A DNA stretch of 64,000 nt from Candidatus Latescibacterota bacterium (GCA_965248435.1 OZ252100.1:2592001-2656000), one strand, 5' to 3'; positions 1-64,000 are shown, numbered from the stretch's first letter. Made by a program: numbers and translations. Notes: generated by a model not told the origin, from the sequence alone.

Positions 1-603
1 CTGGAGTCGGCGCGTGTGCGCGTGATGCACGGCCAGTGCGAGCTTCTTCACCAAGTAAGCCGCGGCGCGATGATCATGAGTAAATTCCGATAAGCGATCG
101 TTCAGGCTGCAACCTTCGATGAAATCCATGGTGAAGTACGGCCTGCCGTCTGCGTGGATCCCAACTTCGTGTACCGGGACGATGTAGCTGTGCTTCAGAT
201 TTGCCTGATGCTGCGCTTCTGTGCGAAAGCGCTTAACATCTTCCCGGGTCAGAGATGCGCCGGGCCGTGTGATCTTCAAGGCCACCCATCGCTTGAGGTT
301 GGCATCAAAAGCTTTGTACACGACCCCCATTCCGCCGTGACCCACGTATTGGATCTTCGTGTATCGCGGTTCCTCGCCAAGCACACCGAAGTCTTCAAGA
401 ACGAGTGGAATATCGTCGACGATCCACGGAGGATCTTTCAAGAACCCCTCAGACTCCGCCTTCGCTGCGTGCGGCAAGAGAGCTTCCACCTCGCCACGCA
501 CGTGTGGATCCATTTCGTCGAGGTAGGTTCGGCGCTCGGAGGGTTCGAGCGCCTGTGCCTCCGCGAGGGCATCGGAGACTTCCTCCCAACGTTCAGCGCT
601 CAT
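1..603 (-). CDS. Ser/Thr protein kinase, 5' part (runs off the left edge)
   Basis: Manual translation: MSAERWEEV...VGHGGMGVVYKAFD...VALK...RFRTEAQ...HSYIVPVHEVG...PYFTMDFIEG. Gly-loop and VAxK lysine present; ATG overlaps the sigma-factor stop (ATGA). Not in the ORF track because it is truncated. Confidence 0.92.
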   Translation of the reverse strand, partial: MSAERWEEVSDALAEAQALEPSERRTYLDEMDPHVRGEVEALLPHAAKAESEGFLKDPPWIVDDIPLVLEDFGVLGEEPRYTKIQYVGHGGMGVVYKAFDANLKRWVALKITRPGASLTREDVKRFRTEAQHQANLKHSYIVPVHEVGIHADGRPYFTMDFIEGCSLNDRLSEFTHDHRAAAYLVKKLALAVHHAHTRRLQ

Positions 604-1226
604 GATTCTTCTCCTCGCAAGCGTTGATGAAGCCAGGCCCGAGCGGCGCGCCAGTCTTTTTCCACTGTGGACACGGAAACCCCCAGGTAACCGGCGATCT
701 CTCTCTCCTTGAGACCGCCAAAAAAGCGGAGCGAGACGACCTTGCTCTGTCGCTGGCTTTTCTGTGTGAGTTCGTCAAGGGCTGCGTGCAAGTCTAGATA
801 CTTCACTTTCTGCGTTGCTTCAAGCGCTTCGACCGCCCGGTCCCATATATCCTGTTCGGATCCTTGTCGTTTCGCTAGCCGTCGAGCATGCTCAATAAGG
901 ATGCGGCGCATCGCCAACGCCATGGCGCCGAAAAAATAAGCGCGATTTGGGGCTTTAAAGTTGCCCTTGCTGAAAATTCTGATCCACGCCTCATGCACTA
1001 TCGACGACGCCTGGCACATGGCATTCGTTCGCTCCCTGAAGAGCTTTCCGCGGGCCATCTCCTTAAGCTCCTCATAGACCTGTTCGATGAGTTGATGCTT
1101 TGCAACCGGATCACCTGCCGCCGCATTCTGAATAAGTCGCGTCAGCTCTCCGGCGGACTGGAGGTCCATGGAATTCACCTCCTGCGACGAGTCTCTTTCC
1201 GCATCATCAGGGGGTCTTTTTTCCAT
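600..1226 (-). CDS. ECF sigma factor, STK-associated (TIGR02999-like) type
   Basis: VYEELKEMA, VHEAWIR, NRAYFFGAMALAMRRILIEHARR, LRFFGGL..EIA..LGVSVSTVEKDWRAARAWL; true start may be the internal Met (MDLQSAG). Confidence 0.9.
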   Translation of the reverse strand: MEKRPPDDAERDSSQEVNSMDLQSAGELTRLIQNAAAGDPVAKHQLIEQVYEELKEMARGKLFRERTNAMCQASSIVHEAWIRIFSKGNFKAPNRAYFFGAMALAMRRILIEHARRLAKRQGSEQDIWDRAVEALEATQKVKYLDLHAALDELTQKSQRQSKVVSLRFFGGLKEREIAGYLGVSVSTVEKDWRAARAWLHQRLRGEES

Positions 1227-1514
1227 CTATGCGACTCCTCCTGCCACACTCTATACATACATGCGTCGAGAATCACCGAAATCCGTAACGGATTTTCCAA
1301 CCTTCCACATTTTGTGCAACTCGATGTAGTCGCAAAAGTTAGGGACTGTATGCCGCACACAGGGGAATCCACGCCCGGCCCGCGGATCACGTTGGAGGGC
1401 CGCAAGCTACCTTTGCCTATGGTTTGGGCCGGGGCCGGCGTGAGGGGAAGATCAAGGCCCGTAGAAACCACAGGATCTTCCAACCGCGGTGCTGAAGGCG
1501 AGTCCGGGACTCCT

Positions 1515-2591
1515 TCAGGCGCGTTGTTGATTGCCGTGAAGCCGGATCGTCTCGGAGGTCCAGCGCGGGTCCCGGATTCGCTGCTTCGTCTTCCGGGCGA
1601 CTTCCTCCGTGAATTCCGACGTCGAGCAGCTACCCCGTAGATCCGGTGTGCAAACGCCTTCCCGCAGAAGATCTAGGCAGGAGTTCTTGATGGCGCTCGC
1701 CGGTCTGACCTCGCCGAGGTGGTACAACAGCAGGGCGAAGGCCAGAAAGATTGCAGTCGGGTTGGCTTTTCCTTGGCCCGAGATGTCGGGCGCCGTCCCG
1801 TGGGCAGCGTCGTAGAGTCCTACTCGAATGTTACCCTTTGCGTCGAATCCATAGTTTCCGCTCGCGCCGATGCCAAGGGAGCCGATCAGCCCGCACGCCA
1901 TATCCGAGAGAAAGTCTCCGTATTCGTTAAGCACCAGGACAACCTTGAAATCCTGAGGACGCAGCACGATCTTTGCCAGGAGCGCGTCGAATAGCTCGAT
2001 ATGGTGGGAGACGTCGTCGTAGCGTTGCGCTACCGTCCGAACGATCGATTCAAAGAGACCGTCCGTGACCTTCTGGATCGTGTGCTTCGAGGAAGACGTG
2101 ACGCTCTTCTTTGTCTTCCTGGCCAAGTCGAAAGCGAACGACGCCGCCTGGAGGCAGGGTTCTCGTTCGATGATCCGGAGGGAAACCGCGGCCTCGTGCC
2201 CGATCATCTGTCCGGGATCGTCGTATGTGCCGCCGGTCGCGATGCGCACGATATCAAGGTCGAGTTCCTCTTTGAAATTCGACGGGATCCCTGGGATGGT
2301 CTGGACGGGACGGTGGATAACGTGGAGTCGTAGCCGTTTGCGAAGTACTTGATTCGGGCTTTCGCGGACCGTGGCGGTCGGATGTTTGAGCGCAACGCTC
2401 GTCTTTTCGATGGCCTCTACTATTTCATCATAGAGAGCCATTCCCTCCGCGTCGCGCCGTTCGACGCTGAGGTCGAATGGCCGCCAGTCGATCCCGAACG
2501 GAAGTGCTTGTTCGGCGAGGTGGTGGACCGCCTCCGAGAGCTCCGACCCGATCCCATCGCCGAGAAGTTCAACGACCGAATAGGATTTCAT
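1515..2591 (-). CDS. Isocitrate/isopropylmalate dehydrogenase family protein
   Basis: LLGDGIGSE, NEYGDFLSD, HGTAPDISGQGKANP motifs. Confidence 0.9.
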   Translation of the reverse strand: MKSYSVVELLGDGIGSELSEAVHHLAEQALPFGIDWRPFDLSVERRDAEGMALYDEIVEAIEKTSVALKHPTATVRESPNQVLRKRLRLHVIHRPVQTIPGIPSNFKEELDLDIVRIATGGTYDDPGQMIGHEAAVSLRIIEREPCLQAASFAFDLARKTKKSVTSSSKHTIQKVTDGLFESIVRTVAQRYDDVSHHIELFDALLAKIVLRPQDFKVVLVLNEYGDFLSDMACGLIGSLGIGASGNYGFDAKGNIRVGLYDAAHGTAPDISGQGKANPTAIFLAFALLLYHLGEVRPASAIKNSCLDLLREGVCTPDLRGSCSTSEFTEEVARKTKQRIRDPRWTSETIRLHGNQQRA

Positions 2592-2818
2592 ATGTACACC
2601 TCCTCTTCTATCATTAGTATATAATCAGCCTATTCAAGAATTTTGAAACAATTCATAAAGGTAGAATGGGGAAGCTACAATATAATCCTGCAAATTCGCC
2701 TCGCCAAACTCTGATGATGTTCTAATTGCCGACGGCGATTATGGTCACAGGTGGGTCACAGGCTTTAAGGTAAGAGAAGAGGGCTTGCACCCTCATCAGT
2801 GCAAGCCCTTGTTTTATT

Positions 2819-2895
2819 TGGTCGGGGCGGCGGGATTTGAACCCACGACCCCCTGCTCCCAAAGCAGGTGCTCTACCGGGCTGAGCCACGCCCCG
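2819..2895 (-). tRNA. tRNA-Pro(TGG)
   Basis: Reverse complement CGGGGCGTGGCTCAG...CCTGC-TTTGGGA-GCAGG...GGTTCAAATCC...CCCCGACCA; 77 nt with encoded CCA. Confidence 0.97.
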
Positions 2896-3071
2896 ACCGT
2901 CAGGATGCGTCTATGTTCATTCAACTTCTCTTACTGAGAACGATGCCACTCACAAGGCTTGCATTTGCCTCAGATAACGCGTGATGCACGGACGGCGGAC
3001 GACAGACGCCTGCCCCGAGCCCTGTCGAGGGGGCAGACCGCCTAAAGGCAGACGACCGACAGCGGAACGCT

Positions 3072-3368
3072 TCATCTGGTGCTCGCCACTCGTGTCAGTG
3101 GGGTAACGGTCGGTTCTTCCTCGCACCTTTCTTCGACTCCCGAGACATACTCTTCAAAGAAGGCGTAAAGCTGGAGCATTTTTTCCGCTTCCTCATCTTC
3201 GAACGTGGTGATGTTGTAGAAGGAAACCCCGTCCGGAAGCTCGTAACTCGTGTACTCGATCTTCGAATCGTGCAGCTCCTTGATCTGCTTCACAAATTCA
3301 CGTACGGCGGCTCTATGCTCGTCCACCCTGTCAGGCTTCACGCAAAACTGTATAAGGAAATCCATCAT
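3072..3368 (-). CDS. Small dimeric alpha/beta-barrel (ABM-like) protein
   Basis: 98 aa, F-x-VKPD start, acidic, pattern typical of ABM-fold proteins; GGAG RBS. Confidence 0.6.
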   Translation of the reverse strand: MMDFLIQFCVKPDRVDEHRAAVREFVKQIKELHDSKIEYTSYELPDGVSFYNITTFEDEEAEKMLQLYAFFEEYVSGVEERCEEEPTVTPLTRVASTR

Positions 3369-3480
3369 CTCCTCCAGAACACGAAAACTGATTCACGAGG
3401 CGCACTAGGATCCCTGCCCCGGCGAAAAAGTAAGCGACTTGGGGAAACCTGTCAACGGAATTCGGTGGTTTCTTTCGCCC

Positions 3481-3509
3481 TTGCGATCACCTTTGCGGCG
3501 TGTTAGCTT
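3481..3509 (+). promoter_or_regulatory. Putative sigma70 promoter for the dipeptidase cluster
   Basis: TTGCGA-17 bp-TAGCTT with an extended TG. Confidence 0.4.
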
Positions 3510-3540
3510 AACAGTTCTTGCAACGAAGGGCGAAAGAAAC

Positions 3541-3622
3541 CGGACGGTAGACAACGGACGGCAGACCGCAGAATGAATTGACCGATTCCTGTGGTACTAC
3601 GCGGTCCGCGGTCTGTGGTCTG
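3541..3622. repeat. Heptamer-arm (GCAGACC/GGTCTGC) REP-like element, copy 1
   Basis: Tandem G(C/T)AGAC(C/G) units on the left and inverted GCGGTC(C/T) units on the right; related copies at 13420, 28583 and 36203. Confidence 0.65.
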
Positions 3623-3642
3623 CAGTCATGGAGAGCGTCTTC

Positions 3643-4764
3643 ATGTCTATGCTAATCATAGATGGCCATCTAGACCTGGCCTTCAACGGCCTCTTTAATC
3701 GCCGTGACCAGAGGCAGCCCGCAATGGTCCTGCGCAATCGGGAGGACATCTTTCTAAGCGGCCCTTCCGCTGACCCGGAGGCCGTACTCATTAAAGAAAA
3801 TGCCTGGGCGGACAAGCAGCACGGCATGGCCACGGTCTCCCTTCCAGACATGCGCAGGGGTCACGTCGGCATAGGGCTGATTACGATCATGTCGCGTATC
3901 CAGCTGCCCGGTCCGAACAGTCACAACTCCGTGCGAACGCAGGCGGTCGCTCACGCGCAGGGCATCTCCCACCTGGCCTACTACGAAGCCCTGGAGCGCG
4001 AAGGCGAAGTTCGGTTCATCAAGTCCGTAAAAGACCTGGATGTATCTGTCGCGGAGTGGGAGAATCCAACTCCGGAGACTCCCATCGGTCTGATCCTTTC
4101 CATGGAGGGGGCCGACCCGATTCTCGGGCCGGACAACGTTCAGGACTGGTGGGAGGCCGGACTCCGATCCGTCTCCCTCACCCACTTCGGGGCCAACACC
4201 TACGGTCACGGCACGGGAACCGAAGGCGGACTCTACACGCCTGCCTTTCCCCTGATGGACGCCCTGCGAGACGCGGGCGTCATGCTGGACGTGACCCACT
4301 CCGCCGACCTCGCCTTCTGGCAGCTGCTTGACTACTGGGACGGACCCATCCACGCCAGCCACTGCAACTGCCGCGCCCTCGTTCCGGTCCAGCGGATGTT
4401 GACGGACGAGATGATCAAAGCGCTTTGCGAGCGCGACGCCGTGATCGGCGTCGTCTTCGCCGATACGTTCGTGAATCCGAACGCGCACATGTTCGGGCCC
4501 ACAACCGCCATGACCCGGCCGATGAGCGCCAACGTCGAACACATCGACCACATCTGCCAGCTCACCGGAAACACCGACCACGTCGCTATCGGAAGCGACC
4601 TGGACGGCGGCTTCGGTCGCGAGAAGTCTCCCTGTGACCTGGACACCATCGCAGACCTGCAGGGCTTCCTGGACGCCCTGAGACAGCGCGGATACAGCGA
4701 GGACGACGTCGCCAAGATCGCCCACGGCAACACGCTGCGGCTTTTCAGGAAAGCGTGGAGTTGA
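3643..4764 (+). CDS. Membrane dipeptidase (peptidase M19) paralog 1
   Basis: DGHLD, SMEG, DVTH, ASHCN, GSDLDGG metal/catalytic motifs; start chosen by GGAGAG RBS. Confidence 0.92.
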   Translation: MSMLIIDGHLDLAFNGLFNRRDQRQPAMVLRNREDIFLSGPSADPEAVLIKENAWADKQHGMATVSLPDMRRGHVGIGLITIMSRIQLPGPNSHNSVRTQAVAHAQGISHLAYYEALEREGEVRFIKSVKDLDVSVAEWENPTPETPIGLILSMEGADPILGPDNVQDWWEAGLRSVSLTHFGANTYGHGTGTEGGLYTPAFPLMDALRDAGVMLDVTHSADLAFWQLLDYWDGPIHASHCNCRALVPVQRMLTDEMIKALCERDAVIGVVFADTFVNPNAHMFGPTTAMTRPMSANVEHIDHICQLTGNTDHVAIGSDLDGGFGREKSPCDLDTIADLQGFLDALRQRGYSEDDVAKIAHGNTLRLFRKAWS

Positions 4765-4782
4765 TCAAGCCAAATCTCTTCC

Positions 4783-4838
4783 TTGTCCCGATCTCTCGAT
4801 ACACGGCGCGCGGAGATAGGAACCTCATCAGCGCCGCA
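4783..4838 (+). repeat. 56-bp intergenic direct repeat, copy 1
   Basis: Matches 6168-6223 with 2 mismatches. Confidence 0.9.
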
Positions 4839-4985
4839 CTCGAGGTTCCAGTTCTTTTGCGTAAGGTGATTCTGTGATTTCTTTGTCGGTTTCCCTTCAT
4901 CATTCGGTACGACGTCGACTTTTTTCGTGCCTTTCGTGATCCTTCGTGCAATTTCGTGATCCAGCTTTTACGAACGACGGTTTTG

Positions 4986-5015
4986 CGGTACCCGGTACCC
5001 GTGTTTTGATTTCCC
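4986..5015 (+). repeat. 30-bp intergenic direct repeat, copy 1
   Basis: CGGTACCCGGTACCCGTGTTTTGATTTCCC, identical at 6252-6281. Confidence 0.9.
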
Positions 5016-5037
5016 TGTACCCGATCATTGCGCCTTT

Positions 5038-6162
5038 ATGCCCACTCTAATCATAGACGGCCATCTAGACCTGGCCCACAACGCCCTCTTCCACCGCCGG
5101 GACCAGACGCAGCCGGTCGAAGTCCTTCGCGAGCGGGACGACGGGTTCCTCCTGGGGCCCACAGCCGACCCGGAGGCGGTCCTGGTCCGTTACGACCCCT
5201 GGGCTGACACGCCAAAAGGGATTGCAACCGTCTCCTTTCCAGAGATGCGAAAGGGACACGTCGGCATCGCGCTCGGGACGATCATGGCCCGTGTGCAGGA
5301 ACCGGGTCCGAAGCGTGGCGAAACGGACCGTACTCAGGCCGCGGCTCACGCTCGCGGCATGGGCCACCTGGCCTACTACCGCGCCCTGGAGCGAGAGGGC
5401 CAGATCCGGTTCATCAAATCCACAAAAGATCTGAATGCCTCCGTCGCGGAGTGGGACAATCCGACTCCGGAGACGCCCATCGGCCTGATTCTCACCATGG
5501 AGAGCGCCGACCCCATCCTCGGGCCCGACAACGTGGAGGACTGGTGGGAGGCCGGACTCCGCTCCGTCTCCCTTACCCATTTCGGAGCCAACACCTACGG
5601 CCACGGAACGGGCACCGTCGGGGGGCTGTATCCTCCCGCCTTCCCGTTGATGGATGCCCTGCGTGCGGCAGGTGTCATCCTTGACGTCACCCACGCCTCC
5701 GACCTGGCCCTCCGTCAGATCCTGGACTACTGGGACGGTCCGATCCACGCCAGCCACTGCAACTGCCGCGCACTCGTCGACATTCAGCGCCTCCTGACTG
5801 ACGACATCATCAAGGAGCTCTGCAAGCGCGGAGGCGTGATCGGTGTCGTCTTCGTCGAGAACTTCATCAACCCTGCGACCGCGGCCCTGGCTAGCGTACC
5901 GCCCGCTTCCACTCGGCCGATGAGCGCGGTCGTGGATCACATCGATCACATCTGCCAGCTCGCGGGAAACGCCGACCACGTCGCCATCGGAAGCGACCTG
6001 GACGGCGGGTTCGGGCGGGAGTATTCGCCCACCGACATGGACAGCATCGCAGATCTGCAGAAGTTCCTGGGCATATTGCAACAGCGGGGATACAGCGAGG
6101 AGGACGTCACTAAGATCGCCCACGGCAACATGCTTCGTCTCTTTGGAAGCGCCTGGCAGTGA
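5038..6162 (+). CDS. Membrane dipeptidase (peptidase M19) paralog 2
   Basis: DGHLD, TMES, DVTH, ASHCN, GSDLDGG; closest to paralog 1. Confidence 0.92.
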   Translation: MPTLIIDGHLDLAHNALFHRRDQTQPVEVLRERDDGFLLGPTADPEAVLVRYDPWADTPKGIATVSFPEMRKGHVGIALGTIMARVQEPGPKRGETDRTQAAAHARGMGHLAYYRALEREGQIRFIKSTKDLNASVAEWDNPTPETPIGLILTMESADPILGPDNVEDWWEAGLRSVSLTHFGANTYGHGTGTVGGLYPPAFPLMDALRAAGVILDVTHASDLALRQILDYWDGPIHASHCNCRALVDIQRLLTDDIIKELCKRGGVIGVVFVENFINPATAALASVPPASTRPMSAVVDHIDHICQLAGNADHVAIGSDLDGGFGREYSPTDMDSIADLQKFLGILQQRGYSEEDVTKIAHGNMLRLFGSAWQ

Positions 6163-6167
6163 TTGCG

Positions 6168-6223
6168 TTGTCCCGATCTCTCGATACACGGCGCGCGGGG
6201 ATAGGATCCTCATCAGCGCCGCA
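6168..6223 (+). repeat. 56-bp intergenic direct repeat, copy 2
   Basis: Matches 4783-4838. Confidence 0.9.
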
Positions 6224-6251
6224 AACCACGAAAGAAGAGCGACGACCTTTC

Positions 6252-6281
6252 CGGTACCCGGTACCCGTGTTTTGATTTCCC
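6252..6281 (+). repeat. 30-bp intergenic direct repeat, copy 2
   Basis: Identical to 4986-5015. Confidence 0.9.
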
Positions 6282-6315
6282 GGTACCCCGAATAACCTCT
6301 GTTACTCGAGCGCCC

Positions 6316-7410
6316 ATGCCTGATAAACCCCTCCTCATCGCCGACAGCCATCTCGACCTCGGCTTCACTGCGCTTCAGGTCAACCGAGACCTCACGGTGC
6401 CGGCAGCGACTGTTCGCACACACGACCCACCTTCGGTCATGCGGACCTTTGGGAGCTGTACCGTCACCTTTCCCGAGCTCAGAAAGGGAAACGTCGGGCT
6501 CGTCTTCGGAACCGCGACAGCCAAAGTCGGACCGAAGGACAACTGGACTGGACTCGGCATGTACGACCAGACCCAGTGCTACGGCATGGTCAGGGGCCAC
6601 GTCGCTTACTACCAGGCCATGGAGCGGGAAGGCGTCATCCGGATGATCCGTTCCGCCCAGGATCTGGATCAATTGCTCGCGAGCTGGGAAGACCCCGCCC
6701 CCGACACCCCGATCGGCCTCGTGCTGGCCCTGGAAGGCTGTGACGGCATTCGGGATCCCGAGCAGGTGCCGGAGTGGTACGACCTGGGTGTGCGCGTGTC
6801 CGGCCTCAGCCACTACGGCGTGAGCCGATACGCCCACGGCACCGGTACGGAGGGGGGGCTCAAGCCCATAGCCAAACCCCTCCTGGACGCCTTCCGCGAG
6901 GCCGGCATCATCGTCGATCTCACTCACCTGAGCGACCAGTCTCATTGGGAGGTGATGGACTATTACGACGGTCCCGTCCTCGCTTCCCACAGCAACTGCC
7001 GCGCGCTCGTGCACAACCAGCGCCAGTTCAGCGACGACATGATCAAGTCCATCATCGAGCGGGGCGGGGTAATCGGCGCCGCCTTCGACGTCTGGATGCT
7101 GGACCCCGAGTGGGGTCACGAAACGCCAGCCCACGAACAGATCACGAATGCGACCCTGGAAACGGTCGCGGATCACATCGACCACGTCTGCGAGCTCGCG
7201 GGCAACGCGCACCACGCCGCGCTCGGGACCGACCTGGACGGCGGCTGGGGTACCGAACAGGCCCCGCGTGACCTGAACACGATCGCGGACCTCCAGAAAT
7301 TTGCGGAGATCTTCACGCACAGAGGCTACTCGGAAGAAGACGTCAGCAATGTCCTCTCAGGGAACTGGATCCGGCTCTTGAAGGAAGTGTGGAGCGAGAA
7401 GGAAGGCTAG
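6316..7410 (+). CDS. Membrane dipeptidase (peptidase M19) paralog 3
   Basis: DSHLD, ALEG, DLTH, ASHSN, GTDLDGG. Confidence 0.92.
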   Translation: MPDKPLLIADSHLDLGFTALQVNRDLTVPAATVRTHDPPSVMRTFGSCTVTFPELRKGNVGLVFGTATAKVGPKDNWTGLGMYDQTQCYGMVRGHVAYYQAMEREGVIRMIRSAQDLDQLLASWEDPAPDTPIGLVLALEGCDGIRDPEQVPEWYDLGVRVSGLSHYGVSRYAHGTGTEGGLKPIAKPLLDAFREAGIIVDLTHLSDQSHWEVMDYYDGPVLASHSNCRALVHNQRQFSDDMIKSIIERGGVIGAAFDVWMLDPEWGHETPAHEQITNATLETVADHIDHVCELAGNAHHAALGTDLDGGWGTEQAPRDLNTIADLQKFAEIFTHRGYSEEDVSNVLSGNWIRLLKEVWSEKEG

Positions 7411-7413
7411 GGG

Positions 7414-7531
7414 CCCTCACCCTGCCTCGCTGTCGCTCGGCATCCCTCTCCCATAAACGGGAAAGGGAAAAACAAAGCGCATCGCCATCTCCCCTCTCCC
7501 ACGTGTGGGAGAGGGGTTGGGGGTGAGGGCC
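7414..7531. repeat. REP-like palindromic element (CCCTCTCCC...GGGAGAGGG family)
   Basis: CCCTCACC...CCCTCTCCC/GGGA(A/G)AGGG hairpins...GGGTGAGGG. Confidence 0.6.
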
Positions 7532-7566
7532 TCCAGCGAATAACGATTTTAATCCTGGTCCTATTC

Positions 7567-8661
7567 ATGACTGACAAACCCATATTCATCGCCGACGGTC
7601 ATCTCGACCTCGCCTTCACCGCGCTGCACGCCAATCGTGACCTCACCCAGCCGGCTGCGACCGTTCGTACCCACGACTCGCCGAAAGTCATGCAGACCTA
7701 CGGCAGCAGCACCACCACATTCCACGAACTCCACAAGGGTCACGTCGGACTCGTCATCGCGACGGCGACCGCCAGGCTGGCCCCGAAAGACAACTGGACC
7801 CGCATCGGGATGTATACCCAGGCACAGTGCTACGGCGTCGCGTGCAGTCACGCCGCATACTACCACGCCATGGAACGGGAGGGCGTCATCCGAATCGTCC
7901 GCTCCGTGCAGGACCTGGATGAAGTCATCGCCAGCTGGAAGGACCCCGCACCCGATACCCCCATCGGCCTCGTCCTCGCACTGGAAGGGTGCGACCCCAT
8001 TCTTGACCCCGATCAGGTCCCGGAGTGGTACGACATGGGCCTCCGCGTCGCCAGCCTCTCTCACTACGGCGTCACCAGCTATGCCCACGGAAGCGGTACA
8101 GAAGGGGGCCTCCTCCCACCCGCCAAGCCCCTCCTGGATGCCTTCAGTGAGTTTGGCATCATCGTTGACCTCTCCCACCTGACCGACCAGTCCTACTGGG
8201 AGCTCCTGGACATCTACGACGGTCCCGTCCTCGCCTCCCACTGCAACTGCCGCGCCCTCGTGCCTGACCAGCGCCAGCTCAGCGACGACATGCTAAAGGC
8301 CGTCATCGAGCGAGGTGGCGTAATCGGTTCCGCGTTCGACTCCTGGATGCTGGACACCGAGTGGAAGCACACCGCGGCCCCTTATCATCAGATTTCAAAT
8401 GCCACACTCGAGACCGTCGCCGATCACATCGATCACGTCTGTGAGGTCGCTGGCAACGCGCGCCACGCCGGACTCGGCACCGACGTGGATGCCGGCTTCG
8501 GCACCGAACAGACCCCGCGTGACTTCAACACAAGCCCCGACCTGCAAAAATTCAGAGAAATCTTCGAACGCAGGGGATACTCTGAAGAAGATGTCCGAAA
8601 CATCCTCTCCGGAAACTGGATTCGGCTCCTGAGAAAGGTCTGGAGCAATCAGGCAGGCTGA
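7567..8661 (+). CDS. Membrane dipeptidase (peptidase M19) paralog 4
   Basis: DGHLD, ALEG, DLSH, ASHCN, GTDVDAG; closest to paralog 3. Confidence 0.92.
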   Translation: MTDKPIFIADGHLDLAFTALHANRDLTQPAATVRTHDSPKVMQTYGSSTTTFHELHKGHVGLVIATATARLAPKDNWTRIGMYTQAQCYGVACSHAAYYHAMEREGVIRIVRSVQDLDEVIASWKDPAPDTPIGLVLALEGCDPILDPDQVPEWYDMGLRVASLSHYGVTSYAHGSGTEGGLLPPAKPLLDAFSEFGIIVDLSHLTDQSYWELLDIYDGPVLASHCNCRALVPDQRQLSDDMLKAVIERGGVIGSAFDSWMLDTEWKHTAAPYHQISNATLETVADHIDHVCEVAGNARHAGLGTDVDAGFGTEQTPRDFNTSPDLQKFREIFERRGYSEEDVRNILSGNWIRLLRKVWSNQAG

Positions 8662-8668
8662 AACCAGA

Positions 8669-8802
8669 CCTCTCCCCCCCGGCCCCTCTCCTAAAGGAGA
8701 GGGAAGACAAACGTGATACATTTGGACCGAACAGAATCTGTTCCCCCTTCCCTTTAGGGAAGCATGTCCCGAGCTTGCCGAGGGAGGGGCTAGGGGGTTA
8801 GG
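8669..8802. repeat. REPIN-like element carrying the nested GCATGTCCCGAGCTTGCCGAGGGAG module
   Basis: CCCCTCTCCTAAAGGAGAGGG left hairpin; right hairpin interrupted at 8762-8786. Confidence 0.65.
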
Positions 8803-8803
8803 T

Positions 8804-9832
8804 ATGCCAAAGCAACTCCATCTTTCGCCCTCCGTTCATCACCGCCACGTGATGGACCGAACCGAACAAACCCTCGCCTACGACGGTGGAGACGTCAAGA
8901 CCTGGCAGCGCAGACTCCGTCGAAAGCTCCGGCAGCTCGTAGGCGATATGCCCGAGGAGCGGGTCCCCCTCAAAGTTCGGACGCTGTGGAAACGCCAGCA
9001 CCCGCTCGGCACGATCGAAAAGATCGTCTTCACGAGTGAACCTTATTCAGATGTGCTCGCCTTCGTCTGCCTGCCCAAAGACGTCGGTCCACCCTACACC
9101 TTCTTCATCTGCGTCCAGGGCCACTCCACCGGGATGCACAATTCAATCGCCGTAACACGCGACGACAATACCAGGCCTCTGAAGGTCCCGGGAGATAGAG
9201 ACTTCGGCCTCGGATGCATGAAGCGGGGCCTCGCCGCCCTCTGCATCGAGCAGAGGTCCTTCGGAGAGCGGCGGGAACAGCTCCAGAAAAGGACCGCCGA
9301 AATGGGCTGTCACGACGCTACCATGCACGCGCTGATGCTCGGCCGCACCCTCGTCGGCGAGCGTGTCTTCGACATCGACCGGGGCATCGACTACCTCGAA
9401 TCGCGCGGGGATGTGGACGTGCGGCGCATCGGCGTGATGGGCAACTCTGGAGGCGGGACTGCGACCCTCTTTTCCGCCGTGATGCTGCCTCGAATCCGAT
9501 ACGCCATGCCTTCCTGCTACTTCTGCACCTTCCGGGACTCCATCATGTCCATCTACCACTGCATGGACAACTACGTCCCCAGTCTCCTCAAATACGCCGA
9601 GATGGCCGACGTCATGGGCTTGTTCGCTCCAAAACCGGTGGTGATCGTCGCCGGAAAATCGGACCCCATCTTCCCGTTCGCCGGAGTCAGGAAAGCGTTC
9701 AGGCACCTGAAAAAGATCTACGCCGCCGCCGGCGCGGCAGACCGCTGCCGCCTCGTCGTCGGCAACGGCGGACACAGGTTCTTCGCGAAACAGGCCTGGC
9801 CGGTCATGCTGAAAGAGATCGCCAAAGACTGA
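8804..9832 (+). CDS. Alpha/beta hydrolase (acetyl-xylan esterase/dienelactone hydrolase-like)
   Basis: GNSGGG nucleophile, AGKSDPIF Asp, GGHRF His. Confidence 0.85.
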   Translation: MPKQLHLSPSVHHRHVMDRTEQTLAYDGGDVKTWQRRLRRKLRQLVGDMPEERVPLKVRTLWKRQHPLGTIEKIVFTSEPYSDVLAFVCLPKDVGPPYTFFICVQGHSTGMHNSIAVTRDDNTRPLKVPGDRDFGLGCMKRGLAALCIEQRSFGERREQLQKRTAEMGCHDATMHALMLGRTLVGERVFDIDRGIDYLESRGDVDVRRIGVMGNSGGGTATLFSAVMLPRIRYAMPSCYFCTFRDSIMSIYHCMDNYVPSLLKYAEMADVMGLFAPKPVVIVAGKSDPIFPFAGVRKAFRHLKKIYAAAGAADRCRLVVGNGGHRFFAKQAWPVMLKEIAKD

Positions 9833-9928
9833 CAAACTTGGTTTCCGCGCCGCGAACGTAACCAGAGTCTGCCGACAGGCGGACTTCCCCATCTCTCCAG
9901 CGCGGGAATTCATTCCCTCGCCAAAACC

Positions 9929-9957
9929 AAAAAAGCGCGGGAGTAAATTCCCGCGCT
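9929..9957 (-). terminator. Intrinsic terminator downstream of the RNA helicase
   Basis: AGCGCGGGA/TCCCGCGCT stem with an A-run on + (U-tract on -). Confidence 0.65.
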
Positions 9958-10050
9958 CTTCCTCAAGTGATTCGGTCGAATCCTAAGCTTGCTTCTGTGT
10001 CCTTTTCGTGGCCCTCCGGATTTTTCCGTGTTCTTCCGTGATCCAGCCTT

Positions 10051-11295
10051 TTAACGCATCCTTTGTTTAGCCGGCCTTTTTTTCCGCCCGAACGGAGGGC
10101 CCTTCGGACGCGGTTGTGACCTGGCCAGATCTCGATCGCGCAGCTCGGCGATCCTGGAACAGTGGAACGGATGGTCTTCCTCTGTCGTGAGTTGGCTCTT
10201 GGTCAACTTCTCTATCCCTCTGAGCAGCGGTACTTCCTCCGCGCCGCAGAATGACAGGGCCGTGCCGATCGCGTCGGCCCGTGCCGTCCTCCCGATTCGG
10301 TGCACGTAGCTTTCCGGATTCTCCGGAAGCTCGAAATTGATCACGTGCGAAATCCCCTCGACGTCGATCCCCCGGGCGACCACATCGGTACCGACGAGGA
10401 CCTTTATCCTCCCCCGGTGGAATGCAGTTAGTGCGCGTTGGCGCTGGCCCTGGCTCTTGTTCGAATGGATCGTATCGGCGGAAATGCCTGACTTCGAAAG
10501 CTGCCGTGATATGCGGTTCGCACGGTGTTTTGTGCGCGTGAAGACCAGGGCTCTCTCTACATTCTCCCCTCTCAGAATGTCAGTGAGGAGTTCCCGTTTA
10601 TGCATCTGCTGAACGAAGAAGACTTTCTGCGCAATGCTTTCGGACACCGACGCGGCTGGCGTGACCGCCACTTCCGACGGGTTCCTCAGCATATCTGAAG
10701 CGAGGTTGGCGATCTCCCAGGAAAGCGTGGCGGAGAAGAACAAGGTCTGCCGATCCCTGGGAAGTTTGGAAACGATCCTGCGGACGTCATCCACGAATCC
10801 CATGTCCAGCATACGATCGGCCTCGTCCAGGACCAGTACTTCTACCTGATCGAGACGGATAAACCCCTGATTGAACAGATCCAACAGGCGTCCTGGAGTC
10901 GCAACGAGGATTTCCGGCTTCTTTTGGAGGGACTTGATCTGTGGAGGTGCAGGTACGCCGCCCAGGATGACCACAGTGCGCGATTTAAGGTGGCGGCCAT
11001 AGGTGCGGAAGCTCTCGTTGACCTGGAGCGCGAGCTCCCGAGTTGGAGTTAGGACCAGGGCTCGGATGCCCCTGGAACCGGGAACGCGCCGCTCATCCAG
11101 CCCCTGCAGAATAGGCAGGGCGAACGCCGCCGTCTTCCCTGTGCCCGTTTGGGCCGTGGCAAGAAGGTCATTCCCGGCGAGTACTTTAGGAATTGCTTCA
11201 CGCTGAACGTCGGTCGGCTTCTTGTAACCTTCATCCGACAGGGCTCGGAGAAGGGGGCTGATCAGCGAGAGTTTCTCGAAAGGATTTGTATCCAT
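10051..11295 (-). CDS. rhlE: DEAD-box RNA helicase, RhlE-like
   Basis: AQTGTGKT, PTRELA, DEAD, SAT, HRIGRTAR; start at MDTNPF after AGGAG RBS. Confidence 0.9.
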   Translation of the reverse strand: MDTNPFEKLSLISPLLRALSDEGYKKPTDVQREAIPKVLAGNDLLATAQTGTGKTAAFALPILQGLDERRVPGSRGIRALVLTPTRELALQVNESFRTYGRHLKSRTVVILGGVPAPPQIKSLQKKPEILVATPGRLLDLFNQGFIRLDQVEVLVLDEADRMLDMGFVDDVRRIVSKLPRDRQTLFFSATLSWEIANLASDMLRNPSEVAVTPAASVSESIAQKVFFVQQMHKRELLTDILRGENVERALVFTRTKHRANRISRQLSKSGISADTIHSNKSQGQRQRALTAFHRGRIKVLVGTDVVARGIDVEGISHVINFELPENPESYVHRIGRTARADAIGTALSFCGAEEVPLLRGIEKLTKSQLTTEEDHPFHCSRIAELRDRDLARSQPRPKGPPFGRKKRPAKQRMR

Positions 11296-11424
11296 GGACT
11301 CCTGTCTTGAAGACCCGAGATCAACGGCGATGGTCTCTGGATGCACTCAAGACAGAACCAGAATGCGAGAAGTAGCGCAGGAAATCTTCGGAGGTTAATG
11401 TGGAGCAGACAACGTAGAGCATTT

Positions 11425-11453
11425 AATATACTAAAAAATCAAGATTTAGGCAA
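11425..11453 (-). promoter_or_regulatory. Putative sigma70 promoter of the helicase
   Basis: TTGCCT-17 bp-TATATT on the minus strand. Confidence 0.55.
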
Positions 11454-11563
11454 GGGCCATGGAGAAATGGCCCAAGGTGCACGGCGCCCCGTGGTCTCTA
11501 CAGGTAAGAGATAGGGTTCTTGATTAATCAAGGCGAACACAAGGTTGGCCCTGCATACGCGTC

Positions 11564-12361
11564 CTACCGCCTTACCCAGTGCCTGTAGAGTGGCTTCACG
11601 GCTTCCGGCAGTCCTTCATAGACCTCCGGTTCCACCGCCGGCATCTCATTCTCCTTCAGGCCCGGCTCGTCCACCATTCGGCGCCGCTCCTCCGAACCCG
11701 GCATCAGGATCTCCGCGTTGAACCACCACGGAATATATCGCACGACCATGCCCACGCGCGGCCCGTCGCTGTGATTCGTCGCGGTCGCGTGCCAGAGCCG
11801 GCTGTCGAAAACCATCACACTACCGGCGCGCCCCGTCGCGTTCATCTCTGTCGGGTAGGGCTCGAACAGGGGGACACCAATATCGCCGGTCGGATTGTTG
11901 GACGCCCGGTGGCTCCCGGGCACGATCCAGGTGCCGCCGTTCTCCTCCGTGAAATCCGAGATCATCCAGAGAGATGAGAGCTGAACGGAAAAGTCCGGAT
12001 AGGGCGGTTCAATGTGGCCCGGCTTCTCCTGATTGTAGGGCCAGTCTGCGTGCCAGCGGCCGCGATCGTTACCTGGCTGTGTGATCAAAGTGGCCGTGAA
12101 GGAGATTCTTGCGTGCGGCCCGAACCAGTTCTCTGCCACGTTCAGCACGCGCGCATCCGCAACGTGAGGCACGAAGGTGGGCAGATCGCCCAGGATATCG
12201 TACGCGCTCACCACGCCCTGATAGGTCCTGCTCACGCCCTGGGCCGCTGTGACCGCCTCGATCTCCTGACGAATCTGCGCCACATTTTCCTCGGGAATGA
12301 CCCCCTCGATGACACACCAGCCATCGATCTCCAGATGCTGCAGAATCTCTTCAAGTTTCAC
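11564..12361 (-). CDS. Phytanoyl-CoA dioxygenase (PhyH) family Fe/2OG oxygenase
   Basis: WHAD (HxD), ENGGTWIVPGSH, LWHA...R. Confidence 0.88.
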   Translation of the reverse strand: MKLEEILQHLEIDGWCVIEGVIPEENVAQIRQEIEAVTAAQGVSRTYQGVVSAYDILGDLPTFVPHVADARVLNVAENWFGPHARISFTATLITQPGNDRGRWHADWPYNQEKPGHIEPPYPDFSVQLSSLWMISDFTEENGGTWIVPGSHRASNNPTGDIGVPLFEPYPTEMNATGRAGSVMVFDSRLWHATATNHSDGPRVGMVVRYIPWWFNAEILMPGSEERRRMVDEPGLKENEMPAVEPEVYEGLPEAVKPLYRHWVRR

Positions 12362-12411
12362 GATCCGTTTCCTTTTTTCGCCGCAATTTCCACGCGACCC
12401 GTTCTGTGATT

Positions 12412-12535
12412 CTGGAGTGTTGCAGTACTGGAGTGCTGGAGTATTGGAAGATTTTGCCTTTCCTTTCCATTACTCCATTACTCCACTCCCCCAGCACTCA
12501 CGTTCTCTTCTGACTACTCCATTCCCCAACACTCG
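12412..12535. repeat. Octamer-arm (GGAGTATT/TACTCCA) REP-like inverted array
   Basis: TGGAGT(G/A)(T/C) units followed by inverted (T/C)ACTCCA units. Confidence 0.55.
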
Positions 12536-12548
12536 CAGCTCCCGCTCC

Positions 12549-13379
12549 TCATTCCTCCGGTATCTCGATCGGCAGATCTGTCCGATCTCCCCACTCCTTC
12601 CACGACCCAACATAATTTCGCACGCGTGGATAACCGAGCAGACGAAGCGCCAGGTAGGCGTGTGCGGAGCGATAGCCCCCCTGACAGTAGCACGCGATCT
12701 CCTGTTCCGGCACCACGCCGGCGTCCTCATACATCTGGCTCAGCTCGTCCGCCGGCTTGAATGCCCCGTCTTCATCCAGGTTCCTGAGGTATTCCACGTG
12801 AACCGCACCGGGTATCGCACCCGCCCGCGCAGCACGTGCAATCCTGCCGTAATACTCATCATCACTCCGCGTATCGAGCACGACAAAACCTTCTTTCCCC
12901 AGGGAGTTCTTCAGTTCTTCCGCTCCGATCTGGCGTTCTGGAACCGGTCTCGCCTCAAATGAAGCCCGCTCGGGCGCCGGACATTCCGTGGTCAGAGGAT
13001 ATCCCATTCCCTTCCACGCCTCCAGGCCGCCGTCCAGCACGTGCACCTCTTCGTGTCCCAGGTATTCGCAGATCCAGAAGCCCCGCGCTGCCCGCATGCC
13101 GGAATCGTTTTCGTAGAACACAATCCTTCTGTCTGATCCGATCCCCCGGCTTCCCAGGAGATAGCCGCACGTCCACATGAACGCCTTGAATGCGACTTCG
13201 TCGGTGTTGTTCAGACTGAATCCATACAGGTCCAGGTTCTGCGCGCCCAGAATATGACCGGCGACGTATTCGTGAGTCGGTCGAGTATCTACAACACAGA
13301 GGGAGGGATCCTCAAGACGATCGTGCAGGTCGTCCGCGCTCCAAACCAGGTCCGGATTCGCGTATCCCTTGTCGCTCAT
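12549..13379 (-). CDS. Tandem-rhodanese sulfurtransferase (SseA/CysA-like)
   Basis: GHILGA, LDGG, active-site loop CQGGYR, YVGSWKEW. Confidence 0.9.
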   Translation of the reverse strand: MSDKGYANPDLVWSADDLHDRLEDPSLCVVDTRPTHEYVAGHILGAQNLDLYGFSLNNTDEVAFKAFMWTCGYLLGSRGIGSDRRIVFYENDSGMRAARGFWICEYLGHEEVHVLDGGLEAWKGMGYPLTTECPAPERASFEARPVPERQIGAEELKNSLGKEGFVVLDTRSDDEYYGRIARAARAGAIPGAVHVEYLRNLDEDGAFKPADELSQMYEDAGVVPEQEIACYCQGGYRSAHAYLALRLLGYPRVRNYVGSWKEWGDRTDLPIEIPEE

Positions 13380-13419
13380 GCATCAACTCCTTGAATCTGA
13401 TTCCTAAAGAGGATTGTCT

Positions 13420-13482
13420 TCAAATCCAGAAATCGCAAGAATCAAAACGTTTTTACCTTCGCGGTCCGCGGTCTGCGGTCTA
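13420..13482. repeat. Heptamer-arm REP-like element, copy 2 (inverted)
   Basis: GCGGTCCGCGGTCTGCGGTCT next to the AATCAA core. Confidence 0.55.
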
Positions 13483-13515
13483 TGACTACTGCAACAATCG
13501 CGACCTATCTTTAGG

Positions 13516-14175
13516 TCAGGGACTGAAGAGCAATCGGGCATACAGGTAAGCCAGTGCCTCCGCGATCACCGTGCGCACGCCCCCGCTCGTCCTCCACCAC
13601 GCGTCCGGGTCATACCCCTCATTCTTCAGGGCAACGATTCCGACCTGGAACTCCCCGTCCATCGCCGTTTCGTAGAGCAGCCGCGTACGCCTCGCGTGAG
13701 GCCCCACCGAATAAAGGTCAAACGACCGCGCCCCCGTTTCCGAGTCGCGCAGCCAGGCCTTCAGCGCCGCCGCAGTGGAGTAGGTCCGATCTCTCTGAAC
13801 ATAGGCTGCAGGCACCGCAACGACCCGGTCCGATGCTACGCCCAGGTCCCGAATCGAAGCCGCCGTCACCTCCGCGTAGCTTTCATACTCCGGAAAACAC
13901 TGCCTGAAATAGGAGGCATCGGGAATCGGGATCCCGGTGGCGATCACTCGCCGATACCCTTTTGAATGGAACTCAGCGGCTACTTTCTCCAACGCATACT
14001 TCGGCAGCCAACCTTCTACTACCATCAGATCCCCGCCCACTGGCTGATTGACTGCCAGGAACGGATGGATCCCGGTCACCACGACGGCAAGGATGATCAA
14101 TCCGCACGCACCGATCATCAGCCAGCCCAGGCCGGTCGGGATCCAGACTTCCTTTTTCCGGAGAAATCGTGACAA
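13516..14175 (-). CDS. YdcF/ElyC (DUF218) family membrane-anchored protein
   Basis: N-terminal TM, VVEGW, RTYSTA, HARRT, terminal E-x-x-AYLY. Confidence 0.75.
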   Translation of the reverse strand: MSRFLRKKEVWIPTGLGWLMIGACGLIILAVVVTGIHPFLAVNQPVGGDLMVVEGWLPKYALEKVAAEFHSKGYRRVIATGIPIPDASYFRQCFPEYESYAEVTAASIRDLGVASDRVVAVPAAYVQRDRTYSTAAALKAWLRDSETGARSFDLYSVGPHARRTRLLYETAMDGEFQVGIVALKNEGYDPDAWWRTSGGVRTVIAEALAYLYARLLFSP

Positions 14176-14275
14176 GTGAGGAAATTCGTATTTCGTTGGA
14201 ATGAATCACATCGATGGATGAATCAGGTGCTTCCGAGAACCACGAAAGACAAGCGACGAACCTCGACCAACGGAC

Positions 14276-15484
14276 CTACGCTCGACTCGTGACTGCCTTT
14301 TCCACCAGATTTCGAATTTCGGCAACTCGGAACGGCTTCTGCAGCTGGAAGTCGAATGGCGAGAGCCTGGCATCTCCATCTTCGGGGATCAGCCCGGTGA
14401 TCAACACCGTCCTGACGGTGGGATCGATCTCCTTCATCCTGCGAGCGATTTCATCTCCGGGGATCCCCGGAATCGCCAGATCGATCAGTGCCACGTCATA
14501 CTTCCCTTCCTCAAAACGCGCAAGGCCTGTCTCTCCATTATCGACGGCCTCCACAACTCGAGGCTCGAGCGCAATCTTTACGACCTCGAGCACGGCAGCG
14601 TCGTCGTCTATGACGATGACCCTGCCGCCGACTTCCTCCAGCTCGGCATCTTCCCATAAGGGAATCAGGAGGCTGAACGTGGAGCCGCCTCCCGGGGAGG
14701 TCTCGACCTCCACACTTCCCCCCCATCCCGTGATCAGCTGATGCACGATCGAGAGACTCAGGCCGCTGCCTACATCCTTCTTCGTAGTGAAGAATGGCTC
14801 GAAGATTCTCTCCCGTGTCTCCTCGTCCATTCCGATGCCTCTGTCCTTCACCTTCAATTCCACTTGATTCTGGGCAGAAGCAGTTGAAACCTCGATCCTT
14901 CCACCACTCGTCGTAGCTTCAACGGCATTGCCAAGGAGACTGTCCAGGATCATCCGAAGTTCCTCAGGCGTGCCTTTCACCGGTGGAACATCCTCCAATC
15001 TTGCTACAATCTCGATCCCTGGGGAGCTCCCGTCCTCCTTTACCGCCGCTTCTGTTCGGTGAGCCGCCTCTTCCACGAGTGAGTTAAGGACGTCCACACG
15101 GCGTGGGTTGCTTTCCTTGCTGGCTCTGACCGAAAGGTTGAGGCGATTCACCAGTTCTTTTGCCCGCATGGCGCTCTCGACGATCTTTCCCACCATCTCG
15201 ACCGTCTCGGGATCTTTACTCTGCATCTCGATAATCTGAGCATAGCCCAGGACACCAACCAGAATGTTGTTGAAATTATGCGCCACACCCTTGGCGAACC
15301 GTTCCAGCACCTCCATGCGTTCGTCGTAGATCGCCTCCGGATCGGCCTTGGCGTGTTCCAGGCCCTCGAGTTTTTGGATGCGATCCACGAGGCCTTTCTC
15401 GCGCGCATCCAGCTCGGCCATGTGTCTGCGCATCTCCTCGAGTTCTTCGATCAGCTCGCTTCCTCTCTTTTCGCCCTTATTCAT
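14276..15484 (-). CDS. Hybrid histidine kinase/response regulator
   Basis: AHNFNN H-box, [25 protein letters not shown]; C-terminal REC (IDDD, LIDL, KPF). Confidence 0.9.
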
Positions 15485-15503
15485 AACCTATCGTCAGGCG
15501 GCC

Positions 15504-16634
15504 TCAGGACGCCGCAAACTGAGGCGCTCTGATCTCCGTCGGTTTCTCGTGCGACCCGTAGTGAGTCCATTCGTTTTCGCACACCGGTCCACATGCGATC
15601 CAGATCCTCCGCTCCAGAGGTTCCAGCACGATCCCGCAGATCGTCAGCCCGCACCCGGCGCCGTGCACCACCTCATCGTGACGACAGATCGCGATGGGGC
15701 TGTTCACGTGGTCGGCAAGGATCTCACGGAGCGTCTCCGCGTTCGGGCGTTCGATCGTGCGCAGAAGCCGGGTCGCGCGGCCCCACCTGAAGATGCTGTT
15801 GCTCCGATGCTCCGGGGCACGGCGATCCAAGTGTTTGAATCGATCGCTCAAATAGTGATTCGTGTGGACCATCGGTCCGTCGAACGGGCAGAACACCTCG
15901 TAGTCTCTCGATGTCGTTTCGAAGTCGTAAATCTCTCCGTTCGGATCGCAGATGACGTAGTTCAAACCCGAGGCCCTTGGATGTGTGAGGATGGCGTCCA
16001 TCGCCTCGCCGATCGTCTCGCTCGCGAGGATCCGACGCGTCACGAACGGGTAGATCACGCCCGGTCCGGCGTCGGCCGGAATCAGATTGTTGATCACCAC
16101 CCCGATCCCCGCGCTGTTCAGACCGGCGCAACCCACCATCCCGATCATCGTGAAGACCATCGCGTCGGGCCCCTCGGAATCCGTGATCCTCAGTAAGATC
16201 GTCCCTGGTGCGAAGATGGATGGGAGATCGTAATTCTGGCCGATCGTAGCGCCGTTCCCGTCGCGGTCTCCGGGCACCATCAGACTCGTACAGCCCGCTT
16301 CCGTCACCGACCACGATGTGTAGTCCCGAGTCTCCAGAAAGGCGTTCAGCGCGAAGATCTCCTCGAATGACGCGTCCGCCCCTTCCGCGATCCCCCTGAC
16401 CTCCTCGAAGAGATCGGGCGAGTGGGCCTCAGAGGGCTCGGCATAGGTCTGACTGATCTCCAGCACGCGCTGTTTCGTCAGCGGCTCGAGCTCGTGGAGC
16501 CTGGCTCCGTCTTCCAGCTCTTTGAAATAGGCCGCGACGAGCGTCTGGATCTCGGCCCGAAACGCCTCCCCGTGCGCCCGCCCTCGTTCCTTCGGACTTC
16601 CTGAAATTTCCAGTACCGGAAGTTCAGCATTCAT
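15504..16634 (-). CDS. C45 family autoproteolytic acyltransferase/peptidase
   Basis: ERGRAHG, GCTS nucleophile, GQNYD, GLNSAG, HTNH. Confidence 0.87.
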   Translation of the reverse strand: MNAELPVLEISGSPKERGRAHGEAFRAEIQTLVAAYFKELEDGARLHELEPLTKQRVLEISQTYAEPSEAHSPDLFEEVRGIAEGADASFEEIFALNAFLETRDYTSWSVTEAGCTSLMVPGDRDGNGATIGQNYDLPSIFAPGTILLRITDSEGPDAMVFTMIGMVGCAGLNSAGIGVVINNLIPADAGPGVIYPFVTRRILASETIGEAMDAILTHPRASGLNYVICDPNGEIYDFETTSRDYEVFCPFDGPMVHTNHYLSDRFKHLDRRAPEHRSNSIFRWGRATRLLRTIERPNAETLREILADHVNSPIAICRHDEVVHGAGCGLTICGIVLEPLERRIWIACGPVCENEWTHYGSHEKPTEIRAPQFAAS

Positions 16635-16646
16635 ATCGGCCTCCCT

Positions 16647-17537
16647 TTAGACGCGAGAGAATTTCTGAAGCCTCTGGCCGCACCCCGTGTCGTCAGAGAT
16701 CTCCGCCACGTAGATGCTGCCTTCATCGTCCACACAGACGCCGTGCGGCTTCTGCAGCACGCCCCCTTCGGACCCCTTGAACCAGCTGAGCCGCTCTCCA
16801 TCCTGCGTCCACACACTGGCGCGGCCGTGGCCGCCCTGCTCGATCATGTAGACCATGTCGTCCACAATATAGACATCTCCCGGCATATCCAGGTCTTTCC
16901 ATTCTTCGATAAACACGCCGTCTGGGTCGAAGACCTGTACCCGATCGTTCTCTCGATCGCAGACCAGCACACGACCGTCTTTGGTGCACCCCAGGTTGTG
17001 CACCACGGCGAACTGTCCCGGACCGGTGCCCCCTTCCCCCCACGACTTCAAGCGCTCGCCCTCTTTCGAGTACTTGTGTACACAGCGGCCGCCGTAGCCA
17101 TCCGATACGTAGATCGATCCGTCCGGGCCGATCGCCACGCCCGTCGGCATGTTATATTCGACGCGAGCAAACGTCACCCCGGAAATTCCCCGCCTTCCCC
17201 ATTCCCGCTCCATCTCGCCGAGGCGTGTGTAGCGCCTGACGATGTGCTGCCAGGAATCGGTCAGGTAGACCTCGTCGTCCGGGCCGATAAAGATCCCGTG
17301 CGACTGGCTCACCAGGTTCGGGGACTGGCCGAACTGTCCGTAGCCCCAGGAGGTGATGAAATTCCCCGCCTTGTCGAACACGATGATCGGGTGCGTCCCG
17401 CGGGTGAAGGCGTAGATCCGCCCCTTGGAATCGATCGCCGTGTCCGACACCAATGAAAATTCCCAGCCCTCCGGCAGCTTCGCCCAGTCCTCCACTTCTT
17501 CGTAGCGATAGTCCCCTTCTCCGTAAACCATTTCCAC
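16647..17537 (-). CDS. NHL-repeat protein, peptidyl-alpha-hydroxyglycine alpha-amidating lyase-like
   Basis: HGIFI, PTGVA...YVSDGYG, VHN..., CDRENDRVQVF, PHGVCVD repeats. Confidence 0.85.
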   Translation of the reverse strand: MEMVYGEGDYRYEEVEDWAKLPEGWEFSLVSDTAIDSKGRIYAFTRGTHPIIVFDKAGNFITSWGYGQFGQSPNLVSQSHGIFIGPDDEVYLTDSWQHIVRRYTRLGEMEREWGRRGISGVTFARVEYNMPTGVAIGPDGSIYVSDGYGGRCVHKYSKEGERLKSWGEGGTGPGQFAVVHNLGCTKDGRVLVCDRENDRVQVFDPDGVFIEEWKDLDMPGDVYIVDDMVYMIEQGGHGRASVWTQDGERLSWFKGSEGGVLQKPHGVCVDDEGSIYVAEISDDTGCGQRLQKFSRV

Positions 17538-17549
17538 CTCTTAATTATT

Positions 17550-17706
17550 GTGATGCATTTTGGAATCCCCTCAATCCCGCCTTAAGAAAGCGGGAGGACC
17601 GTATTCCTTTATGGGTACTCTATCACAGAGAGCTACCTCCCCCCTTTGGAAAAGCATGTCCCGAGCTTGTCGAGGGAGGGGGTAGGGGGGATTTGTTTCC
17701 ATGTCA
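17550..17706 (+). repeat. ~130-bp REPIN/MITE-like element, copy 1, nested module in right arm
   Basis: AATCCCC..CAATCCC / ATGGGTACTCT / CCCCCTTTGGAAAAG / GGGGGATTTGTT shared with 19854-20010. Confidence 0.8.
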
Positions 17707-17774
17707 ATACCAAACTTCAGTAACGTAATGCGTAAGCTGTTTCAGATCAAGCAGAAACAGCCGCCCGCCATCAA

Positions 17775-17803
17775 TTGACAAGGGGGTTGACGCGCGCTAT
17801 CTT
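17775..17803 (+). promoter_or_regulatory. Putative sigma70 promoter of manA
   Basis: TTGACA-17 bp-TATCTT. Confidence 0.6.
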
Positions 17804-17859
17804 GGGCGCGCAACCGTGTGTATCCTGCTCATTCGTTCCCTCACATCTGACCCTTTCAA

Positions 17860-18855
17860 ATGGCATTACCCGATCTGTTCCCCCTCCGTCCCACCTATCG
17901 AGAGATGATCTGGGGTGGCCGCGGACTCGAGCAGCATCTGAACAAGGACCTTCCTCCCGAGAGGGCAATCGGCGAATCCTGGGAGGTGTCCGCCTGCGAG
18001 GGCATGGAATCCACGGTTTCGGAAGGCCCTTTCTCGGGATGGGACCTGAGGTCTCTCGTCGCCGAGCACGGCCCCGAGCTCCTCGGTCAGCCTGTCTACG
18101 AAAGATACCAGGGCGAATTCCCCCTGCTCATTAAGCTCCTGGACGCCAGGGACAGCCTCTCCATACAGGTCCATCCCAATGATGCCTACGCGAAGGACAG
18201 GGTCCTCGGGCCGTTCGGAAAGATGGAAGCCTGGTACGTCATCCAATCCGAAGGCGGCCGCATCGTCTACGGCCTCCAGGATGGCGTTAATAAGGTGGCA
18301 TTGCAGAGAGCGATCCAGGAGCAGCGTGTAGAAGAACTCGTGAGGACCTTTGACGTCGTCGCCGGAGACGTCGTCTTTATACCGCCCGGCACCGTACACG
18401 CTCTCTGCGGGGGCGCGATGGTCTACGAGGTCCAGCAGTCCAGCGACCTCGTCTTCCGCATCCACGATTACGACCGACTCGGACCCGACGGAAAACCGCG
18501 GGAGCTCCACATCAAGCGGGCCCTCGACGTCATCGACTTCGGCGGTGAGGTCAGGAAACCGTCATACTGGCGCCAGCTCCCAGGAGCGACAAAAGAGGAG
18601 ACGACCCTGGTCGATTCGGAGCACTTCCGGCTGCAGCGCTTCGCCCCCTCCGAAACCCGGACCGAGCATGCCCCGTATCAGAGTTTCGCCTGCCTCACAC
18701 TTCTGGATGGCGAAGCCGATCTGAGCAGGGAGACGGAATCGTATCCAGCGCGAAAGGGCGACACCTTCCTCATCGCGGCAAACCGAGCATTTAGTGTCGC
18801 CTGCCGAGACAATTCGCAAGTTGAGTACATTATCTCATCTGCTGCTTCGAGCTAG
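17860..18855 (+). CDS. manA: Mannose-6-phosphate isomerase, class I
   Basis: IWGG, GESW, PLLIKLLDA, LSIQVHP, EAW, GTVHA, EVQQSSD, RELH. Confidence 0.92.
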   Translation: MALPDLFPLRPTYREMIWGGRGLEQHLNKDLPPERAIGESWEVSACEGMESTVSEGPFSGWDLRSLVAEHGPELLGQPVYERYQGEFPLLIKLLDARDSLSIQVHPNDAYAKDRVLGPFGKMEAWYVIQSEGGRIVYGLQDGVNKVALQRAIQEQRVEELVRTFDVVAGDVVFIPPGTVHALCGGAMVYEVQQSSDLVFRIHDYDRLGPDGKPRELHIKRALDVIDFGGEVRKPSYWRQLPGATKEETTLVDSEHFRLQRFAPSETRTEHAPYQSFACLTLLDGEADLSRETESYPARKGDTFLIAANRAFSVACRDNSQVEYIISSAASS

Positions 18856-18955
18856 ATCCTGGCAGGCTCAGGGGCCTGTGCCGAGTAGGCCCGCAGGGCC
18901 GTACCGAGGTACCTGCCCCTAGGGTGATTCAATTTTTTCAACGATCTCCTAAACT

Positions 18956-18997
18956 GGTGACAATTGTCACAGCTATTATAAAGAAAAATGCTATAAT
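18956..18997 (+). promoter_or_regulatory. CRP/FNR-family box plus extended -10 promoter
   Basis: GGTGA-CAATTG-TCACA (perfect 14-bp palindrome 18957-18970) and TGcTATAAT at 18989-18997. Confidence 0.65.
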
Positions 18998-19058
18998 TAG
19001 GGCCGTGCATAAGTCATTCGATTTCGACGAACACAACCCCCCACAGAGGAGGATCTCC

Positions 19059-19712
19059 ATGTTCCGAACGATATGTTCAGCGCTGCTCGTCGCGGCTGCG
19101 CTCCTTGGGATGACCCTGAACCCGGCCATCGCCCAGGAGGAAGAGGAAGAGGAGCTCCAGGCGCTCACGTTCCCTGACGCGCTGAAGGGGCAGTTTCAGG
19201 CCATGCTCCGGGCCGAAAAGGCACACAAGCAGGCCAAGCTGCAGCTCCTGATGAACACCCAGCAGTTTCTCGGCGTCGCCAATGGATACCTGCAGAATGC
19301 GTCTGAACCTGAAAGGGAGATGCTCGGCAGGGTCCTGATGATGGTCGTGGGCGAGAGGAGTCACCCTGGCGAAGGGGGCCCTGCAGGCCAGAAAGGGGTT
19401 TTGCCAGTACCGCCGCCGATGCCGCGAGGCGGAACACCTGCCGGGCCACCACGGCGCGGCCCGAGCGTGCGCTCCGGTCCGCCCTCGCAGCCCCAGGCTG
19501 GCCCGAATGTGCAAAGAGGCGGAACGGCACCTCGTGCGCTGATGACTCTGGATCTGAACGCCATCATCCTTCAGATTCCAAAGAAAGAGGGCCAGATTCA
19601 GCAGCAAATCCAGCATCTACAGCAGGGGCTGCAGAATTACCCTGGCGATGAGTGGATTCCGGGAGCTCAGTGGATCCCTGGCTCTGAGTGGATGCCGGGA
19701 GAACAGCGGTAG
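19059..19712 (+). CDS. Secreted hypothetical protein with Pro/Gly linker and C-terminal WxPGxx repeats
   Basis: AGGAGG RBS, signal peptide ending AIA, tail YPGDEWIPGAQWIPGSEWMPGEQ. Confidence 0.75.
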   Translation: MFRTICSALLVAAALLGMTLNPAIAQEEEEEELQALTFPDALKGQFQAMLRAEKAHKQAKLQLLMNTQQFLGVANGYLQNASEPEREMLGRVLMMVVGERSHPGEGGPAGQKGVLPVPPPMPRGGTPAGPPRRGPSVRSGPPSQPQAGPNVQRGGTAPRALMTLDLNAIILQIPKKEGQIQQQIQHLQQGLQNYPGDEWIPGAQWIPGSEWMPGEQR

Positions 19713-19853
19713 GATATCAAGAAAGCTCGAACAAGAAGAGGCCCCGGGACATCCCAGGGACCAATGGGATAGTGATTGGTTTACGGGAAGCGACTGGTTG
19801 CCCCGGCAGCGAATGGTTTCCTGGAATGGCGGACCGGTAATATCAAACAGATC

Positions 19854-20010
19854 GTGATGCATTCTGAAATCCCCCTCAATCCCCCTTTAGGAAAGCATGT
19901 CCCGAGCTTGCCGTGGAGGGGAAGAATCTATTTCTGGATGGGTACTCTTTCAGCAAGAGCAACCTTCCCCCTTTGGAAAAGGGGGGCAGGGGGGATTTGT
20001 TCCCACGTCA
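19854..20010 (+). repeat. ~130-bp REPIN/MITE-like element, copy 2, nested module in left arm
   Basis: Colinear with 17550-17706. Confidence 0.8.
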
Positions 20011-20040
20011 GCCTGAAGAACGAATGCATCTCAAAACAAT

Positions 20041-20071
20041 GGCCCCGGGACTTCCCATCCCGGGGCCTTTT
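20041..20071 (+). terminator. Intrinsic terminator between convergent genes
   Basis: GGCCCCGGGA/TCCCGGGGCC stem followed by TTTT. Confidence 0.7.
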
Positions 20072-20094
20072 GCATTGCTCCATGATTCCAGTTC

Positions 20095-21798
20095 TTACGT
20101 CACCTTGTTCCCATAGCTCTGGGCGAACACGATTAAATCACTGAAGTTCACCACGCCGTCCCCCGTCAGATCGAACTGCGCATCCTTCTTGCCGAACGCC
20201 ACCGCGAACATCGTAAAGTCCTTGAACTCCACCTCCCCATCCCCGTCGAAATCCGGCGTCGTCGCGGTCAGGCCGCCGACCCATTCAGGCGGACCGGTCT
20301 CGTCCATCTGTTCGATCGTCGCGGCCGACCGGAACAGGATCGGCCCGCCCGGCCTACCGTCGTTCGCAAAAGGCCGCGACCGAATCTCCCGCCCGTCTTT
20401 GAGTGTCACCACGAGGACCACGTCCTCCGGCTTGGTAGAATCCGTACATTCGAAATGAGCATCTGCTGTACGTGTGTTAGAGACCTCGGGTAGCTCCGGA
20501 TTGAAAGAAAACGACGGATCCACCGTCATCTCATCGGCCGAAAGCGTCGTATACAGCCGGGTCAGGTACGAAAAATCGCGCACCAGGTCCTCAGCGTCGC
20601 GGAGCGGCACGAGGATCACTTCATCCAGCTCCGCAACGAAAACGGCCTGATCGAACACCAGGTCGGTGATCCATTCCCGGTAGAGCTCCATGTTGTTGTA
20701 GAAAGACTGCTCGGCTGTCCCCTGGAGGGTGCCGTCCTCTTCTGCGCGCGCGTAGGCCTCCTCATCCCCACCGAACACCACCTGCAGCACCCCCTGCTCC
20801 AGTACGACAGTCGGCATCGGAATGTGACGGCGAATCAGCGCCTGCGTCTGCGCGTCCCGCGGGAACCCCTGTCTGAACATCTCGTCCAGAAAATCGGCCG
20901 GGTCCTTGAAGCTCTCCAGCAGCTCCAGGTCGAAACGACCTTCCTCGTAGAAACGGCCCTGCATCAGCTCACTCGAACCGGCGTAGTCGGTCGCGAACGC
21001 CTGTCCGCCCGCCTCGTTCGCCGCCTCGGTCACGACCTCCGCGTAGTTCGATCCGCCCCGAAACCAGTCGATCCTGGCCTCGTTGATCTGTACGTGAAGA
21101 TAGTTCTTCGGGATCGCGCGGTTGGCGCCCAACACCCAAACAAGAACACCCATGTCCGGCTCGGCGGCCACGGCCGTGAGGCGAATCGGAATCCCCGGAT
21201 TCTCCGCCGGATACGTCAGCGCCAGCGGCTGCAGGTCGCCCAGCTCCTGGCCGGGCGCCAGTCGCAGCACCACGAAGTAAGCACCCGCCTCCACGTAGGG
21301 CGCGAGAAGCTCGCTGCCCAGCGCGTCCAGATTGTACCCGTTGTCGACCAGCCAGGCCGTAATCGCCTCCGGATCGTCCGAGGTAATCACCGCCGTCTCG
21401 TAAGGCCCGACGCGTTCCTCTGAAACGACCTCCACGTCACCACGTGAACTGGCGACATCCTCCGCGGTCGGGAAGGGAAAGAAGATGTTGCAATCGTTCT
21501 CTTCAAAGTTCAGTACGAAGTTCGGCTGTGTGGCGGACTGGAGCTGCCGAAAGATCTCGTTGTGACTGACACTCAGCTCCGGCAGCGACGGCATCGGCAG
21601 GATCCAGGCGAAATCGGAGGCCTTACCGGTGTACTGGATCTGGACGTGTGTCGTCACCTCGCCCTCACCGGCGACGAAAAGGATCCGTTCACTCACCTGA
21701 TTCGTCGGGAAGATGCGGCAGAAGAACCCGCCGCAGGCGTGGACACGTATCGGGCCCAACATCAGCAGCAGGAAGAGGAGGGACGCGGTTCGCTTCAT
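20095..21798 (-). CDS. DUF2330 family secreted protein with C-terminal dockerin-like EF-hand pair
   Basis: Signal peptide then ACGGFFC, QIQYTG..FAWILP.P, VGPYE, IPIRLT; DFDGDGEVEFKDF...DLTGDGVVNFSD. Confidence 0.85.
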   Translation of the reverse strand: MKRTASLLFLLLMLGPIRVHACGGFFCRIFPTNQVSERILFVAGEGEVTTHVQIQYTGKASDFAWILPMPSLPELSVSHNEIFRQLQSATQPNFVLNFEENDCNIFFPFPTAEDVASSRGDVEVVSEERVGPYETAVITSDDPEAITAWLVDNGYNLDALGSELLAPYVEAGAYFVVLRLAPGQELGDLQPLALTYPAENPGIPIRLTAVAAEPDMGVLVWVLGANRAIPKNYLHVQINEARIDWFRGGSNYAEVVTEAANEAGGQAFATDYAGSSELMQGRFYEEGRFDLELLESFKDPADFLDEMFRQGFPRDAQTQALIRRHIPMPTVVLEQGVLQVVFGGDEEAYARAEEDGTLQGTAEQSFYNNMELYREWITDLVFDQAVFVAELDEVILVPLRDAEDLVRDFSYLTRLYTTLSADEMTVDPSFSFNPELPEVSNTRTADAHFECTDSTKPEDVVLVVTLKDGREIRSRPFANDGRPGGPILFRSAATIEQMDETGPPEWVGGLTATTPDFDGDGEVEFKDFTMFAVAFGKKDAQFDLTGDGVVNFSDLIVFAQSYGNKVT

Positions 21799-21967
21799 AT
21801 CGAATTTATGACGTCTTACAGCAGGTCGGGTTCCCCGAATTTCGATCTACCCTAACCCGTTGCATGACAAGAGCCTGCATCGGTTCTTCTGATGCAGGCC
21901 CTCGAGATGCCCTCTACAAAAACTTTCTCGCCGAGTATTGGGGTGAATTCAGTAGGACACACTTTCT

Positions 21968-22123
21968 TGTGGGACCCGACTCCAGTCGGGGAAAGGGCTG
22001 TCAGCTAGGAAATAGGGCCCGTGCCAAAAGTGCCTATAACCCCTCTTCTGAGATCACCGGCTCTATGATCTGGCACGATTGAGGAAGTGAAGGCCAGTTC
22101 CCGGTCGGGAGACCGGTCCCACA
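21968..22123. repeat. REPIN-like inverted pair (GTGGGA-type REP arms)
   Basis: TGTGGGACCCGACTCCAGTCGGGGAA and inverted TTCCCGGTCGGGAGACCGGTCCCACA, each with an internal palindrome. Confidence 0.6.
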
Positions 22124-22143
22124 CCGATGGCCGGTCACTGCCC

Positions 22144-23844
22144 CTATTTTCCCTTTTTCTTCGCCATCCTCGCCCACGAATCCCGCAGCGTCACCGTCCG
22201 GTTGAACACGAGGCCGTCTTCTGACGAATCCGGGTCGACACAGAAATATCCGAGACGCTCGAACTGGCACCGATATCCCGGCTCTGCGCCCTTCAGGCTC
22301 GGCTCCACGTAGCAGTCGGGTCGAACCTCCAGGGAGTCGGGATTTAGGTTGTCGACCCAGTCGCCCCCCTCCGGCGCTTTCATCGGGTCCGCCACGCGGA
22401 ACAACCGATCGTAGAGCCTTACCTCCACCTTCTCCGCGTGCTCGGCCGACACCCAGTGCAGCGTCGCCTTCACCTTCCGTCCGTTCGGCGCGTCGCCGCC
22501 CCGCGTTTCCGGATCGTATGTGCACCTCAGCTCCACCACCTCGCCGTTTTCGTCCTTCACCGCCTCCCTGCACGTGATGAAATAGGCGTATCGGAGGCGG
22601 ACCTCTCGTCCGGGTGCGAGCCTGTAAAACTTCTTTGGCGGGTCCTCCATGAAATCATCACGCTCGATGTAGAGGACGCGAGAGAAGGGGACCTTCCGCC
22701 TTCCGGCGGACGGGTCTTCCGGGTTGTTGACCGCCTCCATCTCCTCGCTCTTCCCCTCCGGGTAATTTTCGATCACGACACGCAGCGGGTTGATCACGCC
22801 CATCACCCGGGGCGCGACCTTGTTCAGGTGGTCCCGGACGCAGTGCTCCAGCTGCTCGATCTCGACCGTCGTCACCCGGTTCGTGACCCCGACGAGGTCG
22901 ACGAACTTCCGGACGGACTCAGGTGTGTACCCCCTTCGGCGCAGCCCCCGCAGGGAGACCATCCTCGGGTCATCCCATCCCGTCACACCGCCTTCCTCCA
23001 CGAGACGAAGGAGCCGCCGCTTGCTCATCATGCTGTAGGTCAGGTTGACCCGCGCGAACTCGATCTGCCGCGAGGGGAAGATCTCGAGCTCGCGGATGTA
23101 CCAGTCATAGAGTGGTCGATGGTCGATGTACTCGTGCGAGCACAGAGAGTGGCTCACGTGCTCGATCGAATCGCTCTGTCCGTGCGCGAAATCGTAGATC
23201 GGGTAGATGCACCACGCATCTCCTGTACGATGATGCGGCGTCTTCTGGATCCGGTACATCACCGGGTCGCGCATGTTGATGTTCGGCGCCGCCATGTCGA
23301 TCTTCGCGCGCAGGGTCCGGGACCCTTCCCCGAATTCACCCGCCCGCATATGCTCGAAAAGGTCGAGGTTCTCTTCCACAGACCGGTCCCGATTCGGGCT
23401 GTTCCGACCCGGCTCGGTCAGCGTACCGCGGTACTCCCGCATCTCGTCCTGCGACAGGTCGCAGACAAATGCCTTTCCCTTCTTGATGAGACGAATCGCA
23501 TACTCGTAAAGCTGGTCGAAGTAGTCCGACGCGAAGTAGAGACGATCGCCCCAATCGAACCCGAGCCACCGGATGTCTTCGATGATGGCGTCGACGTACT
23601 CTTCTTCCTCCTTGACCGGGTTCGTATCATCGAAACGGAGGTTGCACTCGCCGCCGTGCTCGTCGGCGACCTCGAAGTCGAGTCCGAACGCCATCGCGTG
23701 CCCGATGTGGAGGTAACCGTTCGGCTCCGGCGGAAACCGGGTGATCACCTTCTCGTACCGGCCGTTCTCCACGTCTTCCTTCACGGCCTGGCGGATGAAG
23801 TCGAGGGATCGTTTGCCTTCGGTGTCTGAGGTCTCAGTCGTCAT
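22144..23844 (-). CDS. glnS: Glutamine--tRNA ligase
   Basis: [40 protein letters not shown]. Confidence 0.97.
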
Positions 23845-23906
23845 CGCAGTCTGCTCGAGAAATTGAATATGGAAACGGGGCCCGATGCGCGGGCCCCGAG
23901 CGTTCC

Positions 23907-23980
23907 TGGCTGCCCCTCAGGGATTCGAACCCCGATCCTACGGTCCAGAGCCGCATGTCTTGCCATTAGACGAAGGGGCA
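23907..23980 (-). tRNA. tRNA-Gln(CTG)
   Basis: TGCCCCTTCGTCTAATGG...TGCGG-CTCTGGA-CCGTA...GTTCGAATC...GGGGCAGCCA. Confidence 0.96.
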
Positions 23981-23996
23981 GTGTGTACTCAAAAAT

Positions 23997-25451
23997 TCAT
24001 TCCGCCGAGACGGGCGCCTCCCGGCCCAGCAACTCGATCCCCCTGTGCAGGCGCCTGATGCACGTCTCCCGCCCCAGCACCTCCATCAACTCGAACAACC
24101 CCGGCCCGAAGCCCACACCGCACAGGGCGAGACGTGCCGGATGGATCAGTCGGGCTGGAGAGATCCCGAGTTCTCCGGCCAGGGTCCGCGTCACCCGTTC
24201 TACATCGCCGTCTGTGAACGTGTCCAGTGCCTCGAGCCTGGATGCGAGGGCCTCGATCCGGGCCGATGTATCCGCTTTCCAGTGTTTTTTTCTCGCCTTT
24301 TCCTCGAACGCTTCAGGATCGTCGAAGAAGTAGCCGAACGACAGAAAGTCCTTGTAGGTCTGAATGCGTTCACGCAGCAGCGCGCAGATCCGTATCAGCT
24401 CCGCCTCGCGACCCTCCGCCTCCGCTTCGTCCATCCACCCCGCCTCGACCCAGACCTTCGTGGCGACCTCCGCGAGTTCAGCGGCCGACTTTGTGCGGAT
24501 GTGCTCGCCTTGCAGCCAGTCCAGCTTTTTCTCGTCGAAGATCGCGTCCTTCTTCAACATCCCCTCGACCGAAAACGCCTCAACCAGTTCCTCTCGCTGG
24601 AACAGCTCTCGGCCCTCCTCCTCCGGGGCCCAGCCCAACAGCGCGAGGAAGTTGTAGATCGTCTCCGGCAGCAGCCCCGCCTCGCGGTACTCGGTAACCG
24701 TCGTCGCGCCGTGGCGTTTGCTCAGCTTTTTCCCGTCGGGTCCCAGGATGAGCGTCGTATGCGCGTAATCCGGAACGTCATATCCGAGCGCCTTGAACAG
24801 AAGGATCTGCTTCGGCGCATTGGACAGGTGGTCCGCCCCTCGCATCACGAGCGTAACCCCCATGTCGTGGTCGTCCACCACCACCGCGAGCTGGTAGGTC
24901 GGCGATCCATCCGCTCGCAGGATGATGAAGTCGCCGATCTGTTCGTTCACCCAGACCGAGTCTCCCCGGATGAGATCCTCCCACGCCGTCTCCCCTTCAG
25001 GGACCTGGAACCGAACCGCCGATGGTGCCCCTTCCCGTTCCCTTTCGTCCCGCGCCTCCGGAGTCACGTCCCGGCACGTCCCGTCGTACTTGACGTGACG
25101 CTTCTCCGCAATCGCCTGCTTTCGCTTCGCTTCAAGCTCGTCAGGCGTGCAGTAACACCTGAAGGCCCGTCCGCCCTCAAGAAGCGCCTCGGCGGCCGCT
25201 CGGTGGGCCTCCGCGTTCCCTGACTGAAAGACCGGGTCCCCGTCGAACGCGATCCCGAGCCACGCCAGGCCGTCCAGGATCGTCTGTAGGGAATCCTCCG
25301 TGAAGCGCTCCCGGTCCGTATCCTCTACACGAAGGAGCAGACGACCCCCGTAATGGCGCGCGTAGAGGTCGTTGAAGACAGCCGTTCGCGCATTCCCGAC
25401 GTGAAATCCGCCGGTCGGCGACGGCGCAAACCTGAGAATAGGATCGGACAT
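23997..25451 (-). CDS. gltX: Glutamate--tRNA ligase
   Basis: RFAPSPTG.HVGN, RVEDTD, RGADHLSN, KKLSKR. Confidence 0.96.
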   Translation of the reverse strand: MSDPILRFAPSPTGGFHVGNARTAVFNDLYARHYGGRLLLRVEDTDRERFTEDSLQTILDGLAWLGIAFDGDPVFQSGNAEAHRAAAEALLEGGRAFRCYCTPDELEAKRKQAIAEKRHVKYDGTCRDVTPEARDEREREGAPSAVRFQVPEGETAWEDLIRGDSVWVNEQIGDFIILRADGSPTYQLAVVVDDHDMGVTLVMRGADHLSNAPKQILLFKALGYDVPDYAHTTLILGPDGKKLSKRHGATTVTEYREAGLLPETIYNFLALLGWAPEEEGRELFQREELVEAFSVEGMLKKDAIFDEKKLDWLQGEHIRTKSAAELAEVATKVWVEAGWMDEAEAEGREAELIRICALLRERIQTYKDFLSFGYFFDDPEAFEEKARKKHWKADTSARIEALASRLEALDTFTDGDVERVTRTLAGELGISPARLIHPARLALCGVGFGPGLFELMEVLGRETCIRRLHRGIELLGREAPVSAE

Positions 25452-25472
25452 GGAATCGAGCAGACAAAAAAG

Positions 25473-25564
<92 letters not shown>

Positions 25565-25649
25565 GGGTCGCGAAAATAACAGATCAAACAATACTATACG
25601 CAAATATAGGCAAAATCAAGGCCAAACCATTTGGAAGCGAGGGGAAAAT

Positions 25650-25737
25650 TGGCGGTGGGGGTGGGATTCGAACCCACGGACCCGTGAGGGTCAACGGTTT
25701 TCAAGACCGTCTCCTTCAACCGCTCGGACACCCCACC
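25650..25737 (-). tRNA. tRNA-Ser(TGA)
   Basis: GGTGGGGTG...ACGGT-CTTGAAA-ACCGT, long variable arm, GTTCGAATC, GCCA end. Confidence 0.96.
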
Positions 25738-25783
25738 GGTCCTCCGAACAAAAGGAGCGAGTGCTGACAGCCCAGCGAAAAAT

Positions 25784-25811
25784 AGTATAGAAAAGGGGCT
25801 GTTTCTGTCAA
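25784..25811 (-). promoter_or_regulatory. Sigma70 promoter of the tRNA-Ser/gltX cluster
   Basis: TTGACA-16 bp-TATACT on the minus strand. Confidence 0.7.
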
Positions 25812-25900
25812 GGAATTTGTCCGTGAACGGGGCGACGAACCGCACGCCTTTCCGCCTTGTTTTTACCCGCTTTCAGGCGGTTTTCGCACCTAAATAACGG

Positions 25901-25929
25901 TTGCTTTGAGTGGGAGATTCCCGTATTAT
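25901..25929 (+). promoter_or_regulatory. Sigma70 promoter of the acpS operon
   Basis: TTGCTT-17 bp-TATTAT. Confidence 0.6.
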
Positions 25930-25965
25930 TATTTCAGTTTTTAACCGATTCGAACAGGCATCCGG

Positions 25966-26349
25966 GTGATTAGCGCCATCGGAATAGACCTCATAGAAAT
26001 CGATCGAATCCAGGCGGCGGTTACCCGATGGGGAGATCGGTTCTTAAACCGGGTTTATACCCCGGCCGAAGTTGCTTACTGCTTCAGAAAAGGTGAAAAC
26101 TACCCCTCTCTGGCCGCCCGATTTGCCGCCAAAGAGGCCGCGATGAAGGCTCTGGGCACAGGTTGGAAGCGAGGGGTGCGCTGGGTGGATCTCGAAGTGA
26201 CGCGTAAACCGGGTTCCGCGCCGCAGATGGTTCTGCACGGTCGGTCCGGTGAACTGGCTGCGGGGCGCCGTTTCCTGGTGAGCCTCACGCATACCGATAC
26301 GCAGGCCATTGCTGTCGTGATCGCCGAGGCACCCGAGTCCGGGGTCTGA
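25966..26349 (+). CDS. acpS: Holo-[acyl-carrier-protein] synthase
   Basis: GIDLIEIDRI, AARFAAKEA..KALGTG, VSLTH. Confidence 0.95.
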   Translation: MISAIGIDLIEIDRIQAAVTRWGDRFLNRVYTPAEVAYCFRKGENYPSLAARFAAKEAAMKALGTGWKRGVRWVDLEVTRKPGSAPQMVLHGRSGELAAGRRFLVSLTHTDTQAIAVVIAEAPESGV

Positions 26350-26351
26350 AT

Positions 26352-27956
26352 GTGCGGCTGGCCCACACCAAGCTGGTAACCTCTTCGCAGATGGCCCGGA
26401 TCGACAAAAGGGCCATAGCCGGCGGCATTCCTGGAAAAGATTTGATGGAGGCGGCGGGTTGCGGTGTCACCCGCGTCGTTACGTCCCTCCTCGGAGATCT
26501 CCAGAACAAGAACCTGATCCTCCTCTGCGGCAAGGGTAACAACGGAGGAGACGGATTTGTCGTTGCACGTCTAGCGTCAAGCGCAGGGGCGAGCCCTCAA
26601 GTCTTCCTCGCCGCCTCCGAAGACGAGATCACCGGCGACGCCCGGATTCATCTGGATAAAACGAGGGACTGCGGCATCCAGATCACGGAGGTGCGCGAAA
26701 GGGCCGACCTGAAACAGGTCGAGCAGGCCGTTTCAAGCGGCCACGCGGTCGTCGATGCACTCTTGGGGACGGGAATACGGGGCGGTGCGAAAGGCCTGAC
26801 CGCAGACCTCATCGAGATGTTGAGTCGGGCAGCCTGTCCGATCGTCGCCGTAGACGTGCCCTCGGGCCTCAGCGCCGACACAGGTCGGGCCGAAGGTGCC
26901 TGCACGCAGGCCACCTGCACGGTCACGTTCGGGCTCCCTAAGATCGGGCAGTTCTTCCATCCCGGTCGAGGCCTTTCGGGGCGGCTCAACCTGGTAGACA
27001 TCGGTCTTGAGCCATCCGCGGTTGAGGCTGAAGACGTTAAGACGTATCTTTTAGAAGATCGGCTCGCCTCGGAGCTTCTTCCTGCGAGGAAGCCGGACGC
27101 GCACAAGGGTAGCTGTGGTCGTGTCGTCATCGTCGGCGGTTCAGTCGGCCTCACGGGCGCCCCGACACTCTCGGCGATGGCCGCCCTCAAGTCGGGGGCC
27201 GGCCTGGTCACAGTCGGCGCACCCGAAAGCCTCAACGATATCTTAGAAGTAAAACTCACGGAGGCGATGACGCGTCCCCTCCCGGAGGTCCGGAGAACCA
27301 GGTGCCTGGCCCTCCGTGCGCGGGGCGAGATCAAGAAACTCCTTGAAGGCGCCGACGCCCTGGCCCTGGGTCCCGGGCTCGGCACGCATCGTGAAACCGT
27401 CGAACTTGTCAAACGTCTGATCCCGAACGTTGAAATCCCGATCGTGCTGGACGCAGACGGTTTGAACGCCCTGGCTGGAGATCCCGGTCATCTGAAAACC
27501 CTGACCTCGCCCGCGGTTATCACACCCCATCCAGGTGAATTCAGTCGGCTGACCGGAACTGAGGTTTCGAAGGTCCTGGTAGATCCGATAGAGGCGGCGA
27601 GCGGTCTCGCACAATCTACCGGGGTAACGGTCGTGTTGAAAGGGGCACCGACCGTTGTGGCCACACCCGACGGGAAATCGTTCGTCAATTCGAGTGGAAA
27701 CGCGGGGATGGCCACAGGCGGCTCCGGAGATGTCTTGACAGGCGTGATCGCTGCGCTGCTCGGCCAGGGCCTGGTGCCGGAGGAAGCGGCCTGTCTGGGT
27801 GTCTATCTTCACGGTCTAGCGGGAGATCTGGGTGCCGAGAAGGTTGGCGAGGCAGGCCTGGTCGCTCGCGATATCGTTGAATCGCTGCCTCGAGCCGAGC
27901 AGCAGATTCGAAGCGGGAATGACAGCGGCCGCTACATTCAGTATGTTTCAACCTGA
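26352..27956 (+). CDS. nnr: Bifunctional NAD(P)H-hydrate epimerase/dehydratase
   Basis: LMEAAG, GKGNNGGDG, DALLGTG, HKG..G, LDADGL, TPHPGEF, MATGGSGDVL. Confidence 0.95.
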   Translation: MRLAHTKLVTSSQMARIDKRAIAGGIPGKDLMEAAGCGVTRVVTSLLGDLQNKNLILLCGKGNNGGDGFVVARLASSAGASPQVFLAASEDEITGDARIHLDKTRDCGIQITEVRERADLKQVEQAVSSGHAVVDALLGTGIRGGAKGLTADLIEMLSRAACPIVAVDVPSGLSADTGRAEGACTQATCTVTFGLPKIGQFFHPGRGLSGRLNLVDIGLEPSAVEAEDVKTYLLEDRLASELLPARKPDAHKGSCGRVVIVGGSVGLTGAPTLSAMAALKSGAGLVTVGAPESLNDILEVKLTEAMTRPLPEVRRTRCLALRARGEIKKLLEGADALALGPGLGTHRETVELVKRLIPNVEIPIVLDADGLNALAGDPGHLKTLTSPAVITPHPGEFSRLTGTEVSKVLVDPIEAASGLAQSTGVTVVLKGAPTVVATPDGKSFVNSSGNAGMATGGSGDVLTGVIAALLGQGLVPEEAACLGVYLHGLAGDLGAEKVGEAGLVARDIVESLPRAEQQIRSGNDSGRYIQYVST

Positions 27957-27978
27957 CTAAACTGAGAAGGTTGAGGGA

Positions 27979-28497
27979 ATGCCGAACATCCGAGAAAGCA
28001 TAGATGAGATGATCGAGGAGTCCTATCTCCTCGGGCTGAGCGAGAGTGAGATCAAGGCCGATCTGGACCGCTTTGTGGAGATCTGCGGCCGCGTGATCCA
28101 CGAAAACATCGACGATCGAAAGCAGATGCAGGTTTTGGCCGAGAAACTGGCCAGGGCCAGGGCTCTCGGCCTGATCGAGGATAACAGCGAAGGCGAGGAA
28201 GAGGAACCTATACCCGTAGAAGGCACCGTAAAATCGTCCCGCCAGAAGTTTGCTCAGAAAGTCGCCCGAAACAAACGCCTGATCCTTCGGACGATTAGAG
28301 ACTGCGACCCGAAACTCGAGCGGCTCATCGAACAGCAGCGATTTCCAGACGGGACCAAACGTGAACTCGCTCAGGCGCTTCCCATTAAGATGGCATCCCG
28401 AAGCCGGGTCAAAGATCTCCTCATGAAGACCTGCTACGCGGTCACGCTGCTCCTTGTGCTGTTGCTGGTCTACCTTGTCCTCCTGCAGAACATATGA
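27979..28497 (+). CDS. Hypothetical protein with C-terminal transmembrane anchor
   Basis: GAGG RBS, charged helical body, terminal AVTLLLVLLLVYLVLL. Confidence 0.65.
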   Translation: MPNIRESIDEMIEESYLLGLSESEIKADLDRFVEICGRVIHENIDDRKQMQVLAEKLARARALGLIEDNSEGEEEEPIPVEGTVKSSRQKFAQKVARNKRLILRTIRDCDPKLERLIEQQRFPDGTKRELAQALPIKMASRSRVKDLLMKTCYAVTLLLVLLLVYLVLLQNI

Positions 28498-28530
28498 TCG
28501 GGAAGCCCCGACAAACCGTTTCCGCCATTC

Positions 28531-28565
28531 GCCTGCGGTCACCCCGAAGGGTCGCAGGCTTTTTT
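28531..28565 (+). terminator. Intrinsic terminator upstream of carB
   Basis: GCCTGCG..ACCC-CGAA-GGGT-CGCAGGC followed by TTTTTT. Confidence 0.7.
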
Positions 28566-28582
28566 GTGGCTGCCCAGAGGAT

Positions 28583-28648
28583 CAGACCGCAGACCGTAGA
28601 CGGCGGGATGAATAGCTTGATTTTTTCGATTTGAGTCGTCCGCGGTCA
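28583..28648. repeat. Heptamer-arm REP-like element, copy 3
   Basis: CAGACCGCAGACCGTAGACGGCGG-GATGAATAGCTTGATTTTT-...GTCCGCGGTC. Confidence 0.65.
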
Positions 28649-28677
28649 TAGATAGCTTCATCTTAGGTCACAGCCGC

Positions 28678-30126
28678 TTGCCAAAACGCACCGACATAGA
28701 AAAGGTCATGCTCATCGGCTCGGGCCCGATCGTCATCGGTCAGGCGTGCGAGTTCGATTACTCCGGGACACAGGCCTGTAAAGCCCTCAAAGAGGAGGGT
28801 TATTCCCTGGTCCTGGTCAACAGCAATCCCGCCACGATCATGACCGACCCGGAGATGGCCGATCACACCTACGTGGAACCGGTCACGCCCGAGGTCTGCG
28901 CGGCCGTGATCGAGCGGGAAAAACCGGATGCCCTGCTCCCCACACTGGGTGGGCAGACCGGCCTGAACGTGGCGATGGACCTCCATCGGCAGGGCGTTCT
29001 GAAGCAGTTCGACGTAGAGTTGATCGGGGCGAATGCCGAGGCCATCGAGAAAGCCGAAAACCGGGAGCGCTTTCAGGAGGCCATGGCGAGCATCGGCCTG
29101 GACCTGCCCCAGGGGGGATTCGCACACACGCTGGATGAGGCGCTGGAGGTCGTGTCGAAAATCGGTTATCCCGCAATCATCCGTCCCTCCTACACCCTGG
29201 GCGGAACCGGTGCAGGCACGGCATACAACGCCGAAGAGTTCGAGACCGTCGCGTCCAACGGACTCGACCTCTCACCCACCAGCGAGATCCTCATAGAAGA
29301 GTCTGTTATAGGTTGGAAGGAGTTCGAACTGGAAGTGATGCGCGACCTGAACGACAACGTCGTCATCATCTGTTCGATCGAAAATTTCGATCCGATGGGA
29401 ATTCATACCGGCGACTCCGTTACCGTGGCTCCGGCGCAGACGCTGACGGACAAGGAGTATCAGTTGATGCGAAACGCGTCCATCGACGTGATCCGGGAAA
29501 TCGGTGTCGAGACCGGGGGATCCAACATTCAGTTCGCCGTGGATCCTGAAACGGGGCGTATGGTCATCATCGAAATGAACCCTCGTGTTTCCCGAAGTTC
29601 GGCGCTGGCCTCAAAGGCCACAGGATTTCCAATCGCGAAGATCGCGGCAAAGCTCGCGATCGGCTACACACTGGATGAAATCCGAAACGACATCACGCAA
29701 GAGACGCCTGCCTCTTTCGAACCCACGATCGACTACTGCGTTGTCAAGATCCCTCGATGGACGTTCGAAAAGTTTCCGCAGGCAGACGATCTGCTCGGAA
29801 CCCAGATGAAGTCGGTAGGAGAAACGATGGCCATCGGGCGGACCTTCAAGGAGGCCCTGCAGAAGGGATTCAGGTCGCTCGAAATCGGGCGCGCGGGTTT
29901 CGGGGCAGATGGCAAAGACCTGGATATCGCCGAGCAGGATCCGTCGGAGTTGAGGCACCAGCTCAGGAAGCCCAGCTCTCAGCGACTGTTTTACATCCGA
30001 TCGGCCTTCATCGCGGGGTTGTCGACGTCTGATATTCACGAATTGACGCACATCGATCCCTGGTTCTTGGAAAATATACGAGAGCTCATAGAAGTCGAGA
30101 AGGAACTGGCAGGTTTGGTGAGTTGA
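28678..30126 (+). CDS. carB: Carbamoyl-phosphate synthase large chain, N-terminal half
   Basis: [51 protein letters not shown]; ends after IDPWFL. Confidence 0.95.
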
Positions 30127-30273
30127 GGTCCACCGATGAAGATCACTTGAGGTCCCCGATCCTTCAGCGAGTCGAAAGTTGTCATCTTTTATCTTGACGC
30201 CCGAAAACGATCCCCCGTTCTGAGATAACGAATCAACCCGTCTGCCACGCCACACTGCACCCCTAGATCCAAA

Positions 30274-32103
30274 ATGAAAAGACACAACACGCTGAATGAC
30301 CTTAGAGCCCGAATCAGCAGGGACGCTCTGTTCAGGAGCAAGCAGTACGGCTTCAGCGACCGCCAGCTCGCCCACCTCTGGAAGAGCGACGAATGGACCG
30401 TGAGGGCGCTGAGGAAGGAACTTGGCGTCATTCCGACGTTCAAGACGGTGGATACATGTGCGGCGGAGTTCGAGGCCTATACCCCCTACCACTATTCGAC
30501 CTACGAGTCTGAATGCGAGGCGGTCAGGTCCGACCGGAAGAAGATTATGATCCTGGGCGGCGGACCAAACCGGATCGGGCAGGGAATCGAGTTTGACTAC
30601 TGCTGTGTCCACGCCGCTTTCGCCCTGAAGGAGGACGGGTTCGAAACCATCATGGTCAACTCGAATCCTGAAACAGTCAGCACCGACTACGACACTTCAG
30701 ACAAACTCTACTTTGAGCCCTTGACCGCAGAAGACGTCCTCAACATCGCGGATGTGGAGAATCCGGACGGCGCGATCGTCCAGTTCGGTGGACAGACGCC
30801 CCTGAATCTCGCCAACGATCTTGAAAAAGGCGGTCTCAAGATCATAGGAACCTCTCCAGAAAACATCGATCTCGCGGAAGACCGGGAGCGGTTCGGCGCC
30901 CTCATCAAGAAACTTGGCCTGCGACAGCCGGAAAACGGAACCGCGACGAGTGCGGATCAGGCCGTGGCCGTGGCAGAATCTATCGGGTATCCGGTGCTCG
31001 TACGCCCCTCCTATGTGCTTGGGGGGCGGGCCATGGTCATCGTATACGAAACCGAGGCGCTCTTGAGCTACATGGAAAAGGCGATTCAGTCTTCGCCGGA
31101 ACACCCGGTTCTCATCGACCGCTTCCTGGAAGATGCCCAGGAGTTCGACGTCGATGCCGTATGCGATCCCTCCGCAGTGATCATCGGCGGGATCATGCAA
31201 CACATCGAGAGTGCCGGCATCCACTCCGGCGACAGCGCGTGTGTGCTCCCGCCATACATGATTTCCGATGAAAATCTCGAGGAACTCAGGAAACACACCC
31301 ATGCCCTCGCGCGCGCCCTTCAGGTCGTTGGCCTGATGAACGTCCAATACGCGATTCAGGATGAGGAGGTCTACGTCCTCGAAGTCAACCCAAGGGCCTC
31401 ACGCACCGTTCCCTTCGTCAGCAAGACCATCGGGATCCCACTCGCAAAGGTCGCAGCACGAGCGATGGTCGGGAAGACGCTCGAGGAACAGGAGATTCCC
31501 CACCACGTCGCCATCGAACACATCGCGGTCAAGGAAGCGGTGCTGCCATTCATCAAATTTCCTGGCGTGGATACGCTCCTCGGTCCTGAAATGAAGTCGA
31601 CGGGCGAAGTCATGGGCATCGATACCGACTTCGGACTCAGCTTCTGTAAAGCACAGCTTGGCGCAGGCGTTCGATTGCCTGATTCGGGAACTGTGTTCGT
31701 CAGCGTAAACGATCGAGATAAGCCGGCCGTGGTGCCCGTGGCGCAGCGCCTGGTGGATCTTGGATTTCACATCCTCGCGACGCAGGGTACGCAGAAATTC
31801 CTGGCCGGCCAGGGGATCCAGGCCGAACATGTCTTCAAGATACAAGAAGGACGCCCTCACGTCGTGGATGCCATCAAGAACAAAGGCATCGACCTGATGG
31901 TCAACACCCCAGCCGGGGAGAAGTCTCATGCCTACGACTTCCAGATTCGGCGGGCTGCCGTTCAGTACGACATCCCCTACACGACAACCCTCTCGGGCGC
32001 TGCCGCGGTCGTCGCGGGGATCGAATCCCAGAAGAGGGAGGGACGTATCCGCGTCCGAACGCTTCAGGAGTTCCATCGAAGGGAGGTCTCACCGCCCCGA
32101 TGA
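30274..32103 (+). CDS. carB: Carbamoyl-phosphate synthase large chain, C-terminal half
   Basis: [47 protein letters not shown] domain. Confidence 0.95.
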
Positions 32104-33935
32104 ACCGTTCCTGGAAATTCGCGCCTCTCGCAGCTTCGGTCCTCCTTTCCAGCTGCGTCTATTTCAACACCTTCTACAACGCGCGAAAGCAATTCGATGA
32201 CGCCGATCGGAAGCGTCGGGAGGTGGAAGCCCGCCCAGAGAGGAGTCGAAGACCCCAGGAGTACAAGCCCCTCTACCAGAACGCCATCCGAAAAGCCTCC
32301 ATCGTGCTCGACAGACATCCCAATAGCAAATGGGTGGACGATTGCCTCCTGCTTATCGGCAAAGCTTTTTACTGGCGTGAGGTTTACGACGAGGCCGCCT
32401 TGAAGTTCCAGGAGCTTGCTGAGAACTTTCCGGAAAGTGGCCTGATCGACGAGGCCCGTTACTGGCGCGGTCTGTCACTCCGCGCCGCGAGCCGAATCGA
32501 TGCAGCTCGCGAAATATTTTCTGAAATTGGAAATACCGAGGGCGGGGCTTTCGTTCATGAATCCCGGATCGCTCTGGCAGAGCTCGAATCGGACCAGGAA
32601 AATTTCCAGGCCGCTCTGGATGCCTACAATCGCCTTCTCTCGGATTATGAGAAAGAGAAGAAGCTGAGGGCCCAGATCTGGAGTGGAATCGGAAACGCCA
32701 GTTTCCGTCTCATGCGCTATGATGACGCACTGGAGGCTTATCGAAACGTCTTGGAGTCCGGACCAACGATCGGGATGAACTACCTTACGCGGCTTCAGAT
32801 CGGGAAGATGCTCGAGTTGCGGGGCGAATCCGATGAAGCCTTGAAGGCCTACGGGGAAATCCTGAAAGTCAAACGCCTTCGCGTCTACGAGGGGGAAATT
32901 CGCCTTAAGCAGGCAAACGTATACGTTTCCGTGGGTGACCTTGCAGCCGCAGAAGAAATCCACAGGAAGATTATAGATGATTTCCCCCGCTCCGAACACA
33001 GTTCCGCGGCGTATTACGAAATGGGATTGATCGAGCTTCAGCAAAGAAAGAATCTTTCGTTGGCGAAGGAGCACTTTCAAAATTCGAGAAAGGAGAAGTC
33101 GAATTCCGAGGCGGCCGGACTCGTCAGGATACGTGAGAAGTTGCTCTCCGATCTGAAACGATACGAAAAGGCGTCGCGAAAGAAGGGCCTCAAAGGGCTT
33201 GAAGCCTCCTTCAACCTGGCTGAGCTCTACGTCTTTAACCTCTCCGAACCCGATTCCGCCGTGGCCATCTACAAACGGGTCCTGGAAAACGCCGACACGA
33301 CGCACTTCGCCCCCAAGGCCCTCTATGCACTGGGACTGGTCTACGCGGACACTCTCGAGGATTCCACTTCTGCGGGACGCTACTTTGACCAGCTGATCGA
33401 ACAGTATCCTGCCAGCCATTTCGCGCTTGCTGCCAGGAAGCAGATTCGCCGGGAGCGCACGAGTGAGGTCGAGGCCAGGGAACGATTTCATCAGGCCGAG
33501 GCGCTGAAAGGGGACGGCGCGGCGATGGAAGAGGTCCTGACCCTCTATGAAAAGATCGCCGCCGACTACTCGAACACCCTCTACGCGGCCAAGGCCATCT
33601 ACGCGCTGGCCTGGTGTTACGAAAACGAGCGCGACATGCCTGAGCTGGCCAGGGAGCAATATCAAAGACTGATCGATCGGTACCCATTGTCCGAGTTTTC
33701 GGAGGTGGCGATCGAAAAGTTGGAAGGCGACTTTCTGAAAGTCGAAGCTCCCCCCGCGGACAGTGCCAGGGCCCCTGACCCCGCTGACAGGAGATCTGAA
33801 TCGACGCGTCGCGATTCCGCGAAGGTCGATTCCATCGCCGCCACTTCGCCCGACCAGGAGGTTCTTCCTGACTCAACGGGCAAACGCACCTCAGCCTCGA
33901 AACGACAGCAGCCATCCCAGAAATCAGCCCGCTGA
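32100..33935 (+). CDS. Tetratricopeptide-repeat lipoprotein
   Basis: Lipobox [13 protein letters not shown], repeated YP/FP-xS TPR units. Confidence 0.85.
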
Positions 33936-33993
33936 ATCGCAGTTATGGAGTGACATTGAATCCACCGTCTGATCCACACATCACCCCGAACCA

Positions 33994-34782
33994 GTGAACA
34001 TGATTCAAGAGGATGGAGAGGTCGTGTTCAACGAACCGGTCGCGCAAGACATCTACTTGATGCGTCTGCGCGCCCCACGCATCGCCCGGGACTGTCGCCC
34101 CGCGCAATTTGTCCAGATCCGGACGGCCGAGGGCCTCTCTCCTTACCTTCGAAGGCCCTTCAGCGCCCTTCGTGCAGACCGCAAGGACGGATGGATCGAC
34201 ATCCTCTACGACGTCATCGGTCCGGGAACGCTGAGGATGTCAGTGGCGTCCGAGGGCGACGCCCTTGACCTGATCGGTCCTCTGGGTTGCCCATTCGAAC
34301 CCTCGGATGCCGACCGGCTCCTCCTTGTAGCCGGGGGTGTCGGCCTAGTCCCGCTCGCCTTTCTCACCTGGGAGGCTCCTCGAAGGCGACCCGAGACGAT
34401 CTTTCTGCTCGGCGCCGCCACAAAAATACGCATGCCTGACCCAGCCCGTTTGCTCCCACCCGGCATCGAGCTCCACCTGGCCACAGAGGACGGCAGCGCG
34501 GGTCACCGCGGCCTCGTGACCGACCTGATCCCCACTTTTGCCCGGGACGACAAGACCCTTATTTTCACCTGCGGGCCCGACGCGATGATGTCCCGCGTGG
34601 CAACACTCGCGGCTGAGCGCGGCCTGCCCTGTTTCGCTTCGCTCGAAAACCACATGGCTTGTGGTTTCGGGGCCTGCGTCGGCTGTGTCGTCGAATACCG
34701 CGAAGCGGTCAGGGATGACGTGCGATTTCGCAGAGCGTGTCTGGAAGGCCCTGTCGTTGACGCACACAAAATCGTCTGGTAG
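33994..34782 (+). CDS. pyrK: Dihydroorotate dehydrogenase electron transfer subunit
   Basis: LRRPFS, GPLG, GGVG, CGP, MACGFGACVGC...CLEGPV. Confidence 0.93.
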   Translation: MNMIQEDGEVVFNEPVAQDIYLMRLRAPRIARDCRPAQFVQIRTAEGLSPYLRRPFSALRADRKDGWIDILYDVIGPGTLRMSVASEGDALDLIGPLGCPFEPSDADRLLLVAGGVGLVPLAFLTWEAPRRRPETIFLLGAATKIRMPDPARLLPPGIELHLATEDGSAGHRGLVTDLIPTFARDDKTLIFTCGPDAMMSRVATLAAERGLPCFASLENHMACGFGACVGCVVEYREAVRDDVRFRRACLEGPVVDAHKIVW

Positions 34783-34786
34783 CCCG

Positions 34787-35701
34787 GTGATCGATCTGTC
34801 CACAGAGATAGGCGGCGGACTTACGCTCCGGAATCCGGTGATGATCGCCTCCGGTACGTTCGGTCATGCCGCCGAATACGCCGACCTCTTCGACCTCAGC
34901 CGAATCGGGGGCGTCGTCACGAAGACGATTACCTACCATCCGCGTTCGGGCAATCCCCCACCCAGGACGGTGGAGACCCCGGGCGGAATGCTAAACGCTA
35001 TCGGACTGCCAAACCCGGGACTCGAAGGGTTCATCGAAGAAAAACTCCCACCGCTAAAGGCGTTGGACACGGTGCGGGTCGTCAGCATCGCGGGCACATC
35101 GAACACGGAATTTGCCCAAATGGCTCATCGACTGAACGATCTTCCCGGTGTGGATGCGCTCGAGCTCAACATCTCGTCCCCGAACATGAAAGACGGCGGC
35201 ATGCTCTTCGGCTGCCGAGAACAGGCTACCCAGGCCGTGACCGCGGCAGTAAAGGCGGTCTCGCGACTCCCCGTAATCGTCAAACTTACGCCAAATGTCA
35301 CCGATATCGCCGCGGTGGCCGCCGCCGCAGAAGAGGGGGGCGCAGACTGCATCGCACTGATTAATACCCTCCTCGGAATGGCGGTAGACATCGGGTCCAG
35401 GCGGCCGGTGCTTCGAAACGTGACTGGGGGACTCTCCGGACCCGCCATTAAGCCGGTTGCCCTCGCACAGGTCTGGAAGGTCGCCGACCGAGTCTCTCTA
35501 CCTGTTATCGGGATGGGCGGCATTTCGACCGCCGAAGACGCCATCGAGTTTCTGATTGCGGGCGCCTCTGCGATCCAGGTCGGCACGGCCGTGTTCATAA
35601 ATCCCTGGGTGCCTCTGGACATTGTGAGCGGAATTATGGATTATTGTCAAAGTCACAGCATCGATCCATTGAAGAATCTGGTGGGAAGTCTCAAAACCTG
35701 A
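34787..35701 (+). CDS. pyrD: Dihydroorotate dehydrogenase, class 1B catalytic subunit
   Basis: NPVMIASGTFG, MLNAIGL.NPG, ELNISSPN, VKLTPN, INT, GGLSG.AIKP; GTG start just after pyrK. Confidence 0.93.
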   Translation: MIDLSTEIGGGLTLRNPVMIASGTFGHAAEYADLFDLSRIGGVVTKTITYHPRSGNPPPRTVETPGGMLNAIGLPNPGLEGFIEEKLPPLKALDTVRVVSIAGTSNTEFAQMAHRLNDLPGVDALELNISSPNMKDGGMLFGCREQATQAVTAAVKAVSRLPVIVKLTPNVTDIAAVAAAAEEGGADCIALINTLLGMAVDIGSRRPVLRNVTGGLSGPAIKPVALAQVWKVADRVSLPVIGMGGISTAEDAIEFLIAGASAIQVGTAVFINPWVPLDIVSGIMDYCQSHSIDPLKNLVGSLKT

Positions 35702-35719
35702 ACCCTGGACGCTTGACTC

Positions 35720-36199
35720 TTGACCGCGCTTCGATTCACGATCCTGTGGCTTCTTCTGATCCTAACCCTGGCGACACTACCGGCCTGTGTTTCCCGGCCC
35801 CGTTACAGAACCAGCCCACCGAAACCGAGAGACCAAGAAAAAAACTCACCCTCCAAACACAATAACAACGGATCTCTCACTCCTGTCTCAAGAAAGGGCG
35901 CTCACCAGATAGGGCTCTCTTCTTATTATGCACACAAATTCCACGGGCGACCCACCGCAAGCGGAGAGATTTTCGACATGAACGGGCTAACCGCTGCCCA
36001 CAGAGAACTCCCGCTCGGCACGGTCGTTCGAGTCACTCATCTCGGGAATGGCCTAGACATCGTCGTCAAAGTGAACGATCGCGGTCCGTTCATAGATGGC
36101 CGAATCCTCGACCTCTCCCTGGGCGCCGCGCGAAAACTCGAAATGATCCAGGAGGGTGTGGCCCTCGTCAAGATCGAGATCCTGGAGGCAGTTCAATAA
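35720..36199 (+). CDS. rlpA: Septal ring lytic transglycosylase RlpA family lipoprotein
   Basis: Lipobox LPAC, SYY..KFHGRPTASGE, TAAH, VNDRGPF, DLS. Confidence 0.92.
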   Translation: MTALRFTILWLLLILTLATLPACVSRPRYRTSPPKPRDQEKNSPSKHNNNGSLTPVSRKGAHQIGLSSYYAHKFHGRPTASGEIFDMNGLTAAHRELPLGTVVRVTHLGNGLDIVVKVNDRGPFIDGRILDLSLGAARKLEMIQEGVALVKIEILEAVQ

Positions 36200-36202
36200 A
36201 AA

Positions 36203-36271
36203 CAGACGGCGGACGGCGAGATGAATCGCTTGATTTTTCTGGGTTTTTGGTTGTCTGCGGTCCGCGGTCTG
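36203..36271. repeat. Heptamer-arm REP-like element, copy 4
   Basis: CAGACGGCGGACGGCGA-GATGAATCGCTTGATTTTT-...GTCTGCGGTCCGCGGTCTG. Confidence 0.65.
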
Positions 36272-36289
36272 TAGTTTGAGGAGATACCC

Positions 36290-37978
36290 ATGTCACCAAC
36301 CGAAACGTATAAGGTCTCTGATCTGTGCGAAGCGGCAACAGACGGTGACGTCGAACGCATCAAAACCATGCTCGATGCCCAGCCCGATCTGGTCAACGTG
36401 CATATGGCTGAAGACGACGAACATCGAGCCATTCACTTCGCCGTCATGAATCAGCGAGTGGACGCCGTGCGCACGCTCATGAAAGCCGGCGCTAACCACA
36501 GGTCGGGCATCTACCCACACCGCGATGCCACCGGTGCCCTCACAATGGCCGAAGAGCGGGGATACGACGACATCGTTCGCATCATCCGCGAGGAAGACGA
36601 AATACGCAACCTCGCTGCGTGCAAGAACGTCACCATCAGCCCCCAAAACGACGCCCTCTTCGATGCCATCGCTGAAGGCCACCAAGCTGATGCGCTCGAC
36701 ATTCTCGACGAACACCCCGATCTAATCGACGTGTGTCATCGCGACGGCGGGAGCGCCATCTATACCGCAGCTTCGCACGGTCGCTATCCACTTATACTGG
36801 AACTCCTGAAACGCGGTGCCGACATTTCACATCTCATGCCTGAAGGGGCATCGCCACTCGATGGCGCCGTTCACAAAATAAGGCGGCGCAACAAACCGAT
36901 CAATGAAGGCTGTTTGATTGCCGCAGGCATCCTTTTGCAGGCCGGCTGTGAGTTCTCGCTCGAAAGCGCCGTCGCGTTGGATGATCACGACTTCGTTCGC
37001 AACTACGCACAGACACACCCCGAGCGCTTCCAGTCCGATGAGAGCGAGAGGGACGGCCTCCTTCAAATAGCGGTAGAACACCACCGTGTCGACATGCTAC
37101 GTCTGTTGCTCGACCTTGGCCTCCATCCCGATGACCGGCACCAGAAACACGACTACGAATCCAAACCCCACAGCTGGGGTGAGCCGCTCTGGCTTGCGGC
37201 CGGTGATTCGCTTTATGAAATCGCCGAACTCCTCCTCGATCGCGGCGCCGATCCCAATGCCAGTGTTTACGCCAGTGGCAATCCTCTCGAGAGGGCCTAC
37301 AATAATCAGGACGATAGAATGAAGGGATTGCTTTTCAGATATGGAGGCGCCCTCGACCCCACAACGGCCGGACTCGAAGGCGAGACCGCCGCCGCGGCCG
37401 TCGCCCTGAACAACGATCCGTCACTCGCCGAACAGCTCCTCTGGGCCGCGGGTTGTGGGGGTGATCCCGATATCGCAGGCATGTGCCTGCGTGAACTCGA
37501 TTGGGAGCGGGACGACCCACGCTGGTTCTCTCTGCTCGAGCAGCCCCTGCGCCTCTGGCGTACGAATCCCCATCGCAAATTCCGCGATTTCGACCGATCC
37601 GTCTATCCAGAGATCTTCCGAATGATCCTGGATCACGGCGTGAGTCCCAACCTCGTTGGCCGTTTCGGATACAGGCTCGCACACCGTCTCGCCGCCTGCG
37701 GCGTGGCCTGGGGCGAGCCTGTCATGACCGAAACCGACCGTATCAATTTCGCCGAGATCCTCCTCGACCACGGCGCCGATCTCGACGTTACCGATGACCT
37801 GCTGCAGTCCTCTCCCCTTGGGTGGGCCGCTCGCTGGGGCAGGTACGAACTCGCCCGATGCTATCTCGAACACGGTGCAGATCCGACGCTTGCCGCAGCA
37901 GACTGGGCCACCCCGCTCGTGTGGGCGGAGAAGAGAGAGTATCCAGACATATCAGATCTGATCGGACAATACATCTAG
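36290..37978 (+). CDS. Ankyrin-repeat protein
   Basis: Multiple PL.xAA / LL..GAD.N units. Confidence 0.88.
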   Translation: MSPTETYKVSDLCEAATDGDVERIKTMLDAQPDLVNVHMAEDDEHRAIHFAVMNQRVDAVRTLMKAGANHRSGIYPHRDATGALTMAEERGYDDIVRIIREEDEIRNLAACKNVTISPQNDALFDAIAEGHQADALDILDEHPDLIDVCHRDGGSAIYTAASHGRYPLILELLKRGADISHLMPEGASPLDGAVHKIRRRNKPINEGCLIAAGILLQAGCEFSLESAVALDDHDFVRNYAQTHPERFQSDESERDGLLQIAVEHHRVDMLRLLLDLGLHPDDRHQKHDYESKPHSWGEPLWLAAGDSLYEIAELLLDRGADPNASVYASGNPLERAYNNQDDRMKGLLFRYGGALDPTTAGLEGETAAAAVALNNDPSLAEQLLWAAGCGGDPDIAGMCLRELDWERDDPRWFSLLEQPLRLWRTNPHRKFRDFDRSVYPEIFRMILDHGVSPNLVGRFGYRLAHRLAACGVAWGEPVMTETDRINFAEILLDHGADLDVTDDLLQSSPLGWAARWGRYELARCYLEHGADPTLAAADWATPLVWAEKREYPDISDLIGQYI

Positions 37979-38012
37979 CGTCTCAGACGACCCGCCGGTG
38001 AAGTGTACAGAA

Positions 38013-38047
38013 AAGCGGCCGTCTTCATCTTGTGAAGACGGCCGCTT
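38013..38047. terminator. Hairpin terminator between convergent genes
   Basis: 15-bp perfect stem AAGCGGCCGTCTTCA/TGAAGACGGCCGCTT, A-run on the left. Confidence 0.7.
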
Positions 38048-38069
38048 CAGTTATGATCTGTCTGTTGCT

Positions 38070-38501
38070 TCAGGACTGTCCGTTGTCGGACGGCTCCTCC
38101 CCGGACCTCTTCCCTTCGGCCTTTTCCCAGACCAGCCTCTCGAAGGCCCGCTTCGCGTTCAGTTCCTGCTCTCGCTCTTCGTGCAGCATCCGGGAGACGA
38201 TCCCCGCAAGTCGTTCGGGATCCCGCTTTCCTATCGCCAGGAGGGTCTTCAACTCCTTGATCGTCCGCTTTCGGGGTGAAAGTACCCCCTCAGGCCCTTT
38301 AGCAGCCTGCTTAGGGCCTTTGCCCCTCCTGAGCGGCGCGCGCTTCTTGCCGGCGCGTGTGAGCGTGACACGCTGCGTCTTCCACGGGCGCAGCACCTTA
38401 TCCAGGAACCGCTCCTTACCGCTTTCCTGATTTTTTCCGTTGTCCTGATTCTTGTCGCTGTCCTGATTCTTGCCACTGCCCTCAGGATCTTTCTTCGCCA
38501 T
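38070..38501 (-). CDS. Hypothetical basic protein with GKNQD repeats and a FliF-C-like helix
   Basis: GGAG RBS; KNQ(D/E) x3; DPERLAGIVSRML. Confidence 0.65.
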   Translation of the reverse strand: MAKKDPEGSGKNQDSDKNQDNGKNQESGKERFLDKVLRPWKTQRVTLTRAGKKRAPLRRGKGPKQAAKGPEGVLSPRKRTIKELKTLLAIGKRDPERLAGIVSRMLHEEREQELNAKRAFERLVWEKAEGKRSGEEPSDNGQS

Positions 38502-38609
38502 CTCCAGTTCCCCTGTTTCAGGCCCTGGTGGGAATTTAGTAATTCTGGTCCATCAGGACCAGTAAACCTTAGGTTAAGGCTCGAACGGCCGTTCCCTCGG
38601 AAACAGACA

Positions 38610-39818
38610 CTACTCAACCCCTTCGCCGGCCCCGACGGTTCGGAATTCAATCTGGGTCGGGAACGCGAAGCCCAGCAGGCGTCCCATCACCTCCCATTCG
38701 ACGAGGTCAACGACCGTGATTCCACTCCCACCACTCTGCGTGACGAATGTGCCCACGTAGGCCCGGGAGCCGTCGGGAGAAATGCCGATCGAACTCGATT
38801 GGCCCCCCAGATCCAAACGATTTGAAATCAGATTCCGTCCTACATCCAGGGATAGCAGCGTCCCAGCCGAACTGATGTAGAGGATCTTCCCATCCGGAGA
38901 AAAAGCAAGCCCCCCGTTCCCTGTATCATCGAGTTGAATCGCGCCGATCACTCGATCAGAGACCAGATCCAACACCGAAATGACCGGGCGATCCCCGTTC
39001 AGCACATAGGCTCGCTGGCCGTCTGCGGTGATACGCATATCAACGGGCTGCGAGCCGACGTCGATTCTACCCACCTCTTCCCCGCGTACCAGGTCCAGCA
39101 CGGAGATGTCGAAGCTGAGGGCATTCATCACGTAGAGCTTTCCTCCGTCTGGCGTCAGTCCCAATTGCTGGGGCGCGGTACCGACCCCGATCGTATCTAC
39201 GGGTTCCCGCCTCTCAACATCGATAATCGTCACTTGAGAAGTAAATGCCTCTGCGACATAGGCAAGATTTTCGTCAGGACTCAGTACCACGCGACCTGCG
39301 GATTCCAACGGCACGGAAAATTGGAGCTCCTGCTCAGCATTCAATACGAAAAGCCCGAACGACTCCGAAATATAGATCGACTCCTCGTCCTTTGAAATCG
39401 CCATGCCGGTCGGGCCACGGAAGGCAAGATACTCCTGTAACAGGTTGCTCCTGAAATCTATGACACCCACGAAATCCGCGCCGAGGTCGACCACGTAGAC
39501 CTCGAAACCACGACTCGGGGGCTGATCCTCCTGAATGGTGCCAAAGGCCTCGCTGAAAGAGACGAAGTCGTTTAGATTCACGACACCGTCTCCCGTAAGA
39601 TCAAACTCGGGATTGTACCCCGGATCTCCGCTCTGGGTCTCGAAAACCGTCACGAAAAGCACGAAATCGGCAAACCCGACACGTCCATCTTTGTCAAAAT
39701 CGGCCGCTAGAGGACCTTCAACGATCCAAACGATTCCATCGACCTGGGCTTGAAGACCCTGTGATGCGTACGCCCAAACAAGTACGGCTAAGACCAAACC
39801 CCTCGTCCAACTCATCAA
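38610..39818 (-). CDS. Secreted dockerin-like plus YVTN/YncE beta-propeller protein
   Basis: Signal peptide, DFDKDGRVGFADF...DLTGDGVVNLNDF, repeated (S/T)PDG..LYV. Confidence 0.85.
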   Translation of the reverse strand: MMSWTRGLVLAVLVWAYASQGLQAQVDGIVWIVEGPLAADFDKDGRVGFADFVLFVTVFETQSGDPGYNPEFDLTGDGVVNLNDFVSFSEAFGTIQEDQPPSRGFEVYVVDLGADFVGVIDFRSNLLQEYLAFRGPTGMAISKDEESIYISESFGLFVLNAEQELQFSVPLESAGRVVLSPDENLAYVAEAFTSQVTIIDVERREPVDTIGVGTAPQQLGLTPDGGKLYVMNALSFDISVLDLVRGEEVGRIDVGSQPVDMRITADGQRAYVLNGDRPVISVLDLVSDRVIGAIQLDDTGNGGLAFSPDGKILYISSAGTLLSLDVGRNLISNRLDLGGQSSSIGISPDGSRAYVGTFVTQSGGSGITVVDLVEWEVMGRLLGFAFPTQIEFRTVGAGEGVE

Positions 39819-40471
39819 GACTGTTCCTTTTTTTCTAAGTCCTTTTCGTCAACTGTTTCCACCCGGTTGCCGCCTGCTTTCTTCGCCGAGTACAACACGC
39901 GATTGAGATGGTGAAAGACATCCTCGGCCGTAGCTCTGTCGTCCGCCCCTTCCTTCGCCCTGATAGAAGCCACCCCCGAGCTTACCGTAATCTGTTTCGT
40001 GCTGTCGCCGCAGGGGAAGAAGTGCGCCTTGACCCGGGCACGCAGCATATTCGCACGCCCCCGGACCGTGTCAAGATCCCCGGGATAGACGACAACTGAG
40101 AAGTGTGTCCCATCGACGTGGGCTACGCGGTCCTCCTCCCCAAGGAGTGATCTCAGCAGTTCGCCCAAGCCCTGAATCACCTGGTCCCCTGCCTCCCGCC
40201 CGTGTGTTTCGTTGATCTCCCCGAGTTCATCTGCGGAAAGAAGGACAATCCCTACCGGATCTCCATCCTTTGCAGAGCGCTTGAGGGTCTGGGGGAGCAT
40301 GGCGCGCATGAAAGAGATCTTGTTCGGCAGGCCTGTCAGCGAATCGGTACCCGCCATCCGGGCCCATCGCTTATTTTCATCTCTCAGACGCTCGACCTCT
40401 GCCTTGAGTTCTTCTTTTTCTGCTTCGAGCGCCCTGACTCGCTGTGGCAGGTCTTTATCACGCGCGGTCAT
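39815..40471 (-). CDS. Coiled-coil plus degenerate GGDEF-domain protein
   Basis: TDSLTGLPN, INETHG.EAGD, TVSSGVA, LYSAKKAGGNRV; A-site reads VDGTHF. Confidence 0.85.
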   Translation of the reverse strand: MTARDKDLPQRVRALEAEKEELKAEVERLRDENKRWARMAGTDSLTGLPNKISFMRAMLPQTLKRSAKDGDPVGIVLLSADELGEINETHGREAGDQVIQGLGELLRSLLGEEDRVAHVDGTHFSVVVYPGDLDTVRGRANMLRARVKAHFFPCGDSTKQITVSSGVASIRAKEGADDRATAEDVFHHLNRVLYSAKKAGGNRVETVDEKDLEKKEQS

Positions 40472-41100
40472 CGCGCGCTCGATGAGACTTCAAACTCGGG
40501 TTCGAGTCCCTGAACTGTTTGCGATCCGGGATCTTCAACTCGACGCAGCAATTCGTAAAGCATAATACCTCCCGCAACGGACACGTTCAGGGAATGTTTG
40601 GAACCCAGCATGGGAATCTCGACAACAGCGTCGCACGCCTCCAGAGTTTCGGGGTGAATGCCTTCTACCTCGTGACCCAGTACCGCGGCCACGGGCAGTT
40701 TGTAATCGAAAGAACGAAAGTCTTCACTCCCGCCGGTCTGCTCCAGGCCGACGACCTGGACGCCTCCCTCTTTGAGCAGTCTGATCGCGGTCAGCGAATC
40801 CTCCACATAGGTCCAGGGGACGGACTCCTCCGCCCCCAGCGCAACTCGCCGAATCTCCTTTCGAGGAGGACACCCCGTGAAACCGGTCAGAGTACAGCCC
40901 GAGGCACGCACCGCGTCCGCCGTTCTGAAGATTGCTCCAACATTGAACAGCGAACGTACATTTTCCAGCACGACGTAGATTGGAAGTCGACCTGGGTCTT
41001 GATTTTTCATCTTGTACGCATTCAATAACACAGCCACCCCGGTCACAACCTGAGGTGGCTCTGGAGAGGTTGGCAATTCTCCGGTCGGTTTGGGCACCAT
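40468..41100 (-). CDS. TrmH/SpoU family RNA methyltransferase
   Basis: LENVRSLFNVGAIFRTAD, GHEVEG, IPMLG.KHSLNVSVA; true start may be the internal MKNQD. Confidence 0.9.
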   Translation of the reverse strand: MVPKPTGELPTSPEPPQVVTGVAVLLNAYKMKNQDPGRLPIYVVLENVRSLFNVGAIFRTADAVRASGCTLTGFTGCPPRKEIRRVALGAEESVPWTYVEDSLTAIRLLKEGGVQVVGLEQTGGSEDFRSFDYKLPVAAVLGHEVEGIHPETLEACDAVVEIPMLGSKHSLNVSVAGGIMLYELLRRVEDPGSQTVQGLEPEFEVSSSAR

Positions 41101-41150
41101 TAGACGATCGGCGATCCGACCCGAAGAGATCCAGTACTAATGAAAGAGAA

Positions 41151-41378
41151 CTAGGCGGAGTCGGCCTCTGTTTCTTCAGGCAGGTCGACGGCCGTATTGT
41201 CCGAACCTGAATGTCCGTTGAACCTGCCGCGCGCACCCTGGAGCGCTGTCTCCAGATGCTCGACGGCGCGTTTGCCAAGTTCGGAAGCCAAGAGGCCACC
41301 CATAATCCCACCCACAACTGCCCCCACCACAAACCCGAACGAGAACGAGTCCTTAGTGCCGCGGCGCCTTCCGATCAT
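41151..41378 (-). CDS. Small single-pass membrane protein, YtxH-like
   Basis: FSFGFVVGAVVGGIMGGLLA...GK; AAGGAGG RBS. Confidence 0.7.
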   Translation of the reverse strand: MIGRRRGTKDSFSFGFVVGAVVGGIMGGLLASELGKRAVEHLETALQGARGRFNGHSGSDNTAVDLPEETEADSA

Positions 41379-41405
41379 CAGCCCGGCCTCCTTCGTTCGC
41401 GAAAA

Positions 41406-41732
41406 TCACTCATTTTTTTCCTCGCCATCCTTTAACCATCGCTTCAAAACCTTGGCCGCGATCTCCGCTTGTGAACCCTTCAATTCGAAGCGTTCCTTTT
41501 TTCGGTCGCTCGGCCTGGGATACTCCTCCATCGCGTCATCGAGCGCGATCTGGTCCTCCAGGTCACCGGCTTCGGTTCCTCCTCCACCCAAACCAAAAAA
41601 CCCACCACCACCACTGCCGCCGCCGCCATCAGCCGAACCAGAGCGCCTGGTCCAAATCGTGATACCGGCCAGAATGACGCCCAGGACGATAATGATCGCC
41701 AGGAGCATAGTTAATTGTTCGGAGAAACCCAT
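41406..41732 (-). CDS. Small single-pass membrane protein with Gly-rich linker and FliF-C-like tail
   Basis: N-terminal TM, GGGGSGGGG, AEIAAKVLKRWLKD. Confidence 0.7.
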   Translation of the reverse strand: MGFSEQLTMLLAIIIVLGVILAGITIWTRRSGSADGGGGSGGGGFFGLGGGGTEAGDLEDQIALDDAMEEYPRPSDRKKERFELKGSQAEIAAKVLKRWLKDGEEKNE

Positions 41733-41815
41733 AACACTCGATAATTTCGCCGATATCAGAGCTCAAGTCAAGCGGAAACAGGGAAACGAAATTCGGTCGG
41801 ATCAGTAAAAAAAGG

Positions 41816-41843
41816 TTGCACTTCCGCGGGTTTGAAATAGATT
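41816..41843 (+). promoter_or_regulatory. Putative sigma70 promoter
   Basis: A-tract, then TTGCAC-16 bp-TAGATT. Confidence 0.45.
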
Positions 41844-41892
41844 TTGACCTTCGGATCTATCGTTGATATTGTGGGCCAAGGAGACGAATTAG

Positions 41893-43113
41893 ATGAACCC
41901 ATCTCAAAATGCTGAAGAAATGGACAAGAAATACGTAGAGGATGCGCCCAGCACAGAGTTCGCCTCTCTACTTGAAGAGGTCCCCGAAAAAGAAGGCGTT
42001 CAGGAAGTTTCCGTCGGACAGCGTGTCTCCGGTAAGATACAGGAAATAGGAGATTCCTACGCATTCGTCGACTTCGGGTGGCGAAGCGAAGCCGTCATAA
42101 ACCTTGAGGACCTCCGAGACAAGAAGGGGGATCTCCAGTATGCTCCGGGCGATCCGATTGAGGCCTATGTAGCCTCCATCGAGGATGAAGTGCTGCTTTC
42201 CTTTTCGCTCCGTGCCTCGACCATAGACGAGGTCAGAACGGCCTTTGAAAACGGCCTTCCAGTGGACGGACGTGTAACAGGATTTAACACAGGTGGGTTG
42301 GTCGTAAATCTGGCGGGACGCAGGGCCTTCTGCCCGCTCTCACAGATCGAAGCCGGGGTTTCTGAAAAGCTTGAATCATACGCCGGAAAGACGTTCACCT
42401 TCAAGATTCTGGAATTTAGAAAGGGCGGCCGTGACATCGTCCTCTCAAGGCGGGCCCACCTGGAGCGCGAAGTCGCTAGACTCGCTCAGGAGCTCCGCTC
42501 GAAGCTCGAAAAAGGGAAGGAAATGGTCGGCAAGGTAACACGCGTCGAGCGGTTCGGCGCCTTTGTGGACCTTGGTGGGATAGAGGGACTCATCCACGTT
42601 TCCGAGCTTTCCCACGGTAGAGTGCAACATCCAGGAGACATCGTTTCGGAGGGCACGGAAGTGCAGGTCAAGATCATCGAACTAAAAGACCTGGGAAAGA
42701 AGAACGAACGTATCTCTCTCTCCATAAAGGCCCTGATGCCGGACCCGTGGGAAGAGGCGCTCGAGCGCCTTTCTGAGGGGGACGTAATCAGCGGCCGAAT
42801 CGTCTCGGTCAAAAAGTTCGGGGCCTTCGTCGAGGTATGTCCCGGTGTGGAGGGACTCCTCCACGTCTCCCAGCTGACGGGTGAATCCGGTTCCGGAAAG
42901 AAGGTTTCAGTAGGGCAGGAAGTTCAGGCAAGCATCTTGAAGATTGATCGCGGTCAAAAACGGATCTCCTTGTCCATGAAGGCCGCGCGTGAGGAGAAAG
43001 AAAAGGAGATCAACGCCGGGGAGGTGAAAGAGTTCCACAGCCGCCAGGAGGACGCCGACCAATCGGATGGCGGACCCATGGCCGATGCCTTAAGGCGCGC
43101 AGGACTCGCATAG
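41893..43113 (+). CDS. S1 RNA-binding repeat protein (short ribosomal protein S1-like, four S1 domains)
   Basis: AFCPLSQI, FGAFVDLGGIEGLIHVSEL, RISLSIK, FGAFVE..PGVEGLLHVSQL. Confidence 0.88.
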   Translation: MNPSQNAEEMDKKYVEDAPSTEFASLLEEVPEKEGVQEVSVGQRVSGKIQEIGDSYAFVDFGWRSEAVINLEDLRDKKGDLQYAPGDPIEAYVASIEDEVLLSFSLRASTIDEVRTAFENGLPVDGRVTGFNTGGLVVNLAGRRAFCPLSQIEAGVSEKLESYAGKTFTFKILEFRKGGRDIVLSRRAHLEREVARLAQELRSKLEKGKEMVGKVTRVERFGAFVDLGGIEGLIHVSELSHGRVQHPGDIVSEGTEVQVKIIELKDLGKKNERISLSIKALMPDPWEEALERLSEGDVISGRIVSVKKFGAFVEVCPGVEGLLHVSQLTGESGSGKKVSVGQEVQASILKIDRGQKRISLSMKAAREEKEKEINAGEVKEFHSRQEDADQSDGGPMADALRRAGLA

Positions 43114-43131
43114 GGAAACGATGAGGACACC

Positions 43132-43491
43132 TTGGGATCATCTCGGACTTTCGAAACGGACCTCGATGCCCTCAGACAAGAAGTTAAGGTCTATACGTTC
43201 AGACGCGGCGGCAGAGGGGGTCAGCACAGAAACAAAGTAGAAAGCGCCGTCAGGCTCGTCCACGAGCCATCTGGACTTGCGGCGGTGGCAGCGGAGCACC
43301 GCGTTCAGGGGAGAAATCTTCGGCTCGCCTATAAGCGCCTCCAACGAAAGCTCATCCTCAAAAACCACACAAAAAAACCCCGCATCTCGACGAAACCTTC
43401 CCGAACTGCAAAAACCAGGCGATTGGAACAGAAACGCCGCCAGGCCCAAAAAAAAACCTTGCGGCGTCGCATCCTCTCCACTCAGATTTAG
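43132..43491 (+). CDS. Release-factor-like peptidyl-tRNA hydrolase (ArfB-like)
   Basis: GGRGGQHRNK..SAVRL, basic tail KPRISTKPS...RRLEQKRR. Confidence 0.82.
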   Translation: MGSSRTFETDLDALRQEVKVYTFRRGGRGGQHRNKVESAVRLVHEPSGLAAVAAEHRVQGRNLRLAYKRLQRKLILKNHTKKPRISTKPSRTAKTRRLEQKRRQAQKKTLRRRILSTQI

Positions 43492-43518
43492 ACGGCGGCA
43501 GGTCTCTGTCCTGCCTTT

Positions 43519-43710
43519 CAATCCGCAATCCCCAATCCGCAATTTCTTGCGATTCCCGATACCCGTGTTTTGCTTTCCCCGGGGCGACGCGTGCGTCGCC
43601 CCTACACCGCCGATCTCCTATGATATCCGGTACCCGTTCTTTGCTCTGCGTCCTCCGCGCCTCTGCGGTGAGATTTTTCTTTTCGAACGACGAACAACGA
43701 ACCACGGAGT
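43519..43710. repeat. Mosaic of different REP-like motifs
   Basis: AATCCGC units, TACCCGTGTTTTG, GGGGCGACGCGTGCGTCGCCCCTAC, CTCTGCG units, CGAA(C/A) units. Confidence 0.55.
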
Positions 43711-43725
43711 TTTGAGATACGTGCC

Positions 43726-44649
43726 TCACAAGACCCCGGCCTCCTGCAGGGCGATCCGAATCTCCTCCTCCTCCTCCGGTGAGGGCGGGTTCATCGGTGC
43801 CCTGACCAGTCCGCCAGAACGGCCCTGCATACGCATCGCTGCCTTCACGCGTGCGGGCAGATTCGGTCCCCTCAGCGACATCCAGACCCACAAGAGCCGC
43901 TCGTGTAAATCCTGCGCCTCTGAGTGCCAGCCCTCCTGAACGGCCCCCCACAGATCCAGACAGACCCCCGGAACGGCAGTCAGAATGGCGGTAATGGCAC
44001 CCTTGGCCCCCAGACAGAAGGACGGATAAAGAAGGTCGTCCACGGAAGCCATAACGATCCCTCTGCCCAAAAGCCGAACCTGGAGCTCTGCCAATGCGTG
44101 CAGGTCGCCCGTGCCCTGTTTTACGCCCACCACTTCATCCACGTCCCACACGATCCGAGTCAACACCTCCGGTGAGGCATACGACCAGGGCACCCCATTG
44201 TTGATCAGAACCGGGAGTCCCACCTCGGACCCGATCGTGGAATAGTAGTCGTAGAACCCGGCCTCGTCGGGTGCAAAGAGATAATGGACGGGTGGGACCA
44301 GAAGCGCAGCGATACCCACGTCTCGCAGCATTCGGCCTCGAAGCACGGCCTGCCGGGTAGAATTGACGATGAGCCCGGCAATAACAGGCACACGGCCGTC
44401 GGCCTCCTGCACAGCGATTTCGGCCAGAGACCAGATCTCATCCGCGGTCAGCGTCTGCCCCTCTCCTGTGCTGTCCCCTACCGCGAGGCCGTGTAAGTCC
44501 GTGTCGATCAGATAGTGAACCTCTTCTCGAAAGGCGTCTGTGTCGACGGTCCCTCTCTCGGTAAAGGGTGTAGCCATCGGAGGAATGATCCCACTCAAGG
44601 ACAGGCTTGTGTCCTTCCACCTGGCTTGCTGCCTTCTTGGTTGAGCCAT
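43726..44649 (-). CDS. Dihydrodipicolinate synthase family protein
   Basis: GIIPPMATPF, GDSTGE, GRVPVIAG, GVKQ Schiff-base Lys. Confidence 0.88.
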   Translation of the reverse strand: MAQPRRQQARWKDTSLSLSGIIPPMATPFTERGTVDTDAFREEVHYLIDTDLHGLAVGDSTGEGQTLTADEIWSLAEIAVQEADGRVPVIAGLIVNSTRQAVLRGRMLRDVGIAALLVPPVHYLFAPDEAGFYDYYSTIGSEVGLPVLINNGVPWSYASPEVLTRIVWDVDEVVGVKQGTGDLHALAELQVRLLGRGIVMASVDDLLYPSFCLGAKGAITAILTAVPGVCLDLWGAVQEGWHSEAQDLHERLLWVWMSLRGPNLPARVKAAMRMQGRSGGLVRAPMNPPSPEEEEEIRIALQEAGVL

Positions 44650-44713
44650 TCTTTCGACCTCCTGGGACCTAGAGCCTTAGCGAGGACCGGTTCCGATTCC
44701 TGATGCGTTACCT

Positions 44714-45745
44714 TTATGCACCCCTTGACACGTCTGTTTGTTTAAAGTGATCGAACCCCGCTAACTCAAGTTCCCTTCGTCCATCCGCATCCTCCAGGTG
44801 TAGCTGATCCCTTCCTTCCTCTATCCGTCCGATTTGTGAGAGCGGAGGCGTTCCTGTCTTTTCTTCCAGCGAACGAACGCGCTCGACGCCTTCAGGCTTT
44901 ACCGTGAACAGAAGTTCGTAATCCTCCCCGCCTGATAGCGCCTTCGATAGAACGTCGGTTTCCGTTGCCTCACCGAAGGCTTCACACGCTGGAGACAACG
45001 GGATGTCATCCGACAGAATCACCGCCGCAACCTCGCTTTGGCTGCAGATATGTCGCAAGTCAGAGGCGACCCCATCCGAAAGATCGATCATCGCCGTGAC
45101 GACGCCCGATGCTGCGAGCCGCTGTCCGAGTTCCACCCTTGGCTGTGGGCGATGATGGCGTTTGAGCAAAGCGCTGCGGTGCTCCGACGGGATCTCGATA
45201 TCCAACCCCCGAACCAGTTCCAGCCCTGCGGCGGAATCGCCCAGTGTCCCGGATACGTAGATCAGATCCCCCGGTCTGGCCCCGGATCTGTAGCAAATCT
45301 GATCCTCGGGCATTTCTCCGATCAACATCAGGTTCAGCACGAGCGGCCCCGGACTGCGCGTTGTGTCACCTCCTGAAATGTTCACCTTGGACAGGCTGCC
45401 GTAGGCGTGCAGGCCGTCATAAATGCGTTCCACATAGCCGACATCGAAGTCGCCCGGAATCGCGACCGAAACGACAGCATCCCTCGGGGTCCCCCCCATG
45501 GCTGCGATATCCGAAAGGTTGACAGCCAGAAGTTTGTAACCGAGCCCCTCGGGTGCGGAGGCGCCAGTCAGAAAATGCACCTCCTCCACCATCAGGTCGG
45601 TCGTCACCAGCAGGGCCCTGCCCGTTCCCAAAGAGAATACGGCGCAGTCGTCCCCGATCCCACAAAGCACGCCCTCCTCGCGCACGATTCCGTGTTCCGA
45701 AATTCGTTCGATGAACCCGAATTCACCCAGTTCGCTGAATCTCAT
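44714..45745 (-). CDS. thiL: Thiamine-monophosphate kinase
   Basis: GEFGFI, GIGDDCA, VNLSDIAAMG, GGDTT, DLSDG, GGEDYEL. Confidence 0.95.
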   Translation of the reverse strand: MRFSELGEFGFIERISEHGIVREEGVLCGIGDDCAVFSLGTGRALLVTTDLMVEEVHFLTGASAPEGLGYKLLAVNLSDIAAMGGTPRDAVVSVAIPGDFDVGYVERIYDGLHAYGSLSKVNISGGDTTRSPGPLVLNLMLIGEMPEDQICYRSGARPGDLIYVSGTLGDSAAGLELVRGLDIEIPSEHRSALLKRHHRPQPRVELGQRLAASGVVTAMIDLSDGVASDLRHICSQSEVAAVILSDDIPLSPACEAFGEATETDVLSKALSGGEDYELLFTVKPEGVERVRSLEEKTGTPPLSQIGRIEEGRDQLHLEDADGRRELELAGFDHFKQTDVSRGA

Positions 45746-46515
45746 CAGCTCTTATCCCGCCCCCTTTGCCAGGCCACTACATCACGATAGCTGACGTCTC
45801 CCCCGAAAATATCCAATGCACTTCCGATCGTCAAATCCACCCGACCGTTTCCGAGGGCGTCCACGCGATCCAGGTCTTCGATCCCATTTGCACCCCCAGC
45901 GTAGGTCACAGAAAGTGGCGACCACGCGCTCAGGTTCTTTACAAGCGCGGTTTCGATCCCCAGCCTCTTGCCTTCCACGTCCACTCCGTGAACCAGGAAC
46001 TCGCTGCAGAAGTTCGCGAGCCACTCCAACGCCGCCCGGCCAACCTCCAGCTTCGTAAACCGCTGCCATCCCTCCGTCACCACCACGTAGATTTCACCTC
46101 GCTTGCGGCAGCTCAGATCAAGCACCAACCGATCACGACCCACCTCGGCTACCATTTTCCCCAGCCTCGCTTCGTCAACCTCTCCGTTCCGGAAGACGTA
46201 AGAGGTGACGACCACGTGACTCGCCCCGGCATCGAGGAACCGGCCGGCATTTACCGGCGTGATCTCTCCACCCACCTGCAGACCGCCCGGAAACGCCCGA
46301 AGCGCAGAGAGGGCCTCAGATTCATTCCCTGGCCCCAGCATAATCACGTGACCGCCCAGGAGGCCATCCTCCTGATACATACGTGCGTAGTCCGCTGCCG
46401 GGCGCTCCGTCTCGAAGTTGCGGTCAGGTCCGCTGTTTTCATCTCGACGCAGGCTGCCCCCCACGATCTGCGCGACGCGTCCATCCAGAAGATCGATACA
46501 AGGCCTGAACCTCAT
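45745..46515 (-). CDS. hisA: ProFAR isomerase, eukaryotic-like (His6-type) HisA
   Basis: MRFRPCID..G.V.QIVGG, GGHVIMLG, LVLDLSCR, EFLVHGVDVEG, TYAGG, DLTIGSALDIFGG. Confidence 0.9.
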   Translation of the reverse strand: MRFRPCIDLLDGRVAQIVGGSLRRDENSGPDRNFETERPAADYARMYQEDGLLGGHVIMLGPGNESEALSALRAFPGGLQVGGEITPVNAGRFLDAGASHVVVTSYVFRNGEVDEARLGKMVAEVGRDRLVLDLSCRKRGEIYVVVTEGWQRFTKLEVGRAALEWLANFCSEFLVHGVDVEGKRLGIETALVKNLSAWSPLSVTYAGGANGIEDLDRVDALGNGRVDLTIGSALDIFGGDVSYRDVVAWQRGRDKS

Positions 46516-46691
46516 CGGCTGCTCCAAGGGGTGGGCGTCCCAAAGCAGACGCAATATACAGTACATTCTGTCCGCATTCAAACAACCCGCGTGAGTACTT
46601 TGCCCTCGATCCTTCCGTGAGTGGATCGATGAAAAAAAACCAGAGGAAGGCCTCTGGCGACTCGTCACGCATCGCTTCTACGTGTTCGAAC

Positions 46692-48086
46692 TCACTTCGA
46701 TTCAGGGCCGAGGGGCTCAAGGTTTCCGAGCATCGTCGGCACAAGCTCGGCCACCGTCGGGTGAATATGGACCGCCCGCTGAATCACGGTGTAGGGCGCC
46801 CTTGCATACATCACGTCCAAAAGCAGGTGTACCACCTCATCTCCCCCGATGCCTAAAATTACGGCACCGAGGATCTCCTTGGTCTCCGCATCCACGTACA
46901 CCTTCATGAATCCATCCGTTTCGCTCCGCTCCCGGGCTCGTCCCACCCTCTTCATCAGCATTTTTCCGACCAGTACAGGACGGCCCGAGGCCCGCACCTC
47001 CTGCTCCGTCATTCCTACCCTTCCGAGCGGAGGATCGATAAAAAGACCGTAGCACGGAATCCGGTCGCTCACCCTGCGGGAATCCCCATCGAAAAGGTTG
47101 TCCGCGATGATCTCATAGTCATTGTAAGAGGTATGGGTAAACGCGCCTCGCCCGTTACAGTCCCCCATCGCCCAGATTCCTGCTACATTCGTTCTCAGCT
47201 CATCGTCTACCCGAATGAATTCGCGATCGTCCACCTCCACGCCGGCGTTGCCCAAACCCAGGTCGCCCGTGTTGGGACGTCGACCCACAGCGATCAACAG
47301 ATGAGACCCCTTCACCTGAAACTGCCCCGCTTCCCCCTTCATGTGGACCACGATCTCCTCACCCTGTTTCTCAACCCGCTCGATCTCTGCGTTAAACAGG
47401 ATTCCGATCCCCTCCTTCTCGAGAATCTCACGAATCGCCTCCGAGACATCTCCATCCTCTCGTGAAATGATTCGGGGCCCCCGTTCGATCACCGTCACTT
47501 TGCTCCCGAACCGTCTGTATATCTGCCCGAACTCGAGTCCGATGTAACTCCCACCGACAATCATGAGATGATCGGGTAGAAAATCCACTTCCATCATACC
47601 GGAGTTGGTGAGGTAGTCTACCTCTGCAAGGCCCGGAATCTCCGGCACAAAGGCGCGTGCCCCCACATTCACGAAGATCCGGTCTGCCTCCAACACGTCC
47701 TCTCCCACCTGAACTCTGCTGGAATCCACGAAGCGGCCGTGTCCTCGGTATATCCGAACATTCTCCAGACCCTCCATCCAGCTCGTCACGCCTCGGTTCG
47801 AAGATCCGGAAATTTCATCCTTGCGGGCCTTTACCCGCTTCATATCCACCTTCACGGGCCCGTCCAAGATGACCCCGAAGTCCTCGGCCCGCCTCGCCAC
47901 GTGAGCGGCACGGGCGCTCGCGACCAGCGTTTTGGTCGGGATACAGCCCACGTTTACACAGGTACCTCCAAACAGATGCCGCTCGATCACGGCCACCTTC
48001 AGACCCTCTTGATCGAATCGATCGGCCAGTGCCGGGCCGGATTGTCCGGTGCCGATCACAATCGCATCGTATCGAGTCGCCATCAA
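46692..48086 (-). CDS. Pyridine nucleotide-disulfide oxidoreductase (mercuric reductase/Lpd-like family)
   Basis: GTGQSG, GGTCVNVGCIPTK, GGSYIGLE, HIHPT..E. Confidence 0.9.
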   Translation of the reverse strand: MMATRYDAIVIGTGQSGPALADRFDQEGLKVAVIERHLFGGTCVNVGCIPTKTLVASARAAHVARRAEDFGVILDGPVKVDMKRVKARKDEISGSSNRGVTSWMEGLENVRIYRGHGRFVDSSRVQVGEDVLEADRIFVNVGARAFVPEIPGLAEVDYLTNSGMMEVDFLPDHLMIVGGSYIGLEFGQIYRRFGSKVTVIERGPRIISREDGDVSEAIREILEKEGIGILFNAEIERVEKQGEEIVVHMKGEAGQFQVKGSHLLIAVGRRPNTGDLGLGNAGVEVDDREFIRVDDELRTNVAGIWAMGDCNGRGAFTHTSYNDYEIIADNLFDGDSRRVSDRIPCYGLFIDPPLGRVGMTEQEVRASGRPVLVGKMLMKRVGRARERSETDGFMKVYVDAETKEILGAVILGIGGDEVVHLLLDVMYARAPYTVIQRAVHIHPTVAELVPTMLGNLEPLGPESK

Positions 48087-48207
48087 AACCCTCCGATCGG
48101 ATTGCTGTCTTTACCCTCGTTCGGCTACGTGGTTATGATGGTGAGTCTCTCGTGCCCTGTCAACAGAAACCCTTTGACCGCTCAGCGACATTCGAGAGCG
48201 ATTTCGG

Positions 48208-48237
48208 TTGACACAGCCAAATCCGGACCGCTATGTT
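48208..48237 (+). promoter_or_regulatory. Putative sigma70 promoter
   Basis: TTGACA-18 bp-TATGTT. Confidence 0.5.
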
Positions 48238-48326
48238 ACATCGATTATGTAGCGGATATTACGATCTTATTCTGCGAAAATTCTGAGGATTTGGCCCCGA
48301 TACGAGAGCCGGGAGGACATCGATTC

Positions 48327-49442
48327 GTGCAGGATCCACGCCTCAACAAACTCGCTGACCTCCTCGTCCGTCATTCTACCCAGGTGCAGGCGGGCGAGTC
48401 TGTCTTGATAGAGACCTTCGACATTCCGGAAGACATGGTCATCGCACTCATCCGAGCGGTTCGGCGGGCTGAGGGGATCCCGATGATCTCGAGCAAGACG
48501 AATCGAATCCAGCGGGAGCTGATCCGTGCCGGAGACGTGGAAGGTACGAAGCGAATTGCAGACTACGAGGCCTATCGGATGAAACAGGTGCAGGCCTACA
48601 TCGGGCTTCGTGGCAGCCATAACATCGCGGAAATGTCTGACATCGAAACCAAGGTGATGCACGTCTACGAAGATCTGTGGCTAAAACCGGTGCATTTCGA
48701 TCTTCGTGTGCCCAGGACCAAATGGGTTGTGTTGCGGTGGCCAACGTCTTCTATGGCACAGATGGCCAAGATGAGCACAGAAGCTTTCGAAGACTTCTAC
48801 TTCGACGTCTGCACCCTCGATTATGCGAAGATGGAAGATGCGATCGTGCCGTTGAAGGAGAGGATGGAGGAGACCGACGAAATTCACATCCTCGGAGAGG
48901 GAACAGACCTGAACTTCAGTATCAAAGACATCCCGGCCATTCCGTGCGCCGGGCGAAGAAATATCCCGGACGGGGAGTGCTTTACAGCACCTGTGAGAGC
49001 GTCCGTGAACGGAACCGTCCGTTTCAATACGCCCACACTCTACCACGGGATCGAATTCAACGACATTCATCTCGAGTTCAAGAACGGAAAGGTCGTTGAT
49101 GCCGATTCGAACGATACGGAAAAGTTGAACGAGATCCTCGACACGGATGACGGCGCGAGATACATCGGGGAATTCGCCATTGGTTTCAACCCCCACATCA
49201 ACATCCCGATGCTCGACATCCTCTTCGACGAGAAGATTGCCGGCTCCTTTCATTTTACCCCCGGCAAGGCTTACGAAGAGGCCGATAACGGAAACCGCTC
49301 GAGCATACACTGGGATATGGTGATGATCCAGACCCCACAGTATGGGGGTGGTGAGATCTATTTCGACGGAACGCTGATCAGAAAGGATGGCCTGTTTCTC
49401 CCAAAGGCCCTGGACGGCCTCAATCCTCAAAATCTGGAATGA
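48327..49442 (+). CDS. Aminopeptidase, peptidase M29 family
   Basis: GGAGG RBS then GTG; DPR..KLA, NIPDGECFTAP, GEFAIG.N, LFDEK, H, SSIHWD. Confidence 0.92.
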   Translation: MQDPRLNKLADLLVRHSTQVQAGESVLIETFDIPEDMVIALIRAVRRAEGIPMISSKTNRIQRELIRAGDVEGTKRIADYEAYRMKQVQAYIGLRGSHNIAEMSDIETKVMHVYEDLWLKPVHFDLRVPRTKWVVLRWPTSSMAQMAKMSTEAFEDFYFDVCTLDYAKMEDAIVPLKERMEETDEIHILGEGTDLNFSIKDIPAIPCAGRRNIPDGECFTAPVRASVNGTVRFNTPTLYHGIEFNDIHLEFKNGKVVDADSNDTEKLNEILDTDDGARYIGEFAIGFNPHINIPMLDILFDEKIAGSFHFTPGKAYEEADNGNRSSIHWDMVMIQTPQYGGGEIYFDGTLIRKDGLFLPKALDGLNPQNLE

Positions 49443-49741
49443 GGTGGGATCCCTCGGCTCTTGGCTGGACCGCTCGGTGGGCGAACGGTGGAAGGCGTTT
49501 GCCTGGAGGAAACAACAGGCAGTTATTGCGCGTGGGGACCCTACTACTTGGAGTCAGCGGAGAGACAACGCCGTGCTACCGCACGGATGAGGTCCACGTC
49601 GGGCTCTGCGCCGCCCTGAATCAGCGTTGGTGTGGTGGAGTGACCTGCAGGGTTTTGAAGGCGGGTAAGATCCAGGTGGGAGATCGGGTCCACTTGCTTG
49701 AGCGTTATGCGTGCGCTTCCGCTTCTGAAAAAACGCAATAA
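49439..49741 (+). pseudogene. MOSC-domain remnant (C-terminal part only)
   Basis: WTARWAN, GETTPCYR.DE, GGVTCRVLKAG.I.VGD; N-terminal half absent. Confidence 0.6.
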
Positions 49742-49771
49742 TTCCACGTCGTCTGGCATTCAAGCTTCATC

Positions 49772-50890
49772 TCAACTTCCCTCCACGTAATTCCGAATAC
49801 CTTTCACAATCCTGTCTGCGTCCTTCTGACGGTTCTTGTGGAACCTCAGGGCCCACGCCTCGCCCATATCGTGCACATTGCGAATTTCCACCAGGATTTC
49901 TGCGCGCGCCTTGTTGTTTCTCAGGACGCCCAGGCTTCGGCCCTTTAGCTGCGCCGGGAGGTTCGGCTGATCCAGGGCCTTCTGCATGACCTGAGCAAAC
50001 TGTCGCGATTTCTGGTCCACCTTTCCCTTTCGCTTCAGGTAAATCGCGAGTGGACCTTTGGGTCTTTCCGGGCTGTTGTCCGCGTGGAGCGAGACAAAGA
50101 GACTCTTGCCCCGGCGCGCCTTCTTGAAGAATCGGTTTGCGATCCTCACACGCTGCGCCAGGTTTCGGCCGCCGGGCCTCACCCCCTCCGAATGCTTCCG
50201 GTTGATCCGTTCGTCATTATACACCTCATTCTGTTCGTGAACAAAGGTGATCACGGCCTGGAGATTCTCGCGAATGAGGTGGTTTGGACTGATCACCGTC
50301 AGCATTACATCTGCGCCAAGAAATTTCAACCTCTCATAGACCCGGAGGGCGATGTCGTAGACATACTCGTCCTCCACGACATAAACCGGCACCTTTCCGG
50401 CCCGATTCGAAACAATAGCGCCTGGGTCGATGCCTCCGTGTCCAGGATCGAGCACGATCTTCCAACCCGAAAGGGGAAGCCGCCGACTTCGGTTTCGCAC
50501 CAGCTTTGACCGAACCTCTGCATCGAGCGCCTTCAGGAGGGTGCGGGCATGCCGGTAATCTTTGAGCGGGCTCCAGGTGGATCGCTCCAGGTAGCGCTGG
50601 CTCTGCTGCGCCTGAACGCGAGGCTTTCGCCAATAGTAGGGGCCGTTCGGGGCCGCAATCTCATCCGGGTTATTGCCCAGTTTCAGAACCTGTCCGGGGT
50701 ACACCCGGTCGCCCTTGAGCTTGTTCAGGAGCTTGATCTCCTTGACGCTCATTTGATACAGACGAGCGATCGACCACAGAGAATCCCCCTTGCGCACCTC
50801 ATAAACGAGCGAAAGCCCCGCCGCTTCCCCCACAGCCATCTGAAGGAGCAGGAGTCCGAGACAGAGTCGGAGAATGGAGCGTGCGATCAT
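49772..50890 (-). CDS. LysM plus N-acetylmuramoyl-L-alanine amidase (Amidase_3)
   Basis: Signal peptide, YEVRKGDSLWSIA...LN..PGQ.L, LDPGHGGIDPGA, E, SLHAD, LVE. Confidence 0.88.
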   Translation of the reverse strand: MIARSILRLCLGLLLLQMAVGEAAGLSLVYEVRKGDSLWSIARLYQMSVKEIKLLNKLKGDRVYPGQVLKLGNNPDEIAAPNGPYYWRKPRVQAQQSQRYLERSTWSPLKDYRHARTLLKALDAEVRSKLVRNRSRRLPLSGWKIVLDPGHGGIDPGAIVSNRAGKVPVYVVEDEYVYDIALRVYERLKFLGADVMLTVISPNHLIRENLQAVITFVHEQNEVYNDERINRKHSEGVRPGGRNLAQRVRIANRFFKKARRGKSLFVSLHADNSPERPKGPLAIYLKRKGKVDQKSRQFAQVMQKALDQPNLPAQLKGRSLGVLRNNKARAEILVEIRNVHDMGEAWALRFHKNRQKDADRIVKGIRNYVEGS

Positions 50891-51053
50891 AAAGAAACGG
50901 GAACGAGAGATGGAGAGATCAGGTAGGGGTCTAAATAATAAGCGTTTACACCGCGATTGGCAAGAGATGCCCAGAACTCTGACAAACTGCCTGACAGAGG
51001 AAATACAAAACATTAGTATGTCAGGGGGGGTGTCTCGGACGCCGACTCAGGTT

Positions 51054-51088
51054 GGGAGTTTTCACCTTCTGGATGGGTGTTTTTCACC
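51054..51088 (+). promoter_or_regulatory. Tandem enhancer (UAS) boxes, PspF-type
   Basis: GGGA-N5-CACC (51054-66) and GGTG-N5-CACC (51076-88), 22 bp apart, about 100 bp upstream of the -24 box. Confidence 0.6.
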
Positions 51089-51178
51089 AACAGTTTCCTG
51101 GATCCAATCTTGAACATTTTTGCGTAAATTAAAGTATAGTCTATGACTTGTACTAATGTCACCGCTCGAGGAGCGGTC

Positions 51179-51194
51179 CGGCACAGATCTTGCG
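51179..51194 (+). promoter_or_regulatory. Sigma54 -24/-12 promoter of pspA
   Basis: CGGCAC-AGATC-TTGCG, with exact GG-N10-GC spacing. Confidence 0.85.
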
Positions 51195-51252
51195 ATGGAC
51201 GAAGGCTGTCCACCACATCGCAAGAATGAGATCTCAATCAGAGGAGTGACCC

Positions 51253-51930
51253 ATGTCCAGAGGAGTCTTTACACGCATGGCAGATATCGTCAAGGCCAAC
51301 ATCAACGACCTCTTGGACCGAGCCGAGGACCCGGAAAAGATGATTCGGCAGATCATCCTAGAAATGGAGGAGGCCGTGAACAAGGCCACGGCCTCCGTCG
51401 CAACGGCCGTGGCCAGTGAGAAGCGTCTGGAACGGCATTGTCTGGAGAAAAGAGACCAGGTTGATCTCTGGCAGAGCAAGGCAGAGCTTGCCGTCAAGTC
51501 GGGCGAAGACGACCTGGCCAGACGCGCCCTCGAGCGAAAGGGGGTCGCGGAACGTGCTGCAGCAGACCTTAGTGCAGCACTCGCCGAGAGCCAAACGACT
51601 TCGGAGCAATTGAAGCAGCAGTTGGCACAACTCAAGGCCAAACTCGACGAGGCACGTATGAGACAGGGCACGCTCATCGCGAGGAGCCAGGCCGCCGACG
51701 CCCGCAAGCGGATCGCCAAGGGCATGTCGGGAATCGGAAACGACGCCGTCTCCAATTTCGAGAGGTTTCGCCGGAGGGTGGAGACCGAAGAGGCCGAAGC
51801 CGATGCCCACGAAGAGATATCGGGCTCTCGGCCATCGCTCGAAGACGCGTTCGAGAAGCTCGAGCACAAGGGATCTGTCGAAGCTGAACTCAAGGCCCTG
51901 AAGCAGAAACTGGGACGGACCGATGAATGA
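51253..51930 (+). CDS. pspA: Phage shock protein A (PspA/IM30)
   Basis: GVFTRMADIVKANINDLLDRAEDPEKMIRQII.EME, EDDLARRAL, FER, VEAELKALK; GAGGAG RBS. Confidence 0.95.
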   Translation: MSRGVFTRMADIVKANINDLLDRAEDPEKMIRQIILEMEEAVNKATASVATAVASEKRLERHCLEKRDQVDLWQSKAELAVKSGEDDLARRALERKGVAERAAADLSAALAESQTTSEQLKQQLAQLKAKLDEARMRQGTLIARSQAADARKRIAKGMSGIGNDAVSNFERFRRRVETEEAEADAHEEISGSRPSLEDAFEKLEHKGSVEAELKALKQKLGRTDE

Positions 51931-52531
51931 GGTCCCCAGAATCGTCGGGGAGATCGTCGGCGAACTCCGCCGAATGGAGAACACGATCAAAGGGGTCTGG
52001 CCGTCGGGGCGACCGAAGATGGAAGCAGGATTGACCGGTCTACCCACACGACTTTCAGACCTCGCCGCAGATGGGAGCTGCGCCATGCGATACCTGTTCG
52101 GTTATCTTTTCAAGGGCGTTGGCGCCCTTGAATGCCTCGGCGGACTGATCATGATTGCCATCACCCTGACCCACCTTACCCAGGGGTGGGATCTTCAGGC
52201 GCTCAGCGTCGGCCTGTTCCTAGTCGCGACGGCCCAGCTCTTCTGGTTTGCAGGGCACCTCCTGCACCGGTCTGCCGATCGCCGTCGATATGCAAATGAC
52301 CAGAACCGCCTCCTCCGACTGGCCCGCGACAAAGGGGGAAGCCTGACAGTGCTCGAAGCGGCGACCGACGGTCGGATGACGGTCGACACGGCAGAAGAAA
52401 TCCTCCGTGAGCTCGCTGCACGCGGTCACGCAGAAGTCCGCGTGTCCGATTCCGGGCTCCTGGTTTACCGCATGACTGAAATCGAGCGCATTGAAGAGAA
52501 GGATCAAGCCAGGCCGGTGGATGAACTCTAA
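51923..52531 (+). CDS. Two-TM membrane protein with C-terminal winged-helix-like domain
   Basis: Overlaps the pspA stop (alternative start 52085); two hydrophobic segments; LLRLA..KGG.LTV.EAA....TVD.AEE.L.EL..RG.AE..VSDSG..VY. Confidence 0.7.
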   Translation: MNEVPRIVGEIVGELRRMENTIKGVWPSGRPKMEAGLTGLPTRLSDLAADGSCAMRYLFGYLFKGVGALECLGGLIMIAITLTHLTQGWDLQALSVGLFLVATAQLFWFAGHLLHRSADRRRYANDQNRLLRLARDKGGSLTVLEAATDGRMTVDTAEEILRELAARGHAEVRVSDSGLLVYRMTEIERIEEKDQARPVDEL

Positions 52532-52659
52532 TTATACAACCATTATGAGCTCTTCATGATGATCGACGAAACGGAACAGTAGAAGATCGACAGGCAGAGA
52601 AGCGTACTACATTGCAAACCTTATCTTTCTCTCCGACAACATCTCAAAAGGTGGCGACC

Positions 52660-52839
52660 ATGCTTGCGAAAATCCTTGGCATCCTGTTCGTGGTCATCGG
52701 CGGTGTTCTTGCGATCAGCGTCCTCTTCTTCCTCATCGGGTCGATTATCGGACTGTTGTGGCTCATGGTCAAGCTCCTCGTCCCGATCATTCTCCTCTAC
52801 ATCGGCTACAGGCTCCTCACCCGGGATTCGGAGTATTGA
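52660..52839 (+). CDS. Small two-TM membrane protein (PspG/LiaI-like size and topology)
   Basis: 59 aa, almost entirely hydrophobic; AAGGTG RBS. Confidence 0.75.
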   Translation: MLAKILGILFVVIGGVLAISVLFFLIGSIIGLLWLMVKLLVPIILLYIGYRLLTRDSEY

Positions 52840-52865
52840 CCGCGTATCAAAGGAGAACCGGATCA

Positions 52866-53441
52866 ATGATCGATGACTCCATACGCAGAACACTGAATGG
52901 GGACCGGAAGGCGTTTAAGGCCATCTACAATGCCCATCACGCTCACGTCCAGGCCTTTGTTACACGCCACACCACCGAATTCGACAGAGTGGAGGACCTG
53001 GTTCAGATCACCTTCCTGCGTGCCTTTCGGGCGCTGCATACCTTCCGGGGAGAGGCGGCGTTCTCAACGTGGCTCATACAGATTGCTCTGAACGTCTGTC
53101 GATCGGATCAGCGGGCCCTTCAGAGAGAAAGGGCACGCTTCTCGTGCAGTGGTGACCCTGAGGCAGAATCTCGTGCCGCATTCAATTTGCCTCGGGCACT
53201 TGAGCTTGACCCGGAGCAACTCTTGCAACAAAAGGAGCGCCGCGACCTCGTGATCCGGGAGATCAACAACCTCCCGGAGCGGTATCGAACCGCCGTATGG
53301 CTTCACTACTTCAGGGACCGGTCCTACGAAGAGATCACTCGCGTGCTTCACGTCCCCATCGGGACAGTCAAGACGTGGATCTTTCGCGCGCGGCAGCAGT
53401 TAAAGGGGCGGTTTCAGCGCATCGGGCTGCAGACCGGGTAG
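52866..53441 (+). CDS. ECF sigma factor (RpoE/SigW-like)
   Basis: EDLVQ.TF.RA, F.G.AAFSTWL.QIA.N, LP...R, SYEEI..L..P.GTVK..IFRAR; AAGGAG RBS. Confidence 0.9.
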   Translation: MIDDSIRRTLNGDRKAFKAIYNAHHAHVQAFVTRHTTEFDRVEDLVQITFLRAFRALHTFRGEAAFSTWLIQIALNVCRSDQRALQRERARFSCSGDPEAESRAAFNLPRALELDPEQLLQQKERRDLVIREINNLPERYRTAVWLHYFRDRSYEEITRVLHVPIGTVKTWIFRARQQLKGRFQRIGLQTG

Positions 53442-53472
53442 GCCTCTTCCTGATTACGGAAACTAGGGTATC

Positions 53473-55089
53473 ATGGATTCAGAAAAAGCGAAGGACCGCT
53501 CTCTTACTCCGACAGCTCAGATGGGGCTCCGTGATGACTTCCCCGAGTCGCGGAACGCGGAATCCAGAGAACGTTGTCTGGAGGGGGACAAGGCTGTAAA
53601 TGGAGATCGCCTTAAGGCCGGAGAAGCGGCCTATCAGGATGCACTGAGCGCAGATGAAGAATCTATTCACGCCCTTCACAATCTGGGAGTCGTCTACTAT
53701 ATGATGCAGGAATGGGAGCGGGCAATGAGTTGCTTCGAGTGCTTGGTGGAGTTGGACCCGATGGATATCGACTTTCGAATCAAGCTCGGCCTATCTGCAT
53801 TGAAGAACGGCCAGGTCGAGGTAGCTCACGAACAGTTCGAGATTGCTACAGAGGTCGATCCCGATCACCCTGGTGCCAGGTTCCAGCTGGCGCTCCTCCA
53901 CGCCGCGGGGGGCGCCCCGGGATCTGATGGTCGCCAGCTGGCAATCGAGGCCCTGAAGGAGGTACTCCGCACATCAGATGAGGGGCGACCCTGTGCCGAC
54001 CTCCAGCGAGCCTGTTTTCTGCTGGGAAGCTTGCTTGACGACCTGCCTGAAAACAGGGAAGAAGCCATCGTGGTTTACAGGCGCGGGCTGAAGGAAGACC
54101 CCCTCTTCGCTCCAGGTCACAACAATCTGGGCGTCCTCTTGATGGAGGACGGTCAGACGATCCCCGCGCTCGGTGAATTCAAAATCGCGATCCATCTGGA
54201 ACCCGACTACACGCTTCCCTATCGAAACCTCGCACGCCTCCTTTTTGACAGGATGGACGTCGCAGAGATGGAACAGGAATACACCTCCATCATCGATGAG
54301 TTCGGAGTCCGTTCTGCGTCCGTGCTGGCTAAGCTCTCAAGGGAACTCACCGATCTGGGCAGGGTCCAGGTCTACGAAAGCCTTTACACGCGCGGTCACC
54401 AGATAAAGAACCTTATGGGCATCGCGGGGAGTCGGACCCGTCGCTTCATTCGAAACCAGCCCCCCAGCGGCGATGATCTCGATGAACTGAAGGAGATCGC
54501 TGCCGAGCAGGAGCATATTTATGATGATTGGGTTGCCTACCTCAGATCCATGAAGCAGGAGACCATGAATCCCGGTCTCGTGGATGTAGCTCAACTCGCC
54601 GAAAGGGTCACGCGATCCCTTTCCAGCCAGAAGGGGGCGAAGGAAGTGAGCTTCAAATCAAAGCCCAAGATCCCTCAGGTCAAGGCCGATGCCGGGGCCC
54701 TTCATGAGGCCTTTACGAATCTGATCATGAATGCCCTGGAGGCTGCTCCTGAAGGCGGTAAGGTATCCGTCAGAACCGGATACGATGCGAATCAGAATAC
54801 GGTCTTCGTGGAAATCGAAGACGACGGTCCAGGAATTCCTGAAGCCGCGCAGAAGAAAATTTTTGACCCCGGATACTCCACGAAAGAAAAAGGGAGCGGT
54901 TACGGTCTGAGCATCGCTGCACGGATCGTGGCCGGGCATCGCGGGAACCTCCGAGCATCGAGCAACCAGGATTCCGGAACTGTTTTCAGAATGGACCTGC
55001 CGATCGATTTCGAAATCGCCCCTGAAGAGCGCGGCATTGCTTTCCAGGACCCTTCCTTTCGTCTGCAAGCCGAAGAGTTTGTCGACTGA
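53473..55089 (+). CDS. Soluble TPR-repeat histidine kinase
   Basis: ALHNLG, GHNNLG, PYRNLA TPRs; GHQIKN H-box; NLIMNALEA, EDDGPG, FDP.YSTK, GSGYGL; no TM segment seen. Confidence 0.88.
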   Translation: MDSEKAKDRSLTPTAQMGLRDDFPESRNAESRERCLEGDKAVNGDRLKAGEAAYQDALSADEESIHALHNLGVVYYMMQEWERAMSCFECLVELDPMDIDFRIKLGLSALKNGQVEVAHEQFEIATEVDPDHPGARFQLALLHAAGGAPGSDGRQLAIEALKEVLRTSDEGRPCADLQRACFLLGSLLDDLPENREEAIVVYRRGLKEDPLFAPGHNNLGVLLMEDGQTIPALGEFKIAIHLEPDYTLPYRNLARLLFDRMDVAEMEQEYTSIIDEFGVRSASVLAKLSRELTDLGRVQVYESLYTRGHQIKNLMGIAGSRTRRFIRNQPPSGDDLDELKEIAAEQEHIYDDWVAYLRSMKQETMNPGLVDVAQLAERVTRSLSSQKGAKEVSFKSKPKIPQVKADAGALHEAFTNLIMNALEAAPEGGKVSVRTGYDANQNTVFVEIEDDGPGIPEAAQKKIFDPGYSTKEKGSGYGLSIAARIVAGHRGNLRASSNQDSGTVFRMDLPIDFEIAPEERGIAFQDPSFRLQAEEFVD

Positions 55090-55108
55090 GCCTCCAACGC
55101 TGTAATCC

Positions 55109-56515
55109 ATGAAAACCAATATCCTCATTGCGGACGACCAGCCTGAGGTACTGAACGCGCTCTCACGAAGCCTTCAGTCCGAAGAGCGAAGTGTACACGC
55201 CTTCCGCAGTGGTAGAGAAGCTGTCGCCTTCCTCCGCAGGCACGCCTCAGAAGTGGACCTGGCCATTCTCGACCTGGATTTCGGACCCGACGAGCCTGAC
55301 GGTCTGGAGATCCTCAGACAGACGCGAGAGCTGGCACCCGACCTCCCAGTGATCATCCTGACCGGAAAAGGGACGATCGACACCGCAGTCTCCGCGCTCA
55401 GACTCGGGGCCACCGATTTTATCGAGAAAGATTTCTATCTGGATGAGAAGCTGGAACTTGGACTCGAGAAACTCGATCGGATGCTCTCGGTCCTCAGAGA
55501 AAATGCCGAACTTCGCGAGCAGGTGGACAGTCTGGATCGTGAAAATCGATTCTACAGGGACGAGTTCGGCAGTCGTTACCAGACGGTCAGCGCCAGCCCG
55601 GCCATGCAGAACGTGCTGCAGCAGGCCGAACGAATCGCCTCCATCCCCCGGCCCGTCCTGGTTCTGGGGGAACGTGGTACGGGAAAAGAGCTTGTGGCCG
55701 GCGCAATCCATTTCGGTGGCGTTCGCAAAACCCGCCCGTTCGTAAAGGTCAACTGTGCAGCATTGTCCTCCACCCTGCTGGAAAGTGAACTCTTCGGACA
55801 CGAAAAAGGCGCCTTTACTGGCGCCGATGAGGCCCGTCCCGGCCGGTTCGAGGCTGCGGACGGGGGGACCCTCTTTCTGGACGAAATTGCGAACACCTCT
55901 CCGGAGTTTCAACAGAACGTCCTCAGGGCCATCGAGTACAACGAAGTCCAGAGGGTGGGCAGCCCGAAGCCCATCCCCGTCGATGTACGGATTATCACTG
56001 CAACCAACGCGGACCTGGAGCAGGAAATCGCGAGTGGAAAGTTCCGGGAAGACCTCTACGACCGGCTCCGGTTCGAAGTCATCCGCATTCCCCCCATCAG
56101 AGAACGGCGTGAAGATATCAGGCCGCTCGCCGAATTTTTTGTTGCCGAAATCAGCAAAGAAGTCGCGGGTCCCATCGCGCACGCCATCTCGAAGGCTGCG
56201 TTTGACCGACTACTCGCCTACTCCTGGCCAGGGAACGTTCGTGAGCTCAAGTTCGCCGTCGAACGCGCAGCCTGCGTTGCCGCGTCCGATACCATCCAGC
56301 CTGGAGACCTCCCTCCCGAAGTCGCCGGCGAAACGCCTGACGCATCCGAACAGGGCTTTGAAAAGCAGGTCGAAACCTTCGAACTCGGGCTGCTCAGACA
56401 AGCCTTGCGAAGTGCAGGGTGGAACCAGAGGCAGGCAGCGTCACATCTCGGACTCAGCTATGATCAGTTTCGCCATCTCTATCGGAAGTACCACCTCGAC
56501 CGCGAAAAACCGTAG
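55109..56515 (+). CDS. Sigma54-dependent activator: receiver domain fused to PspF-like AAA+ and HTH
   Basis: REC (ADD, ILDL, LTG, IEK); GERGTGKEL, GAFTGA, FLDE, WPGNVREL; C-terminal LGLSYDQFR. Confidence 0.92.
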   Translation: MKTNILIADDQPEVLNALSRSLQSEERSVHAFRSGREAVAFLRRHASEVDLAILDLDFGPDEPDGLEILRQTRELAPDLPVIILTGKGTIDTAVSALRLGATDFIEKDFYLDEKLELGLEKLDRMLSVLRENAELREQVDSLDRENRFYRDEFGSRYQTVSASPAMQNVLQQAERIASIPRPVLVLGERGTGKELVAGAIHFGGVRKTRPFVKVNCAALSSTLLESELFGHEKGAFTGADEARPGRFEAADGGTLFLDEIANTSPEFQQNVLRAIEYNEVQRVGSPKPIPVDVRIITATNADLEQEIASGKFREDLYDRLRFEVIRIPPIRERREDIRPLAEFFVAEISKEVAGPIAHAISKAAFDRLLAYSWPGNVRELKFAVERAACVAASDTIQPGDLPPEVAGETPDASEQGFEKQVETFELGLLRQALRSAGWNQRQAASHLGLSYDQFRHLYRKYHLDREKP

Positions 56516-56557
56516 TCCCCTTTAGAATCCCGAGAAGGTCACAGCGAAAGGTTGAAT

Positions 56558-57490
56558 GTGAACGCCATGGTGCTCCAGGAGGTAAATGAGCCCCTCCAGC
56601 CGTGCGACCTCCCAAGCCCTGGCGATGGACAAATCCTGATCAAGATTGGCGCGTGCGGCGTATGCAGGACCGACCTGCACGTCCGCGATGGCGATCTCAA
56701 ACAGCCAAAGCCCCCCTCGTTCTGGGTCACGAAATCGTGGGTACGGTCGTAGAGGTTGGAAAAGAGGTGGAGGATATGTCGGCGGGGCAGCGCGTCGGTG
56801 TGCCCTGGCTGGGCTGGACCTGCGGATCCTGTGGCTACTGTTCGTCAGGCCGTGAGAACCTCTGCGAGAAGGCAAGGTTTACCGGCTATCAGATCGACGG
56901 CGGCTATGCGGAATATGCAGTCGCCGACCATCGCTACTGCTTCCCGATTGCCGGAGCGCAATCGGACTCGGAGACCGCCCCCCTGCTTTGTGCCGGGCTG
57001 ATTGGCTATCGCGCCCTGCGAATGGCTGGAGATGCCCGAAGGCTCGGTCTCTACGGCTTTGGCGCCGCGGCCCATATCGTCGCGCAGGTCGCCGTCTACG
57101 AAGAAATTTGCGAGAGAACTGGGCGCGTCGTGGGCGGGCGACTCCAACGAGAGCCCTCCTGAGAGCCTGGATGCGGCCATCATATTCGCGCCCGTGGGCG
57201 CCCTCGTCCCGGTCGCCCTAGAGGCGGTCGACAAAGCGGGCATCGTCGTCTGTGCCGGCATCCACATGTCGGAGATCCCGGCATTCCCTTACGACCTGCT
57301 CTGGGAAGAGCGGTCCATCAAATCGGTCGCCAACCTGACGCGTGCCGACGGGACCGAATTCCTTGACCTGGCCCCTCGAATTCCTATCAAGACCCGGGTC
57401 CACACCTACCCGCTGGACCACACGAACATCGCCCTCGAGGCACTTCGGGACGGAAGTTTCGAGGGCGCGGCCGTCCTCCTTCCGACGCAT
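56558..57490 (+). pseudogene. Zinc-dependent alcohol dehydrogenase, frameshifted
   Basis: CGVCRTDLH, GHEIVG, CxxCxxC and GFGAAA, and the C-terminus, lie in three different ORFs; frameshift at the C-run near 56711 and an apparent deletion near 57103. Confidence 0.85.
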
Positions 57491-57509
57491 TCAAATCAGC
57501 TTCCCCCAT

Positions 57510-57929
57510 CTACCTCTGCAGAAATTCGATCAGGACGCCGTCCGGACCCTGCGCAACGGCCAGACCCGGCGAGTCTGGCGGAGGTGCAGGCTCGGAAAGG
57601 AACGTGACCCCTTTTTCCTTGAGCTCGCCGACCGTCTCCCTTATATCTTTCAGGTAGAAACTCAGCCAGCGAACACCCGACCTGAGATCTTCTTGAGGCG
57701 GAGGCGGCGGGGATTCGATCTCCATCAGCTTGATCACCGTCTCGCCCGCCCGAACCCTCACTTGATGAAATCCCCGGGGGGCGAGTCCGAACTTCGTCGC
57801 CACCTCGTCTGAGATGTTCGTCTCGTGGACGATCTCCAGGCCCAGGCATTCGTGATAGAAATGAAGCGACGCTTCGAAATCGCTGCACATAATCGCTACA
57901 TCGACGACGGGCTGAGCGAACTCCATCAT
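57510..57929 (-). CDS. VOC/glyoxalase family protein
   Basis: VAI.CSD.EASLHFY..LGL, KLME, GPDG.LIEF; AAGGAG RBS. Confidence 0.85.
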   Translation of the reverse strand: MMEFAQPVVDVAIMCSDFEASLHFYHECLGLEIVHETNISDEVATKFGLAPRGFHQVRVRAGETVIKLMEIESPPPPPQEDLRSGVRWLSFYLKDIRETVGELKEKGVTFLSEPAPPPDSPGLAVAQGPDGVLIEFLQR

Positions 57930-58009
57930 CCTGCTCCTTTCGTTACAGATGACGACGATTGCGTCATCGGAATCACCGACTAATTCAAAGCCCTGCAAGG
58001 AGTCGACCT

Positions 58010-58291
58010 ATGGGAAACGTGCCGACTATCCAGAAAATCAAGCTCACGAGATACCAATTCCCCTTCATGGATGTTGGTAGGGACCCCAGCTTCATGTCGC
58101 CTTTCTACGAACCTGGAAATCAAGGCTTCCGATCGGTTCTCGGTATACGCATATACACAGACATCGGGGTTACGGGCGAGTATATGAGCATCGCCTCCGG
58201 GACTTTCGAGCAGATTCAAATGTTCGGTTCCTATCTCATCGGCAAGCGAATGAGCGCTTGTTGCTTTCCGATTTCCCACGACGTGAATTAG
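58010..58291 (+). pseudogene. Truncated N-terminal fragment of a mandelate racemase/enolase-superfamily gene
   Basis: AAGGAG RBS; IRIYTD.GVTGEY...YLIGK then premature end. Confidence 0.55.
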
Positions 58292-58346
58292 GCCGAATCC
58301 CAGAGAGAAGAAAAACGGATAATAACCTGATTGGGGCTTAAAGACA

Positions 58347-59465
58347 ATGAAAGGGCGCGTCGTCTTCTTGAAAAAGTATTTTGGCCCGTTCGAGATTCGG
58401 GAGTATGACGTGCCGGACCCGGAGCCCGGGGCAATTCTCATTCGAATCCTGTCAGGCGGGGTCTGCGGTTCCGACCTGCACGTCTGGCGGGGCGAGCAGG
58501 AACCGCGACTCAGTCTCGACGCTGAGGGTCGCTGTATGGGCCACGAGATGGTCGGACGGGTCGAGAAGCTGGGCGAGGGCATTTCGACCGATTCCCTCGG
58601 CGCCCCCCTGGAAGAGGGAGACCGCGTCACCTATTGCTACTTTTTTCCCTGCAACCGCTGCCCGACCTGCCTCGAAGGGCTGCGACCCGCATGCCCGAAC
58701 CGGTTTCATGCGTCCCGTTCCCCGGAGGTGTGGCCCCATTTTAAGGGTGCCTATGCCGATTACTACTATCTGAAGCCCAACCACTTCGTCTTCAAGGTCC
58801 CCGACACGCTCAGCGACCAGATCCTGACCCCGCTAAACTGTGCCCTCTCCCAGGTCATCTACGGGCTTCAAAGGGTCGGGCTGCGCGTCGGAGACAGCGT
58901 GGTCATCCAGGGGGCCGGCGGACTCGGTCTGAATGCCACCTCCGTCGCCAGAGAGATGGGTGCGGACCGGATAATCGTCGTCGATCAACATCCCGGCCGC
59001 CTCCAGCTGGCCGTGGAATTCGGTGCGACGCACACGATCAGCCTCCAGGACCACAAAACCGTGAAAGAACGTGTCGACCTCGTCAAAGACCTCACGCGAT
59101 CCCGCGGGGCCGACATCGTCTGCGACTTCGTTGGCTATCCCCAGGTGATCCCAGAGGGTCTGGAGATGCTGAAGAGCGGCGGAATCTACCTGGAAATCGG
59201 AAACATCTCACCCGGCGATTTGAACCTCGACGCTTCAACCTTCGCCATGGGGTTCAAGCAGATCCAGGGCATCGTCCACTATGACCCGTCGGTCATCCCC
59301 AAGGCGATCTCCTTCCTGGAAAAAAACGTCGACAAATATCCGCTGGACAAGATCATCTCCCACACTTACAAGCTCGAGGACGTCGATGAAGCCTTCGAGC
59401 AGGCGGAATGGCAAAGGCGCGAGGGCGACCCGACGAAGGTGACCCGGGCCTGCATCGTTCCTTGA
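58347..59465 (+). CDS. Zinc-binding dehydrogenase (MDR family)
   Basis: GVCGSDLH, GHE.VG, CNRC.TC...C, GAGGLG. Confidence 0.92.
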   Translation: MKGRVVFLKKYFGPFEIREYDVPDPEPGAILIRILSGGVCGSDLHVWRGEQEPRLSLDAEGRCMGHEMVGRVEKLGEGISTDSLGAPLEEGDRVTYCYFFPCNRCPTCLEGLRPACPNRFHASRSPEVWPHFKGAYADYYYLKPNHFVFKVPDTLSDQILTPLNCALSQVIYGLQRVGLRVGDSVVIQGAGGLGLNATSVAREMGADRIIVVDQHPGRLQLAVEFGATHTISLQDHKTVKERVDLVKDLTRSRGADIVCDFVGYPQVIPEGLEMLKSGGIYLEIGNISPGDLNLDASTFAMGFKQIQGIVHYDPSVIPKAISFLEKNVDKYPLDKIISHTYKLEDVDEAFEQAEWQRREGDPTKVTRACIVP

Positions 59466-59483
59466 TTGCGTGTTGCGGAACGC

Positions 59484-60278
59484 TTACGCGGACCCTCCTG
59501 ATCGGCCCAGCTCACGGATATCCACCCTCGTAACGCTGATGTGACCGCGTTCAACCACCTCCGCATCCGTGTCTCCCTGCCCGCACTCCAGAAAAAAATC
59601 GACCTCGTGGGTGAAGCGATTGCCTTCTCCCTTGAAGCAGGAACCGTAGAGTTTTGGAGCGAGTGATGTGAGAATGACCCTGCAATCGGCTGCGGGTTGA
59701 TCGGGCAAGTTCACGTTCCACATCACGGGTCGATTCCAGAACCCCTCCACATCGTATAGATATCCGAATACCTGCTCCAGATGGCTGTGGATCTGATCTC
59801 GCAATCTCGCCAGCTCCCCTTCCGGAATCCTCCGATGCTTCGCCCAATCCCTGAACAAGGTCTTACTCAGCTTCTGCGACAGTGCGACAGCGGGTAGGCC
59901 AGCAATGTTCGCTTCGAGACACGCCCCAACGGTTCCTGATGCTAGAAACGCCCCGAGTCCCGCGTTCAGTCCCAGGTTGATCCCCGATACGACCAGGTCG
60001 GGCTTGTCATCGAACAGATGATAGATACCCAGGTTGGCGCAGTCAGAAGGGGTTCCATCCAGGCTATACGCATTGCCGTCGTCGAGCGAAATCGGATCAA
60101 GATGAAGGGTCCCGTAGCGCGTGATCGATTTCGAGGACCAGCTCCGTTCCTCCTTCGGGACCACGATCGTCAGGTCACCTCTCTCTTTCAGGACCTCGAC
60201 CACAAATGGCAGCAGTGGCGAATCGCCGCTATCGTCGTTCGTCAGAAGGAATTTCCGTTTGGGCTTGTTAGACGACAT
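59484..60278 (-). CDS. surE: 5'/3'-nucleotidase SurE family protein
   Basis: LLTNDD, GTPSDC, DLVVSGIN.G.N.G, SGTVGA..EA, NVNLP. Confidence 0.88.
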   Translation of the reverse strand: MSSNKPKRKFLLTNDDSGDSPLLPFVVEVLKERGDLTIVVPKEERSWSSKSITRYGTLHLDPISLDDGNAYSLDGTPSDCANLGIYHLFDDKPDLVVSGINLGLNAGLGAFLASGTVGACLEANIAGLPAVALSQKLSKTLFRDWAKHRRIPEGELARLRDQIHSHLEQVFGYLYDVEGFWNRPVMWNVNLPDQPAADCRVILTSLAPKLYGSCFKGEGNRFTHEVDFFLECGQGDTDAEVVERGHISVTRVDIRELGRSGGSA

Positions 60279-60322
60279 TGGATCTCCTATAAGAGGCCGG
60301 ATGGGGGCACCGACAGGGCGTC

Positions 60323-61141
60323 TCAGGGCTGCGCATCATTCAAAGCACGATAGCAGAATTTCGCGGCCTCCCACGGGTCGTAGCCCGGTGCGTTCGAGAC
60401 CATCCCGCTCACCTCGGCGGTAACGGGAACGCGCACACCCGCGTCATGAAGGAGCTGGAGATAGGCCTTCAGATTCAGTTCGCCATTGCCCGGTAGGAGG
60501 AACTTCACTTTTTCGTCTTCCATGACTCCATCTTTGATGTGGATGTGTGCGGAATAGGGCAGGCACAGCTTTGCACTCTGTTCCAGATCCATCCCCTGAA
60601 CCCAGAAGTGGCTGTAGTCAAAATTCAGCTTGAGGTGAGCGTGATTTGTATATTCCATGAGCCACGCGGCCTTTTCCGGGCTATCTAACGGATTTCCTAC
60701 GTGTGGCTCAATCGTCAGAATCGTATCCATCCCGGCCGCCAGATCAGCGAGCTCCATCAGACAGTCCGCAATCTGCTCCTTATCGGTGGCCCAGTCCGGG
60801 CCCTTTCCGCCCAACGTGGTCGTGACGACAACAGGCTCATCTCCGAAATTCAGATCCCGGGCAAGGGTGCAGTACTTCGAAAACCGCTCCAGCATCGCAG
60901 GCCGTTTTTCCCCGGAGGCGCAGGTGTCAACCGGGCCGAAAAGGACAGGGGGCGGAAAGCCCTGGTCCGCGACCAGAGCTGCGAGCCTTTCGCGAGTATC
61001 GGCACTCAGTTTGTCGGGGGCCGTAGGCCATTCATCTGCAACCATGATTTCGACGGCATCGTAGCCGATCTCCCGAATTCGGGGCAGGGCCTCGAAAACA
61101 TCCGCAGATTTCATCGCGTATGTGCTGTATCCGAGTTCCAC
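60323..61141 (-). CDS. Sugar phosphate isomerase/epimerase (xylose-isomerase-like TIM barrel)
   Basis: GYDAVE, IEPH, NFDYSH, HIHIKD, PG.G, AEVS. Confidence 0.88.
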   Translation of the reverse strand: MELGYSTYAMKSADVFEALPRIREIGYDAVEIMVADEWPTAPDKLSADTRERLAALVADQGFPPPVLFGPVDTCASGEKRPAMLERFSKYCTLARDLNFGDEPVVVTTTLGGKGPDWATDKEQIADCLMELADLAAGMDTILTIEPHVGNPLDSPEKAAWLMEYTNHAHLKLNFDYSHFWVQGMDLEQSAKLCLPYSAHIHIKDGVMEDEKVKFLLPGNGELNLKAYLQLLHDAGVRVPVTAEVSGMVSNAPGYDPWEAAKFCYRALNDAQP

Positions 61142-61239
61142 GCAATCCCTTCCTGAGAATTAGCCACTGACAGGAATCAAGCGTATTTCGGGTCTACAAG
61201 GAGACAAAACGAGAAGCCCTTGTCAAGGATCGCAGTCGA

Positions 61240-62031
61240 ATGCCTTCAACTTTCCACGTCACAGTAGGAGACGACGTATGTCTCGTTTGCGCGCTTACAG
61301 GCAGGGGCAAGCCGGTGGTGCTGCTGCACGGGTGGTTGTGCAACCGGTCGTTCTGGCGGGAACAGATCCCCCTCCTGGAACCCGACCATCGGGTCCTGGC
61401 ACTGGATTTCAGGGGGCACGGTGATTCAAGCGTGCCGGAGCACGGCTATACGCTCAGACGCCTTGCCGACGATCTCCACGCCGTGATCCAGCATCTGGAC
61501 TTCGGACCCGCGGTGGTCATCGGTCACTCGATGGGCGGCATGGTCGCCCAGCAACTCGCCGTCACCCACCCCGGGGATGTAGCCGGTCTCGTTCTCGTGG
61601 CGACAACAGCGGCAGACCCTGAACACGCCCTGATCTCCAACCGGATCGCTGAGGAAAGCGCCGACCAGGGCTATCAAGCCACCTTTGAATGTTATTTTCC
61701 GGGATGGTTCCCTTCCGGGTCTGATCCCGACCTGGTCGACTGGATCAAATCACAGATGCTGAAAGTCCCGGAAGAAGTGGCTCTGCGACTCGTGTTGAAC
61801 TACCGCGACCTGGATTTTCGGAATGATCTGCCCACGCTCAGCCAGCCCGTCCTCGTCATCGGAGCTACACAGGATGCCTCCACTCCGCTGCTCAGATCCG
61901 AAGAGATCACGCACCTTGTCCCAGGGTCCCGTCTGGTGGTAATAGAGGGATCGGGTCATTTCGTTCAACTGGAGCAATCCGTCGCCGTCAATCGGGCAAT
62001 TCAGGCGTTTCTTTCGGAGCACAATCTATGA
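61240..62031 (+). CDS. Alpha/beta hydrolase
   Basis: LLHG, DFRGHG.S, GHSMGG, D, GH. Confidence 0.9.
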   Translation: MPSTFHVTVGDDVCLVCALTGRGKPVVLLHGWLCNRSFWREQIPLLEPDHRVLALDFRGHGDSSVPEHGYTLRRLADDLHAVIQHLDFGPAVVIGHSMGGMVAQQLAVTHPGDVAGLVLVATTAADPEHALISNRIAEESADQGYQATFECYFPGWFPSGSDPDLVDWIKSQMLKVPEEVALRLVLNYRDLDFRNDLPTLSQPVLVIGATQDASTPLLRSEEITHLVPGSRLVVIEGSGHFVQLEQSVAVNRAIQAFLSEHNL

Positions 62032-62053
62032 ACCGTTCTCGCAACAGGAGATC

Positions 62054-63295
62054 ATGATGGACAAAATCAGACTGGGCTTGGTCGGCTGCGGTGGGATGGG
62101 AAACCGTCATATGCTCGGCTTGAGGCATCTGGTTCAGAGCCCGTTCAACAACGTCGAGCTCTGTGCCCTCTGCGACATCAAGCGTGAGAATGCCGAAATG
62201 GCCGCTTCCGAGGTCAAGAAGCTTCTCGACCTGGAAGTAGACATCTTCACCGACCTCGAGGCCATGGTCCACAGTGTCTCTGACCTTCACGCGGTGGACA
62301 TCGTCACCGATCCCTCGACGCACCACGACGTCGTCTGCAACGCGCTCGACCTTGGCCTAAACGTGATGGTCGAAAAGCCGATGGCGATTACGGTGAGGGG
62401 CTGCAGAAAGATGATGGACGCCGCCGAACGGACCGGACGAATCCTCTCGATCGCTGAGAACTATCAGCGTGACCCCTCCGCCAGACTCGTCAATCACCTC
62501 CTTCGGAACGGCGCTATCGGGAAACCATATGCTGCCATGTTTCACCACGCCAGGCCTGGGAACACGATTCTGATCACACCCTGGAGGCATCGCAAGGTCA
62601 ACGGCGGACCGCTGTTGGATGTAGGTGTCCACTACGCCCACATGGTGCGCTATCAACTCGGTGAGATCGAAGAAGTCTACGGCGACGCAAGACTGCTCGA
62701 GCCTATTAGAAAAAAGCCCGAATCGCTCCATTCGCCACATGCCTTCTACCAAAAGCGGTTCGAATCCATGGCGTCAGAAGTGCCCGCGGATGCGGAAGAC
62801 ATGTCCCTGGCCATCTTCAGGATGCGGAGTGGGGTCGCCGTGAATTGGATCATGGGCATTGGCGGGAAGACCTCCATAACCCTTCAACGCATCTGCGGCG
62901 ACAAGGGAACCATAGAGGGGTTTGGAGGCAGGGGAGACCGCGTCTCCATGAACCTGGCGGGCGAAGAGATGAGCCAGGAGGAACTGCTGGAATCCGCCGA
63001 CGGATTCGCCCTGAGTCCGCTCGAGGAACACCTCTTCCCGACTGGAATCACCGCAGACGATTCAGACGTCGACGGGAAGATCATCGCCATCGAGTATCAC
63101 GAACTGGCCGAGGCCGTCTTGAACGGAAGGGAGGTCGAGGTGGGCGGCGAGGATGCGTTAAAGGATGTCGCGGCCCTCTACGCGATTCTGGAATCCTCCC
63201 TGGCCGGAAGGGCGGTCAAAATGGAGGAAGTCGAAAGCTGCGAGGTCTACGGCTATCAAGCGGAAATCGACGACGTGCTTGGGATCACGTCATAG
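62054..63295 (+). CDS. Gfo/Idh/MocA family oxidoreductase
   Basis: GLVGCGGMG, VEKPMA, GG.LLDVGVH. Confidence 0.9.
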   Translation: MMDKIRLGLVGCGGMGNRHMLGLRHLVQSPFNNVELCALCDIKRENAEMAASEVKKLLDLEVDIFTDLEAMVHSVSDLHAVDIVTDPSTHHDVVCNALDLGLNVMVEKPMAITVRGCRKMMDAAERTGRILSIAENYQRDPSARLVNHLLRNGAIGKPYAAMFHHARPGNTILITPWRHRKVNGGPLLDVGVHYAHMVRYQLGEIEEVYGDARLLEPIRKKPESLHSPHAFYQKRFESMASEVPADAEDMSLAIFRMRSGVAVNWIMGIGGKTSITLQRICGDKGTIEGFGGRGDRVSMNLAGEEMSQEELLESADGFALSPLEEHLFPTGITADDSDVDGKIIAIEYHELAEAVLNGREVEVGGEDALKDVAALYAILESSLAGRAVKMEEVESCEVYGYQAEIDDVLGITS

Positions 63296-63305
63296 ATCAT
63301 CCTGA

Positions 63306-63998
63306 ATGATGAGCTCGAATCCGGTAGAAACGAAGTTCGTCGCGACTCAGGAAAAGGGGGAAGTCTCCGCGTTACTCCTCAAGCCGGAAGACGCGATCGC
63401 ACTGCTCGTGCTCGGGCACGGCGCGGGCACCACGATGCGCAGCCCTCTCCTCGAGAATCTCAGCCAGGCACTATCGGACTCAAGGATCGCAACGTTCCGC
63501 TACCAATTTCCCTACACAGAAGAGGGGCGCCGGCGGATCAACTCGAGGCCCGTGCTCCTGGAAACAATACGCTCCGCCATATCGACCGCGAGCAATGCCG
63601 CTCCAGACCTGCCGCTCTTCGCCGGCGGACACTCCATGAGCGGGCGAATGACCTCGCTCGCAGCTTCAGGAAGCCCCCTGCCGGCCGTCAGAGGCATCGT
63701 CTTCTTCGGCTTCCCGCTCCATCCCTCCGGAAAACCGGCAACAGACCGCGCCGAACACCTGTCCCGTGTGACGATCCCGATGCTGTTCCTTGCGGGGACG
63801 CGTGACCGCCTCTCTGAGCCGGAACTGCTCCAGCCCGTCTGCAAGGAGCTTGGAGAGAAGGCGACGCTTCACATGCTGGACACGGCCGACCATTCGTTCA
63901 AGGTCCTCAAACGGTCGGGAAGGTCAGAAGCAGAGGTGTTGGAGGAACTGGCGGGGGTTGTTGCGGACTGGGTCGGGAGGGCGTGTGCGGATAAGTGA
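63306..63998 (+). CDS. Alpha/beta hydrolase (KANL3/Tex30-like family)
   Basis: LGHGAG, GGHSMSGR, FPLHP.GKP, R.EHL, GTRD, ADHSF. Confidence 0.85.
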   Translation: MMSSNPVETKFVATQEKGEVSALLLKPEDAIALLVLGHGAGTTMRSPLLENLSQALSDSRIATFRYQFPYTEEGRRRINSRPVLLETIRSAISTASNAAPDLPLFAGGHSMSGRMTSLAASGSPLPAVRGIVFFGFPLHPSGKPATDRAEHLSRVTIPMLFLAGTRDRLSEPELLQPVCKELGEKATLHMLDTADHSFKVLKRSGRSEAEVLEELAGVVADWVGRACADK

Positions 63999-64000
63999 TT

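Follow-up and report, generated by a model that had tools for sequence, protein, structure and literature searches.

A conserved pspA locus in Candidatus Latescibacterota with a candidate two-component, sigma-54-dependent switch

Overall, we believe it probable that the locus described here is a self-contained phage-shock-type operon of one Latescibacterota class, in which a histidine kinase acts on a receiver-bearing, PspF-like activator, and the activator in turn acts through sigma-54 on pspA. The locus lies in the window, by which we mean the whole 64,000-nucleotide stretch of DNA that was analysed, and belongs to a Candidatus Latescibacterota metagenome-assembled genome that is 97.5% complete. 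Six tightly packed genes, all on the plus strand, are preceded by an enhancer pair and a sigma-54 promoter, and the whole occupies window positions 51052-56515. The arrangement appears to be a real, conserved variant of Psp regulation, one that is apparently absent from two published Psp surveys, insofar as the portions of their text available for comparison describe such variants; within those portions, the impression of an earlier note on this DNA, that the architecture matches no described Psp variant, still stands.

Psp/IM30/ESCRT-III proteins constitute a universal membrane-repair system, and the control of PspA production is known in a few model phyla, where it takes the form of PspA-PspF titration, LiaFSR, SigW or ClgR/MprAB. 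The present locus is a conserved natural hybrid: the sigma-54 promoter and the PspF-like DNA-binding and ATPase core are kept, while trans-inhibition by PspA would be replaced by a receiver domain together with a dedicated TPR kinase in the cytoplasm. The source organisms are uncultured, and we infer every functional step.

Gene content and conservation

The first gene, pspA (51253..51930, plus strand), encodes a PspA/IM30 protein of 225 aa that matches PF04012 over residues 4-219 (E 7e-48; 163.5 bits against a cut-off of 33.9) and is the sole match of E. coli PspA in the genome (37% identity). By sequence, this PspA belongs with the proteobacterial type and not with LiaH; its best NCBIfam model is the proteobacterial TIGR02977, at 184.9 bits and under the cut-off of 242.95, and LiaH scores lower. 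The gene that always follows it, with a start overlapping the pspA stop by 8 nt, encodes a 202-aa protein (51923..52531, plus strand) without a Pfam or NCBIfam family, here called TM2wH. Its AF2 model (pLDDT 82.5) predicts an N-terminal helix, two TM helices and a cytoplasmic, C-terminal winged helix at residues 120-184, and a fold search returned generic winged-helix matches only, in a list that includes an ESCRT-II subunit. Next comes a 59-aa two-TM membrane protein (52660..52839, plus strand; the ATG at 52660 was set by orthologue comparison), whose start, M(L/F)AKILG, is conserved in the window's taxonomic order and in L077. Relatives also carry NfeD/flotillin genes and small one-TM proteins; the latter resemble PspB in layout only (hhalign probability 1.2%) and do not occur in this genome. 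With neither these proteins nor the NfeD/flotillin genes, the locus in the window is a reduced version.

The fourth gene encodes an ECF sigma factor of ~191 aa with regions 2 and 4 (Pfam Sigma70_r2 and Sigma70_r4). Its reading frame is open from 52758 to 53441, and the alignment of orthologues, which begins at residue ~42, places the likely start at 52866 (52866..53441, plus strand). The best NCBIfam matches are RpoE- and SigW-like, under their cut-offs; neither the window nor the relatives showed a recognisable anti-sigma gene, and the gene downstream of ECF in relatives encodes an NfeD-like membrane protein. The last two genes encode a soluble TPR histidine kinase of 538 aa (53473..55089, plus strand; Pfam TPR and HATPase_c) and, 19 nt further on, a REC-AAA+-HTH sigma-54 activator of 468 aa (55109..56515, plus strand; Response_reg, Sigma54_activat and HTH_8). 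All six genes of the co-directional run proposed earlier are thus confirmed on one strand. Neighbouring genes overlap or are separated by 19-31 nt, with the single exception of a 128 nt gap, and the terminator scan lists no plus-strand terminator-like site between pspA and the activator gene. The sole plus-strand match of that scan, at 51063-51079, lies upstream of the promoter, inside the enhancer region. This packing suggests co-transcription of the cluster behind the pspA promoter; for the ECF gene, the suggestion comes from gene spacing.

The genes for PspA, TM2wH, the TPR kinase and the REC activator are syntenic, with order and strand unchanged, in 28 of 28 genome loci, these being the loci that hold a kinase orthologue (42-63% identity); many of them come from the same genomes as a further set of 19. 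Among the 36 metagenome loci found via TM2wH, 32 hold PspA, 23 the kinase and 15 the activator; where the four genes are not all present, the contigs end first, and no alternative gene order was seen among the 36. The earlier note had made its reading depend on conservation of the neighbourhood, which holds for the four core genes. The ECF gene is found in 19 of the 28 loci, only within the window's taxonomic order, and the nine loci without it all belong to a more distant family; it is therefore accessory and not core. Its membership of the circuit, as the note had proposed it, accordingly stands in part: the gene does lie inside the cluster, but it is no core component.

The pspA promoter and its candidate enhancers

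A sigma-54 (-24/-12) promoter, cGGCAC-AGATC-TTGC (51179..51193, plus strand), lies ~60 nt upstream of the pspA ATG, with the GG and GC of the TGGCAC-N5-TTGC consensus 10 nt apart. The box is kept upstream of pspA in relatives, in 45 of 45 loci at up to two mismatches, in 37 of 38 at up to one, and in all 27 of the genome-loci set; the chance rate in this genome is 0.005 per 300 nt per strand at up to one mismatch and 0.043 per 300 nt at up to two. There is no second consistent sigma-54 box inside the clusters, and no separate promoter for the kinase and activator genes was identified. The genome contains rpoN.

Palindromes of enhancer type lie ~100 nt further upstream of the box in relatives. 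Exact TGG-N9-CCA palindromes, 40-200 nt upstream of the box, number at least two in 28 of the 45 loci, one in 12 and none in 5; they are spaced 21-22 nt apart, and their chance rate is 0.045 per 160 nt. An exact copy is missing from the window, which is one of the five. Its site 2, TGGGTGTTTTTCACCAA (51074..51090, plus strand), is one base off the TTGGTG-N5-CACCAA consensus and keeps its position in the upstream alignment, and its site 1, TTGGGAGTTTTCACCTT (51052..51068, plus strand), is an imperfect palindrome, several bases off, that aligns with the upstream site of the relatives' tandem pair, at a centre-to-centre distance of 22 nt from site 2. The interval originally flagged starts at 51054, within site 1. 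Genome-wide, with at most one mismatch allowed in each element, site 2 is the only enhancer to have a sigma-54 box 60-250 nt downstream, so that the pspA promoter alone pairs a good box with a good enhancer site.

These palindromes are putative binding sites of the local activator. Between two clades, the HTH differs (SYDQFRH vs TYDRFRH) in step with the half-site (TGGTG/CACCA vs TGGCG/GGCCA), a covariation that amounts to a single split and hence one evolutionary event, related genomes not being independent samples.

The kinase-activator pair as a candidate switch

The activator has the makings of an NtrC-class regulator: a complete receiver (residues 5-113), an AAA+ domain with GAFTGA, a Fis-type HTH and an adjacent kinase. 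Receiver residues D9/D10, D55, T85 and K107 are conserved in 27 orthologues, and D55 aligns with the phospho-acceptor of NtrC1. Among the genome's 21 activators it is the best match of E. coli PspF, at 267 bits against 228 for the next, with 44% identity over 311 aa that extends through the HTH; 13 of 27 residues around the recognition helix are identical (LSYDQFRHLYRKY vs LTYHQFRALLKKH in the activator/E. coli PspF comparison), and the best match is mutual within a small comparison set. PspF is also its top-scoring NCBIfam model, with NtrC next at 347 bits; scores of 357 bits for TIGR02974 and 302 for NF008622 nevertheless fall under the cut-offs of 443.55 and 529, and the Response_reg domain sets the protein apart from PspF proper, which has no N-terminal regulatory domain. 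The earlier description of a REC-bearing PspF is apt, then, for a protein below equivalog rank, a rank that no activator in the genome reaches. That description had come with the remark that no pspB or pspC was recognisable in the window, and Pfam PspB (PF06667) and PspC (PF04024) in fact have no match in the whole 97.5% complete genome, just as a search for a canonical pspF or pspBC elsewhere in it found none. The locus is likewise not of the LiaF/S/R type, again as had been said, its regulator being a sigma-54 AAA+ protein, its kinase soluble, and the similarity of the 59-aa protein to LiaF-TM very weak and insignificant (E 0.4).

The AF2 model of the kinase contains ~6 TPR pairs (29-260), a connector helix, a DHp domain (304-360, with helices at 304-328 and 336-360) and a CA domain (368-510), and no TM helix. 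It is a histidine kinase by its phospho-accepting His in a two-helix DHp and its N, G1 and G2 boxes: H309, N416/N420, D450-G452-G454 and G474-G476-G478 are invariant in 13 orthologues. Pfam HisKA gave no match at E <= 0.01, and the H-box, GHQIKNLMG, is without the usual proline; full-length NtrB and CreC models align across it. The best NCBIfam matches are AtoS and ZraS, partners of sigma-54 regulators.

The general pathway can be pictured as follows. The cytoplasmic kinase would phosphorylate Asp55 of the activator, presumably upon envelope stress, and the phosphorylated activator would assemble on the two palindromic enhancers, ~100 and 122 nt upstream of the sigma-54 promoter, and open it. 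The opened promoter would then drive pspA and the translationally or closely coupled genes for TM2wH, the small membrane protein and, here, the ECF factor, a lineage-specific add-on through which other promoters may also be reached. The kinase and activator are probably transcribed from the same promoter, which would create positive feedback, and the effector would be PspA, binding and stabilising damaged membrane with its membrane partner. Several observations count against the proposal: induction presupposes some prior expression of the kinase and activator genes, HisKA is not called, the window's enhancers are imperfect, and in one same-genus genome (G001) the promoter is kept without a local activator.

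The alternative that survives best is E. coli-like: PspA would silence the AAA+ domain of the activator and release it under membrane stress, with the receiver and kinase supplying a secondary or unrelated input. The AAA+-HTH module is indeed PspF-like, a mutual best match in limited comparisons with a shared recognition helix, the PspA is of the proteobacterial type, and negative feedback by PspA is general in the E. coli system, according to the accessible part of PMC9239133. PspF Trp56, however, which sits in the loop bound by PspA (as stated in the available text of PMC6003685 and PMC3791423), aligns with Lys207 of the activator, and all 27 orthologues have K, R, S or A there and none an aromatic residue. 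Moreover, the complete receiver and the always-adjacent kinase, its catalytic residues intact, are conserved across three families, which argues for both as the main switch, and we regard the E. coli-like arrangement as unlikely.

More doubtful still is the idea that another of the genome's 20 remaining sigma-54 activators serves the pspA promoter and the local pair regulates something else. Genome G001 lends it some support: a clean loss has removed the ECF, kinase and activator genes there, together with most of the TM2wH gene, and pspA, enhancer site 1 and a weakened but recognisable, near-intact sigma-54 box (CGGCAC-N5-CTGC) are retained. The -12 element and enhancer site 2 are nonetheless degraded in G001, where the promoter is either a decaying relic or served by another activator. 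In every locus covered by the synteny surveys, promoter and local activator occur together, none of the other 20 activators has this HTH or a similar recognition helix, and the only REC-less, sensor-less activator found lies next to a sigma-54 target of its own, a gene of the sigma-70 family. We give next to no credence to a scheme in which the ECF factor drives pspA in the fashion of B. subtilis SigW, which controls pspA and a flotillin operon, and the two-component pair controls other genes and is linked to pspA by position only: although the cluster does contain the ECF gene, whose best NCBIfam matches include RpoE and SigW, the nine loci without it keep the sigma-54 box, enhancer, kinase and activator, the region upstream of pspA showed no promoter of ECF type, the relatives' flotillin genes stand under their own sigma-70-like promoter, and the genome holds no further pair of enhancer and sigma-54 box for the activator.

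Control by the kinase and the receiver-bearing activator thus remains our preferred reading. Because the kinase is without a membrane segment, the signal most likely arrives via a protein partner of its TPR domain, for which PspA or the membrane protein TM2wH would be our guess. One speculative elaboration, which we hold with low confidence, is that the soluble kinase uses its TPR repeats as a chaperone-style clamp and so monitors the PspA machinery. Acidic tails are conserved in the window's taxonomic order, the kinase ending in AEEF[IV][DE] and TM2wH in PVDEL, and resemble the EEVD tails to which TPR co-chaperones bind. Auto-inhibition of the TPR domain by the kinase's own tail might end once PspA engages damaged membrane and the TM2wH tail takes its place, with the winged helix, anchored in the membrane, nucleating the ESCRT-III-like PspA. 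If this were true, PspF ancestrally was, or can become, a phospho-switch, and the locus would embody a new principle of membrane-stress sensing.

Relation to known systems

The locus bears on how PspF lost or gained a regulatory domain and, as a compact cassette of six genes whose promoter and enhancer are defined, offers a route to how a soluble kinase perceives membrane damage. As in E. coli PspF/pspABCDE, a sigma-54 promoter with upstream enhancers drives, in our proposal, pspA, and the AAA+ domain and Fis-type HTH are the closest among those compared. Unlike in E. coli, where pspF is divergent, the activator has an N-terminal receiver and is encoded last in the operon, next to a soluble TPR kinase; the Trp56 equivalent is absent, PspB and PspC find no matches, and the membrane partners are of other families.

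In the LiaFSR-LiaIH system of B. subtilis, the LiaR-type regulator acts on a sigma-A promoter. The likeness to Lia lies in two-component control of a PspA homologue, a small co-expressed membrane protein and regulators encoded in the same locus (as described in the available portions of PMC11237479 and PMC9239133). Lia uses a membrane kinase with HAMP, the inhibitor LiaF and a REC-wHTH regulator (PMC11237479, in its accessible text), whereas the kinase here is a soluble TPR protein and the regulator a sigma-54 AAA+ activator. Closer in its signalling parts is ZraSR-ZraP/AtoSC: the catalytic half of the kinase matches AtoS and ZraS best, the activator scores high against the AtoC, ZraR and NtrC models, and ZraR is also matched in the PDB (1ojl). 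ZraSR responds to envelope stress and has one output, which is chaperone-like. No equivalog cut-off is reached here, however, the input is a cytoplasmic TPR domain and not a periplasmic one, and the output is PspA.

For a possible second-tier action of the ECF gene, HrpR/HrpS and HrpL offer a model, in which an AAA+-activated sigma-54 promoter transcribes an ECF sigma factor without a dedicated anti-sigma factor (from the available part of PMC3105312). The Hrp output, in contrast, is type III secretion, and co-transcription of the ECF gene here is suggested by gene spacing alone. In M. tuberculosis, MprAB, SigE, ClgR and the pspA operon are joined in an envelope-stress response, which resembles the present locus in bringing two-component signalling, an ECF factor and a pspA operon into a single circuit. 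The accessible text of PMC11237479 lists MprAB and ClgR among the regulators of Psp. There, however, the parts are dispersed, sigma-54 plays no role and the direct regulator of pspA is ClgR, whereas in Latescibacterota the parts are gathered in one cluster behind a sigma-54 promoter.

Gene order and promoter of the pspA cluster

The claimed run of six co-directional genes is borne out by the ORF listing and by Pfam, with every gene on the + strand. It opens with pspA (51253-51930; PF04012, E 7e-48), whose stop is overlapped by 8 nt by the start of a gene for a 202-aa protein of no family (51923-52531), and continues, after gaps of 128, 26, 31 and 19 nt, with a small membrane protein of 59 aa that has a conserved start (52660-52839), an ECF sigma factor with regions 2 and 4 (ORF 52758-53441, likely start 52866), a kinase carrying TPR and HATPase_c domains (53473-55089) and an activator composed of Response_reg, Sigma54_activat and HTH_8 domains (55109-56515). 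A gene for a LysM amidase (49772-51013) is transcribed divergently from pspA. Our scan listed no terminator-like site on the + strand from pspA to the activator; its sole + strand match lies 5' of the promoter, within the enhancer region. The cluster would probably be read through as an operon, with positive feedback. On the 3' side of the activator, a zinc alcohol dehydrogenase gene (56552-57607) is spread over three reading frames, with ADH_N and ADH_zinc_N in different frames, which points to a pseudogene or to an error in the assembly.

A sigma-54 box, cGGCAC-AGATC-TTGC, lies 5' of pspA at 51179-51193, and two imperfect palindromes, site 2 at 51074-51090 and site 1 at 51052-51068, stand about 100 and 122 nt 5' of the box. 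Across relatives, pspA has such a box on its 5' side in all 27 loci of one set; 37 of 38 loci have it when at most one mismatch is allowed and 45 of 45 when two are, while the genome-wide rates per 300 nt per strand are 0.005 and 0.043 at these two thresholds. No second sigma-54 box recurs within the clusters, and the repeat matches at +146 and +413 are conserved pspA coding sequence. In the upstream alignment, the two palindromes, 21-22 nt apart, are followed by an AT-rich stretch and the box. Exact TGG-N9-CCA sites, expected by chance at 0.045 per 160 nt, occur 40-200 nt 5' of the box at least twice in 28 of 45 loci and once in 12; the window is among the five loci that have none, its site 2 being one base off TTGGTG-N5-CACCAA and its site 1 off at several positions. 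The pspA promoter is the only one in the genome where a sigma-54 box and an enhancer site, each at no more than one mismatch, are paired.

We infer that the activator encoded at the end of the cluster occupies these sites. The half-sites read TGGTG/CACCA in the window's taxonomic order and TGGCG/GGCCA in a more distant family, while the activator's recognition helix reads SYDQFRH and TYDRFRH, respectively; since this parallel change amounts to a single split, it is weak but consistent evidence for such pairing.

A proposed two-component switch and a membrane winged-helix protein

The activator retains the GAFTGA loop and, in its receiver, residues D9/D10, D55, T85 and K107; in an alignment with Aquifex NtrC1, the phospho-acceptor falls on D55. 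Its nearest solved structures are NtrC4/NtrC1, NifA and ZraR, followed by PspF. Against NCBIfam, PspF is the top model at 357 bits, short of its cut-off of 443, with NtrC at 347. Among the 21 sigma-54 activators of the genome, which also encodes rpoN, E. coli PspF finds the cluster activator best (267 bits; next 228), at 44% identity over 311 aa, and the alignment extends through the DNA-binding helix (WNQRQAASHLGLSYDQFRHLYRKYHL vs YNQKRAAELLGLTYHQFRALLKKHQI), to which none of the other activators has a similar counterpart. Trp56 of E. coli PspF, which excerpts of PMC6003685 and PMC3791423 place in the loop bound by PspA, has K, R, S or A at its aligned position in all 27 orthologues. Given these scores, the shared helix, the receiver and the missing Trp56, the activator is best described, as judged from its sequence, as a receiver domain joined to a PspF-like core that would lack the known PspA contact.

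Across 13 kinase orthologues, His309 and the residues of the N, G1 and G2 boxes do not vary. The kinase's AF2 model (pLDDT 78.9) has 13 helices at 29-260, making about six TPR pairs, behind which come a connector helix, a DHp of two helices, a catalytic domain and a disordered tail; no membrane helix is seen in the model. The catalytic half scores highest with the AtoS and ZraS models, and Pfam does not call a HisKA domain. Phosphotransfer from this kinase to the activator would complete the switch.

The 202-aa protein is modelled (pLDDT 82.5) as an N-terminal helix, two transmembrane helices and, at 120-184, a winged helix on the cytoplasmic side. A fold search returned nothing beyond generic winged-helix matches, to MarR, ArsR, TFE and one ESCRT-II subunit, each at E > 0.003. 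PspA is a relative of ESCRT-III, which makes the last of these, human 3cuq_A (59 residues, rmsd 1.4, 27% identity, E 6.6e-3), a curious likeness, one too weak to serve as evidence. Queried with the protein, the Protein Atlas gave unnamed clusters, the nearest named ones being MarR/IclR-type winged-helix families, and distant homologues that share the winged helix only have no PspA neighbour, some of them being fused to TM2 domains. Both this protein (residues 196-202, PVDEL) and the kinase (residues 513-538, AEEF[IV][DE]) end in acidic C-terminal tails that are conserved in the window's order and altered or absent in the distant family, a pattern that suggests TPR-tail recognition. For the 59-aa protein, a LiaI or LiaF identity found no support (E 0.25-0.41).

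Conservation, reduction and a natural deletion

A kinase orthologue is present in 54 of 61 relatives and, at E <= 1e-60, in 98 of the 168 genomes of the phylum: in 20 of 21, 28 of 31 and 49 of 76 genomes of three families (f1, f2 and f3) of one class, and in none of 39 genomes of the other eleven Latescibacterota families. Kinase loci in genome contigs were found with an alignment-based scan, a single-protein query having returned zero. The proposed neighbourhood proves to be conserved: all 28 kinase-bearing genome loci, which overlap with a separately retrieved set of 19, share one order of pspA, 202-aa gene, kinase and activator. Of 36 metagenome loci reached through the 202-aa protein, 32 include PspA, 23 the kinase and 15 the activator, the remaining contigs stopping short of these genes, and no deviating gene order was seen among them. 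Beyond these families, PspA orthologues occur without the cluster in Latescibacterota family f9, a 12-genome phylum outside the class (reached through locus L122) yielded no PspA match, and one deltaproteobacterial MAG carries, besides a PspA-flotillin pair, pspF and pspA in the ordinary divergent layout, its PspF being REC-less. A search with the HTH region is uninformative on other phyla, because it returned nine close relatives and no more.

Beyond the window's gene set, most relatives encode between one and three small proteins (65-100 aa), sited after the two-TM gene and consisting of one transmembrane helix followed by the motif RL..LE.RLTDIQDVMI.IDEKL (for example at loci L057:4462-4891, L071:8264-8536 and L036:7882-8843). 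The same motif terminates a 195-aa double-TM protein and a TM2-domain protein, the latter in many loci of the window's order. In 17 of 19 ECF-bearing loci, the ECF and kinase genes flank an NfeD-like and flotillin (Band_7) pair. None of these extra genes has a tblastn match anywhere in the window's genome, and the window is therefore a reduced version of the cluster. Just past the stop of the two-TM gene and in its frame, 52532-52600 reads ...ELFMMIDETEQ*; this stretch may be the relic of a deleted small-protein gene, its likeness to ...DVMIxIDEKL, with which the relatives' small proteins at this site terminate, being faint and not significant. In another genome, an ISL3-family transposase is inserted between the two-TM and ECF genes (G038, L043:7791-9068).

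A same-genus genome of 4.1 Mb (G001, locus L217), collinear with the window on both flanks, lacks the segment equal to 52843-56557, with the ECF gene, kinase and activator. Compared over window 52014-56557, it has also lost the greater part of the 202-aa gene; the losses are clean, and pspA and the 59-aa gene are kept. It has no kinase orthologue and no activator orthologue (best match 42% identity). Upstream of its pspA, site 1 is kept, the box is weakened (TTGC to CTGC) and site 2 is degraded, which fits a recently orphaned promoter. At the same time, the persistence of site 1 and a weakened box without a local activator leaves room for another activator to serve the promoter there.

A canonical pspF elsewhere in the window's own genome (5.67 Mb, 97.5% complete) was looked for, and none of the activators scored high enough for the PspF equivalog cut-off. 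A single REC-less activator was found, of 329 aa with AAA+ and HTH only (contig C1:4460199-4462476; locus L214:2700-4977, - strand); its HTH is unlike that of the cluster activator, and its gene directly precedes a perfect sigma-54 box, TGGCACACTGTTTGC. Behind this box lies the gene for a 293-aa factor of the sigma-70 family (regions 1.2, 2, 3 and 4), possibly an alternative sigma factor made under sigma-54 control. The ECF sigma factor, present in 19 of 28 loci, every one within the window's order, and missing from all nine loci of the more distant family, cannot be the core driver of the cluster, since clusters without it retain the sigma-54 architecture. No conserved ECF promoter motif was seen 5' of either the ECF gene or the gene for the small TM protein, and an ECF-dependent promoter for the relatives' NfeD/flotillin genes was rejected, the intergenic regions showing sigma-70-like TTGAC(A/G)-N17-TAT instead.

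Relation to described phage-shock systems

The absence of pspB and pspC, as the earlier note had it, extends to the whole genome, which gives zero Pfam matches to either. The relatives' one-TM small proteins resemble E. coli PspB in layout only, with no Pfam hit and an hhalign probability of 1.2%. The second of the genome's two PspA genes (C1:2907059-2907739; L003:8057-8758), which E. coli PspA does not match at E 1e-5, sits in a YbjN/CesT-like - PspA - DUF4178 context adjoining a spermine synthase-domain gene, an arrangement that corresponds to the CesT/Tir-PspA polyamine context of PMC11237479.

In the library searched, no paper covers both Latescibacteria and PspA, and a further search brought up nothing closer. 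A REC-sigma-54 activator and TPR kinase beside pspA are undescribed in the excerpted text of two surveys (PMC9239133, PMC11237479), the latter of which has a supplement and web app that may list them. In those excerpts, PspA neighbours include band-7/flotillin, CesT/Tir and spermine synthase, two-component Psp contexts pair membrane kinases with REC-HTH regulators, and PspF is REC-less or, in some Gammaproteobacteria, carries ACT/PAS domains; the PspF-like activator of Desulfovibrio, in excerpts of PMC4641369, has no N-terminal domain. Set beside these systems, the locus is a conserved, class-wide sigma-54 phage-shock variant, presumably triggered by envelope stress, in which a PspF-like activator has been placed under a predicted two-component switch.
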